Shown: piece after piece, positions 1 through 35,047 of the stretch
Layout: each line of letters begins with the position of its first letter
Position numbering within the stretch: position 1 is the first letter of the stretch
DNA from: a virus
Taxonomy: Duplodnaviria; Heunggongvirae; Uroviricota; Caudoviricetes
Length of the DNA stretch: 35,047 nt
Virus record (IMG/VR): IMGVR_UViG_2534682060_000007
Span: 1-35,047 of that record
Reading direction: 5' to 3' (one strand)
Notes under the pieces: model-generated
The model's database searches: none
What the model was told of the DNA's origin: nothing
The model's input: the letters and a program-made list of their open reading frames with translations, nothing else
Translations under genes and position numbers: made by a program

Positions 1-1
1 T

Positions 2-442
2 AAAGAAGTGCGTCTGCGTAATGCTTACGTCATTAAGGCTGAACGCGTGGAGAAAGATGCCGAAGGCAATATCACCACCATCTTCTGTACCTACGATGCC
101 GATACTTTAAGCAAAGATCCGGCAGATGGTCGTAAAGTGAAAGGCGTTATCCACTGGGTAAGCGCGGCCCATGCGCTGCCGGTTGAAATTCGCCTGTACG
201 ACCGTCTGTTCAGTGTACCGAACCCAGGTGCTGCGGATGATTTCCTGTCGGTGATTAACCCGGAATCGCTGGTGATCAAACAGGGCTTTGCTGAACCGTC
301 GCTGAAAGAAGCGGTAGCGGGTAAAGCATTCCAGTTTGAGCGTGAAGGTTATTTCTGCCTCGACAGCCGCCATTCCACGGCGGAAAAACCGGTATTTAAC
401 CGCACCGTTGGGCTGCGTGATACCTGGGCGAAGTTAGGTTAA
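2..442 (+). CDS. glnS: glutaminyl-tRNA synthetase, 3' end (ORF runs off left edge of window)
   Basis: Frame open from position 2; C-terminal sequence ...[30 protein letters not shown]...[15 protein letters not shown] recognised as enterobacterial GlnS anticodon-binding region; TAA stop 440-442. Confidence 0.7.
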
Positions 443-464
443 TAGGTATTTCGCCACATAAAAA

Positions 465-494
465 AGTAAACGCCGCTACTGCGGCGTTTTTTAC
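465..494. terminator. Rho-independent terminator, likely bidirectional (glnS and convergent dam)
   Basis: GC stem cgccgc/gcggcg with tact loop, flanked by A-run upstream and T-run downstream. Confidence 0.6.
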
Positions 495-1396
495 TTCATT
501 ATCGCAATTATATCGTTAGCAACTACACGTGTTGACGCCTTGCAGGAAACCGACCGTCTGGCTGCCATATGATGTACTTTAAACCCGTTTCCTTCATATA
601 GTTCACGGATGTTTGGCGCACCACTATTTGTTATCACTACCTTAGCGCCGCGCTGGTGGGCTTCCACCAATAGAGATACCAGCCGTTTCTGTTCGTCGAA
701 ACGGAAGCTATTTCCTGAATAACTGGTAAACCCTTCTGTATCCGGCAGCGGTTCATACGGCGGATCGCAAAAAATCACATCGCCTTCACCAGCCGCCTCG
801 ATGACGCCAGCAAAGTCACCTGATACAAAGGACGTGTTTTTGAGTACGTCATCAGCCAAAAATGCCTCCATCTCTGCATGTGGGAAGTAGGGCGCTTTGT
901 ATTTGCCATACCCCACGTTGAACTCGCCATTTTGGTTGTACCGCGTTACGCCATTAAAACAGTGCCGATTAAGGTACAAAAAGGCGGCAGCATGATGTAG
1001 CTGGTCATACTTTCCTCTGTTAAATGCCTCACGCACTTCGAGGTAAGCGTCAGCGTTGTTGTAATTTTGGAAAAAACTATATGACAGCGTGACGAGCGAA
1101 TGTCCTTCTCGCTGCAATGTCTGATAGAAGTTAATCAGGTCACCGTTAATATCATTAAGCAGGTTGTGGTGAAATCCTGCATTTGTAAATACGGAACCGC
1201 CACCAACGAATGGTTCTATTAACCGCTTGCCGTGTGGTAGATGCTCAAGCACTGTAGGCAACTCTGAGAATTTACCGCCTACCCATTTGAAGATCGGGCG
1301 CTCATATTCATCCGGAGTCCGAATGGTGCGCATATAGCTAATTTCAGCCATCGTATCCTGTTTTTTTATGGCTATGCTTGCTATAGATTTACTCAT
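491..1396 (-). CDS. dam: DNA adenine methyltransferase (Dam family, orphan)
   Basis: DPPY catalytic motif, FVGGGS AdoMet-binding motif; start placed at ATG 1396 with AAGGGGG RBS (ORF table start 1453 is upstream in-frame). Confidence 0.85.
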   Translation of the reverse strand: MSKSIASIAIKKQDTMAEISYMRTIRTPDEYERPIFKWVGGKFSELPTVLEHLPHGKRLIEPFVGGGSVFTNAGFHHNLLNDINGDLINFYQTLQREGHSLVTLSYSFFQNYNNADAYLEVREAFNRGKYDQLHHAAAFLYLNRHCFNGVTRYNQNGEFNVGYGKYKAPYFPHAEMEAFLADDVLKNTSFVSGDFAGVIEAAGEGDVIFCDPPYEPLPDTEGFTSYSGNSFRFDEQKRLVSLLVEAHQRGAKVVITNSGAPNIRELYEGNGFKVHHMAARRSVSCKASTRVVANDIIAIMK

Positions 1397-2039
1397 AGAG
1401 CACCCCCTTATTCGCTTCGAAAATTGCCTTTGCGAATCCATGCGGAGTAGCACTTCGAAAATTAGCCCTTTCAGGTCCAGGTGGCGCGGTATGGATTCTG
1501 TTATCTGGCTTGCCTAATGATTCGTCCATTAGGGCATCAGGCATGACAAAGCCTTGCCCGCTCCAGAGGCATGTTTTTTTGGTGTAATTGTCTTCCTTGC
1601 AATATGCAGTGAAGTGGTAAGGATGGAAGATGTGATCAGGTTTACGCCAGAATGTCGATATTTGGCTGACCGGGTTTTCAATCATGTACGGGCAACCAAT
1701 CATCTTTGCAATATCGTAACACTGCCAGACGACCTGCATCGCTTTGAACTGGAAAAACGGATCTTTGTCAGCCTTATGCGCAAACCAGCGCGCACCGGAA
1801 ACAGCAAGGTCCGTGCACGGCGGAAAACCAGCTAAAAACACAATACGTTGTAAATTATTTCGGAGAAAAGCATAAACTTCATCACTATCGATAATCGCAC
1901 TGATACGTGTCAGAACTGCGCCTGATTGCATCAGCTCATCTCTGGTCTCTGCGTGTTGTGGATCGACGATAACAGCATCTATACCATGCTCCAGCCAGGG
2001 GGCGACCATTTTCCCCGTGAAATCACAAAGACTCACCAT
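1389..2039 (-). CDS. putative small DNA methyltransferase-like protein (C5-cytosine MTase-like PC and ENP motifs)
   Basis: GFPPCTDLAVSGA resembles C5-MTase motif IV (PC dipeptide), MIENPV resembles motif VI ENV; stop overlaps dam start by 8 nt; start at internal ATG 2039 is uncertain (no clear RBS). Confidence 0.4.
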   Translation of the reverse strand: MVSLCDFTGKMVAPWLEHGIDAVIVDPQHAETRDELMQSGAVLTRISAIIDSDEVYAFLRNNLQRIVFLAGFPPCTDLAVSGARWFAHKADKDPFFQFKAMQVVWQCYDIAKMIGCPYMIENPVSQISTFWRKPDHIFHPYHFTAYCKEDNYTKKTCLWSGQGFVMPDALMDESLGKPDNRIHTAPPGPERANFRSATPHGFAKAIFEANKGVLYE

Positions 2040-2052
2040 CAGAGGTCTATTG

Positions 2053-2958
2053 TTAACGTTCTGCTTCACCACCAACGGCCTCCACCAGCGAAGTGAACAT
2101 CGCGGATAATTCAGCAGTAAACAGGATAAAGTCAGCGTCAAATCGTTGCGCAACATCCTCTCGATCAATATCGTCGTTCTGGTCGTACAATTCGTCGCTG
2201 AACGACAAAGCCTTGATACTCATATCGTCATTCAGTCTGAAAAATGCACGGTCTTGCCAGTTAACCGCAACTGTGGTTGCAACCTTACCAGCTTCTATAT
2301 GACTCATGATCTCGTCGGATAGCAGGTCCACTTTTTTGCAGCGGACCGCGCCGCCATCATCAAGCAATGCTTTTAAGGTCGCTTCCTCACCGGCACGGAA
2401 ACCGTTCGGGAAGCCATTTTTAATCCAGCCAGTGATGGTCAGTTCTAATGGGTCTTTCGGAGAGAAGGGGACAACGGGCAAGCTGCCAAGCGATTTCCGT
2501 AACAAAGCCAGCTGATCCTCTGCTTTTTTAGCACTGCTGGCCTCGACAAAAACCAGATGATTGCTTCGGTCTATCAGGATTTTAGCGACTGATTTTCTCG
2601 TGAAAGCACGAGGAAGCAGAGAGTGAAGCACTTCATCCTTCAGCGAATCTTTTTCAGTCTTCTTCAGCTTTCTGTCTTGCTCTTCTTCAAGTGTCAGGAT
2701 TTTTTTCTGTAACTCTTCTTTGAGCACTTGAGAGGGTAGGATTTTTTCCTCTCGTTTATGCTGTATCAGAAGAAAACCTTGGTATTCATGGGTGAGGTTG
2801 TCGCCAAGAACGGGGGTCCAACCAGCTTTAGCCATATCCTGAGAACCGCATGGGGTAAACACAAACTTGCTAAGGGCTGCATTTACTTCTGCAGTATCCC
2901 AGCTAACTTCGCGTGAAAGACGATAGATGAAGATATTTTTGAAAGCGACTGATCTCAT
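2053..2958 (-). CDS. rdgC: recombination-associated protein RdgC homologue
   Basis: Full-length similarity to E. coli RdgC as recalled (YRLSRE..., [14 protein letters not shown]..., [23 protein letters not shown]..., [18 protein letters not shown]...GGEAER); GGTGAG RBS. Confidence 0.85.
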
Positions 2959-2970
2959 GTCTCACCATTT

Positions 2971-3004
2971 GTGTTAGAAAATACATATTAATTATCTAAC
3001 ACAA
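2971..3004. promoter_or_regulatory. operator-like inverted pair of the recurring TGTTAGA motif (site 1)
   Basis: GTGTTAGAAAAT at 2971-2982 and inverted TATCTAACACA at 2994-3004, in the 60-bp gap upstream of rdgC start. Confidence 0.45.
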
Positions 3005-3017
3005 ATGGGTGCATTTT

Positions 3018-3671
3018 CTATCCTTTCTTGAAATCGAAGTTGCTAGCAGTGGCCTGAAAGGTTCCTCCTGCCTTGAAAGCTATGTCTCCGTTAGCGGTGA
3101 CAGCAATATTTTCCCCTTTAACATTGATGTTGTTGGCTGATTTGACGTTAACACTCCCTCCTGCATTCACGATTACATCAGCCGGACCAATGATATATAT
3201 CTGCCCGGACTCATTCATGCCAATCCTTGAGCCTGCTGCCGTATTGGCAATTTCATAGCCGCCACCAGCAGTTCGTACTTCAAGAATATTGTTGCGGTGA
3301 ATAACGAAGTCTTTCGTTGCTGAGATTTGGGGGCGGGGAGGTGCTCCATCTACTTCCGGCGGCGTCCAGCCGTTGCCTTTGCCAGATGCTTCTGGTGCAA
3401 CGTTTGGAATTCCTCCCGGTGCATCCTGAGCGGCACCAACTATCATTGGGCGTCTGGTGTCTATTCGACCGTTAACATCTAAATAAGGAAACTCTACCCA
3501 GACCAGGTCACCTTTGACTGTGGGTACAAAAGCGTTTCCGATGGGTAACAGGTATTCCGCCCAGGGTAGATCGTCATCAGGAACGCCATTCCAGTCAGGT
3601 AAAACACGGACTTGAGCACGCATAAGCCCTGCCGGGTGCACAGTTCCAACAATTTGCGCTCTACGCTTCAT
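3018..3671 (-). CDS. baseplate-spike-like protein (gpV/gp5-type OB-fold N-terminus plus beta-helical repeat C-terminus)
   Basis: N-terminal pattern GTV...VRV...W...P.G...P..GD.V.V.F reminiscent of P2 gpV/Mu gp45 OB-fold; C-terminal G/N/V-rich repeats (VIVNAGGSVNVKSANNINVKGENIAVTANGDIAFKAGG); start overlaps stop of upstream gene. Confidence 0.5.
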   Translation of the reverse strand: MKRRAQIVGTVHPAGLMRAQVRVLPDWNGVPDDDLPWAEYLLPIGNAFVPTVKGDLVWVEFPYLDVNGRIDTRRPMIVGAAQDAPGGIPNVAPEASGKGNGWTPPEVDGAPPRPQISATKDFVIHRNNILEVRTAGGGYEIANTAAGSRIGMNESGQIYIIGPADVIVNAGGSVNVKSANNINVKGENIAVTANGDIAFKAGGTFQATASNFDFKKG

Positions 3672-4648
3672 TTGTTCGGCACTCCCAATATCATTCGTGT
3701 TGTGTAGCCTACGCGGTCTTCAAAGTGCGCAACATTTTTTACTATCAGCTTACGGGGCATTGATTCATCAATGCGGTTTTCCTGGTCATAGCGGTATACG
3801 ATAATCTCTATCACCATCCCCGGTTTTATATCAGGATTGCCTGCGACTTCTATATCCATTTTGGGGACGAGAGACAGCTGCATATTGCGAAGAGTTTCCA
3901 TATCAGAGTCGGATATATAACGCACTGGGAGTGAGCTATCGCCATATTCGACGTAGCCATCGGTCATGGAATACCCAACAAAACGATATTGATTCTTTGC
4001 TGTTGTCGCATGTTCCTGTTGGAGTAGGCGCATTTTGGACAAAGTGTATTCTGCTTTAGGGTTATTCCCCTCGTAGGTAAATGATGGCGTTTGCTTCATC
4101 AGATCAGCCAGGGTGTAAAAGTTAAATTCCCCCCGACATACCCAACACAATGCACCTTTGTCTCGCGCTATCTCCGAAAGCATTTTTGACGGTTTGTCAC
4201 CAGCATTCAGATGATATGTAACTGCGCGTTTTAGCACGCTGCTGGTAATTTTAAGTTTGCCGGAATATGCCTTGAATATAGCGTCTGGTGTTTTGTTGGT
4301 ATGTAAATTTGTGCGCGGGGAGGGGATCTTAAACCTGCGCACGTCTTCACTGACAGCAATAACGGTAACAACATCACCAGCCAGCATTGCAGACGTAACA
4401 AAGAAATCTGTTTTAAAAGTGCCTGCATTACCGTTTGGATCGCCCATTTCAGCCACCAGCGATGCACCGTATTTGGCTTTCCAGTCATCAATTACGGTGC
4501 CGGTAGCGTCATGAATTTCCAGTTTTAGCAAAGGGGCTTTGAGGCTGGTTTTTTCTACATATACTGCGGTAAAAATCCAGTCTCGTGGCACTTTGTTATC
4601 GTTAATGAGCACTGACTGTAGAAAATATTGTTGTAACTCCTGGGCCAC
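3668..4648 (-). CDS. hypothetical protein, third gene of coupled four-gene operon
   Basis: 326-aa ORF, start 3 nt after upstream stop; no recognisable catalytic motif. Confidence 0.6.
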   Translation of the reverse strand: MAQELQQYFLQSVLINDNKVPRDWIFTAVYVEKTSLKAPLLKLEIHDATGTVIDDWKAKYGASLVAEMGDPNGNAGTFKTDFFVTSAMLAGDVVTVIAVSEDVRRFKIPSPRTNLHTNKTPDAIFKAYSGKLKITSSVLKRAVTYHLNAGDKPSKMLSEIARDKGALCWVCRGEFNFYTLADLMKQTPSFTYEGNNPKAEYTLSKMRLLQQEHATTAKNQYRFVGYSMTDGYVEYGDSSLPVRYISDSDMETLRNMQLSLVPKMDIEVAGNPDIKPGMVIEIIVYRYDQENRIDESMPRKLIVKNVAHFEDRVGYTTRMILGVPNK

Positions 4649-4651
4649 TTA

Positions 4652-5419
4652 TCACCCCATAGATATCGATGTTTCGGTAATAATACGTTTTGCGTCCAAC
4701 TCCCATGCTGTGATCACGTCTGCAATCACACTTATCGGCGCTTGTGTGGCATAAATACGCTCTTCTCCAATTGGTGCTGAAACATCCGTAAAGCCGACTT
4801 CTTTGGCATCCTGTATCGAGCAAATCAGCGGGACCGGGACACGAACAAGGTGAGTGGTTGCTTCAAATTGTGTACCTGTCATCAGGCGAAGCCGTGCGCC
4901 CAGCGAATTACACATCAGACTCATGGTCGCTTTATCAGTTGCCATTAACGTAACGTCATACGTCAGAATGGCCTGGGTGTATTCCAGTTCTGCTAAAGGC
5001 GTTCCGGTATCTGGTTCGCAAAAACAGGCTACTTTTTTGCGGTCAATCTGCTGATCATCGTTGATATAATTGATATCCATAGTGCGTGAGATATTGACCA
5101 GGGGGAGAGCATCCCGGTTAATGTTCTGGTTTTCAGGTTTTCTCCCTTGCCCGGCATTTGCGCGACGAACTGCTTTAAGAAACTCGATCGCATTGTCGAA
5201 ACGGGCCATATAGACACGCTCTGCTGGTGGACGATTCAGGAATGACGCAAAGCGTTTTTCTTCCGGCGCGGGGGCCACCAGTAAGATATCAGAAAAAATG
5301 TTGCTGATTAGCGTCGCAAACGCGTTATCCACGTTTTCAAAGCCCGTGGTCTGGAATTTTCCTGTGCGTAAGGTTTGCCATTCACCGGTTCGCGCCAGGA
5401 GGGTTTTATTTGAAGTCAT
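4652..5419 (-). CDS. hypothetical protein, second gene of coupled four-gene operon
   Basis: 255-aa ORF, ATGA start/stop overlap with upstream gene. Confidence 0.6.
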   Translation of the reverse strand: MTSNKTLLARTGEWQTLRTGKFQTTGFENVDNAFATLISNIFSDILLVAPAPEEKRFASFLNRPPAERVYMARFDNAIEFLKAVRRANAGQGRKPENQNINRDALPLVNISRTMDINYINDDQQIDRKKVACFCEPDTGTPLAELEYTQAILTYDVTLMATDKATMSLMCNSLGARLRLMTGTQFEATTHLVRVPVPLICSIQDAKEVGFTDVSAPIGEERIYATQAPISVIADVITAWELDAKRIITETSISMG

Positions 5420-6219
5420 TCGATCACTCCGTTTTGAGTCGTATCAAAATTCCTGGCAGGTATGCAGTAGTAAAGCGAACCAACATGCTGTGTGCCGTAG
5501 CTAAAAATACGGTGCACGTACCACCAGCGGCGGGCTACGCCGTTTACCATCTCTTCATTCCATTCAAGAATTGAGCCGACGGGGACGTTATTTGCTGCAA
5601 TACGCAGAATCAGAACATCATCGGTTAAGCCATCCTGCTCACCGTCTGCGTCAATTGCATGGAAAGAGTCACGCCCGTCAGGGTTATCCAGCACATAAAC
5701 AATTTCAGGTTCCTGATAGGTCAGTTCACGCTGGTTGTTATCCAGTTCAGTGAATGACTCTTCTCCTGTTTCGTCGCTGACTACCCCAAATGTGCCAACA
5801 TCAGGTCGATATAAGAGAGCCTGAAACGCATCTGGGCTGGATTCAATAATCAGCATCCAGTCTGCGCGGATTTGGTCGTTAAAGGCTTTATGCCCGTTAT
5901 AGCGTGCTTTTAACTGTGGAGTCGGTTCTCTGCCAGCCAGGGAAGATGGAAGTATGGCTATATCTGATTCGCCAGCATCCGGAGTAAGGCCACCGTTGCT
6001 ATCAGCAAAATTATCATGGCTATCAGCTTTGGCGGCGGGTTGCTCTTCCGGAATGCTGAATGAATCCGAACCGGTATTGCCATGTTCCGGCGCGCCTCCT
6101 GCATTCGCTTCAATCGGCGCTGGCGTTTCTCTCTGCGTGCTGTCATGTTCTGACTCCTTACTTGCCAGGTTTGCATCGTCAGCAAACCATTCGTCAAAAC
6201 GGCCCATAAGCATCCTCAA
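5416..6219 (-). CDS. hypothetical protein with acidic low-complexity N-terminal region, first gene of four-gene operon
   Basis: 267-aa ORF; ORF-table start at 6219 is a TTG; more likely start is ATG at about 6207 with GAGG RBS. Confidence 0.55.
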   Translation of the reverse strand: MRMLMGRFDEWFADDANLASKESEHDSTQRETPAPIEANAGGAPEHGNTGSDSFSIPEEQPAAKADSHDNFADSNGGLTPDAGESDIAILPSSLAGREPTPQLKARYNGHKAFNDQIRADWMLIIESSPDAFQALLYRPDVGTFGVVSDETGEESFTELDNNQRELTYQEPEIVYVLDNPDGRDSFHAIDADGEQDGLTDDVLILRIAANNVPVGSILEWNEEMVNGVARRWWYVHRIFSYGTQHVGSLYYCIPARNFDTTQNGVIE

Positions 6220-6369
6220 AGGTCGATCTGTCAGGTATCGAAAGGAAGATTTTCGGGAGATTGTGATTTTGGATGAAGGAGGGGGAATTTATAAAATGCA
6301 CTTGCGCACAGTGCAACGGTGCGCTATAGTTATGGCATTCGGTAATCATCACGGAGGATCAAATGACTA

Positions 6370-6672
6370 ATGACCAAAAAAATTAACATAAAGGATTTCA
6401 GGGATGCGTGGCTTGATGATTTTTTTGAATTTTCAACACCACATAGAAAGATACCTCCTGATATTCATATGACATTGTCACGGAAGTTGGACATTATCAA
6501 TGCCGCAACTACCTGTAAGGATTTAAGATCACCACCAGGTAATCGGTATGAGGAACTGTCAGGGAAGCTAAATGGCTATTCATCAGTAAGGGTGAATAAG
6601 CAATATAGGTTAATTTTTAAGTGGGTTAACGGAAAGGCCGAGGACTTGTATCTCGACCCTCACAAATACTAA
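6370..6672 (+). CDS. higB: HigB-like killer toxin (RelE/ParE superfamily)
   Basis: 100 aa; C-terminal YRLIFKW...DLYLDPHKY pattern typical of HigB-like killer proteins; GGAGGA RBS; directly precedes HigA-type antidote. Confidence 0.7.
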   Translation: MTKKINIKDFRDAWLDDFFEFSTPHRKIPPDIHMTLSRKLDIINAATTCKDLRSPPGNRYEELSGKLNGYSSVRVNKQYRLIFKWVNGKAEDLYLDPHKY

Positions 6673-6742
6673 AACAGATACCCGGTTACGGACCGGGTTC
6701 TGACCAGAGTCCACTTAATACGCACGCTAGTAAGGGCAAAAA

Positions 6743-7081
6743 ATGAAACAGGCAACCAGAAAACCGACGACCGTAGGTGATATCCTGCTGTACGAATACC
6801 TGGAGCCGTTAGAGCTGAAGATCAACGAGTTGGCAGAAATACTTCATGTTCATCGTAACACCGTAAGTGCTCTTGTTAATAATAATCGTAAGCTAACGAT
6901 GGATATGGCATATCGCCTGGCAAAAGCATTCGATACTTCTGTAGATTTTTGGATTAATCTTCAGACCGCAGTAGACCTGTGGGAAGTCGAAAATGATATG
7001 CGCGTTCAGGAAGAGTTAAGTCGTATCAATACTGCTGAAAAATTTATTTCTCAGCGGAACCTGAATAAAAAAGCAGCCTGA
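6743..7081 (+). CDS. higA: HigA antitoxin (XRE-type HTH antidote)
   Basis: VGDILLYEYLEPLELKINELAEILHVHRNTVSALVNNNRKLTMDMAYRLAKAFDTSVDFWINLQ matches HigA/VapI-type HTH antidote pattern. Confidence 0.8.
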   Translation: MKQATRKPTTVGDILLYEYLEPLELKINELAEILHVHRNTVSALVNNNRKLTMDMAYRLAKAFDTSVDFWINLQTAVDLWEVENDMRVQEELSRINTAEKFISQRNLNKKAA

Positions 7082-7137
7082 TATAGTAAAACACATACAA
7101 AAAGCCCACTTAGCAAGTGGGCTTTCCTTTGTAATTA

Positions 7138-7497
7138 ATGAACATTAAACCTATCCGTACAGAACAAGATTATGAGGCCGCACTGCGTGCGGTCGAACCG
7201 ATGTTCGATAATGAACCGGAAATGAACACACCGGAAGGCGATTTCTTTGAGGTTATGTGTCTTCTCATTGAGGAGTACGAGAAAAAACATTACCCAATTG
7301 AGCCACCATCACCTATTGAGGCCATTAAATTCCGTATGGAACAGCAAGGACTGACCGTGAAGGATCTGGAACCGGCAATTGGTAAGTCAAACCGTGTTTA
7401 CGAAGTGCTTAATGGGACACGAAATTTGACGTTACCTATGATTCGTCGTTTACATGCCCAGTTTGGTATTCCACTGGAAAGTCTGATTGGTGTTTAA
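7138..7497 (+). CDS. second HigA-family protein (E. coli HigA/YgjM-like, C-terminal HTH) with no cognate toxin upstream
   Basis: Architecture and motifs (GLTVKDLEPAIGKSNRVYEVLNGTRNLTLPMIRRLHAQFGIPLESL) resemble the YgjM-type HigA antitoxin as recalled. Confidence 0.65.
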   Translation: MNIKPIRTEQDYEAALRAVEPMFDNEPEMNTPEGDFFEVMCLLIEEYEKKHYPIEPPSPIEAIKFRMEQQGLTVKDLEPAIGKSNRVYEVLNGTRNLTLPMIRRLHAQFGIPLESLIGV

Positions 7498-7641
7498 GTT
7501 TTGCGGTCTGGATGACCGCTGTTTTTATAAAAATAGATACTAGAAATTTGGTAGCATATATGAGTACAGATTCATCAATAAAGAAGGCAGCCGAATCAGA
7601 TAAAGAAAATGGGGGGGCCGATTGATGCCGCCAAGGATGTA

Positions 7642-8340
7642 ATGGAATATGTTATAAAGGATAAATTGTTTAATAAAGTATTTGCATATATTTTTATCTC
7701 GTTTTTAGTTGTTAATTGGCGAGATATATTAATACTAATTAAATCAAAAGAAGATATTCTTTATACACTATCAATAGTATTTGTTGGTGGCAAATTACCG
7801 TTTCTTGGTGGTGTTGTTTTATCACCGTGGGTTGCTCACTTTTTCTTGCCGTTTGTTTATGGCGTGATTGCGTCAATTGTGGCGCCAATAGTTACTCTAG
7901 CTGTATCTTACGTTACAACCAACATATATCATGAAATAAAATTTTTAGATGAAAATGCCTATGAAAATCAACTTAAAAAACAAGCAAAGAAAGCCAAAGA
8001 AAGAATTGATATTGAAATGAATGGTAAGTATAGCCAAAAAGTATTAGACGAAAGAAAAAAAGACCTGGAAGATATTGATAATGCGATTAAAAATAAACAA
8101 ATTAACTTTGATAAAAAAAGAAAAGAGTTTGCTGATAATATAAATTTAACATATGATAACATTCTCAGTTTAAGCGAATTATATAAGAATGGAGGGTTCA
8201 AAATTGAAAATCAGCAGGATTTATATAAATTCCTTTCTGCAGTAAAGGAATCATCATTCAATAACATAAATTTTGATAAATTATTCTCTGAAATTTCCCG
8301 CTTGCATTCTGAAATGCAAACTGATTTATCAGAAAAATGA
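7642..8340 (+). CDS. membrane protein with N-terminal TM helices and long K/E-rich coiled-coil C-terminus, in very AT-rich DNA
   Basis: Hydrophobic segments FAYIFISFLVVNW and LSIVFVGGKLPFLGGVVLSPWVAHFFLPFVYGVIASIVAPIVTLAVSYV; start placed at ATG 7642 with AAGGA RBS (ORF-table start 7609 lacks RBS). Confidence 0.55.
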   Translation: MEYVIKDKLFNKVFAYIFISFLVVNWRDILILIKSKEDILYTLSIVFVGGKLPFLGGVVLSPWVAHFFLPFVYGVIASIVAPIVTLAVSYVTTNIYHEIKFLDENAYENQLKKQAKKAKERIDIEMNGKYSQKVLDERKKDLEDIDNAIKNKQINFDKKRKEFADNINLTYDNILSLSELYKNGGFKIENQQDLYKFLSAVKESSFNNINFDKLFSEISRLHSEMQTDLSEK

Positions 8341-8375
8341 AAGCCTGGCATAAACCACCAGGCTATATGTGTGGT

Positions 8376-9569
8376 TTATGCTTTTTTTACATACTCCATG
8401 AACATTTTTTTAGCTTGTGCTGGTGGTGTTCCAGCCATGACAAGCGCATCAATGAACGCCTGCTTCTTCAGTGCGAACTGATCGGCCAGGCGTTGCTGAA
8501 GCTCCTTGTTTTTCTGTTTCTCACGTTGCAACGCCGCTTCTTTTGCTGCCGCCCGTTTTTTCTGTGCGTCTGACAACTTTCTGGCCTTGGTCAGTTGGTC
8601 ACGTAGCTTGTCAATCTTGCCGTTGTCCTTTGCCAGTTTTGTGCTTAAAGCGGCCTGGCGCTTCTGATAGAGCCTCCATTCTCGCTTGGCAGCGTCAACG
8701 TTCGTTTTACTGCTACGATTGCGATTAAACTCCTTCTCGTCTTCTTTTGAGAAGTGTTTGGTTGTACGGCGGCGATCGTCACCAAATGCAATTTGCGTTG
8801 CAGCCTTTTGTAGCGCACGAGCAATACTCATTTGCCAACTGGCGGACTGTAACCGCGTCATTGAGTGGATCACGTGTTTACAGGCGACGCCTTGCAGCTT
8901 CGGGTTGCGAACTTTTGGATAGGCGTATTCTTTTGGCGGTGCCAGGGCAAAGTTACCCGCAGTGGCGATGTAACGATACCAGTATTGATGACGACCACAG
9001 TCACAATCGAAAGACACTCGCCCGGCGCACAGTGATTTAGTGATTTTGAGAGCTGATTTATCGTCTTCTGCGATGTCATCAACCATCTGATCCCATTCTT
9101 CAAAGCGTATCCGGACGATATGGTGCTGGTGGACGGATATATCCGATGCTTCTACGCGGATATTAATCACATTGTGGCGAAGAGATACGGGTGTAGCTCT
9201 TTTGATACCAGATCCGTCATCCACGGCGTTATTTGCACGCTTAATATCGATTGCCTGGCTGGATGCCACCAGCTGGGCGTATGTGATGCCAGCCGTCTTG
9301 CTGTCATATTTTTCGCGCGTTTTACTCCGTAGCTTTTCGAAACCTTTCAGGTCGTCTCGCGTGAAGAACGTGCCGCCTTTTTTCTTCCCTAACTTGAGAA
9401 TATCTTCGGCGGATTTGTTCCTCAGTCTACCTGGCGTCAGCGTCCGGTGAGCTTGTCGGCGCTTACGGGTTTGTTCTTTCCTGATAAGGTCGAATAAACG
9501 CGTGAAGTCCTTAGAGGACAGGCCGTCAGTGATATAGCGCCCGTCCTGGTTTTTCAGGAAATCAGGCAT
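8376..9569 (-). CDS. SWIM-type zinc-finger protein with K/R-rich coiled-coil C-terminus
   Basis: CDCGRHQYW...GVACKHVIH fits a C-x-C...C-x-H SWIM-like motif; GGAG RBS; start overlaps stop of upstream 109-aa gene. Confidence 0.55.
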   Translation of the reverse strand: MPDFLKNQDGRYITDGLSSKDFTRLFDLIRKEQTRKRRQAHRTLTPGRLRNKSAEDILKLGKKKGGTFFTRDDLKGFEKLRSKTREKYDSKTAGITYAQLVASSQAIDIKRANNAVDDGSGIKRATPVSLRHNVINIRVEASDISVHQHHIVRIRFEEWDQMVDDIAEDDKSALKITKSLCAGRVSFDCDCGRHQYWYRYIATAGNFALAPPKEYAYPKVRNPKLQGVACKHVIHSMTRLQSASWQMSIARALQKAATQIAFGDDRRRTTKHFSKEDEKEFNRNRSSKTNVDAAKREWRLYQKRQAALSTKLAKDNGKIDKLRDQLTKARKLSDAQKKRAAAKEAALQREKQKNKELQQRLADQFALKKQAFIDALVMAGTPPAQAKKMFMEYVKKA

Positions 9570-9891
9570 TTTCTATCTCCGGTTCCGCGCTCGCGTAATC
9601 ACGGATCTTGTTCCTCAGCCATGCCACATCAGGAAGAGTTAACGTGGTCCCGGCGGGCATTTCTTCCATTTCTGACTCATGGCCCACCAGCACCCGGAAT
9701 ACCCAGCGCAAATCTGCATTGCCATACGCCCTGTAGGCTGCAAGGTCTGAACGATATACTTCATCAATCTTTATCGTGTACTGGAAATTATCAGAGTGAT
9801 ACTCCGATACCCGCTTAATCATTTCCTGGTGAAACAGCGCACGAAAAATATCGTCTTCAATGTACCTATCGTCGAGTCTGCTATAGCCCAT
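9562..9891 (-). CDS. hypothetical protein co-transcribed with SWIM protein
   Basis: 109-aa ORF, 8-nt overlap with downstream gene. Confidence 0.5.
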   Translation of the reverse strand: MGYSRLDDRYIEDDIFRALFHQEMIKRVSEYHSDNFQYTIKIDEVYRSDLAAYRAYGNADLRWVFRVLVGHESEMEEMPAGTTLTLPDVAWLRNKIRDYASAEPEIENA

Positions 9892-10084
9892 AACAAAGCC
9901 TCTCAGTCATAACCTGGGGGAAACTGTATGCAGGGTGTGAAATGCGAGAAACAGACAGGCCACCAGTTCAGGGGGATGTGGTTCATAAATCCCCTCACTG
10001 GTGACAAGTGACTTTCATTAATCTTTATGCGGGGGCCAGCTTCATTTGCTGGCATTAGATTAAAAATTAAACGGAGTGAATGAC

Positions 10085-10219
10085 ATGGATGTTATCTTCA
10101 AATTATTAATGCTAATTGATCTGTTTATGAACGCTTCATTGACCACTCAAATACTCGCGTCAATATTTTTGTTACTCTTCTACCTGGTATTGAGGGAGTT
10201 AACAAAGCTACTAATGTGA
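10085..10219 (+). CDS. candidate small hydrophobic peptide (44 aa)
   Basis: ATG with GGAG RBS about 8 nt upstream; translation MDVIFKLLMLIDLFMNASLTTQILASIFLLLFYLVLRELTKLLM; not in ORF table (under 60 aa). Confidence 0.25.
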   Translation: MDVIFKLLMLIDLFMNASLTTQILASIFLLLFYLVLRELTKLLM

Positions 10220-10873
10220 TCAAAGTATCACGGTATCTTCATCAACTTCTTTCCCAGCCAGTGACTTTGGCTGGGAGGTGCCTGCTTTAACTTTTTCATG
10301 CCCAATAATGGACAGGAACGAAGCGAGTATGCCTGTTTTTTGCTCTTTCTCGACTGTACCGGTCATCTGCTCTACATAATCTGCACTGGCAACGTTGTGG
10401 TATACGGTCGCGTAGCAACACAGGATCATCAGAATATGCTCCGGCCTGATATCCTGCCAGTTCACCCTGTAGACTTCTTCTCCGTTACCGTTGTATTCGG
10501 TATCAACGATAGAGTCGGGGATTTCGAAAGCACCTTTGTTATTTTGCGGCAGGGATAATAGTTTCTGGAGTTTTAACTCTCTGTATCTTTCCATCCCGAC
10601 GATGATTGCTGCTCTACCATCGGCATGACGGGTCTTGAGAGTCACCTGACTTGCTCCGGTGCCAGCGGAGATCGTTGGCGTAATTTCGTCTACTAGAACC
10701 TTAAATTTGCTTTTCCGCAGGGCTGCTATAGCTGGAGGAATTTTTTGCTTTTGCTCCAATGCTGACGCGGGAAGGGGTTTTACTTCGTTAATAATGAGAG
10801 CACCGTCTTTCAGTATTGCAGTGAGCATTTGAGGCTTGCTGGTGGTCAGGCTGAATATTGCGATCTTTTCCAT
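10220..10873 (-). CDS. hypothetical phage protein
   Basis: Start placed at ATG 10873 (MEKIAIF...) with GGAGG RBS; ORF-table start 10915 is upstream in-frame. Confidence 0.6.
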   Translation of the reverse strand: MEKIAIFSLTTSKPQMLTAILKDGALIINEVKPLPASALEQKQKIPPAIAALRKSKFKVLVDEITPTISAGTGASQVTLKTRHADGRAAIIVGMERYRELKLQKLLSLPQNNKGAFEIPDSIVDTEYNGNGEEVYRVNWQDIRPEHILMILCCYATVYHNVASADYVEQMTGTVEKEQKTGILASFLSIIGHEKVKAGTSQPKSLAGKEVDEDTVIL

Positions 10874-10900
10874 TGTCCTTCCTCCACGGATGACGGATAC

Positions 10901-10925
10901 AAAAAAAGGCCGCACATGGCGGCCT
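10901..10925 (-). terminator. intrinsic-terminator-like hairpin in the 5' leader of the 10220-10873 gene
   Basis: Stem aggccgc/gcggcct; on the minus strand it is followed by a 7-U run; sits 28 nt upstream of the start codon on the same strand. Confidence 0.4.
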
Positions 10926-11141
10926 GCTTTGGCGTTATGACTCCCTACCGCGCTTCGGCTGAAAGTTAATCGTCAAAAGAACCTTCAACGGGAGCCGTTA
11001 GCGCGATGGATTATGTGCAGTTTGTGATTTCCAAAATAGTGTCAACCACTTTTTGTGGATTTTATTTTTTGACCGAAATTTGGCCTAAATCATGTTGATG
11101 TAGTTAATTGTTTTTATAACATAAAACTTCATTTTGTTTAC

Positions 11142-11765
11142 ATGAAGGATGGTGTAGTGAAGTTAAGGGTTTTAGGGGCCGCGCTCGCGGCTATGTTGGG
11201 ATGCGTATCTGCTAATACTGCCAATGCAACTGCGTTACCTGCACAATTCAGGGCAGGGCAGCAGGTTATGAATAACGCTGGTGGGGATCATTCACAAGCG
11301 GCCATTATGGACTTTTGCAAGAGGGAGGGCATTCCATTACGGCCTGTTGGAACTCAGTTTATTGGTAAAACTGACTTTTGCGTTTTTGCATATACAGCAT
11401 ATCTGACGGACAAAGCTATAACAAAAACAGGTTATTCAACCAAAGATACTCTTTCCAGATTAAGTCAGGGATGGCAGCAATTCGAAGTGTATCGCCAGCA
11501 AGGATTAGGTGAGTTATTGCAACCACTTTTTATGCTTGCGTTGGTGCCAGAGGGGCAGCAATTTTTGGTTAAAAAGGGAATGCTTCGCCAAAGTGATATT
11601 GCCGGGTTCGATAGCATGATGGCTTATGAGCGCAAACTAACCGAGCAGCGAAATAAAAAACCATCTGCTTCATGTGTGCAAAGTAAAACAGCAGAATACA
11701 GTGCAGTAGCCGGGCCTTTAGCCAAACAAATGGCAGAGCAATGGTGTAAAAAATACGGGCAATAA
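11142..11765 (+). CDS. secreted or lipoprotein-like hypothetical protein
   Basis: N-terminal signal peptide LRVLGAALAAMLGCVSANTANA; possible alternative GTG start at 11157 with better RBS. Confidence 0.55.
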   Translation: MKDGVVKLRVLGAALAAMLGCVSANTANATALPAQFRAGQQVMNNAGGDHSQAAIMDFCKREGIPLRPVGTQFIGKTDFCVFAYTAYLTDKAITKTGYSTKDTLSRLSQGWQQFEVYRQQGLGELLQPLFMLALVPEGQQFLVKKGMLRQSDIAGFDSMMAYERKLTEQRNKKPSASCVQSKTAEYSAVAGPLAKQMAEQWCKKYGQ

Positions 11766-11785
11766 GTTACGCAGCGGAGGCAGAA

Positions 11786-12178
11786 TTGAAAAGATTGGCT
11801 ATTGCTTTACTGGCGTCTTTCCCTTTGATCGCGAGCGCCGGAAATTTACAAGTTAAGTGCGGTCGGTTTGATATAAAAATCTATCCAGATGCCATATTTC
11901 TGAATGGGAATAAGGTTGATAACGCACACCGAAAAACTGAATCTGACGTAATGAGCTATGTGTTCCAGGAGTATGCGGAGATGGGGGGAACTTACACGCT
12001 GTACTCGCTGGATGTTCCTTCTCGCGGTGATATGACATTATCCCATCAATGGCAGAACGCCGATGGCGAAGCTCTGCGCGAGGTTAAAACAGAAAAATGT
12101 GGCACTTTCCATTCTTTTAAAGGGAAAGCGCCAAATGTTAAATCTGTGCTTGAAAAACAGCGCGCAGGTGAGCTTTAA
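11786..12178 (+). CDS. secreted hypothetical protein
   Basis: Signal peptide MKRLAIALLASFPLIASA followed by mature domain with two Cys. Confidence 0.6.
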   Translation: MKRLAIALLASFPLIASAGNLQVKCGRFDIKIYPDAIFLNGNKVDNAHRKTESDVMSYVFQEYAEMGGTYTLYSLDVPSRGDMTLSHQWQNADGEALREVKTEKCGTFHSFKGKAPNVKSVLEKQRAGEL

Positions 12179-12486
12179 ACACCTTTAACCACGGAGATGC
12201 CGTTCCCTGCACGATAGCGGCGGGGAACGGAATTCTCCATCAGGTCACGAATTACTCCCGCCTCATGTAGTTCCTCTGTTTCCCAGTATCTGTTTGTCAC
12301 CAGATCGAGGCTGGCTATGACCTTGTGCCGGTCATTAGGCATAGCCAATTTTTCTGCTATAACCATCAGTGAAAACTCTTCATCCAGTAGGATTTGATAC
12401 CAGACTTTTGACAGCTCCAACTCTCTAATGAGGGTGAAGCGCCGCTCAAGTGTGGCGGCAGAATAAGTGAAATCTATTTTTTTCAT
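12175..12486 (-). CDS. hypothetical protein downstream of antirepressor
   Basis: 103-aa ORF on same strand as antirepressor operon. Confidence 0.45.
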   Translation of the reverse strand: MKKIDFTYSAATLERRFTLIRELELSKVWYQILLDEEFSLMVIAEKLAMPNDRHKVIASLDLVTNRYWETEELHEAGVIRDLMENSVPRRYRAGNGISVVKGV

Positions 12487-12545
12487 CGTGCGGATAATCC
12501 GATTATTTGGCAGTTAAATCCCCGGCGTCGCCGGGGATGCAGCAT

Positions 12546-13487
12546 TTAACTAACAATCCAGTCCATAGCAATAACATCCTCTGGAGCTAAATCAATAGCA
12601 TGGATTTTCCCGTCACGGATGGTGCGCCAGTGCTTTCGTGATCCACCTTCGGGCCACACCCATATACCTTCAGGCCAGGAAGAACGACGACACACTGTTG
12701 CGTATCCAGTCCTGATCTTCTCTCTGACGGTATGTAGTGACAGATTATCCTTTGGGCTTTCAGGCACAGGATGGTGGATTGCCTGAAACATCCCCATCTT
12801 TGGATGATACCAGCGTTTATTGCGTGGTTCTGCCTCCGACATCACCTGCTTAAAGGCTTTCCGGAAGGGGGCCAGGGCCACAATGGAGCGTCGCGCAAGC
12901 AAACCATCTGGAGTTAAAAACTCATGCGTATCGGTGGGAATCCGGAAAGCGTTAACCAGGTTGCGACATTTGGCTTCAGTCAGGCCACATTTCGCCGCCA
13001 GCTGGCGGTAGCCAATGTAGCCTTCCGGAATATTGCCTTTCTTTATTTGCTCGAGTGTTTCAGCGACCATCGATACTTGTGCTGATACCTCGGCTACCTG
13101 GGCATTTACGGCGTTGATCCGGCGTTCATGCTCAAGATGCATTTGCGCCATTTCAGCCAGAATTTCGGCTTTTGATTTTAACTGTACCCGGGCATTCTCC
13201 AGTTCGCGCCAGCGGTCCACCAGCCGGGCGGTGAATTCCGGAGAGAGCTGCGCGACGACAATGATGCTGTCTCGTTTTCCTTGTTCGCCTTCAAAGATGT
13301 AAGCCTTGGAAAATCGACGAGGGCCAACTGATTGTTTATTTTCAATTTCCACAGATTGTGGAAATTGGATCACACTCTTTTTAGCCAGTGTTTCGATAGT
13401 TCTCTTCACACTATCTGGGCGACTTCCTACCAGTTCCGCGATCTCAATACTGGTCATTGTCGCTTTTTGAGAGATGGACAGATTCAT
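12546..13487 (-). CDS. phage antirepressor (Rha/Ant-like)
   Basis: N-terminal TSIEIAELVGSRPDSVKRTIETL resembles the Rha-family regulatory N-domain; 313 aa; start overlaps stop of upstream small ORF. Confidence 0.7.
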   Translation of the reverse strand: MNLSISQKATMTSIEIAELVGSRPDSVKRTIETLAKKSVIQFPQSVEIENKQSVGPRRFSKAYIFEGEQGKRDSIIVVAQLSPEFTARLVDRWRELENARVQLKSKAEILAEMAQMHLEHERRINAVNAQVAEVSAQVSMVAETLEQIKKGNIPEGYIGYRQLAAKCGLTEAKCRNLVNAFRIPTDTHEFLTPDGLLARRSIVALAPFRKAFKQVMSEAEPRNKRWYHPKMGMFQAIHHPVPESPKDNLSLHTVREKIRTGYATVCRRSSWPEGIWVWPEGGSRKHWRTIRDGKIHAIDLAPEDVIAMDWIVS

Positions 13488-13702
13488 CAGTGCACCTCCA
13501 CGCAGTTCATTGGCAGATTCCAGTAATTGAGGATCTCCATCGCATCAAGAGTGAAGCGAGCAGCAAAAATGCAGGGTTCTTCGGGAAGGTATGAGCGCGC
13601 TTCTGCTTCGGTTGCAGCCATGACGCAGATATACAGGTGTTTTTGGCAGGAATAGAAACGCCAGATAAATTCAGAATGAGTTGGGGTAGGGGTAGTAGCC
13701 AT
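13487..13702 (-). CDS. small protein translationally coupled to antirepressor (in the position of P1 icd)
   Basis: 71-aa ORF with strong AAGGAGG RBS; stop overlaps antirepressor start. Confidence 0.55.
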   Translation of the reverse strand: MATTPTPTHSEFIWRFYSCQKHLYICVMAATEAEARSYLPEEPCIFAARFTLDAMEILNYWNLPMNCVEVH

Positions 13703-13885
13703 AATGGCAGCCTCCTTTTGCTAATTTAAGGAGCTACCGCGTGAGGTTCCAATCTCAATGGCGGTAGCACTGACTGGGTTGGAACTACCGGCGCAAAAGG
13801 GAACCGGCCTGCCTTTCGGCAGCCCAGCCAGCACTACCATTGATCTCTGAGCTAAACGCTACGTATGGCTGTGCGATGGCATGAC
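13703..13885 (-). ncRNA. candidate structured leader / antisense-type regulatory RNA upstream of the antirepressor operon
   Basis: Several inverted repeats: 13733-13740/13761-13768 (8 bp), 13763-13778/13823-13838 (16 bp, perfect only with G-U pairs in the minus-strand transcript), GNRA hairpin near 13806-13821. Confidence 0.3.
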
Positions 13886-13887
13886 AC

Positions 13888-13910
13888 AAAAAAAGACGCT
13901 TTCGGCGTCT
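13888..13910 (-). terminator. Rho-independent terminator (minus strand)
   Basis: Hairpin agacgc/gcgtct followed on the minus strand by a 7-U run. Confidence 0.5.
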
Positions 13911-14014
13911 GTGTCGCCTTTTGCATTATCCGGGGTTCCAATCCCGGCACCCGTTTTTCTAAGGTGCCGTAGAAATATACCCCACGATAATGCCAGGGCG
14001 CAACAGTCAGTATT

Positions 14015-14182
14015 TTATGCTTTGGCGGATTTCTTCCGGGCTTGCTTGCAGGCGTAGGCCATTGCTTTAGCTTTCACTTCATCCAGCTTCCCGGTGATCA
14101 CTTCTTTTCCGAGAGTGACAAACCAGTCATAGCAACCGCCAGTGATGTTCTGGATTTGAAAGTTGAGGTAGCGAACGGTCAT
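14015..14182 (-). CDS. small hypothetical protein (55 aa)
   Basis: ATG at 14182 with GGGGGTG RBS; translation MTVRYLNFQIQNITGGCYDWFVTLGKEVITGKLDEVKAKAMAYACKQARKKSAKA; not in ORF table. Confidence 0.4.
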   Translation of the reverse strand: MTVRYLNFQIQNITGGCYDWFVTLGKEVITGKLDEVKAKAMAYACKQARKKSAKA

Positions 14183-14500
14183 TTTGACACCCCCAGCGCG
14201 AGTAAAGAATGCAGATTATCGCGTGAGTGGCGGACAACGAGTGATGGGAAAAGACAGTAGCTGTTCATAGTGTAGTGACTCCTTGCTTTCGGAGCCGCCA
14301 TCGACTGTTCCACGGTCTGGTGGCGGCGCAATAAAGGCTGGAACACCGTGAGTCAACGGGGGCTTTTCAGCCACCTATATTGCACCGCCATTGGTATGGC
14401 GGCGGCAATCATACGAAAAACTAAATAGTTTGTCTCAAAAAGTTGACCGGTGTGCCAATCGGTAGTGAATGTACATCGGAGCATTTTTCAATTCAACTTA

Positions 14501-14519
14501 AAATGTTAGAAAACTAATT
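14501..14519. promoter_or_regulatory. recurring motif site 2 (AATGTTAGAAAACTAATT)
   Basis: Direct sequence match to the recurring motif; overlaps the stop codon of the 14514-15092 gene. Confidence 0.35.
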
Positions 14520-15092
14520 TATCAATTCAATCGCCATCTGATACAACGCCATTTCATCGGCATTGTGCCGTATGAAATCTGCTTTTCCGCCTATTTTTCC
14601 ATCAGCATGAACAGGGACCAGCCAGGGATATTGTTCTCGGACCTCGGCTGGCGCTGCGTACTGGTGGTGCCATTTACACAAAGGGAGGACATATTTATGC
14701 GCGTTCTCTGCCGTTCTCCCGAAGATATGGTGCAGGGATACCACTGGGCTATGTTGCCCGTGAATATGGCAGGCAATGCAGGGGAGAGTACCGATAGCGG
14801 TCTGTATCCGGCGTTCATCGGCTGTGAGTGATCTGCCCTTCAGGCCGCGTGACGTGCGTGTTTTTTTGGACGGAGCGGATACAGCTTTCTCTTTTCTCCG
14901 CTGGTCATATTGCTTTGCTTTTTCAATTCTCTTTTGCCGATATTCAGGCGATGCGGCTTTTTCTCTCGCTCGCTGCTGCTGGCGTTGAGCTTGTTGAAGG
15001 CGCTTTGCCCTTTGTTCCTCTCGCCAGGCCGGGTCAGCCAATCTTTGCATGGCTTTTTGTCTCTGTTTCTCCCAGTAGCTCTGTTTCTGCAT
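14514..15092 (-). CDS. HNH-nuclease-domain protein (NinG/YbcO-like) with K/R-rich coiled-coil N-terminus
   Basis: C-terminal CIAC...LHHIFGRTAENAHKYVLPLCKWHH fits the C-x2-C / HH / N / H HNH pattern. Confidence 0.55.
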   Translation of the reverse strand: MQKQSYWEKQRQKAMQRLADPAWREEQRAKRLQQAQRQQQRAREKAASPEYRQKRIEKAKQYDQRRKEKAVSAPSKKTRTSRGLKGRSLTADERRIQTAIGTLPCIACHIHGQHSPVVSLHHIFGRTAENAHKYVLPLCKWHHQYAAPAEVREQYPWLVPVHADGKIGGKADFIRHNADEMALYQMAIELIN

Positions 15093-15140
15093 GATGGCTG
15101 CCTCTTACTTTTCAGCGATTTTTCTATGATTGATCAAAAT

Positions 15141-15174
15141 GGTTAGATATTCAAAATTGATTTTCTAACACAAA
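15141..15174. promoter_or_regulatory. recurring motif site 3, inverted pair in divergent promoter region
   Basis: GGTTAGATAT at 15141-15150 and inverted TTTTCTAACACA at 15161-15172, between the HNH-like gene and the rightward early operon. Confidence 0.4.
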
Positions 15175-15364
15175 ACATTAATATCATTCCTGATAACTGT
15201 TTGGAGGACATGATGCTTATAGCTTTAAGTGCGATCCACCAGCCATCTGTGAATGAGATTGGCCTGTTCTATGTGTTGTTTTTCGGGGCGTTGGCGCTAC
15301 TTGAGCTTGGTATTGAGCTTTTCGCAGTGCTTATGTTTTGCGTCACGATTTTGGGGAAATTTTG

Positions 15365-15976
15365 ATGGTGAAACGTATTTTGAAAATTTACATCGCGGGG
15401 CCGATGACTGGTTATCCAGATTACAACCGTGCGGCGTTTAATGCGAAAGCGAGCGAGCTGATGGCTGAAGGGCATATCGTTCTGAATCCAGCGGTGTTAC
15501 CTGGTGGCCTTTGCCAGAGTGAATACATGGATATTTGCCTGGCAATGGTGCGTTCTGCTGATGCGATTTATTTGCTCAATCGATGGGAAGAATCGGTTGG
15601 TGCTCGTGCAGAGCACGCGCTGGCTGAAAAGCTGGGGCTGACTGTAATTTATGAGTCACCAACCAACATTGAATGCCAGGTTGCTCCGCATATTTACCGG
15701 GAACTGGTCAATGCACTGCGTGATATCGCTGCTGTATATCACGGCACAGAACAGCTTCGTGAGCGTTTAGCCCATACCATTTCCTATTACCTTTCTTTAT
15801 CTCATGAGCACAAGCTCCGCCAGAAGGTAATGATCAAATTTATCATGAGGTTATCGAAATCCCTGGCAAACGCCGATCCAAAGAATCCATTACCGAAAGA
15901 GGCAATGAATTACCTGAAGTCCTGCAACGTTGTTTCTGAAGATGGCGTTCTTTTGGTTAGAAGGAGTTCTGCGTGA
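15365..15976 (+). CDS. DUF4406-like protein (nucleoside 2-deoxyribosyltransferase-like fold) with C-terminal extension
   Basis: IYIAGPMTGYPDYNRAAF motif typical of DUF4406 / N-deoxyribosyltransferase-like proteins; start at ATG 15365. Confidence 0.6.
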   Translation: MVKRILKIYIAGPMTGYPDYNRAAFNAKASELMAEGHIVLNPAVLPGGLCQSEYMDICLAMVRSADAIYLLNRWEESVGARAEHALAEKLGLTVIYESPTNIECQVAPHIYRELVNALRDIAAVYHGTEQLRERLAHTISYYLSLSHEHKLRQKVMIKFIMRLSKSLANADPKNPLPKEAMNYLKSCNVVSEDGVLLVRRSSA

Positions 15977-16290
15977 GCTGGCGGGGATGGGGAAGGGCAG
16001 AAATCATGATACTCCGCCAGTGCGCCGGAGCTATGACGGTCGAGAGTATTGGGAAGCTGATCGGTCGTACCGGTGATGCCGTCAGGACTAAAGCGCGAGA
16101 GCTTGGGATCAGCATGATTCTGAAAGGTGACTTTCACCAGTCAGCCAAATACCGGCAGAGCGATATAGAGCTGGCGCGGCAGCTTCATCAGTGTGGCGTT
16201 CCCCGCCGTGAGATCGCGGAAAAACTCGAAATGCCCCTGAGCATGATTAATCAGTACGTTTATTTCGAAAGGAGAGTGTATGAAGTCTGA
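15973..16290 (+). CDS. small putative DNA-binding protein
   Basis: 105-aa ORF with two HTH-like segments; overlaps neighbours. Confidence 0.5.
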   Translation: MSWRGWGRAEIMILRQCAGAMTVESIGKLIGRTGDAVRTKARELGISMILKGDFHQSAKYRQSDIELARQLHQCGVPRREIAEKLEMPLSMINQYVYFERRVYEV

Positions 16291-16768
16291 AGGTTTAACG
16301 CCCGCACAACTGGCAGAGCGTAACGCTGAGTATGTAACGGAAATTTCCCGACTTGAGAAAGCGTGTGCTGCGCTGGCGGCGGAGAATGCTGGGCTGAAAC
16401 ATGCAATGGCTGTAACTCTTGAGCATGTGTCGGTCACGGATGCAGGTCAGGCCGGAGTTGCTGCAATGATTATCAACGATGCCCTGCACCACAGCGAAAC
16501 TCCAGCCACCGATGCTTTTCTGGCTGAAATTCGTGCGGCGGCTCGCAACGAGGGGATTAACTATACCGCAAGCCGTCTTGCTGCTGCTTTCAACCACGGA
16601 TTTATCAATAAGTCTTTACGTGAAGTTTTCGACGTTACGCGCATGATTCTGTCAGCGAAAGAAGAGTTGGCTAATGAACCGCACCCGATTGATGGCCTGT
16701 CCGGTGAATATGCGGAGAAATCCCTTGAAGAATGGGCGGAACAGATTCGCAAAGGAGCTGACAAGTGA
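16280..16768 (+). CDS. paralogous coiled-coil early protein (Ea22-like family), copy 1
   Basis: Coiled-coil LEKACAALAAENAGLK and C-terminal domain shared with 17172-17969 and 17966-18607 (TD.FL.E......EG....A.R....GFI...........ARMIL...E...N, ...IRKG). Confidence 0.6.
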   Translation: MKSEGLTPAQLAERNAEYVTEISRLEKACAALAAENAGLKHAMAVTLEHVSVTDAGQAGVAAMIINDALHHSETPATDAFLAEIRAAARNEGINYTASRLAAAFNHGFINKSLREVFDVTRMILSAKEELANEPHPIDGLSGEYAEKSLEEWAEQIRKGADK

Positions 16769-17175
16769 AGAGGATGATTTTTGTGGCGGCATTGCTGACC
16801 ATTACCCAACAGGCGCAGGCTTCAGCAGTTATTGTGGCATCTACCGCCGCGACCACGGCTGCTGTAGCTGCTGCGAACTCTGCGAATATCGCAAACCAAC
16901 AGTCACAGCGTGCTGCCAATGCATCAGCCAGTGTTCACCCAATCGCCATTAAGGCCAGCAAGAAAAATATAGGTTTCATAACATGCGGCAAACGTTCTGA
17001 CGAGGCTGTAGGTTCACTTGGATGTACGGTATATGGGGATAGTGAGAGTAGAGAAATTCCATGGAAAACGTGGCCCGGATATGTTCTCGGCTCGAAGCTC
17101 CCTGCCAGCTATGAAGTAAACGCCGTATCGTTTGATCACTATAACGGCGTGGCAACGGTCTATTTTGCATATTGA
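16765..17175 (+). CDS. secreted hypothetical protein
   Basis: Signal peptide MKRMIFVAALLTITQQAQA; ATGA overlap with upstream gene. Confidence 0.5.
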   Translation: MKRMIFVAALLTITQQAQASAVIVASTAATTAAVAAANSANIANQQSQRAANASASVHPIAIKASKKNIGFITCGKRSDEAVGSLGCTVYGDSESREIPWKTWPGYVLGSKLPASYEVNAVSFDHYNGVATVYFAY

Positions 17176-17969
17176 GGCTCCGCATGAAATTCTCCAAATT
17201 TTCTGAGTTGGTGAATCGTATTTTGTCCAACAACCACAGCCATCGTCGCGATATGGATGTAACGATCGTTGTTCATTCGCCTGGCAGCATTGGTTCAACA
17301 CCCTCAGTTGAGGTTCAGTCAATTCACGCTGGTTTTGATTGGGATTCCGGGAAAGTGCTGATTTTCCCAGCACAGCCACTGACTACGCTAACACCAGAAC
17401 AGATTACTGATATTACTGATAGTGTGCGCAAAGGTCAGTCCTGGCACGCATATCAGGAATATAAGAAGCATAAAGAGCAGTTGGAAAAATTATCGATTGA
17501 ACTTGATACCGCAAAACAGCGCATTGCAGAGCTGGAGGGTAATCGCGCGGCGCTGGCTGCGGAGAATGCGAGACTGAAGGCGATATGTGAGGATCGCCGC
17601 ACGTTCATTATGAATGGCGTGCAGCTTGGTTTTATCAAAGTGCCAACAGTGGAAATAGATCCAGCTCTTGAAACAATTCGTATCGCCCTATCACCACAAA
17701 AAACCACTCCTGCGACCGACACTTTCCTGGATGAAGTGAAGACTGAAGCACGCAAGGAGGGCGCTTACTTTGTGGCGAACAGAATGCTGGCTGCTTGGGA
17801 AGCTGGTTTTATTGATGATACTGCGAAGAACGCCGCGGATATTGCCCGGATGATTCTTACCTCTACTGAGTTTATGGCTAATGCGCGGGAAGGCGATTTT
17901 GACCGCTCATTCTCTGATGGCGTTCTCGAAGATATCGCTGAACAGCTTCGCAAAGGAGGCAGCCAGTGA
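17172..17969 (+). CDS. paralogous coiled-coil early protein (Ea22-like family), copy 2
   Basis: Coiled coil AKQRIAELEGNRAALAAENARLK plus shared C-terminal domain ending EQLRKGG. Confidence 0.6.
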   Translation: MRLRMKFSKFSELVNRILSNNHSHRRDMDVTIVVHSPGSIGSTPSVEVQSIHAGFDWDSGKVLIFPAQPLTTLTPEQITDITDSVRKGQSWHAYQEYKKHKEQLEKLSIELDTAKQRIAELEGNRAALAAENARLKAICEDRRTFIMNGVQLGFIKVPTVEIDPALETIRIALSPQKTTPATDTFLDEVKTEARKEGAYFVANRMLAAWEAGFIDDTAKNAADIARMILTSTEFMANAREGDFDRSFSDGVLEDIAEQLRKGGSQ

Positions 17970-18607
17970 GCGAGCTTTACTATCATACGTTACGTGAACG
18001 TTTTTCACCGAAACCAGCGCCTAAATGCTCTGTTTGTGGCGAGGAAATGTCAATGCAGCGCATATCTGGATCACATGTTGTTTATGCCTGTTCCGGCATG
18101 GAGGACGACGGATGCTTCAAAACTGGACGAACTTATGCTGACGAGCATTACAAAAAATCGCGCATAACAGTAGTTGATGATAGCGATCCTGATGTGATTG
18201 AACTGCTGGACGAGAACATGGAGATGGCTCTAACGCTTGAGAAGCTGCGTGTTGAGCTGGAGGCTGCTAAACAGCGTATTGCCGAATATGAAAGCAATTG
18301 CGGGGCGATGGTGGCGGAATGCCAAAGCAAAAAAGCAGCACTTGAGGCAATTCTTAGCCATTGCCCAATTAATCATCCAGATATAGACATCGCATGTATA
18401 GCGAACATCGCTCATAACGAATTAGGCGAGGCGAAAAGCACTACATCTAAGGCATACCTTGTAGAAATACAGGCACAAGGGGTGGAGGCATTCGCTTTGA
18501 CGATGCGCGATACCGGAGATGATCCATTTTTTGATTCCGTTGCTTCTGCTTGCGCGGATGCAGCTGATAGGTTCGCTGACCAGCTTCGAAAAGGAGGCAA
18601 ACAGTGA
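17966..18607 (+). CDS. paralogous coiled-coil early protein (Ea22-like family), copy 3
   Basis: LTLEKLRVELEAAKQRIAEYE coiled coil; N-terminal Cys pairs; C-terminus ADQLRKGGKQ. Confidence 0.6.
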   Translation: MSELYYHTLRERFSPKPAPKCSVCGEEMSMQRISGSHVVYACSGMEDDGCFKTGRTYADEHYKKSRITVVDDSDPDVIELLDENMEMALTLEKLRVELEAAKQRIAEYESNCGAMVAECQSKKAALEAILSHCPINHPDIDIACIANIAHNELGEAKSTTSKAYLVEIQAQGVEAFALTMRDTGDDPFFDSVASACADAADRFADQLRKGGKQ

Positions 18608-18852
18608 GTAATACCGCACGACTACAGCTTGGTTTTTCACCGCTATCAAAAACCATCGTGTTGGCAAAAATGCGTGACTTAGGGGATGGAACAAAACGTC
18701 GTGTCGGCAATGATCGCGGTCGTGATGTAACCAACGAGGCCGCACAACTCGTTTGGCATCTAGTCATGGCTGAAGGCGGTGAAATTAATTGGGAGCTGGA
18801 TGATGGTTCTCGCATGGTATTAAAGGCAGAAAAGCAGGAGCCACCACAGTGA
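18604..18852 (+). CDS. hypothetical protein
   Basis: 82-aa ORF, overlapping start/stop with neighbours in operon. Confidence 0.45.
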   Translation: MSNTARLQLGFSPLSKTIVLAKMRDLGDGTKRRVGNDRGRDVTNEAAQLVWHLVMAEGGEINWELDDGSRMVLKAEKQEPPQ

Positions 18853-19157
18853 ATATCGACACCACGATAACGATCGATACGGCCCTAAATACCGGTCTGG
18901 CACTTCTCGGTTGGCTTTACATCATGTCCCGTACCTGGCGATGGCTGGGTTCCATTTTCCTAAAAGAGTGGAAAAAACGGCGCAAACAGGAACTACGCCA
19001 GAAGGCATTAGAAGCGTTCTATGACGCATTTGAACTTAGCCGCATTGAACCAGGCACAACAGCCAGAATAGCGATAAAAGGCGACCTGATGATAGTGATG
19101 TTCAGACAGGAGAAACCAAATGACAGAACAGACGATGACAAATCGCGAACTTGTTGA
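18849..19157 (+). CDS. small membrane protein
   Basis: One predicted TM helix (ALNTGLALLGWLYIMS) followed by basic stretch. Confidence 0.45.
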   Translation: MNIDTTITIDTALNTGLALLGWLYIMSRTWRWLGSIFLKEWKKRRKQELRQKALEAFYDAFELSRIEPGTTARIAIKGDLMIVMFRQEKPNDRTDDDKSRTC

Positions 19158-19344
19158 TGCCGCGATTGAACTTGCTGGCGATTTTTATTCCATGATGGGT
19201 TACGAGCATCGACCTGGTTTTAAGTATTGGGAGTCACCGCATCCGCAAGAACAACAGGTGTTTGAAATGGCCTGCCGTGCTTTTGAGGTTATTCGCGGTT
19301 CTGATGTGATGGAGGCCGTTGCCGACTTGGAGGATGAAGAGTGA
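19120..19344 (+). CDS. hypothetical acidic protein
   Basis: 74-aa ORF in operon; true start may be an internal ATG. Confidence 0.45.
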   Translation: MTEQTMTNRELVDAAIELAGDFYSMMGYEHRPGFKYWESPHPQEQQVFEMACRAFEVIRGSDVMEAVADLEDEE

Positions 19345-19652
19345 GCATCATTAAAGAAATGCCGGTAGAACGTGATGAATATGGCTGCTGGACACATCCG
19401 GAGTATGAGAAGTTTTGCGCAGGTCGTGAATATATTTCCACTGAGGAATTTGACGCCTGGATGAAGGAAAATAATCTTCAGTGGACTATTCGCAGTATGG
19501 ATGAAGATGATTTTGATCTGGACGCAGCTGGTCCCGATATTGCCGCCTGGGAACCGGAGCGACCAGAGGGTGAAGGCTGGTTTGTTGGCTCTATTCATGA
19601 CACTGAAGATGGTCCAGTTTGTATCTGGCTGCGGGAGAAGGTTGCCGCATGA
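19341..19652 (+). CDS. hypothetical protein
   Basis: 103-aa ORF (GTG start), ATGA overlap with phosphatase gene. Confidence 0.45.
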
Positions 19653-20341
19653 TCCAGACTATGCATGAAGTGAATTTATATAGCCGTATTGATGGTTCTG
19701 GCTACAGAAACATATGGGTTGTTGGTGATCTGCATGGTTGCTACACCAGACTGATGTCCGAACTCCATCGTGTGGATTTTGACCCGGCGCAGGATTTACT
19801 GATATCGGTTGGCGACCTTATCGATCGCGGTACTGAAAATGTCGAATGTCTGGAACTATTGCAGATGCCCTGGTTCAGGGCAGTAATGGGGAACCATGAG
19901 CGGTTGATGCTTGATGCGTTAAGTCCTGATGGCAACGTGAATAACTGGCTAATGAATGGCGGACAATGGTTCTTCATGCTGGGCACTGATCAGGAAATAT
20001 TAGCCAAGGCGCTGGTGGAGCTGGTAAAGCGTCTGCCATATATCATTGAGTTGAACACCGGGCATGAAACTATCGTTATAGCCCATGCCGACTATCCAGG
20101 TGGAGAGTACCAGTTCGGTAAGGATGTGTCGCTTTTTGATGTTGTCTGGTCGCGCAGTCGCGTCGGTGATTCGATAGATGGCATTGGTGGAGAAATCACA
20201 GGCGCAGATCGCTTTATCTTTGGGCACACACCGGTACGAAGACCAAAAGCATACTGGAATCAGCACTACATAGACACGGGCGCGGTTTTTTGCGGAAATC
20301 TGACGCTAATGCAGGTGAAGGGAGGGAAGCTTAAAGTCTGA
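19649..20341 (+). CDS. serine/threonine protein phosphatase (lambda NinI / PPP family)
   Basis: Metallophosphatase motifs GDLHGC, GDLIDRG, GNHE; start at ATG 19649 (MIQTMHEV). Confidence 0.85.
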
Positions 20342-20366
20342 TCAAATCATTTACGCACTCAAAATT

Positions 20367-20400
20367 ACGTTAGAACATTGATTTTAGTTTTCTAACATAT
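20367..20400. promoter_or_regulatory. recurring motif site 4, inverted pair
   Basis: CGTTAGAACA at about 20368-20377 and inverted GTTTTCTAACATA at 20387-20399, just upstream of the 20440 gene. Confidence 0.4.
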
Positions 20401-20439
20401 TATTTTACCGATCGGAACAAAACAGAGTCGGTATGCATT

Positions 20440-21435
20440 ATGAGTGCAATAATCACCCCATATGTCGTAAATGAAACTGGTGTGGCTGTCTTTCCTGTAG
20501 ATAAGCCCACCAGCAATTACATCGGCGCAGGACGCCGTTTTCTTATATCCCCATTGCCGCGTGAACAGGCTGAAAACACCCCTGATGGTGTCGTTGACCT
20601 GAATTATTCACTGGTTGCCAACCAGTCACTGGCACCCTTTTTTCAAAGTGAGCGTGTATTTAACGCGTTAGGTGGTGAGGATTCTCTCGTTCACTGGGTT
20701 AGCACCAACATTCACGATTGCCAGGCGCATGATAAGCGCGATTGCAGCCACCAGCTAACCACCCATTTCTATAACGGTTCTGCCGTTCGCCTGTGCTGGA
20801 AGCATGATGCGGAATACATGATGAAGGGATACGGCAAGCTGGAAGACCAACTGTCACGGAATCGCGCCAACTGGATTATGAACTGGGCTGCCAGCGAGTT
20901 AAAACTTCCGCCGGATCGCGATCTGAGCATGGTTGAACTCACCTTTTGGGCCATTCGCCGGAATCTTAAAGACGAACTGCCTGATGAAGCTGGTCGCATT
21001 GCATTTTGTCAGCCAAAAACTGAAATCCCTACCGGTACGCTGAAAGAATCAGATATCACCTGGGAGCACAGTACCCGCGAGCTGGTGGACATAACCGCAG
21101 AGCAGATCGTCAACCTGTCTGTAGATGAGGATTCCGGCCTGCTTTATATGCGCCGACCAAAAGCGGTCCTCGGTAAAAGCCCGGCTTATCTCCGGTTTGT
21201 GGTTTCTCGTCCGTGCATCGGATGCGGTGGCAAAGTTAACCACCCGTTCATGTACCGCGCCCGCTCGTTAAACGAACACGACCGCTGGGCTGTTCCTCTT
21301 TGCGATGACTGCGCCAGAAGCGCAGAAAACGATGTTCGGGCATGGGAAAAAGCACATGGCATACGCCTTTACGTAGCCGCTAACCAGCTTTTTGACTTCG
21401 CCATCGAGCGCGGAGTGATCACGTTCAATAACTGA
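20440..21435 (+). CDS. phage protein with C-terminal Cys-rich zinc-binding / HNH-like motif
   Basis: C-terminal RPCIGCGGKVNHPFMY...NEHDRWAVPLCDDCAR (C-x2-C ... H ... C-x2-C). Confidence 0.55.
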   Translation: MSAIITPYVVNETGVAVFPVDKPTSNYIGAGRRFLISPLPREQAENTPDGVVDLNYSLVANQSLAPFFQSERVFNALGGEDSLVHWVSTNIHDCQAHDKRDCSHQLTTHFYNGSAVRLCWKHDAEYMMKGYGKLEDQLSRNRANWIMNWAASELKLPPDRDLSMVELTFWAIRRNLKDELPDEAGRIAFCQPKTEIPTGTLKESDITWEHSTRELVDITAEQIVNLSVDEDSGLLYMRRPKAVLGKSPAYLRFVVSRPCIGCGGKVNHPFMYRARSLNEHDRWAVPLCDDCARSAENDVRAWEKAHGIRLYVAANQLFDFAIERGVITFNN

Positions 21436-21451
21436 TGAGGTGGATCAAAAA

Positions 21452-22138
21452 ATGAAAGAACGCGGGATGATTTTTAACGATGAGATGGTCAGGGCCATCC
21501 TCGAAGGAAGGAAAACGCAGACGCGGCGGATAATGAAAAATCAGCCTGCGGAAGTTGGTCCAGAAGCACCAGTGATGGTTAGAAAAATTGGTGCAGGTTT
21601 TCAGTGGTACGGGGCTGATGGTGTAAGCAGTGTTTTCAATTGCCCCTTTGGTATCGTCGGCGATCGAATTTGGGTTCGTGAAACATGGGCGATATTAGGC
21701 AATGAAGATGGTTGCAGTGTGGACTGGAACGACAACCTTTGTCGTGACGATGAGAAGAACGCAGCAAGGATTTATCGGGCCAGTTGTGAGCAAAAGCCTG
21801 GTGATTACGGTTTGTGGTCGATACCCGATGATGCCGACTGGAAACCTCACACTGTGAATGAAAAGTTTGATGGCGGGTGGCGTCCATCAATTCACATGCC
21901 GCGCTGGGCTTCGCGTATTTTGCTGGAAATTACCGACGTGCGTGTGGAACGGCTGCGTGATATGAGCGAGGCAGATGCTAACGCAGAAGGCGCATCTCCG
22001 GCGATGTACAAAATTACGCCGCCGGAAGCTGTTTATCGCGTTGGTTTTGGTGATATCTGGCGCAGTATTTACGGGCAGGATAACTGGCTATCTAACCCGT
22101 GGGTATGGGTAATCGAGTTTAAGCGCGTTCAGGAATAA
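21452..22138 (+). CDS. ASCH/PUA-like domain protein
   Basis: N-terminal MVRAILEGRKTQTRR resembles the ASCH GxKxxExR motif (imperfect); start ATG 21452. Confidence 0.5.
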   Translation: MKERGMIFNDEMVRAILEGRKTQTRRIMKNQPAEVGPEAPVMVRKIGAGFQWYGADGVSSVFNCPFGIVGDRIWVRETWAILGNEDGCSVDWNDNLCRDDEKNAARIYRASCEQKPGDYGLWSIPDDADWKPHTVNEKFDGGWRPSIHMPRWASRILLEITDVRVERLRDMSEADANAEGASPAMYKITPPEAVYRVGFGDIWRSIYGQDNWLSNPWVWVIEFKRVQE

Positions 22139-22141
22139 ACC

Positions 22142-23020
22142 GTGAGTATGCATCAAGTTGTCAGCTTTTCAGGTGGACGAACATCGGCTTATCTCGTTCA
22201 TCTGATGGAAGCACAGCGAAAAGCTGGCGCTAGCGTCCATTTCATTTTTATGGATACCGGCTGTGAACATCCTCTGACGTATCGCTTTATTCGTGAGGTT
22301 GTGAAGTTCTGGAACGTACCGCTAACGGTGTTGCAGGTCGATATAAATCCAGAACTTGGGCAGCCAAATGGTTATACGGAATGGGAACCAAAGGATATTC
22401 AGACGCGAATGCCGGTGCTTAAACCGTTTATGGACATGGTTAAAAAGTACGGTACGCCTTACATCGGCGGCGCGTTCTGTACTGACAGGCTAAAACTCAC
22501 CCCTTTCACGAAATATTGCGATGACCATTTTGGGCGAGGGAATTACATCACATGGCTGGGTATTCGTGCGGACGAACACCGTAGGCTGAAACCGAAACCG
22601 GGCGTCCGGTATCTTGCAGAACTGTCAGATTTTGATAAGTCGGATGTTATTCGGTGGTGGCGAAAACAACCTTTTGATTTGCAAATCCCGGAGCACCTCG
22701 GGAACTGTGTTTTTTGCATCAAAAAGTCAACGCAAAAGCTGGGGCTTGCATGTAAAGACGAACCTGGTCTGATGCGGGTTTTTAATGAACTGGTTACAGG
22801 CAAACACGTCAGGGATGGTCATCGCAGAACAGGTAAAGACGTTATGTACCGTGGTCACCTGACGCTTGACGGGATTGCCAGAATGTATGCCGACAGCGAC
22901 TACAGAAATTTGTATCAGGCGATGGTGCAGGCCAAGCGGTTTGATACTGGTTCGTGTTCCGAATCATGTGAAATCTGGGGTGACCAATTGGAGTTGAAAT
23001 TCGAAGAGGTAGTGGTATGA
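22142..23020 (+). CDS. phosphoadenosine-phosphosulfate (PAPS) reductase-family protein
   Basis: PP-loop VVSFSGGRTSAYL near N-terminus; several Cys clusters toward C-terminus. Confidence 0.7.
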   Translation: MSMHQVVSFSGGRTSAYLVHLMEAQRKAGASVHFIFMDTGCEHPLTYRFIREVVKFWNVPLTVLQVDINPELGQPNGYTEWEPKDIQTRMPVLKPFMDMVKKYGTPYIGGAFCTDRLKLTPFTKYCDDHFGRGNYITWLGIRADEHRRLKPKPGVRYLAELSDFDKSDVIRWWRKQPFDLQIPEHLGNCVFCIKKSTQKLGLACKDEPGLMRVFNELVTGKHVRDGHRRTGKDVMYRGHLTLDGIARMYADSDYRNLYQAMVQAKRFDTGSCSESCEIWGDQLELKFEEVVV

Positions 23021-23583
23021 CAAACAAAATTGACTATCAAAAACTTCGTGAAATCGCTGAAAAAACAAAAATTGCTGGTGAAGCACCTGTAATGCCTTTC
23101 GATCAGCGAATTAATGCGCTTAACGATTTTATGAAGCACTTTTCGCCAGATATCGCGCTGGCATTGTTGGATGAACGGGAAAGAAACCAGCAATACATCA
23201 AACGCCGCGACCAGGAGAACGAGGAAATTGCGCTAACGGTAGGGAAGCTGCGTGTTGAGCTGGAAGCCGCAGAGAAGCGCATTGCAGAACTGGAAGCACG
23301 GGAAATAAAACCAGCCAAAGGCGAAGTTCTTGTCGTTGTTTCTGGTTTTACTGGTTGCGGAAAAAGCGCCATCGCCGGGGAAATAGAAATTGCGATGAAA
23401 GCTATTGGTGTGCCGGTTCAATGGACTAATGGCGATGCAGAAAAGCATATGACCGGCGCTGACTGGCTGACAGCGATTGAGATGTACAAACCAACTGTGC
23501 GCATCGTGGAAGTTAATGTGCCACGCGTCGCTGGCATTTGCATCAAAGGAGACGCAGGAGAGCAAAACGATGAAAAACCGTAA
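23017..23583 (+). CDS. coiled-coil early protein related to the Ea22-like paralogs
   Basis: Shares LTVGKLRVELEAAEKRIAELE segment, also at DNA level, with 17966-18607. Confidence 0.55.
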   Translation: MTNKIDYQKLREIAEKTKIAGEAPVMPFDQRINALNDFMKHFSPDIALALLDERERNQQYIKRRDQENEEIALTVGKLRVELEAAEKRIAELEAREIKPAKGEVLVVVSGFTGCGKSAIAGEIEIAMKAIGVPVQWTNGDAEKHMTGADWLTAIEMYKPTVRIVEVNVPRVAGICIKGDAGEQNDEKP

Positions 23584-23758
23584 AGCAAAGATTCTGTTAG
23601 TTCGTAGAAACGCCCCTAGCGTCTGGCAGTGGGTGAGACTCAGCAACCGACGGATGGGGTTGATGAAATATTACGGGATGATGGATTGTGGTTTTTGCAA
23701 AAAGCCCAGCGCGGCGCAAAACCGCTGGAAAAACCATTTGCGCACTAAAGGAGAGTGA
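23570..23758 (+). CDS. small basic hypothetical protein
   Basis: ATG 23570 with GGAGAG RBS; ORF-table start 23477 overlaps upstream gene. Confidence 0.4.
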   Translation: MKNRKAKILLVRRNAPSVWQWVRLSNRRMGLMKYYGMMDCGFCKKPSAAQNRWKNHLRTKGE

Positions 23759-23759
23759 T

Positions 23760-24023
23760 ATGGCAACTTTAACAAAAAAAGAACGGGCATGGTTGAACGA
23801 ATTACAGGACGTTCTTGATCGCTGCCCATCACCGAAAAAAATTGGTTTTTACACCATTGGCGATAAAAGCATTTACCTGTATGACCTGCGCCGCATGGAT
23901 GAAATCATGGAGGCTCTTGATAATCGTTCGTCAATGGATTGGTGTGTTGCTGTCCATGATATGAATGCCGGATTTGAAGAAAAGATTTTGTTCCCCTCGT
24001 CAGTTGAAAGCACTGCGGGTTAA
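23760..24023 (+). CDS. small hypothetical protein
   Basis: ATG 23760 with AAAGGAGAG RBS. Confidence 0.5.
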   Translation: MATLTKKERAWLNELQDVLDRCPSPKKIGFYTIGDKSIYLYDLRRMDEIMEALDNRSSMDWCVAVHDMNAGFEEKILFPSSVESTAG

Positions 24024-24033
24024 GGAGTAACAC

Positions 24034-24480
24034 ATGACCACTATTACCAAAGAGCGACTGCTGACAATCAGGCAGTGGCGCGAAACATACGGACCTGGTA
24101 GCAACGTTGTACTGCCAGCAGAAGAAGCGGAAGAACTGGCGCGGATTGCGCTGGCATCGCTGGAAGCAGAACCGATGGCATGGCGATATCGCTACGTGAA
24201 AAAAGGCATTACGGACTCACAGGGGGAGCCGTGGGTTGGTGACTGGAAATATGTACCGACAAAAGAGGATTGCAACGACAGACCGAACTATGAAATTCAG
24301 GCGTTATTCACTGCCCCGCCTGTGCCACTGACACCAGAAGGATTGATTAAAGCAGTGCGCTTCTATGAACAGGTTAAGCGTGAAAATCCGCCAGTCGAAA
24401 CCGGAGCATGGAAAGACGCTGTTGACTGGGTGCTCAAAGAGGCTTGCCAGGCTGTAAACATTGGCATCAAAGGAGAGTGA
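24034..24480 (+). CDS. hypothetical protein (paralog of 24619-25113 N-terminus)
   Basis: Shares IALASLEAEP segment with the next gene. Confidence 0.55.
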   Translation: MTTITKERLLTIRQWRETYGPGSNVVLPAEEAEELARIALASLEAEPMAWRYRYVKKGITDSQGEPWVGDWKYVPTKEDCNDRPNYEIQALFTAPPVPLTPEGLIKAVRFYEQVKRENPPVETGAWKDAVDWVLKEACQAVNIGIKGE

Positions 24481-24482
24481 GG

Positions 24483-24608
24483 ATGTTCAATAATTTGCCT
24501 GGTACTGGTTTTTTCGTTGTTTTCGGTGTCATTTGCGCCGTTATTGGTTGGGCAGTTATTGAGTCCATTCTTTGGCTGCTTTCTTTCATTCACATAACTA
24601 TTGGTTGA
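24483..24608 (+). CDS. candidate small membrane peptide (41 aa)
   Basis: ATG with GGAG RBS; translation MFNNLPGTGFFVVFGVICAVIGWAVIESILWLLSFIHITIG; not in ORF table. Confidence 0.3.
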   Translation: MFNNLPGTGFFVVFGVICAVIGWAVIESILWLLSFIHITIG

Positions 24609-24618
24609 GAACTGACCC

Positions 24619-25113
24619 ATGACCACTTTCACCGACAAAGAACTGATTAAAGAAATCAAAGAACGCATAGGCAGCCTGGACGTTCGAGACAATATTGAGC
24701 GCCGTGCTTATGAAATTGCACTGGCATCACTGGAAGCAGAACCGGTGGTTTACATGTGGGATAGCGAAAGAAAAGATATTGATGCCCCTGGGTATTATCG
24801 GACTGAGCATTTAGTGTTCGCTGAGAGTAGTGTTAAGCAATGGGGAGGGCGAGTTGTTCCACTTTACACCGCCCAGCCAGTGCCGGTAACTCCGGATGGT
24901 TGGATAAGCTGTAGTGAGCGGATGCCTGAAAAGAACCAGAACGTGCTTATTTCGGTGAATTTCGATAGCTCTCTGGTTGAACCGCTAATATGCTCCGCAC
25001 GCTATACCGGAAGCACCTTTCGGCGCGGAGATGCAACGATTAAGCCGGGTAATGGTATTGAGCAAGCAACTCACTGGATGCCGCTACCGGAACCGCCGCA
25101 GGAGGCGAAATGA
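24619..25113 (+). CDS. hypothetical protein (paralogous N-terminus, distinct C-terminal domain)
   Basis: 164-aa ORF in operon. Confidence 0.55.
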   Translation: MTTFTDKELIKEIKERIGSLDVRDNIERRAYEIALASLEAEPVVYMWDSERKDIDAPGYYRTEHLVFAESSVKQWGGRVVPLYTAQPVPVTPDGWISCSERMPEKNQNVLISVNFDSSLVEPLICSARYTGSTFRRGDATIKPGNGIEQATHWMPLPEPPQEAK

Positions 25114-25370
25114 TGGATGTAAAAGAGAAGGTTTTGCAGGTGATGCGTTCCCGGGCTGCCCTGCAAGATAAAGCTCTCGGCGGGGAATATCCATTCAGGA
25201 TGGCAACCTGGAATCTGCGGTTGGCAATGGAGAAGGAATTTCCTGATGAAGAATGGCGTTCGGCAGATTTGCGCAAAATTCTTATGGAGCTGGCTAAAGA
25301 CGGAACAGTATCCAAAGATACCCATGCCAGCCGGATTGGTCAGGCGGTATGGAGACTGGAGGTGAGGTAA
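25110..25370 (+). CDS. hypothetical protein
   Basis: 86-aa ORF, ATGA overlap with neighbours. Confidence 0.45.
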   Translation: MMDVKEKVLQVMRSRAALQDKALGGEYPFRMATWNLRLAMEKEFPDEEWRSADLRKILMELAKDGTVSKDTHASRIGQAVWRLEVR

Positions 25371-25651
25371 TGGCTAACCTGCAACTTGCCGTTAAAGGTG
25401 AATACTTCGATGCCATGATTCGAGGGGAGAAAACGGAAGAGTATCGCCTGTGTAATGACTACTGGAATAAGCGCCTCGTTAACCGTAAGTATGACCGCCT
25501 GATTATCACAAAGGGATATCCGAAGCGCGAAGACTTCAGTCGCAGAATTGACGTCCCGTATAACGGATATGAAATAAAAACAATCACACATCCGCACTTC
25601 GGTGATAAACCGGTAAAGGTGTTCGCGATAAAAGTGAAGATTAATAGCTAA
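25370..25651 (+). CDS. small ASCH-like protein
   Basis: MIRGEKTEEYR matches GxKxxExR; start at internal ATG 25370 (MANLQLAV...). Confidence 0.55.
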   Translation: MANLQLAVKGEYFDAMIRGEKTEEYRLCNDYWNKRLVNRKYDRLIITKGYPKREDFSRRIDVPYNGYEIKTITHPHFGDKPVKVFAIKVKINS

Positions 25652-25674
25652 ATTTCAATTAACACGGAGTAATT

Positions 25675-25968
25675 ATGTGGCGCGGTAATAATCATGGCGG
25701 AAGCCAGATGATACTTACCGAATATACTTTCGACCACAAAACCAATAAATCACGTTCAGTATATTTGCTTCGGCACAATAGCCGCGTAAGAAATACCGTG
25801 CTGGAGCAAAATCTGACCGTCGAAATGGATAATTTAGGAAACTTCAAGCCAACAATATCGCTTGATGATTTTCCGTGTGGTTTAAGCGAAAGAGAAGCAA
25901 TGCTGAAATTAGCAGAATGGTTACAAAGATTAAGCATTGCTATTGAAGATAACTGGATTCAACCATAA
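25675..25968 (+). CDS. hypothetical protein
   Basis: 97-aa ORF in AT-rich stretch with CGGAG RBS. Confidence 0.4.
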   Translation: MWRGNNHGGSQMILTEYTFDHKTNKSRSVYLLRHNSRVRNTVLEQNLTVEMDNLGNFKPTISLDDFPCGLSEREAMLKLAEWLQRLSIAIEDNWIQP

Positions 25969-25992
25969 TGAAAAACAGAAAGAAAGATTGCT

Positions 25993-26202
25993 ATGGCAAC
26001 ATTTAGTAAATTCGCAGTAATTATTATTTTATTAATTCCCCTCACTGTTACAGCAGGGGAACAGCAACATTGCACAAAAGAGAATGAACACCCTTTCATC
26101 GTTATTCAATGCGATGACGGAACGGTGACTGTGGTTAATGTAAGAAATGACCGTGTAGCTGTTTGCCGTAAAGGCGAACCATGCAAGGAAATAAAACTAT
26201 GA
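25993..26202 (+). CDS. small secreted protein
   Basis: Signal peptide MATFSKFAVIIILLIPLTVTAG, mature part with 4 Cys. Confidence 0.45.
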   Translation: MATFSKFAVIIILLIPLTVTAGEQQHCTKENEHPFIVIQCDDGTVTVVNVRNDRVAVCRKGEPCKEIKL

Positions 26203-26948
26203 CAAGAATCACTAAAGAGCGTATTTCAGATATTATTTCCCGTATCGAAATGTATGGTCACGGTGCTGGATACACAGCAGATGAAGTATTGGAACTTGCC
26301 AAAATAGCTTTAGCGCCTTGCAAGGATGGTAAAGCTATGACACTGATTGACTTGTTAGTGAAGGAATTATCTAAGGGGCATGGATGGCCTGATGGAAAAG
26401 ATTTTTGCCATCTATCCATTACGATGCCAGGTAGTAGTCGCGCTACGGTTCTTTTTGGTACGCGCCATAAAAATTACCAATCATCAAAGAATTATTCCAT
26501 TGATGGCATTATTTGCGATATCAGTGACCTTGATCGCAGTGCGTTTACATCGGTTGTCACTCGTGAACAGTATGAAGCAGCTCGCATAGCGTCTCAGAAA
26601 GTCAAGTCTGAAAGTAAGGCTTACAAGTTAGATTTTGAGCAATGGCTGGAGCAGCAACGCGGGGAAATCGATGTGGACTGCGGTTGTGTGTCTGCGGAAA
26701 CATTCATGCACTGGTTGCGGGTAGCTTATGAGGCTGGGAACCATCCGGTTCTTCCGGATGGTTCCCAACAAGCGCCCAGGAAAAGCGTAAAAACCACTCT
26801 GGAAAGAGGCTATCTTGAGGCCGCATTAAAGATTAAGCCGGGCCATACGCTAGGCGTCATTGATGCCATGTTGGTTCATGAAATGGCTAAGGCTTTATTG
26901 CCGCTGGTGGCTGATAAACATGAGGCGGGCCATGCCAACGAAAGCTGA
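26199..26948 (+). CDS. hypothetical protein
   Basis: Start at ATG 26199 (AAGGA RBS, ATGA overlap with upstream stop). Confidence 0.55.
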   Translation: MTRITKERISDIISRIEMYGHGAGYTADEVLELAKIALAPCKDGKAMTLIDLLVKELSKGHGWPDGKDFCHLSITMPGSSRATVLFGTRHKNYQSSKNYSIDGIICDISDLDRSAFTSVVTREQYEAARIASQKVKSESKAYKLDFEQWLEQQRGEIDVDCGCVSAETFMHWLRVAYEAGNHPVLPDGSQQAPRKSVKTTLERGYLEAALKIKPGHTLGVIDAMLVHEMAKALLPLVADKHEAGHANES

Positions 26949-27216
26949 GTTACAGGCTCGCGTAGAGATTCTTGAAAAAGAAAATGCGAGTCTAAAAGGA
27001 ATGCTGGCGCGGGCGGAAAGGGAATTATCAGGCAAATTATTGCCAGAAGAGCTGCCACCAGCAGATATACCTGATCGAGTGTCCTGGTGGATGAAGTATT
27101 TCCGTGTACCGTGGGAGGCGTTTTGGTGCTACGACCATCGCAGATGGTGTGATGAGCTTGATAGCAGTTTCCCCTATTTTGCGGAAGGGAACTCTTGCCC
27201 TGAATGTAGGAGTTAA
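26932..27216 (+). CDS. hypothetical coiled-coil protein with C-terminal CPEC motif
   Basis: Start at internal ATG 26932 (MPTKAELQARVEILEKEN...). Confidence 0.45.
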   Translation: MPTKAELQARVEILEKENASLKGMLARAERELSGKLLPEELPPADIPDRVSWWMKYFRVPWEAFWCYDHRRWCDELDSSFPYFAEGNSCPECRS

Positions 27217-27446
27217 TGATGACCGGCGAGCTTTATTTTAAAATGTTTCTCGTTAGGAGTGCAGTCAAAATTTTTGGGCAATACAGGATCGAGAGGAATG
27301 CGATTAGGCATAGCCAATTCCTTATTAACTGATTGGCAACGAGGTTACGCTGATCCGTTGGTGATGAATAGTAGCAAAGAGCACAAAATCATCAGCGGTG
27401 GTTGATGTACGTAACGCGTTTGCACCAAAGGTGTCCATTTAATGTA

Positions 27447-27466
27447 TACTGTATAAATGAACAGTA
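27447..27466. promoter_or_regulatory. LexA (SOS) box
   Basis: TACTGTATAAATGAACAGTA = CTGT-N8-ACAG with palindromic TA flanks, about 20 bp upstream of humD start. Confidence 0.65.
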
Positions 27467-27485
27467 TTATTGAGGTGAAAACGCT

Positions 27486-27875
27486 ATGGGCTTCCCTTCT
27501 CCTGCGGCGGATTATGTTGAAAGCCGAATTTCTCTTGATCAGCAACTAATCAGGCATCCATCAGCAACCTACTTCATGCGGGCAGCTGATAGCCATCACC
27601 GTGAGGGAATATTGCAAGGTGCTTTGCTGGTGGTTGATTCTTCGCTTACTCCAGTTGATGGTTCGCTGCTTGTGTGCGCTATGGAGGGTGAATATCGCAT
27701 AAAGAGATACAGGAAGTATCCGCGCCAGCACCTGGAGGATTTAAGCACCGGGAAGAAAGAGGCGTTACCAGTAGATGACGATGGATGCACGGGAAGTAAT
27801 GCTGTTTTTGGTGTGATCACTCATGTCATCAATGATGCCCGAAGTGGGGAGTTTGATGATTGTCCGGTTATTTAA
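27486..27875 (+). CDS. humD: UmuD'-like protein lacking the N-terminal tail (P1 HumD-like)
   Basis: Starts MGFPSPAADYVE..., i.e. near the UmuD self-cleavage site; conserved FPSPAADY, HPSATYF, FGVI.HVI segments; GAGGTG RBS. Confidence 0.8.
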   Translation: MGFPSPAADYVESRISLDQQLIRHPSATYFMRAADSHHREGILQGALLVVDSSLTPVDGSLLVCAMEGEYRIKRYRKYPRQHLEDLSTGKKEALPVDDDGCTGSNAVFGVITHVINDARSGEFDDCPVI

Positions 27876-27914
27876 GCTGCAAAGTGCTGGTGCTTTATGC
27901 CTGTGAGGTTTATA

Positions 27915-27940
27915 ATTGTGTACACATAATGAGTACACGA
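27915..27940. promoter_or_regulatory. phd-doc promoter/operator region
   Basis: Palindrome TGTGTACACA (27917-27926) and related GAGTACAC half-site, immediately upstream of phd. Confidence 0.4.
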
Positions 27941-27947
27941 GGTGTTT

Positions 27948-28169
27948 ATGCAATCCATTAACTTCCGTACCGCGCGCGGCAACTTTTCTGAAGTGCTCAA
28001 CAATGTTGAAGCCGGGGAAGAGGTTGAAATCACCCGCAGAGGCCGTGAGCCAGCAGTAATTGTCAGCAAGGCTACTTTCGAAGCCTACAAAAAAGCGGCG
28101 CTGGATGCCGAATTTGCATCTCTGTTTGACACTCTGGATTCCACCAACAAGGAACTGGTTAACCGATAA
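27948..28169 (+). CDS. phd: Phd antitoxin (prevent-host-death)
   Basis: 73-aa product [73 protein letters not shown], near-identical to P1 Phd as recalled. Confidence 0.9.
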
Positions 28170-28549
28170 TGAGGCATATATCACCGGAAGAACTTATTGC
28201 GCTTCATGATGCGAATATAAGCCGCTACGGCGGACTGCCGGGCATGTCAGATCCGGGTAGGGCAGAGGCCATTATCGGGAGAGTTCAGGCCAGAGTTGCC
28301 TACGAAGAGATCACCGACCTTTTCGAAGTCTCCGCCACCTACCTGGTGGCTACGGCGAGAGGGCATATATTCAATGATGCCAATAAGCGTACCGCGCTAA
28401 ACAGTGCGCTGCTATTTCTACGCCGTAACGGGGTGCAGGTATTTGATTCACCTGAACTGGCAGACCTTACCGTAGGGGCTGCGACCGGAGAGATATCTGT
28501 ATCTTCTGTCGCCGACACGTTACGTAGATTGTATGGTTCCGCGGAGTAG
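28169..28549 (+). CDS. doc: Doc toxin (Fic-fold kinase)
   Basis: 126 aa with Fic-type motif HIFNDANKR; overlapping stop/start with phd. Confidence 0.9.
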
Positions 28550-28553
28550 ATTA

Positions 28554-28751
28554 ATGGCACGTAGATACAACAAATTGTCCCGTGAAGCGTTAAAGATGCT
28601 TCTTGATGGCGTGAGTCGCCGCGAGGTAAAGCAATACCTGATTGGTAAGCAAATTGGCGCCAGGACCGCTATTGCTGTGTTATGCCGTCAGGAAATGGTT
28701 GTGCTTAAACAGAGAATGCTTGGTAGCAGGCAAAGTGCTTCCAGTATTTGA
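28554..28751 (+). CDS. small basic hypothetical protein
   Basis: Internal ATG 28554 (MARRYNKLSREALKMLLDGV...), just after doc stop. Confidence 0.4.
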   Translation: MARRYNKLSREALKMLLDGVSRREVKQYLIGKQIGARTAIAVLCRQEMVVLKQRMLGSRQSASSI

Positions 28752-28755
28752 AAAG

Positions 28756-28786
28756 AAGCCCGCCATACCAAGCGGGCTTTTTGTTA
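28756..28786. terminator. Rho-independent terminator between convergent operons
   Basis: Stem gcccgc/gcgggc with 7-nt loop followed by TTTTTGTTATTT. Confidence 0.55.
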
Positions 28787-29560
28787 TTTCACCTCTTCTG
28801 CCGCTGTATCATTGGACTGTTCTTCTTTGGCCCGTTCTGCAATCGCCGCACGGCATTTCGCCCTGGCTATAGCGATTGCTTCAGCTCGCACATCGTCTGG
28901 AATCGTTGACGTGATATACATATCCAGTTCTTCGGCACGGAATACTGTTTGGTCCAGATATTCGCGTAGCATCCAGGTAAATTCGAAATCACACGCGATA
29001 ATCTCTGCGCTACCTTCTGCACCATTTGGGAAATGAATAAATGCCTGTTTAGCCAAACCGATAACACGACATGCGGTTGCCAAAACAGCGACAACCAGGT
29101 TTACATTTTCACACGCTACGGGCTGATTAACGCCGGAGATTACTCCATTTAACTGTCGGTTATATGGAAGGTAGTTTGAGATGCGTTCTACGCGCCATGT
29201 GCCAGTCAGGCTGCCATTTTTAAAGATAATTGGTGTAACGGATAGCCCAAGCTCGCGTATAAGTCGTTGCGCTATAGCAGGATCATTAAACAGGTCTAAT
29301 GCTACACATTCGAAAGACTGCGCAAGGGTAAACAGTTCTTCCAGAGAGTAGTCTTTGCCCCTGGCGGTGATGTAACGACGAACGCCGCTGTCTGCATCAC
29401 TCCATATAGCTACGCCATGCTCTTCATTCAGCTCTTCATTAAAGCCGAGATACGTCATGATAGTGCGTTCAATCGTGTCAAACGGCAGTGACATGTCGGC
29501 GTTAACAGCCACCAGCAGGCCATTACGCAAGCGGTATTGAATTGTTTTGGTGCTTTCCAT
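28784..29560 (-). CDS. hypothetical protein
   Basis: 258-aa ORF, last gene of the leftward operon. Confidence 0.55.
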   Translation of the reverse strand: MESTKTIQYRLRNGLLVAVNADMSLPFDTIERTIMTYLGFNEELNEEHGVAIWSDADSGVRRYITARGKDYSLEELFTLAQSFECVALDLFNDPAIAQRLIRELGLSVTPIIFKNGSLTGTWRVERISNYLPYNRQLNGVISGVNQPVACENVNLVVAVLATACRVIGLAKQAFIHFPNGAEGSAEIIACDFEFTWMLREYLDQTVFRAEELDMYITSTIPDDVRAEAIAIARAKCRAAIAERAKEEQSNDTAAEEVK

Positions 29561-29566
29561 GTCAAA

Positions 29567-30244
29567 TCACTCCACTACAAACCAGTCACATGCCAGTAAG
29601 TCGCCTACAGAAGGAACCCACGGAACAACTACACCTTGTGCATTTTTTAAGGCGAAATAAGCACCATACGGAACGAGGTCGCCGGGGAAATATCCCTTAA
29701 TGGCTTCCATTCGTGCCGGGTACTGTCCTTCAGGAACCAGCCAGCAGAATTGGTTTTCGCCGTTCCACCCGCGTCGAGCAACTTTCTTGCCATCCTTCAG
29801 CCACATCAGCGCGTCAGAAAAGTCGGCTGCTTCAAGGTCGATTTCTTCTTGCTGGATGGTGATGCCACCAGCAGAAATAGTTACGCTCCCGGTAAGATTA
29901 ATCATCACGCCGTTGTCATCCGTAATGATGACCGTGGTTCCATTTTTGGAGGCGTCGTTAACCAGGCCATAGCGTTCCTCAAATGGTTTCTCCGGGGCAT
30001 AGAACAGATAACCGTTTTCATAAACGATCAGATACCCGCCAGTTTTTGGTCGGTGTTTTTGTAAAAACATTGCGTCAACACAAACTGTTGCCCCTTTTGG
30101 TTCAACGAGTTCGATGCAGCCCCACAGTGGGGCATCAGTTACTCCGAAAATAACAACATTTTTGATTTTCGATGCACTAACGTTTTTGTGAGCTTTGTAT
30201 TTGGGAAGGAACTTAAAAAGCTCTTTCGTTGCCATGTTATTCAT
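29567..30244 (-). CDS. two-domain protein with C-terminal DUF2829 (Tad2-like) domain
   Basis: C-terminal FSDALMWLKDGKKVARRGWNGENQFCWLVPEG...PWVPSVGDLLACDWFVVE matches the DUF2829 hallmark (GKKV.R.GWNG) as recalled. Confidence 0.55.
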   Translation of the reverse strand: MNNMATKELFKFLPKYKAHKNVSASKIKNVVIFGVTDAPLWGCIELVEPKGATVCVDAMFLQKHRPKTGGYLIVYENGYLFYAPEKPFEERYGLVNDASKNGTTVIITDDNGVMINLTGSVTISAGGITIQQEEIDLEAADFSDALMWLKDGKKVARRGWNGENQFCWLVPEGQYPARMEAIKGYFPGDLVPYGAYFALKNAQGVVVPWVPSVGDLLACDWFVVE

Positions 30245-30258
30245 AGTCTTTTCTCTGC

Positions 30259-30753
30259 TTATAACTTTTCGTACTGAAGCGGTGAACGCTTAATTTCAAA
30301 GTGGCCTTCCGATGTGCTACCAAAGCCACCAGCACCACGTTCCGTTTCGTTGAGTTCCTCAACCTCGACTAGTGAGACTTGTTCAACACGCTCAAAAATT
30401 CCTTGCATGACAGCCATTCCAGGCTTGAGACAAACGCCTTCCCCGCCGGGATCAGTAATCAGTTTTGCCATGATTTCACCGCGATAATCGGAGTCGATAA
30501 TTCCTACGCAGTTAGCCAGGCGAGTATGTTTTTTGCAGCCCAATCCGGATCGCGGATAGAGTTTCAGACACCAGCCGGGCGGGATCTCCATAGCCAGTCC
30601 GGTATACACCCACCAGCTTGAGGAAATTGCACCATTGCTATCGACGCATGGTTTTATTTCAACAGCCTCAAAATCCATCGCCGCCGATCCGGAGGTGGCA
30701 TAAGCTGGAAGTTTTGCTGCCGGATGTAGGCGTTTCACTTTTACGTAAATCAT
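30259..30753 (-). CDS. dut: dUTP diphosphatase
   Basis: dUTPase motifs AYATSGSAAMDF, RSGLG, IIDSDYRGEI, RGAGGFGSTS. Confidence 0.85.
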   Translation of the reverse strand: MIYVKVKRLHPAAKLPAYATSGSAAMDFEAVEIKPCVDSNGAISSSWWVYTGLAMEIPPGWCLKLYPRSGLGCKKHTRLANCVGIIDSDYRGEIMAKLITDPGGEGVCLKPGMAVMQGIFERVEQVSLVEVEELNETERGAGGFGSTSEGHFEIKRSPLQYEKL

Positions 30754-31226
30754 TGTTTTTTAGCTCTCTGCGTGAAGGTGTAAACCCGACGTTTGATATG
30801 TGGAACGGTAGGAACAGGAAGACAGGAACTTTCAATAACCCCTTGCCCCTCCAGCGATCGCACCGCCCGCAAGAACTGCGACGTGTCGCCGCCAAACTGG
30901 CGGGCATAGGTGCTGCCGTTATGAAGTATTTGAGCTATTACCCGAGCTTTTGTCTGGCTGTCACGATATGCGAATAGCCGCACGGCCTCTTCTGGCGCAA
31001 TCGCTAACTGATAGCCTTTCCCGGCACGGTGTCGAATGAATCCATGCGCCAGTAGGTTTTTGAGTTCGTTACGAGTGCGAACAGATCCGTAATCCAGGAA
31101 GTGTGGATTGATAACGACTGGCTTAAACCATTCCGTAGGTGCTTTAGCTAATAGAGCTAACAGCTTCCCGGATAATTCTGGATAGGAAGACGGGTAACAA
31201 TTCAGAGATGGGTAATAAGTTTTCAC
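30750..31226 (-). CDS. hypothetical protein
   Basis: 158-aa ORF, ATGA-type overlap with dut. Confidence 0.5.
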   Translation of the reverse strand: MKTYYPSLNCYPSSYPELSGKLLALLAKAPTEWFKPVVINPHFLDYGSVRTRNELKNLLAHGFIRHRAGKGYQLAIAPEEAVRLFAYRDSQTKARVIAQILHNGSTYARQFGGDTSQFLRAVRSLEGQGVIESSCLPVPTVPHIKRRVYTFTQRAKKQ

Positions 31227-31567
31227 CGACGCCCCCTTGCAGGATATCGACCTGCATTAGTATCCGGTGCAATAAAGCCGGTAGTGGGGCGAGTGAAAGC
31301 GAGATTAATCTTCTCGACCATAGTGCGATAATTTTCCTGATAGTGGGCCAGGAGTTTTTCGGCGGCAATGATGGTTACTTTCCGGACGTAGCTTTCTGCT
31401 TCCTCCAGATTTCGCCAGTTTTTTTCGAGGGTAAACACAGGGACGGCCTCAAGCCCGGTCATGATGCCGAACACAACGACAGCATGACTGTTCTTAACAC
31501 CAGCGGCGAAGGTTACGGTGTAACAATCCACCTTGAAGCGTCTTGATTCCGTGATTTGACTCTGCAA
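31223..31567 (-). CDS. hypothetical protein
   Basis: 114-aa ORF, first gene after motif site 5. Confidence 0.5.
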   Translation of the reverse strand: MQSQITESRRFKVDCYTVTFAAGVKNSHAVVVFGIMTGLEAVPVFTLEKNWRNLEEAESYVRKVTIIAAEKLLAHYQENYRTMVEKINLAFTRPTTGFIAPDTNAGRYPARGRR

Positions 31568-31621
31568 AGCACCCTCCTAAATAGGCGAGGGTACTTTACA
31601 GCAAAGGCGTCAATCTAAAAA

Positions 31622-31640
31622 GATGTGTTAGAAATTTAAT
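31622..31640. promoter_or_regulatory. recurring motif site 5 (GATGTGTTAGAAATTTAATT)
   Basis: In the 73-bp gap between the Cre-like gene and the downstream operon. Confidence 0.4.
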
Positions 31641-32669
31641 TTACGAATCCATCAGGCGGCTATTAGCCCCCACAGACACGCCGCCACGGCGAAGATACCG
31701 CATAAGTGTTTCCGGTTTCTTCCAGGTTCCTTCCTGCATGATCTCCACCATAGACACCTGCTTTTCAGCCATATCAATAGCGGCCCCGACACGTGCACTA
31801 TGCCCGGTCCACGTCCGGTATCTTCCTTTGTTTGGCGTAGCATCTCTTTTATTCAGCAACACCCAGGCGTCGCTGAATATTTTCTCCATTGCAGGTGCAG
31901 TAAGGGGCGTTGTCGTGATCCTGGCCTTATTGCTACGGTGTATCGGCGGGAACAGCACTGCGTCAGGATGTTCGCGAAGCCCGGAAACATCCAGCCAGTC
32001 ATTCAGCACAGCGGTAGTGCGACGGGAAAGCACCTTATCAAGCCCGGCGGCGGTCGTTATTGTCTTCGTGTGTGAAATATGTAGCGTGACAGTGTCACCT
32101 GTTTGGTCCAGATCTCCTACACGAATACGCGAGATTTCCGACATACGCATCAGCGTATTGTATGCAACAAAGAGAAAAGCCCGGTTGCGCAGGTCCACCA
32201 GCCGTTCTGACCTGGACAACAGGACGTCGAGCAGTTTCAGATCGTCCCACCGCAGCGGTATAGCCTGGCCTGTTCGTTCGCCTTTTTCAGTTGCCGCTTC
32301 GCGCCGGATGCGCCGCATAGCCAGAGAAACACTTTTATCATCCGAAAGTGGCGGAAGACCACAATGCGAAAGCAGCATGTTCAGCATGGCGTAGTGCTTA
32401 TCAATGGTGGTCGAAGCCAGATCGGCATCATGCAGCTGAAGAAAATACTCGCGGGCCATTTCTGGTGAGATCGGAAACCAGGCAAGCTGGCGAGCGTGAC
32501 ACCAGCGCGCCCAGGAATGAAACACCAACCGGAGGTCGCGCAGAGTATTCGGCGCATAAGCCCCCTGGTCATTCATGAACCGCATAAAGTTTTCTGCGGC
32601 TTCCTGGTACTCTTTGCCAATGTTGCGCAGAAAACCACCGGAACTGCCAGAGATAATTAATTCACTCAT
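31641..32669 (-). CDS. Cre-like tyrosine site-specific recombinase
   Basis: Collinear similarity to P1 Cre as recalled: SWARWC, WFP, VSLAMRRIRRE, AYNTLMRMSEISRIRVGDL, HISHTKT, WTGHSARVGAAIDMA, EIMQEGTW, catalytic Tyr in LMRYLRR. Confidence 0.85.
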   Translation of the reverse strand: MSELIISGSSGGFLRNIGKEYQEAAENFMRFMNDQGAYAPNTLRDLRLVFHSWARWCHARQLAWFPISPEMAREYFLQLHDADLASTTIDKHYAMLNMLLSHCGLPPLSDDKSVSLAMRRIRREAATEKGERTGQAIPLRWDDLKLLDVLLSRSERLVDLRNRAFLFVAYNTLMRMSEISRIRVGDLDQTGDTVTLHISHTKTITTAAGLDKVLSRRTTAVLNDWLDVSGLREHPDAVLFPPIHRSNKARITTTPLTAPAMEKIFSDAWVLLNKRDATPNKGRYRTWTGHSARVGAAIDMAEKQVSMVEIMQEGTWKKPETLMRYLRRGGVSVGANSRLMDS

Positions 32670-32820
32670 GAAACTATTTCACCTCTATATACAGATGACG
32701 CTACGCGAAAAATATAAAAATGACAGGGTAGCTATAAGTTAATTTTCAAAATACAAGCCTTTGATTCGAGGCACGTATTTTCAGTGATGTCAACACTGTT
32801 CATCTACACATGATTATAGC

Positions 32821-32854
32821 CTAACTTTAAATAATGCCAATTATTTAAAGTTAT
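32821..32854. other. candidate lox-like recombination site (13-bp inverted arms, 8-bp spacer)
   Basis: CTAACTTTAAATA-ATGCCAAT-TATTTAAAGTTAT; arms match 12/13 to each other and 10/13 to the loxP arm ATAACTTCGTATA; about 150 bp upstream of the Cre-like start. Confidence 0.45.
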
Positions 32855-33032
32855 AAAATGGCGATTTTTTTTAATCCATCACAGATTGATTGCTGACCAG
32901 TAACACGTTGCCTTCATGGTCTTTAATTTGCGAAGCGTGGTTTATACAGTTGGTTTTCTAAAATTGATGACAAAAAATCACAGTTCGATCCTTTACTCAC
33001 TCTGTTATTCGACATAAATTTGTCATAGTAAT

Positions 33033-33052
33033 TTTATGTTAGAAAACTAAAT
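33033..33052. promoter_or_regulatory. recurring motif site 6 (TTTATGTTAGAAAACTAAAT)
   Basis: About 13 bp upstream of the 33065 start codon; a related TTTTCTAAAATTGA lies at about 32955-32970. Confidence 0.4.
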
Positions 33053-33064
33053 CGAGTAGGAATA

Positions 33065-34102
33065 ATGAGTAAGAAGTCGATCGAGAAAGAGTACAAACGG
33101 TTCCTGCAAACCGCTGAACGGTGGAAAGAGCTGGTGGTCGCAAACTCTGTTTTCCATGATACCAGTTATGCTGGCGAGGAATTCCGCCATGTTGCATTAA
33201 CGCATGACCAAAACATATTAGAAGAAGCTGAAAAATGTCTTGCTGAATGGAAAGCCTTCGTTGACATGTGCCGCGATGCCGACGGCAAAGCGTCGAACAT
33301 TGTTGAGTCTGTATATTCTCCGATCCCATTCATCATTGAGGACACCAATCAAAGCACGCATGTTGTTGTGCAAAGCGCTACAACAACACGTACATTTACA
33401 CGTGAACAATTGCTCAAAAAATACGACAAAATCATAAAGAAAAGCCTGAAAAATAGGGTTTTTTCTCAAATCGTAGGTGCTCTTGAAGAAGAACAGCGCT
33501 TCTTTGAAGCTGAGCCTGAAGGCGAGATCTACCGGGCGCGTAAAGAGGCATATACAGATGTTGTGCTGACAACAAACATCGAAGGCAGCAATGCCCTTTC
33601 TCGCTTTAGAGTTGGCGCACATGGCGCATTGGTTTTCGCAAAACTACCGAAGACAACAATCCCCGTTGTCAATAATGTTGGTGAGCGCCGGAGCATTACA
33701 ATTTATTCTGGCGTCGAATCGGTACCTTGCAGCCTTCTCGGCGATTTTAACTTATATCGTGTTCGTGACCTGGAAAAACACCAGCCAAGCTACGTTGCGA
33801 AGTCGTACATCTTAAGGAACATCGATATTCGCAATGAAAGCCTTAAGCAGAAATCCGCTAAGATGCTGGAGGATGCCGATCCGGCTATTCGCCATATCAT
33901 TGAGCGTAAGATACGTACATCACGTGAAGCAATGGCAAGGCTGGATAAAATGGATCTGGAATTGTTAGACGTAATGATGGCCTCTGGAGACGACCTGACC
34001 GGCATAAAACTGAATGAAGCTCGTAAAAAATACGGCAAAGCAATCGAAGAACGTTACGGATACACATTCCCCCAAACGCAGTACGCCGCGAAGCTCTGGT
34101 AA
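33065..34102 (+). CDS. hypothetical protein (345 aa) between the lox-like site and terminase
   Basis: Isolated gene flanked by AT-rich intergenic DNA and a terminator hairpin; no recognisable catalytic motif. Confidence 0.6.
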   Translation: MSKKSIEKEYKRFLQTAERWKELVVANSVFHDTSYAGEEFRHVALTHDQNILEEAEKCLAEWKAFVDMCRDADGKASNIVESVYSPIPFIIEDTNQSTHVVVQSATTTRTFTREQLLKKYDKIIKKSLKNRVFSQIVGALEEEQRFFEAEPEGEIYRARKEAYTDVVLTTNIEGSNALSRFRVGAHGALVFAKLPKTTIPVVNNVGERRSITIYSGVESVPCSLLGDFNLYRVRDLEKHQPSYVAKSYILRNIDIRNESLKQKSAKMLEDADPAIRHIIERKIRTSREAMARLDKMDLELLDVMMASGDDLTGIKLNEARKKYGKAIEERYGYTFPQTQYAAKLW

Positions 34103-34111
34103 TCACAACCG

Positions 34112-34137
34112 GCCCCGCATCGCGGGGCTTTATATAT
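34112..34137. terminator. terminator hairpin between convergent genes
   Basis: Stem gccccgc/gcggggc with 3-nt loop followed by TTTATATAT. Confidence 0.45.
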
Positions 34138-35047
34138 CCAGATCCGGCATTTCGATATCCGCCAGAACCTGATCTCGGAAAGTTGCCATTTCGGCACCAA
34201 TATCTTCATTAGCAGGCACATAGTCCACCAGCATAGTGAAGCAGTAGGTATCCCATCGGTCAGGCGATTTGATGTTTAGCTTTTGCCGCATGTGCTCTTT
34301 GCGCATCATCGCCATTTTCCCTTCTTCATTCAGTAAAAAGGGTATTTTTGACGCTTGCTCTGCCGTTTTAGGGTCACTGTCTATCCGCATACGCCCTGAC
34401 TTTATGGCATCTCGCGCCATAATATTTGCGTAGGCACGCTGATTAACAAATCGCTCCCTGTCTTTGTTCGCAAACATGGGTTTTCCCCACCGAATACGTA
34501 CCGGGTTCGCACCACGACGCACCAACTGCGCACACGTATCAGAACCAAAACCATCAGCATCAACCGCGATTGTTATATTCGGGTATTTTTCCGGCGTACA
34601 TTCGTTATATATGAAGTCAGCAAAGGCCAATGGGTCCATAGTGCCAGGCATCTCCATTACCTTAAAGTTAACAACGCGCCGCTTATCCCTGTGACCAGAT
34701 ACCTTGCAGATGTTGAGGACCGACTTATCTCGCCCATTACCAACGTCAGCCGTTGCCACCCATCCCCAGTTTTTCTCCAACAACACCTTGCGGCGAGCAG
34801 CGCGATCGCATTCATCACGACCAAGCAAATAGCCGTTAATTTCTCGTGGGAACTGACCAAGCACCTTGACCATGTACTCAATAGAATCGCGCCCGCCATA
34901 TTCCAGAAGCTTCTGCTTGATGAATTGTGGTGTGACGAACGGTGATTCTTCCGAGTTAAGAACAATTGCTGTCCAGATCCCTTTCGGGTTGTCTGGGGTT
35001 TTTGCTTGAGAATGGTGCGAATCGTAGAAATAACCACTTGGCCTTGT
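34130..35047 (-). CDS. terminase large subunit, C-terminal nuclease region (N-terminus beyond right edge)
   Basis: Frame open to the window edge; C-terminal IAVDADGFGSD and SPDRWD acidic motifs consistent with a terminase RNaseH-like nuclease domain. Confidence 0.5.
   Translation of the reverse strand, partial: TRPSGYFYDSHHSQAKTPDNPKGIWTAIVLNSEESPFVTPQFIKQKLLEYGGRDSIEYMVKVLGQFPREINGYLLGRDECDRAARRKVLLEKNWGWVATADVGNGRDKSVLNICKVSGHRDKRRVVNFKVMEMPGTMDPLAFADFIYNECTPEKYPNITIAVDADGFGSDTCAQLVRRGANPVRIRWGKPMFANKDRERFVNQRAYANIMARDAIKSGRMRIDSDPKTAEQASKIPFLLNEEGKMAMMRKEHMRQKLNIKSPDRWDTYCFTMLVDYVPANEDIGAEMATFRDQVLADIEMPDLDI

Follow-up and report, generated by a model that had tools for sequence, protein, structure and literature searches.

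The gene at positions 29567 to 30244 of the window (the whole 35,047-nucleotide stretch of viral DNA that was analysed) encodes what is probably a modular anti-defence protein, in which a C-terminal Tad2 sponge is joined through a linker to a Dec-like module that is recurrently fused to sponges. The source element is a D6-like phage-plasmid of the P1 family. The gene, its parts and its surroundings were located as follows.

29567..30244, minus strand: complete coding sequence of 225 aa plus stop, with an ATG start (program ORF list)
29960..30217, minus strand: N-domain, residues ~10–95, Dec-like OB-fold (AF2, profile searches)
29843..29959, minus strand: middle segment, residues 96–134, low-confidence linker (AF2, alignment)
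29570..29842, minus strand: Tad2 (PF11195/DUF2829) domain, residues 135–225, with the Pfam envelope at 141–224
29759..29767, minus strand: W160-N161-G162 motif (alignment to 8KBI)
29600..29620, minus strand: W209-V-P-S212-V-G-D215 motif (alignment to HgmTad2)
29666..29734, minus strand: variable Tad2 insertion, residues 171–193 (alignment columns 201–235)
29560..29860, no strand: recombination block of ~300 bp (sliding-window identity against SJ46)
30259..30753, minus strand: dut, dUTP diphosphatase (Pfam dUTPase, E = 1.7e-14; NCBIfam dut equivalog, E = 2e-35)
28784..29560, minus strand: isaA homologue of 258 aa, 6 bp downstream of the Tad2-fusion ORF
28753..28782, no strand: GC-rich hairpin with T-runs on both strands (terminator-like sites)

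By sequence, the Tad2 identity of residues 141–224 is far beyond chance. Pfam PF11195 (Tad2-like, formerly DUF2829) matched these residues with an E-value of 1.9e-22 over profile positions 2–73 of 73, scoring 80 bits against a curated cut-off of 25 bits. This was the sole Pfam match in the whole protein at E ≤ 0.1, and neither PF13876 nor PF21825 was present. The DUF2829 hallmark on which the original prediction relied (LMWLKDGKKVARRGWNG...W...DW) was borne out in residues 146–221 of the ORF, and the domain call also held in PDB searches and in the predicted topology. In a phmmer search of the PDB, ModTad2 (9EIB/8V3E) was the best match (E about 6e-20 to 6e-21) and five more Tad2/AcrIIA7 entries were recovered; E-values were 1e-11 for HgmTad2/AcrIIA7, 1e-9 for SPO1 Tad2 and 3e-9 for SptTad2. 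AF2 placed helices at residues 142–150 and 213–217 and strands at 154–157, 166–170, 173–176, 190–193, 196–200, 206–208 and 221–224 (pLDDT 80–90), an arrangement in which an antiparallel sheet comes after an N-terminal helix, as in the published Tad2 topology. The full-length protein, which matched phrog_872 (E = 2e-58), was modelled as two domains without fixed packing (pTM 0.42).

The residues of the ADPR pocket, established in HgmTad2 by mutagenesis and contacts (bioRxiv 10.1101/2023.11.15.567273), were largely retained. W160/N161/G162 are equivalent to W21/N22/G23 of HgmTad2, and W209/S212/D215 to its W87/S90/D93; HgmTad2 T92 is replaced by G214 here, a position at which ModTad2 has serine (W-T-P-S-V-S-D). 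Among the aligned relatives W160, W209, P211, S212 and D215 were invariant, and N161/G162 were kept in most. Identity to ModTad2 was 45% over 89 columns with one gap, and the β2–β3 insertion was equal in length, compared with ~36% for SPO1 Tad2 (one gap) and ~36–37% for HgmTad2 (17 gap columns). With a verified sponge as the nearest homologue and the pocket motifs kept, the candidate sponge role put forward in the original prediction is supported. ModTad2, or MoTad2, comes from a Myroides odoratus prophage (8V3E apo, 9EIB with His-ADPR) and shares the Pfam family and the WNG and W.PSV.D motifs with the window protein, which would likewise be expected to act as a tetrameric sponge. ModTad2 is, however, a stand-alone protein of 89 aa, whereas the window protein carries a 134-aa N-terminal extension. 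SPO1 Tad2 (gp34.65) and HgmTad2/AcrIIA7 belong to the same fold family and have the same conserved ADPR pocket, but in HgmTad2 the insertion has 17 more residues, and in SPO1 Tad2 it is unrelated in sequence. Both bind gcADPR, with cGG/cGAMP as further ligands of HgmTad2.

Flanked by dut and isaA and close to cre and phd/doc, the gene is located outside the head-assembly module. The dUTPase proximity pointed out in the original prediction was confirmed, with dut, which overlaps orf116 by 4 bp, ending 14 bp before the ATG of the Tad2-fusion ORF on the same strand, and from this spacing we infer that the two are co-transcribed. The link itself is not conserved, however: in Salmonella phage SJ46 the gene comes after ssb and not dut, and tblastn found no copy of it in P1. 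The idea that a P1 copy had been destroyed by IS1, with isaA and isaB as its remnants, was rejected, as IsaA and IsaB both fail to match the target, and P1 IsaA, whose body shares 49% identity with the product of the downstream 258-aa gene, is the counterpart of that gene. P1 is simply without the Tad2-fusion cassette. Searches of PDB, NCBIfam and Pfam returned nothing for the isaA homologue, orf116 or orf117. The terminator-like hairpin at 28753..28782 stands between two convergent transcription units, doc/pdcA and isaA, and is likely the end of the minus-strand gene cluster. No site resembling the P1 C1 operator was matched in the window with up to three mismatches allowed, and a sigma-70 scan of the window gave a single promoter-like site, which precedes the cre-like gene. 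In 213 of 5,426 complete E. coli genomes (~4%) the annotation "DUF2829 domain-containing protein" was present, and the E. coli carriers were almost always plasmids of 75–100 kb.

The ligands sequestered by ModTad2 are His-ADPR, from type II Thoeris, and cUMP/cCMP, from Pycsar. Because ModTad2/MoTad2 is the closest homologue, the most likely ligand of the window protein is predicted to be His-ADPR, possibly with cUMP/cCMP, an assignment based on overall similarity to ModTad2. Specificity is known to shift within the Tad2 family, and in such a family 45% identity does not fix it. In HgmTad2 and MoTad2 the insertion builds a second pocket (for a cyclic dinucleotide or cUMP), and among the P1-like relatives we found at least four length or sequence variants of the insertion, which suggest shifts in second-pocket specificity. 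Instead of His-ADPR/cUMP, the Tad2 domain might bind 3'cADPR/gcADPR of type I Thoeris, N7-cADPR or CBASS cyclic dinucleotides; type I Thoeris is inhibited by the majority of the Tad2 homologues that have been assayed, a single Tad2 protein can block types I, II and IV together, and the motifs retained here are those that define the gcADPR pocket in HgmTad2. We nevertheless consider this rather unlikely, given that ModTad2 is nearest among characterised homologues by a clear margin and matches in insertion length, that it does not inhibit type I Thoeris, and that the insertion is far shorter than in the dinucleotide-binding HgmTad2. It is highly improbable that the protein is no immune-signal sponge at all but a nucleotide-metabolism accessory working with dUTPase, or an AcrIIA7-type anti-CRISPR. 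The adjoining dut gene, a dut–Tad2 fusion among the relatives (P0056), the dUTPase neighbours of Tad2 in Bacillus phages JL and Shanette and the AcrIIA7 entries among the PDB matches could be read in this way. Since proximity to dut is not conserved, the accessory role, which the original prediction had offered as an alternative, is unsupported; AcrIIA7/HgmTad2 showed no Cas9 inhibition on re-test and acts as a sponge (bioRxiv 10.1101/2023.11.15.567273), and each of the functionally characterised DUF2829 proteins cited sequesters immune signals.

The N-terminal part proved unrelated to Tad2, as had been claimed, but it is not one domain of about 130 aa. It consists of a ~95-aa fold (pLDDT ~90) and a ~40-aa segment (pLDDT < 50). 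It has no Pfam model, but the label "unknown" is too simple, as the fold is a Dec-like OB-fold belonging to a very large family with recurrent sponge fusions. Modelled alone, the N-domain formed an OB-fold β-barrel with three short helices (pLDDT 90.3, pTM 0.81). For residues 1–100 Pfam gave no match with the threshold relaxed to E ≤ 10, and the N-domain matched phrog_11049 with E = 1e-24. Its best structural and profile match was Dec, the decoration protein of phage L (PDB 6E3C), and BLASTP aligned residues 65–125 with Dec 59–118 (E = 1e-6); a fold search in BFVD returned uncharacterised proteins only. The N-domain is distantly homologous to Dec, and the OB-fold is shared. The C-terminal ~45-aa segment of Dec is a trimeric β-helix spike. 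Residues 113–125 of the window protein bear a weak similarity to Dec 106–118, the start of this stalk (I.LTG.VT.SA), within a β-prone stretch (residues 97–137) of pLDDT < 50. In relatives the middle segment was variable or missing, and the stalk-like segment was absent from most N-domain family members and from some P1-like relatives.

The N-domain family is mostly made up of stand-alone phage proteins of ~90 aa. At E ≤ 1e-3 it comprised 1,816 representative clusters, and a search at E ≤ 1e-5 gave 6,354 clusters. A profile search of a 5.8-billion-protein database gave stand-alone proteins for all of the best 120 matches, with no new architectures among the matches listed. The family signature is LP.YKCHK.V.A.KI...KH.P..GGY.V.YEDGY.S.SPAKAFE.GY, with conservation of at least 94% at its His, Lys, Tyr, Asp and Ser residues among phages whose hosts are unrelated. 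This is more easily reconciled with a universal ligand than with a capsid surface particular to each phage. Of 19 Pfam partner matches in the 79 longer members, 15 were to sponge families (Tad2 5, Acb4 4, Sequestin 3, Acb2/Tad1 hairpin 2 and RyR 1, the last reported as a sponge domain); the enrichment was counted among Pfam-annotated partners, most partners being without a Pfam domain. The OB module occurred at either terminus and in tandem, and most stand-alone copies lay in accessory regions, alongside methyltransferases, Lar and a gene for an Acb2/Tad1 hairpin. Since the Pfam-identifiable partners are mainly sponge families, the OB module is a candidate anti-signalling module. The "guilt by fusion" logic that uncovered Sequestin passed over this family because it has no Pfam entry. 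We tentatively propose, well short of calling it probable, that the phrog_11049 family (>6,000 clusters) represents new and widespread phage anti-signalling proteins, acting as a sponge or, given descent from a capsid-binding fold, by binding or masking a conserved trigger or defence component. Three observations count against this: Dec was the only structural homologue found, a stand-alone copy in Ralstonia phage GP4 sits between the portal and major head genes, and relatives are labelled "capsid decoration protein" in two database entries.

Fused double sponges (Acb4-Tad2 and Tad2-Sequestin) have precedent, which includes a functional test. Like Acb4-Tad2 of Pasteurella phage Pm86, Tad2-Sequestin and Acb4-Sequestin (Ab09 gp59), the window protein has two small domains joined by a flexible linker, here Tad2 and a second phage domain; in these proteins the partner belongs to PF13876 or PF21825, whereas the partner here has no Pfam model. 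Pfam ruled out Sequestin and Acb4 as identities of the N-domain. TadIV-1 (a two-helix dimer), RyR-type sponges, Bes1/2 (Bes1 is RuvC-like) and Tad3–8 (which bind proteins) found no support. Lockin, a β-rich hexameric sponge for 3'cADPR and His-ADPR, is a conceivable identity, being like the N-domain a small, mostly-β phage protein without annotation. Its distribution argues against this, as Lockin is reported absent from INPHARED genomes and originates in different host genera, while the N-domain matched 32 INPHARED records; PDB fold searches with the N-domain gave no Lockin-like entry.

The Tad2 module is a recombining cassette. Compared with SJ46, the Tad2 codons differed at one of 273 nucleotides (99.6% DNA identity), while the N-domain and the middle segment were 74.7% and 66.7% identical in nucleotides. 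The recombination block coincides with the Tad2 module and has sharp borders, with identity falling to 60–80% upstream and 50–65% downstream. Architecture also varied among relatives: P0044, P0046, P0058 and P0065 were truncated at the N-terminus, the dut–Tad2 fusion P0056 lacked the N-module, and P0080, P0097, P0099, P0101 and P0223 had an extra C-terminal Sequestin module (PF21825). In reference D6 an in-frame deletion of 79 codons removes the N-module. The window allele departs from the family consensus at four positions that are each at least 96% conserved (D77N, S81F, S83A and G91R) and keeps the signature residues H19, K20, K26, K63, H64, Y71, Y75, Y79, E89 and Y92. The four atypical positions and the D6 deletion suggest that in this allele the function probably resides in the Tad2 module and that the N-domain may be non-functional.

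Two other accounts of the N-module were weighed against an anti-signalling role. The N-module of this allele may be a decaying, inactive passenger, which would make the protein a Tad2 sponge with an inert extension. We regard this as a serious possibility, though on the unlikely side. The four substitutions, the D6 deletion, the many truncated or module-less relatives and the contrast between a fast-diverging N-half and a near-identical Tad2 cassette all favour it, but the allele is intact, its N-domain folds confidently in AF2 and most signature residues are kept, so the substitutions could equally mean altered specificity. The allele is also abundant, falling in the 98%-identical cluster P0001 of 389 members, and 60 E. 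coli records match it with a DNA identity of at least 95%. Retention of Dec function, with the module decorating or targeting the capsid and the sponge carried on or in the particle, is distinctly improbable in spite of the homology. The Dec capsid contacts K30, Y31, Y49, Y71 and E73 align with V31, I32, C55, N77 and Y79 in the window protein, where the N-domain family varies at the first three positions and has D and Y as consensus at the last two; the contacts are thus not conserved in the N-domain family, and the polar and aromatic signature of the family, nearly invariant across phages with unrelated capsids, is missing from Dec. Most family members also lack the Dec stalk. The gene has dut/isaA surroundings here, and it lay outside head-assembly modules both here and in most sampled contigs. 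A sponge on the capsid exterior could not reach the cytoplasm, and capsid binding leaves the recurrent and specific fusions to sponge domains unexplained.

From the observed domain identities, homologies, motif conservation, fusion statistics and recombination we propose a mechanism for the modular anti-defence protein, in which the oligomeric state, the ligands, the defence systems inhibited and the N-domain activity are predicted. The C-terminal 90 residues would form a Tad2 sponge, a tetramer by homology, whose interface pockets may sequester the nucleotide alarms that bacterial TIR or cyclase sensors produce. With the signal sequestered, the defence effector would never be activated. His-ADPR would be held in the WNG / W..S..D pocket, and cUMP/cCMP possibly in the pocket formed by the variable insertion. 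A flexible linker would tether this domain to the Dec-like OB-fold module, whose family may add a second anti-signalling module independent of the first, one that acts as a sponge or binds a conserved component of defence.

P1-like phage-plasmids carrying the gene are predicted to neutralise type II Thoeris and perhaps Pycsar, which is relevant to the spread of phage-plasmids and to the use of P1 as a tool; laboratory P1 is blocked by Pycsar in published assays. The near-identical and sharply bounded Tad2 cassette indicates that recombination at the level of domains shapes anti-defence genes. If N-domain family members of consensus type are indeed sponges or inhibitors, a major family would be added to the phage counter-defence repertoire, thousands of "hypothetical proteins" would gain a functional lead, and the fold of a decoration protein would have been re-used for immune evasion, or the reverse.

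The open reading frame lies exactly where the original prediction placed it, at 29567-30244 on the minus strand, and encodes 225 aa from an ATG start. It belongs to a minus-strand gene cluster in which neighbouring genes are separated by −4 to +14 bp and which ends at a GC-rich hairpin:

31223-31567, minus strand: orf117, conserved PHROG family phrog_1968
30750-31226, minus strand: orf116, conserved PHROG family phrog_6669
30259-30753, minus strand: dut
29567..30244, minus strand: the N-domain-Tad2 gene, 225 aa, ATG start
28784-29560, minus strand: isaA homologue, conserved PHROG family phrog_2326
28753-28782: GC-rich hairpin, end of the cluster

The predicted operon with the dUTPase is borne out as far as the tight same-strand spacing goes, which suggests that the gene and dut are co-transcribed. 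Being lineage-specific, the dut adjacency lends no support to a functional coupling of the two. The surrounding 3 kb match Escherichia phage D6 at 98% identity; humD, phd/doc, and a cre-like recombinase are also encoded in the window, which, judged by sequence, belongs to the P1 family of phage-plasmids as a D6-like member. Searches of Pfam, NCBIfam, and PDB sequences gave no match for the isaA homologue, orf116, or orf117, which could form part of an island, accessory or anti-defence in nature, that lies between cre and phd/doc. A single strong sigma-70-like site was found in the 28.4-33.0 kb region (32813-32840, minus strand), upstream of the cre-like gene. Ahead of orf117, a gap of 73 bp (31568-31640) contains a strong AGGAGG Shine-Dalgarno sequence, a TTG start, and weak promoter-like hexamers only. 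No P1 C1-operator-like sequence was found anywhere in the window.

The C-terminal part carries a complete PF11195 domain (Tad2-like, formerly DUF2829) at residues 141-224 (E=1.9e-22, 80 bits against a Pfam cut-off of 25 bits). The original prediction had proposed this domain and called for a profile or structure check against Tad2; Pfam, PDB sequence matches, and the AF2 topology all agree with it. Such family membership is ordinary and already recognisable from public annotation. The best solved relatives by sequence were ModTad2 (9EIB, 8V3E; E=6e-21; 45% identity with a single one-residue gap), followed by HgmTad2/AcrIIA7 (37% identity, 17 gap columns), SPO1 Tad2 (about 36%, also one gap), and SptTad2. 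In the AF2 model, this part (pLDDT 80-90) begins with a helix and continues as an antiparallel sheet, the published Tad2 topology. The residues of HgmTad2 that bind gcADPR, identified by structure and mutagenesis, are W21/N22/G23, W87, S90, T92, and D93 (bioRxiv 10.1101/2023.11.15.567273). In our alignment, W21/N22/G23 correspond to W160/N161/G162 and W87, S90, and D93 to W209, S212, and D215, whereas T92 is replaced by G214. W160, W209, S212, and D215 were invariant in 27 aligned family members, and N161 and G162 were kept in most but not all of these.

With most of these pocket residues kept and ModTad2 as its closest solved relative, the predicted reading as a Tad2-type signal sponge gains support from homology. 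SPO1 Tad2 has been published as a tetramer that sequesters 1''-3' gcADPR. For ModTad2, published work shows that type I Thoeris is not blocked, that type II is blocked through sequestration of His-ADPR, and that the protein (as MoTad2) uses a second pocket to hold cUMP/cCMP and overcomes Pycsar, that of E. coli E831 included. By analogy, the domain would form a tetrameric sponge with His-ADPR as its most likely ligand, and pyrimidine cyclic mononucleotides in the insertion-built pocket are possible. We infer these ligands rather than assign them, because specificity is known from published work to shift within the Tad2 family. The insertion (residues 171-193) occurred in at least four variants within the family on otherwise similar aligned backbones, which would fit a second pocket that is diversifying.

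The rest of the protein had been predicted to be one unknown domain of about 130 aa. It does lack any Pfam or NCBIfam match, and the PHROGs families that match it are labelled 'unknown function' only, but it is not a single domain: model confidence is high for residues ~10-95 (pLDDT about 90 within the full-length prediction, and 90.3 with a pTM of 0.81 for this segment by itself) and low for residues 97-137. The folded N-domain belongs to a very large family, with 1,816 clusters at E<=1e-3 (phmmer, 1.84 billion representative proteins) and 6,354 clusters at E<=1e-5 (profile search, 5.8-billion-protein set); among the matches listed, nearly all were unnamed stand-alone proteins of ~85-100 aa. 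Across 266 sequences, the family shares a signature conserved at 90-100% per position, comprising P14, Y16, H19, K20, V22, A24, K26, I27, K63, H64, P66, G69, G70, Y71, Y75, D77, G78, Y79, S81, S83, P84, F88, E89, G91, and Y92.

Every method used returned Dec, the phage L capsid decoration protein, as the top match to the N-domain: Foldseek (E=9e-4, TMq 0.58, 29% identity), a search of PDB sequences with the family profile (E=0.006), hhalign (93%, E=3e-7), and pairwise BLASTP (E=1e-6, with weak extension into the middle segment, which is stalk-like). The N-domain thus has a well-supported distant homology to the OB-fold of Dec, and this accounts for stray 'capsid decoration protein' annotations among relatives. 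That the N-domain is itself a capsid-binding module is a minority reading. Dec contacts the capsid through K30, Y31, Y49, Y71, and E73 (published); these align to V31, I32, C55, N77, and Y79 and are not retained in the N-domain family, and Dec in turn lacks the His/Lys/Tyr/Asp/Ser signature. Furthermore, the signature is kept across phages of Escherichia, Klebsiella, Ralstonia, Pseudomonas, and Burkholderia as well as metagenomes. A capsid surface would be expected to be phage-specific, and conservation across host genera argues instead for a common ligand or target.

Of 149 representative N-domain proteins, 70 were extended by 50 aa or more or had the domain in tandem, and the N-domain occurred at either terminus. 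A Pfam scan of the 79 longer members gave 19 member-family matches, 15 of them to sponge families: Tad2 (5), PF13876 (Acb4; 4), PF21825 (Sequestin; 3), PF24729 (Acb2/Tad1 hairpin; 2), and RyR (1). The remaining partners were DUF4406, DUF5662, AlpA, and DUF551, one each. Examples above the gathering thresholds are fusions to Acb4 (representatives P0131, P0181, P0209, P0241), Sequestin (P0182, P0201), the Acb2/Tad1 hairpin (P0185, P0251), and RyR (P0175). Acb4 and Sequestin are verified sponges, the latter discovered through its fusion to Tad2 and Acb4, and a recent report describes a phage protein related to RyR as a sponge for cADPR. Two tandem N-domains occurred in P0125, P0127, and P0131, the last also with its Acb4 domain. 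Fusions to nucleotide-metabolism-type domains, DUF4406 (which we take to be nucleoside 2-deoxyribosyltransferase-like) and a MazG-like pyrophosphatase, were seen in P0177 (222 aa), Vibrio phage KF6 A0A384WK77 (394 aa), and phrog_37613; they hint at a nucleotide-related role beyond sponges. Sampled stand-alone genes on long contigs lay among methyltransferases, a Lar-like gene, and small hypothetical genes, one with an Acb2/Tad1-hairpin gene nearby; the Ralstonia GP4 copy lies between the portal and major head genes.

Seen from the Tad2 side, the N-domain-Tad2 architecture was present in 70 of 120 listed relatives of the P1-like Tad2 clade; a C-terminal extension, Sequestin in most, is added in five, and P0086 has the order reversed. 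Another 29 carried other, unannotated N-terminal modules. At least two of these recur, one of ~67 aa (Tad2 at ~68-158; P0077, P0079, P0082, P0108-P0112, P0115, P0117, P0119) and one of ~105 aa (Tad2 at ~105-200; P0081, P0083, P0084, P0087-P0089, P0103, P0104, P0107, P0116, P0120). Neither has a Pfam domain or matches the N-domain HMM, and both are candidates for further unannotated partner modules.

The protein is best described, from its sequence, as a probable modular sponge fusion, and statements here on sponge activity or defence inhibition are to be read as predictions. Sponge families recognised to mid-2026 comprise Tad1, Tad2, Acb2, Acb4, Sequestin, Lockin, TadIV-1, and the RyR-like protein, and a Dec-like OB-fold does not appear in the published descriptions of any of them. 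Distribution makes an identity of the N-domain with Lockin less likely, Lockin being reported absent from INPHARED, whereas the N-domain matches 32 INPHARED records. What is new here is the identity of the N-domain, a Dec-like OB-fold of a huge unnamed family, and its company, as its annotated partners are overwhelmingly sponges. We regard the family as a candidate anti-signalling module; that it is a new sponge in its own right is a tentative idea, somewhat less probable than its being wrong, and an anti-defence role in general is likelier.

In the comparison with SJ46, 1 of the 273 nt of Tad2 codons is different, while identity is 74.7% in the N-domain and 66.7% in the middle segment. This near-identical block (window ~29560-29860, ~300 bp, 99.6%) has sharp edges on both sides, with flanks at 50-80%, and coincides with the Tad2 domain, its edge falling at the domain boundary. 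Synonymous sites are identical too, which indicates recent recombination of the Tad2 module and not merely purifying selection. The N-domain departs from its family at D77N, S81F, S83A, and G91R, each position being at least 96% conserved. In D6, this gene is orf114 (146 aa; D6 locus L001:6868-7308), from which 237 bp are deleted in frame (codons 21-99; window 29945-30190), so that the N-domain is lost; the short direct repeat CAAAAA flanks this stretch in the window (…CAC AAAAAC GTT… / …TCC AAAAAT GGA…), which suggests microhomology or slippage. Other truncated relatives exist. P0056 (241 aa, NCBI name 'dUTP diphosphatase', on E. coli contigs as long as 88.6 kb) joins a dUTPase (14-144) to a Tad2 domain (157-240) 99% identical to that of the window, with no N-domain, and is apparently the product of a deletion that brought dut and the Tad2 module together. 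Given the atypical residues, the D6 deletion, the truncated forms, and this fusion, the D6 lineage may be retaining the Tad2 module while its N-module is altered or in decay.

DNA homologues were present in 213 of 5,426 complete E. coli genomes, at 213 places on plasmids (mostly plasmids of 75-100 kb) and 7 on chromosomes, all annotated 'DUF2829 domain-containing protein'. In Salmonella phage SJ46, the homologue follows ssb. In Escherichia phage RCS47 (FO818745.1, ~15495-15950), the match is confined to residues 1-152, annotated 'part 1' with an inverted repeat adjacent, so the Tad2 domain is interrupted by an insertion after residue 152. Classical P1 (NC_005856, 21051-24132) has no N-domain-Tad2 gene; its order is ssb-isaA-IS1-isaB. 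There isaA (L007:4570-5532 of the P1 locus, product 320 aa) directly follows ssb. The idea that IS1 destroyed the gene in P1 is wrong; P1 IsaA corresponds to the isaA homologue of the window (49% identity), and neither IsaA nor IsaB matches the N-domain-Tad2 protein. J46_0048 of SJ46 (SJ46 locus L002:4048-4893) has a 56-aa N-terminal extension (…AFHEKNTPRYCVRWWENIPDPPEGAIHQVLSRGKTM) that equals the leader at the P1 IsaA N-terminus; either the start codons are mis-annotated, or the N-domain-Tad2 cassette lies in frame behind a leader common to both, downstream of ssb. Tad2-dut adjacency is seen a second time in the unrelated Bacillus phages JL (KC595512.2, ~92490-92765) and Shanette (KC595513.2, ~93200-93475), where a Tad2 homologue adjoins or overlaps a gene annotated as a dUTP pyrophosphatase.

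The legend of Fig. S2 in bioRxiv 10.1101/2025.08.24.671296 gives P1 as a Pycsar-sensitive test phage rescued by Tad2 homologues. We therefore predict that D6-like and SJ46-like elements would withstand defences that stop P1. The N-domain may open the way to a new anti-defence family, a lead that can be put to the test.

Follow-up and report, generated by a model that had tools for sequence, protein, structure and literature searches.

The question raised by this locus is whether a recombinase gene and the palindrome beside it form a new system that joins phage DNA to a chromosome, or a known one that belongs to a plasmid prophage. The stretch of DNA analysed here (the window) is 35,047 nucleotides long and comes from a virus of the Caudoviricetes (IMG/VR record IMGVR_UViG_2534682060_000007). 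A preliminary description, made from the letters of the window, had recognised a Cre-like recombinase with a lox-like palindrome in a P1-like gene order. It proposed that the pair may be a novel lox variant, on DNA contiguous with chromosomal glnS, serving integration, dimer resolution or cyclisation. The features needed to answer the question are listed below; all positions are those of the window.

2 to 442, plus strand: 3′ end of glnS, for glutaminyl-tRNA synthetase (orf62 of phage D6); frame-2 translation, last 146 codons
31641 to 32669, minus strand: dre, for the Dre tyrosine recombinase, a homologue of Cre; 342 amino acids plus stop, ATG at 32669
32822 to 32853, no strand: rox, the 32-bp target of Dre; exact match to the annotated rox of D6
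32822 to 32835 and 32840 to 32853: the two rox arms, 14 bp each, a perfect inverted repeat
32836 to 32839: the rox core, GCCA, 4 bp, asymmetric
33065 to 34102, plus strand: c1, for the prophage repressor; divergent from dre across rox, and annotated as c1 in AY753669 and MF356679
34130 to 35047, minus strand: pacB, for the terminase large subunit; 3′ part only, convergent with c1 and running off the window end

Identity and activity of the recombinase and its site

The protein encoded at 31641-32669 is, by its sequence, a member of the tyrosine recombinase superfamily and falls within the Cre subgroup. Its Pfam match to Phage_integrase (PF00589) scores 62.6 bits (cut-off, 27.1), and its match to the N-terminal SAM-like DNA-binding domain (PF02899) scores 21.6 bits, slightly below the cut-off of 22.3. 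Against the Cre chains in PDB the match has E=5e-69 and spans residues 22-341. In a global alignment with Cre, 40% of positions are identical and the catalytic set is complete: R175, E178, K202, H290, R293, W316 and Y325, aligned respectively with R173, E176, K201, H289, R292, W315 and Y324 of Cre. The collinearity with Cre that the preliminary description had noted in the conserved blocks, the H-x-x-R motif and the tyrosine included, is borne out by this alignment, and the active-site residues of Dre are given in the literature at matching positions (PMC4777119). The PDB search (2026 copy, queried with window 31644-32669, minus strand) returned only Cre and Cre-derived (Tre) chains and no Dre structure; Dre is widely used as a tool, yet is without a structure of its own among these matches.

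A megablast search of phage records with window 31500-33100 gives Escherichia phage D6 as the sole match, at 97.4% identity. The annotations of AY753669 beneath the match read "dre: tyrosine recombinase", "region of crossover (rox) site for Dre recombinase" and "c1". The window translation is identical to Dre of D6 (AAV84949.1) at all 342 amino acids, and window 32822-32853 is identical to the misc_recomb feature 'rox' of AY753669 at 32 of 32 positions. The same site is the coordinate origin of the complete D6 genome MF356679, as lox is in P1. The rox site has been printed together with its two native flanking bases, (A)TAACTTTAAATAAT TGGC ATTATTTAAAGTTA(G) (PMC3082901); reverse-complemented, it equals window 32821-32854 exactly, both flanking bases included.

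The neighbourhood agrees as well. The order dre (minus), rox, c1 (plus), pacB (minus) is that of AY753669; C1 is identical to that of D6 at 344 of 345 amino acids and the C-terminal 305 residues of PacB at 304, and window 30445-35047 has 98.6% DNA identity with D6. Shared with D6 are thus the protein, the 32-bp rox, the flanking bases, the position between dre and c1, and a backbone with glnS, phd/doc, dut, c1 and pacB. The differences are that the DNA here is 97-98% identical and that the intergenic region, of 395 bp, departs from that of D6 by about 10 substitutions or indels. Because the protein (342/342), rox (32/32), the published flanking bases and the order pacB-c1-rox-dre all match D6, we regard it as practically certain that this locus holds Dre/rox, the site-specific recombination module of a D6-like phage-plasmid. 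It is an already known system and not a new lox variant: the novelty that had been proposed gives way before a protein that is 100% Dre and a site that is the exact rox of AY753669, MF356679 and the published record (PMC3082901).

Within dre, the window and D6 differ at 24 nucleotides. All of these differences are synonymous, with 0 of 342 amino acids changed, a pattern that indicates strong purifying selection. Such selection is unusually strict for a phage accessory gene.

Dre/rox of phage D6 was reportedly described by Sauer and McDermott in 2004. As an orthogonal system it is now routinely paired with Cre/loxP to engineer the genomes of mice, cell lines and bacteria. Others have shown, on identical sequences, that Dre alone, acting on two rox sites, produces excision, inversion or co-integration. 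The recombination assay that the preliminary description put forward as a check has in effect already been published, with the identical protein and site and in E. coli. Dre recombines rox efficiently there, with no cross-reaction towards loxP, VloxP or SloxP (PMC3082901); in plasmid assays, wild-type roxP is recombined in full (PMC4777119); and recombination of rox by Dre is almost complete even without induction (PMC4957104).

The rox site, its natural variants and a predicted promoter

The letters of rox in the window are TAACTTTAAATAAT-GCCA-ATTATTTAAAGTTA, or, undivided, TAACTTTAAATAATGCCAATTATTTAAAGTTA. The site lies upstream of dre, with 152 bp between it and the ATG at 32669, close to the distance of about 150 bp first estimated. 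The 34-bp string CTAACTTTAAATA-ATGCCAAT-TATTTAAAGTTAT, under which the palindrome had been reported, is present letter for letter at 32821-32854. Its division into 13-8-13, with arms matching at 12 of 13 positions, is arithmetically right, and the stronger symmetry is the perfect 14-4-14. The latter corresponds to the description of rox as 14-bp arms with a 4-bp asymmetric spacer (PMC4777119). Mutagenesis in the same study found that compatibility depends most on the bases next to the 4-bp core (positions 2 and 7 of the 8-bp window ATGCCAAT), which suggests that the crossover region of rox is functionally about as long as that of loxP. Karimova et al. (PMC4957104) also aligned and compared rox as 13-8-13. 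That parse is a defensible functional alignment, though it understates the symmetry.

A chance palindrome was considered and ruled out. The expected number of perfect 14-bp inverted repeats at fixed spacing in the window is about 1.3e-4, no rox-like match within three mismatches appeared in 100 shuffles, and only five short-range inverted repeats of at least 12 nt, the rox palindrome among them, were reported in the 35-kb window. Elsewhere in the window no second rox-like site occurs within three mismatches.

Two further palindromes in the window may be recorded here. One, at 2965-3008, lies between the rdgC-like and baseplate genes and has 18-nt arms (94% complementary) with an 8-nt gap; the other, at 26735-26767, is a perfect GC-rich inverted repeat with 14-nt arms and a 5-nt gap.

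The intergenic region between dre and c1 was aligned for five lineages: the window, D6 and three other relatives. In these three others, whose Dre proteins are 100%, 94% and 90% identical to that of the window, rox is 97%, 100% and 100% identical (31, 32 and 32 of 32 positions). Taken in the same order, the dre-side flank is 95%, 83% and 71% identical, and the 100 bp on the c1 side of rox are 47%, 32% and 46% identical. The site is a conserved island beside Dre homologues of 90-100% identity, with flanks that diverge. On the preliminary description's own account its reading hung in part on whether the palindrome is kept beside homologous recombinases; it is, at 31-32 of 32 positions.

Two natural variants of the site were found. 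The first, ATTATCTAAAGTTA, has one substitution in the c1-side arm; it occurs at 59442-59473 of NZ_CP173482.1, where Dre is 100% identical to that of the window, and has 28 exact copies among complete E. coli genome records. The second has the core GCCA replaced by ACTA and keeps both 14-bp arms intact. The example examined comes from Salmonella Typhi pK91 (NZ_CP029874.1; positions 3001-3032 of the excerpt taken from it), where the site adjoins a Dre homologue of 90% identity. The protein record of the 90%-identical homologue is WP_048659775.1. Further plasmids of Salmonella, Klebsiella and E. coli carry the same variant, which is a candidate for a naturally heterospecific site. These variants (arm substitution with Dre at 100%, ACTA core with Dre at 90%) may interest recombinase engineers, as may the possible promoter that overlaps rox. 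Its features are as follows.

32813 to 32840, minus strand: predicted sigma-70 promoter facing dre; 11 of 12 consensus positions, 16-nt spacer
32840 to 32835, minus strand: predicted -35, TTGGCA; overlaps the rox core and, on the c1 side, the inner edge of the arm
32818 to 32813, minus strand: predicted -10, TATAAT; just outside the dre-side arm

This is the only strong promoter-like site facing dre, against a background of about 1.7 weaker matches per shuffle of the region. Its -10 columns are invariant in the five-lineage alignment. No relevant paper came up when the literature was searched for a promoter inside rox.

The promoter-like site raises the possibility that the palindrome serves chiefly in transcriptional control, as promoter or operator of the divergent dre/c1 region, and that its likeness to a recombination site is secondary. 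The 11/12 match with its -35 over the centre of rox, and the invariance of the -10 across lineages, would fit such a reading. However, recombination at the identical 32 bp by the identical protein has been demonstrated (PMC3082901, PMC4777119, PMC4957104), and in the ACTA-core lineage the spacer destroys the -35 match while both arms remain perfect, which suggests selection on the Dre-binding arms and not on the -35. We therefore consider a mainly regulatory palindrome very unlikely. A regulatory role of rox could only add to recombination, not replace it.

With Dre/rox as the recombination module, a second job for the site can still be imagined, although we hold it to be rather doubtful. Dre bound at rox may repress dre, since the predicted -35 lies over the rox core; and exchange at rox may shuffle the halves for immunity and packaging against those for recombinase and maintenance between co-resident D6-like phage-plasmids, since identity on the c1 side collapses a few bases beyond rox. 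As to the latter region (window 32854-32960), identity among lineages drops from a few bases past rox and recovers near the c1 promoter. The drop may mean that modular exchange has its boundary at rox, or the spacer may simply be hypervariable.

Genomic setting and the question of integration

D6-like phage-plasmids are temperate phages of the P1 type that are kept as plasmid prophages of about 90 kb. The glutaminyl-tRNA synthetase encoded by the window is presumably very close to the GlnS of the host. The first position of the window corresponds to D6 coordinate 61145, which falls within orf62 (59925-61586), annotated 'glutaminyl-tRNA synthetase, similar to E. coli GlnS'. The glnS fragment of the window is identical to the C-terminus of D6 orf62 at 144 of 146 amino acids and 416 of 441 nucleotides and has the same ...WAKLG end, and a methylase gene comes next after glnS in the window and in D6 alike. 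A glnS gene has been reported in all D6-like genomes, with the speculation that it is perhaps a plasmid-maintenance or fitness cargo gene (PMC6799933). The DNA that had been read as contiguous with chromosomal glnS (window 2-442) is accordingly the phage-plasmid's own gene, and no chromosome junction is found in the 35-kb window because the glnS end belongs to that gene.

The rest of the window follows D6 in the same way. Positions 1-24749 are collinear with D6 61145-83717, and the window as a whole is collinear with D6 61145-91159, through the rox origin and on to about 2200 (glnS to pacB). Several internal segments, of roughly 0.15-3 kb, are without a D6 match. The best overall matches of the window are E. 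coli and Salmonella plasmids of 89-96 kb, and with such phage-plasmids, of about 90 kb, it is collinear too. It is identical to no deposited record, but a mosaic with 95-99% identity to them, and is therefore best described as a new isolate of the D6-like family and not D6 itself. From the collinearity with D6 and from the relatives we infer that the DNA probably comes from a plasmid-borne element; the view ends at the window edges.

The segments without a D6 match include 7579-8311, 11194-12262, 16538-17963, 21438-23024 and 23765-26813. Some segments match lambdoid/Stx phages and P1-like phages instead of D6.

The integrative reading holds that the recombinase is that of a novel lox variant on chromosome-joined DNA near glnS, and that it integrates or excises the element at another copy of the palindrome, located in the chromosome. 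The exact rox 32-mer was searched in 5,426 complete E. coli genomes. It is present in 94, once per genome in every case (94/94), with 91 copies on plasmids and three on chromosomes. No second exact copy was found in any of these 94 rox-bearing genomes, as none was found in the window at three mismatches or fewer.

Two of the three chromosomal copies were inspected. Both are intact sites within mosaics of IS26, IS1, IS903 and Tn3, away from phage backbone. On the chromosome of E. coli CUVET18-789, the neighbour of rox is a dre homologue of full length, whose protein is 90% identical to Dre. On that of E. coli Z503 it has only a remnant of the dre region of about 300 bp, adjoining an IS91 transposase. 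Because the intact rox lies inside IS/Tn3 mosaics, these two copies appear to be fragments of a plasmid captured by transposons, which the sequences indicate in preference to rox-mediated integration. Intact rox is likewise found in an IS-rich mosaic (IS26, IS1, IS903B, Tn3) on 180-kb plasmids such as NZ_AP027761.1. The rox-bearing fragment moves along with resistance-region debris.

In the window itself rox is intact, with phage DNA on either side. Neither a second chromosomal core nor half-site junctions, which would mark an integrative phage integrase with attP and attB, were found in the window and the E. coli loci inspected, nor was a second exact rox in any of the 94 genomes that have one. 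In favour of integration stand the glnS 3′ end, which is truly present at window 2-442, and the three chromosomal copies among the 94. Against it stand the single copy of the exact site in every rox-bearing E. coli genome and the two inspected chromosomal sites, intact in IS26, IS1 and Tn3 mosaics, one with a dre homologue and one with a remnant. We judge integration by a novel lox variant to be extremely improbable.

The mosaics also bear on a different explanation, that the module is a decaying, non-functional remnant in a mosaic resistance region. Fragments with dre and rox, or with rox only, do occur in IS-rich mosaics on chromosomes and 180-kb plasmids. The window, however, has an intact reading frame for a protein 100% identical to active Dre, whose substitutions relative to D6 are all synonymous; no IS elements flank the module, and dut-dre-rox-c1-pacB stands within 35 kb of phage genes collinear with D6. 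A decayed remnant is ruled out by the intact 342/342 reading frame with its synonymous-only changes, and the probability that we leave to it is negligible.

The preliminary description therefore holds in part. Its Cre-like recombinase, lox-like site and P1 synteny stand; its novelty, chromosomal context and integration do not. The value of the check is a negative one, in that the glnS clue behind the integrative reading proves to be a cargo gene of the phage-plasmid.

Proposed natural role and comparison with P1 Cre/loxP and Panto/pox

Dre is a tyrosine recombinase of the Cre family, and the module works accordingly. Monomers of Dre bind the two 14-bp arms of rox, and two rox sites meet in a tetramer. 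Strand exchange takes place over the asymmetric centre of the sites; it passes through phosphotyrosyl intermediates at Tyr325 and a Holliday junction and needs no accessory factors. By analogy with P1 Cre/loxP, Dre acting at the single rox of the plasmid prophage would resolve dimers, formed by homologous recombination, to monomers before partition. After infection, Dre would circularise DNA that has been packaged by headful from the nearby pac site and whose terminal redundancy places rox in both ends, again as Cre does at loxP. The natural role of Dre/rox is thus likely to be dimer resolution and circularisation, on the model of P1. The second of these is supported by the geometry of rox and pacA, because it resembles that of P1 lox and pac: in D6, 2.8-4.2 kb separate rox from pacA, and in P1 the cleavage site of pac, which lies within pacA, is about 4 kb away from lox. 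Multimer resolution is the function annotated for the homologous module of pYU39_89, a D6-like plasmid (PMC6799933).

With P1 Cre/loxP the system shares the fold and the catalytic residues, 40% identity over the full length, and independence from accessory proteins. The synteny is also the same, lpa-pacA-pacB-c1 followed by the site and then the recombinase, with the site at the same distance class from pac. The order pacB, convergent c1, site and recombinase that had been likened to P1 is confirmed in the annotations of both P1 and D6. Reasoning of a similar kind, a scan for P1 synteny, has located Dre/rox in two E. coli genomes (PMC4957104).

The differences from P1 are as follows. The loxP site is ATAACTTCGTATA-ATGTATGC-TATACGAAGTTAT, a 13-8-13 arrangement, whereas the symmetry of rox is 14-4-14, and the two share 22 of 34 positions. 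With its protein 40% identical to Cre and its site at 22/34, the window does not carry P1 Cre/loxP proper. The systems are heterospecific, Dre being without action on loxP and Cre without action on rox (PMC3082901). Between c1 and lox, P1 alone has coi, imcB and imcA; its lox is about 420-436 bp upstream of cre, and the interval holds cra and three promoters of cre. A fourth promoter, P4cre, lies on the c1 side of lox, and none of the annotated cre promoters overlaps lox. In the window, by comparison, the c1 start is 211 bp and the dre start 152 bp from rox, no ORF lies between, and the predicted promoter overlaps rox.

A further known system is Panto/pox of Pantoea sp. aB (PMC4957104), which also consists of a Cre-like recombinase and a site whose arms are one base off those of rox. 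Each of the two recombinases, Panto and Dre, acts on rox as well as on pox (PMC4957104). Panto is 52% identical to Dre, however, and the spacer of pox differs, whereas the protein of the window is Dre itself.

Follow-up and report, generated by a model that had tools for sequence, protein, structure and literature searches.

In the immunity region of a P1-like element, a single gene of 345 codons stands between a site-specific recombination site and the gene for the large subunit of the terminase, and its position raises the question of what the gene does for the element: does it encode the master repressor, or is it a moron acquired for defence? An earlier sequence-only reading of the same DNA had left these two functions side by side. 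We addressed the question for the entire stretch of 35,047 nucleotides (IMG/VR record IMGVR_UViG_2534682060_000007), hereinafter called the window. Taken together, the data described below make it highly probable that the gene, c1, encodes the master repressor of the lytic functions of a D6-like phage-plasmid, which would act at operators of about 19 bp and would read DNA in a manner similar to that of Tus.

Identity and Genomic Context of the Gene

The ORF at positions 33065–34102 (plus strand) starts with ATG, encodes 345 amino acids, and is a real gene. Its product differs in one amino acid from C1 of Escherichia phage D6 (orf1, “prophage repressor”; AAV84948.1/ASR76322.1; 99.7% identity), and the exact sequence of the protein is that of WP_000039381.1. 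At the DNA level, the sole match of the region 32670–34200 among phage records, according to megablast, is Escherichia phage D6 (98.8–99% identity), and the matched features of D6 are “c1: phage repressor protein,” “pacB,” and “rox site for Dre recombinase.” Both D6 records label the 345-aa gene as a prophage repressor, “similar to P1 gene C1.” The gene is, hence, already known, having been annotated as the c1 repressor of D6 since 2004; the primary papers on D6 are those of Sauer and McDermott (2004; pmid 15550568) and of Gilcrease and Casjens (2018; pmid 29304472). Judging from its sequence, the window is a part of a D6-like phage-plasmid of the P1 family, that is, of a plasmid prophage, and not of the type phage D6, and by the same comparison the “lox-like site” and the “Cre-like recombinase” of the earlier reading are rox and Dre, respectively. 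The c1 gene was found in at least 149 plasmid records. Most of these plasmids come from E. coli and Salmonella, and almost all are non-mobilizable replicons of approximately 90 kb.

On the left, the immC region is bounded by rox, the site of Dre, a perfect 14-4-14 inverted repeat at positions 32822–32853. Beyond it, the dre gene (31641–32669, minus strand), encoding a Cre-like tyrosine recombinase of 342 aa according to the ORF list and the D6 annotation, is divergent from c1. On the right, c1 is convergent with pacB, encoding the large subunit of the terminase, the 3′ part of which occupies positions 34130–35047 (minus strand). A frameshift in pacB, suspected from the ORF list, was rejected, as the translation is intact and the gene simply leaves the window at its end. 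A G+C-rich hairpin with a T-rich tail (34111–34129, plus strand) separates the two convergent genes; it is located 8 nt past the c1 stop codon, and its 8-bp stem, containing seven G–C pairs, is followed by TTATATAT. The 395-bp region upstream of c1 is AT-rich (GC content 0.315–0.335 compared to about 0.49–0.55 in the flanks) and carries two copies of a recurring motif, at positions 33037–33046 (plus strand) and 32954–32963 (minus strand). P1 has c1-coi-imcB-imcA in the corresponding position, between pacB and lox. This anatomy had been described from the sequence alone as a gene between a lox-like site and the terminase, divergent from the recombinase and convergent with the terminase, preceded by an AT-rich promoter region with two motif copies, closed by a terminator hairpin, and placed where P1 has its c1 operon, and all parts of that description hold.

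The consensus scan of the plus strand upstream of c1 yielded no convincing strong sigma-70 promoter, and the candidates selected by eye have either 19-bp spacers or weak −10 boxes.

Membership in the P1/P7 C1 Family

A direct comparison with P1 C1 (283 aa) by BLASTP yields 21% identity over 240 residues with the pairwise E-value of 3e-8. Both proteins match phrog_1678 along the full length, with E-values of 4e-170 for the D6-type protein and 2.6e-140 for P1 C1, and the precomputed Pfam assignment of the 345-aa protein is PF27008 (Phage_P7_repressor_C1). The NCBIfam equivalog model NF041318 (“phage_rep_C1”) is matched with E = 7.6e-6 and 25.6 bits, far below its cut-off of 500 bits. By these sequence comparisons, the protein is a divergent homologue of P1/P7 C1 belonging to a distinct subfamily, and its likeness to P1 C1 is weak but real.

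Word-indexed homologue searches recovered only 11 close relatives, and the P1-type sequences were reached solely by an exhaustive profile search, in which, out of 1.84 billion representative proteins, only 83 clusters matched, P1-type sequences included. Two length classes are seen among these matches: long proteins of about 345–380 aa, matching the query end-to-end, and short proteins of about 250–290 aa, including the P1-type ones, whose match is limited to residues 5 to approximately 245. Thus, all members of the family share a core of about 240 residues, and in the D6 subfamily this core is extended at the C-terminus by a domain of about 100 residues.

The search of the full protein against Pfam with E-values up to 1 yielded no family, and hence neither an HTH nor an S24 peptidase domain; no sequence match to the full protein was found in PDB, and no family of the PADLOC-DB defence models was matched with E-values up to 1. 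These results agree with the earlier observation that the protein contains no recognisable enzymatic motif or HTH. At the same time, the order recombinase–c1–pacB is kept in P1 and in relatives with C1 proteins 70, 51, 48, 44, and 30% identical to the studied one, and the most distant family members retain at least the convergent pairing of c1 with a terminase-sized gene. By its conserved position, c1 is a core gene of the whole P1-like lineage, predicted to serve immunity, and not cargo.

These observations bear upon the alternative that the gene has no part in immunity and is a moron for defence or lysogenic conversion. It would be consistent with the gene standing alone, having a promoter region and a terminator of its own, and matching no Pfam domain in the copy searched, but the absence of PADLOC matches, the homology to P1 C1, and the presence of c1 as a syntenic core gene, rather than variable cargo, in every P1-like element examined make this alternative barely credible. 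Hence, of the two functions initially proposed, that of the master repressor is upheld by the identity with D6 c1, the homology to P1, the immC slot, and the predicted binding sites, and that of the moron is abandoned because of the PADLOC result and the core-gene status.

The Operator Motif

In the window, the 10-mer TGTTAGAAAA has 10 matches with at most one mismatch compared to 3.45 expected, and none of 100 shuffled sequences reaches 10 matches. The operator consensus was built by aligning 15 intergenic matches to this seeded 10-mer from the D6 genome. Conservation extends past the 10-mer, to T and G/A at the 5′ side and to T-A-A at positions +12 to +14 and T at position +17 at the 3′ side, so the extended motif, T(G/A)TGTTAGAAAA(C/T)TAA, is asymmetric and spans about 19 bp, with high information content at the G and C positions.

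Two such sites precede c1. The proximal one (33033–33054, plus strand; positional weight matrix, PWM, score 26.8) contains an exact copy of the core TGTTAGAAAA at positions 33037–33046, is invariant in five relatives, and is placed between the putative c1 promoter and the ribosome-binding site, the conserved ...CTAAA end of the operator (33051) being 13 nt ahead of the c1 ATG on the coding strand. The distal one (32946–32967, minus strand; PWM score 16.1) is inverted, located 83 bp from the proximal site, and contains the core TTTTAGAAAA with one mismatch at positions 32954–32963. The 15-nt arms formed by the two inverted copies are 87% complementary.

Since the sites with this motif are intergenic, promoter-proximal, and conserved at orthologous places, we read the motif as the predicted C1 operator, an assignment which, on this sequence pattern, is almost certainly correct. 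Moreover, as the c1 promoter region is flanked by the two inverted copies, separated by 83 bp, autoregulation of c1 is very likely, possibly via formation of a DNA loop as in P1.

Predicted Regulon

The PWM scan of the whole D6 genome identified 17 sites with scores of at least 14, compared to about 1.2 in Markov shuffles, and all 17 fall in the 10.5% of the genome that has no coding annotation. Two of them were not among the seeds, namely, the site 174 nt upstream of repL and the inverted partner of the site before pdcB. The sites precede c1 (two sites), lpa, pmgS, the first icd-antirepressor operon, repL, gene 23/orf52, hrdC-dcm-dmt, mat/simB, the operon of the C4 RNA, icd, and the second antirepressor, ref, pdcB, and orf117-dut; they form an overlapping inverted pair at hrdC-dcm-dmt and an inverted pair at pdcB.

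Ten of the D6-type sites are inside the window. In addition to the two operators of c1, these are a site just past the end of dre and ahead of the orf117-orf116-dut operon (31622–31643, plus strand; PWM score 25.4; D6 position 89948); a bivalent pair of overlapping inverted sites between ppp and pdcB (20364–20401; scores 15.3 and 28.3; D6 positions 80709 and 80729, respectively); a site 69 nt upstream of ref (15153–15174, minus strand; score 29.0; D6 position 76637), the P1 counterpart of this gene being controlled by C1 (PMC4713147); a site heading the leftward immI-type operon orf86-orf85-isrK-like-c4-icd-antirepressor (14500–14521, plus strand; score 27.9; D6 position 75980); a site between mat and simB (11104–11125, minus strand; score 19.8; D6 position 72202); and a bivalent pair directly upstream of the hrdC-dcm-dmt operon (2968–3005; scores 24.7 and 27.3; D6 positions 64116 and 64136, respectively). 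Downstream of the operator of the immI-type operon, the C4 antisense RNA (Rfam RF01695; 76.7 bits, E = 1.7e-13) is found at positions 13757–13844 (minus strand). It belongs to the immI antirepressor module, which presumably counteracts C1.

P1 C1 is an experimentally established transcriptional repressor that binds 22 dispersed asymmetric 17-bp operators and controls, in particular, RepL and Lpa (PMC8546580), as well as ref, ssb, dmt, kilA, and ban (PMC4713147). The computational map of D6 sites appears to reproduce this regulon, with a different operator sequence. Indeed, the P1 operator ATTGCTCTAATAAATTT, with up to three mismatches, has no matches in the window or in D6, and no D6-type sites were found in the immC segment of P1. 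Comparison by eye suggests that the D6 and P1 operators share the TTAGA core and nine out of 17 positions. As the P1 operators are absent, the specificity of the D6-type C1 would differ from that of P1 C1, so that D6-type immunity is expected and not P1-type immunity.

Conservation of the Operators Among Relatives

In a Shigella plasmid whose C1 is 69.5% identical to the studied protein, 13 D6-type sites occupy orthologous positions. In more distant metagenomic relatives, with C1 identity of 51, 48, and 44%, the TGTTAGAAAA core is kept, with different 3′ flanks, and is observed as an inverted pair about 84 bp apart before c1, past the 3′ end of the recombinase gene, and in front of lpa. The spacing of the c1 operator pair in the relatives is 83–85 bp, that is, about eight helical turns.

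The regions from rox to the c1 ATG were aligned across five elements with C1 proteins 68–100% identical. The DNA is mostly diverged, except for four invariant islands, namely, rox; TTTTCTAA, corresponding to the distal operator; TCCTTTACTCA; and TTTTATGTTAGAAAA together with the ribosome-binding site. The element TCCTTTACTCA, located between the two operators (32989–32999, plus strand), is tentatively considered as a candidate for the −10/start region of the c1 promoter.

Application of the D6 PWM to a Leclercia plasmid with the same synteny, in which C1 is 30% identical, revealed no D6-type site. A separate candidate for the operator of that plasmid, the enriched AGTGATCA, was rejected, since its GATC clusters are located in or near a pacA-like gene and the parM region and thus resemble pac or par sites. 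Overall, the operator core is present wherever the D6-type C1 is and is absent from elements with the P1-type or more distant C1, a co-occurrence in sequence that supports pairing of this protein with this site.

The same pattern allows us to weigh the possibility that a nucleoid protein of the host or another phage regulator binds the TGTTAGAAAA sites and that the target of C1 is elsewhere. The sites are AT-rich, similar to targets of H-NS or IHF, and H-NS is known to bind the regulatory region of P1 ref (PMC4713147). However, the site is specific and asymmetric, with high information content at G and C positions, the core is restricted to the clade with the D6-type C1, being absent from P1 and from the Leclercia element (30% identity of C1), and the placement of the sites mirrors the P1 C1 regulon, the c1 promoter included. 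We therefore regard binding of the sites by another factor as quite improbable and retain C1 as their predicted ligand.

Predicted Fold of the C1 Core

The structure prediction and Foldseek search proposed in the sequence-only reading were performed. AlphaFold2 produced a mediocre model from nine sequences (pLDDT 79.9) and a confident one from the 65-sequence alignment of the family (pLDDT 94.3, pTM 0.79). In the model, the core consists of long helices (H) alternating with long β-strands (E), predicted in the order H3–26, E28–33, E39–46, H49–71, E89–93, E99–112, H113–129, H131–148, E155–171, and followed by short strands. This conserved core, encoded by codons 1–232 (33065–33760, plus strand), is common to the short P1-type repressors; in it, W62, P88, R159, and G187 are invariant, and F13, R41, P86, A105, and R157 are nearly invariant.

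When the first model (pLDDT 79.9) was compared with PDB by Foldseek, the significant matches were limited to four E. coli Tus entries, the best of them with E = 1.4e-7, probability 1.0, and TM of 0.38–0.41; the next match had E = 0.075. The Pfam Ter family (PF05472) does not match the 345-aa protein with E-values up to 10, but when 65 family members were submitted to hmmscan, “Ter” was listed first, with two out of 65 proteins matching weakly (best E = 0.012); two other families were likewise matched twice, with E-values of only about 0.2. Alignment of the C1 family by hhalign to an alignment of chromosomal Tus and six plasmid Tus proteins (26–31% identity) gave a weak match, with probability 57.7%, E = 1e-4, and 156 colinear columns, so that positions 35–194 of C1 correspond to positions 87–266 of Tus. 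The score of 39.2 exceeded those of the controls, that is, 19.4 for the reversed Tus alignment and at most 27.0 for 30 block-shuffled decoys. For the short P1-type subfamily alone, the probability was 72.7% (E = 3.2e-5) with the register unchanged, and the long subfamily alone aligned in the same region with E = 0.0035. In this register, the invariant P88 pairs with P148 of Tus, and the strand with R157-x-R159 pairs with the basic Tus strand containing K229, K231, and R232; in the 1ECR structure, this strand belongs to the interdomain strands placed in the major groove of DNA.

On the basis of these models and alignments, the DNA-binding core of C1 probably has a Tus-like, non-HTH fold throughout the whole C1 family, and this predicted fold would explain why no HTH is detectable in the C1 sequence. 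A literature search yielded no paper linking a C1 repressor with Tus, and the Tus-like fold of C1 may be unreported.

No structural relatives of Tus have been known so far, and plasmids have been proposed as the source from which it was domesticated. P1 C1 is monomeric in solution, and its operator is asymmetric. Tus is a monomer that binds asymmetrically to the non-palindromic ter and represses its own gene via the ter site in the promoter (PMC10331603). In E. coli, TerB ends 12 nt ahead of the tus ATG on the coding strand. We suggest, tentatively and with somewhat less than even confidence, both that the C1 repressors of PF27008 and Tus share one fold and probably one ancestor and that this link is unreported. 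In terms of the models, such an ancestor might have been a single-chain clamp whose interdomain β-strands read a long non-palindromic site and whose own gene was regulated from an adjacent upstream site.

The operator sequence itself was also considered. The D6 operator TATGTTAGAAAACTAAA looks like TerB TATGTTGTAACTAAA (aligned as TATGTT-GT-AACTAAA), but this likeness is not statistically significant, as about 10% of shuffled operators score equally against TerB, and it was rejected as independent evidence.

Two alternatives are specific to this part of the argument. According to the first, the protein is a C1 homologue, but the likeness to Tus is spurious, being due to chance or convergence of α/β structures or to a modelling artefact, and another surface of the protein reads DNA. 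We consider this unlikely. Three independent methods single out Tus from PDB, with alignments of 156–305 columns; the hhalign register is equal in two disjoint subfamilies and scores above all 31 decoys; and the two proteins share asymmetric sites and an autoregulatory site before their own gene.

The second alternative takes the fold at face value and assumes that the protein is mainly a Tus-like polar barrier to replication forks or a controller of plasmid replication, and not a repressor. In addition to the predicted fold, it could draw on the site upstream of the lytic replication gene repL. However, for the homologous P1 C1, transcriptional repression has been established by experiment (PMC8546580), and the sites are located at promoters, face either direction, and are often paired as inverted copies, unlike a polar fork trap. 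Such a function is, therefore, very improbable, and transcriptional repression remains the preferred one.

The C-Terminal Domain and the Missing P1 Partners

The C-terminal helical domain, encoded by codons 233–345 (33761–34099, plus strand), is found only in the long D6-type subfamily. In the model, it consists of a long helical hairpin (residues 233–307) and three short helices; searches of this domain against Pfam, PADLOC, and PDB sequences yielded nothing. It was considered whether the extension could be a fused Lxc or Coi, and this was rejected, as neither P1 Lxc nor P1 Coi is similar to D6 C1. Candidate roles of the domain are docking of the antirepressor and operator-to-operator contacts, the latter proposed because the spacing of the c1 operators is conserved at 83–85 bp.

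The proteins with which C1 works in P1, Coi and Lxc (Bof), were not detected as separate genes. The distance from rox to c1 is only about 210 bp, and neither D6 record has a coi or imc gene annotated there. No Lxc is annotated in the D6 records, and Lxc has not been detected in a D6-like Salmonella plasmid (PMC6799933). The 86-aa orf13 of D6, located downstream of ulx, occupies the position of P1 lxc, but its product has no similarity to P1 Lxc. As Coi and Lxc are not detectable, inactivation of C1 most likely proceeds through the c4-controlled antirepressors, orf18 and orf82.

Proposed Mode of Action and Its Implications

The repressor function of C1 is supported by the homology and by the anatomy of the sites, both derived from sequence. 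According to the proposed mechanism, C1 would recognise asymmetric operators of about 19 bp before early and lytic operons, and the operator-bound protein would block transcription, keeping the plasmid prophage quiescent. DNA would be read not by an HTH, but by the two-lobed Tus-like α/β core (residues 1 to approximately 232 of the model), with long basic β-strands, including the one with the invariant R157-x-R159, placed in the major groove; this arrangement would fit binding of a single copy of the protein to a non-palindromic site.

The gene call as such changes nothing, since the annotation already existed. What is added is an explicit operator consensus and a map of the regulon across the D6-type clade. 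Enterobacteria commonly carry D6-type phage-plasmids, and from the map it can be predicted which of these elements share immunity, the basis for this prediction being that the TGTTAGAAAA core is kept down to 44% identity of C1 and is absent from P1. If the Tus-like fold is true, it would provide a structural mechanism for the whole C1 family and a possible evolutionary source of the Tus–Ter system. If the ancestry of C1 and Tus is shared, this would explain, after more than 35 years, how P1 C1, lacking an HTH, acts on asymmetric operators, and would provide the first relatives for Tus, located on mobile elements.

Comparison With Known Systems

The closest known system is D6 C1, which is the same gene, likewise flanked by dre-rox and pacB. 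With C1 of P1 and P7, the protein shares the homologous core of about 240 aa, the immC position beside pacB, and dispersed asymmetric operators, including one at its own promoter; the predicted regulon overlaps that of P1 in lpa, repL, ref, dmt, and immI. However, compared to P1 C1, the D6-type protein has 62 additional residues and ends with a structured helical domain; the D6-type operators are of the TGTTAGAAAA type, whereas the P1 operator is ATTGCTCTAATAAATTT, with the TTAGA core as the sole shared part; and the D6-type c1 lacks both the upstream coi-imcBA and a detectable Lxc.

The likeness to Tus (PDB:1ECR, 4XR0-2; PF05472 Ter) concerns non-palindromic sites and the presence of a site just before the start codon of the own gene. 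Here, the functions differ, as Tus causes polar fork arrest at Ter, whereas C1 would act in transcriptional repression of the prophage at about 17 predicted sites, which face either direction and include inverted pairs; an extra C-terminal domain is also present in C1.

Finally, similarly to CI of phage lambda (HTH plus S24 peptidase), C1 is predicted to act as the master repressor, maintaining the lysogenic state and controlling expression of the repressor gene itself. In contrast to lambda CI, it has neither an HTH nor a LexA-like autocleavage domain; its sites are asymmetric and scattered genome-wide, whereas the lambda operators are clustered and palindromic; and its inactivation is presumably mediated by antirepressor proteins, whereas lambda CI is inactivated by RecA-stimulated cleavage.

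Promoter elements between dre and c1

The region separating the divergent dre and c1 genes contains, besides the predicted C1-type operators, two elements that may be involved in transcription. At window positions 32813–32853, the Dre site rox, a perfect 14-4-14 inverted repeat, overlaps a minus-strand sigma-70-like promoter that the sequence scan picked out (near-consensus: TTGGCA, 16 bp, TATAAT, with 11 out of 12 positions matching). This promoter is directed at dre and its -35 box lies within the rox spacer, hence recombination at rox would act at the candidate promoter of the recombinase itself. The second element, the 11-bp word TCCTTTACTCA at positions 32989–32999, is located between the two predicted c1 operators and is unchanged in the alignment of five elements despite the diverged DNA around it. 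Possible roles are a site for another protein or the -10/start region of the c1 promoter.

Possible C1-related loci in the window and in the D6 genome

A C4 antisense RNA (Rfam RF01695, 76.7 bits) and an adjoining isrK-like sRNA (RF01394, 62.5 bits) are matched on the minus strand of the window at positions 13757–13967, and this pair represents the immI-type antirepressor control module. The operon with these RNAs is headed by a predicted C1-type operator (14500–14521).

Two further loci lie outside the window, in the Escherichia phage D6 genome (L004 and L005). The orf13 gene (86 aa; L004 11549–11809, minus strand), directly downstream of ulx, occupies the same place as the P1 gene for the C1 co-repressor Lxc (82 aa); sequence comparison of orf13 with P1 Lxc detected no similarity, and orf13 may be a positional analogue of Lxc. 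In the unannotated 1.2-kb stretch between the tRNA genes and pmgS (L004 7850–9085), strong operator-like sites are present at 8917 and at 9073, both on the minus strand.

D6 and its relatives

Chi (GCTGGTGG) is the top over-represented word in D6 and all relatives examined (L088 and the metagenomic L102–L104), as illustrated by CCACCAGCA, which occurs 25 times in D6 vs. 0.7 expected. In the distant P1-like element of the Leclercia adecarboxylata plasmid pE1_003 (L088 10592–15781), the order recombinase, c1-like gene, terminase is kept, and no D6-type operators were found in L088. Its terminase large subunit gene is interrupted by a Tn5403-family transposon, which suggests that the element is probably a defective prophage. 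In the metagenomic relative L104, the c1-like gene (10001–11080) is called from a start that precedes the proximal operator (core at position 10002); translation therefore probably begins further downstream than annotated.

Comparison with Tus/TerB

We compared the proximal c1 operator region (window 33033–33064) with the E. coli TerB-tus sequence (L006 2226–2262). Both sites are on the coding strand, TerB 12 nt and the predicted c1 operator 13 nt upstream of the ATG of their own genes. They look similar in sequence (TATGTTGTAACTAAA and TATGTTAGAAAACTAAA), but about 10% of shuffled operators reach a score just as good. TGTTAGAAC-like or CGTCAGAAC-like words are present within 80 nt before the start codons of the Tus homologues of IncC-type plasmids (L090, L092); as words, they resemble the D6 operator core.
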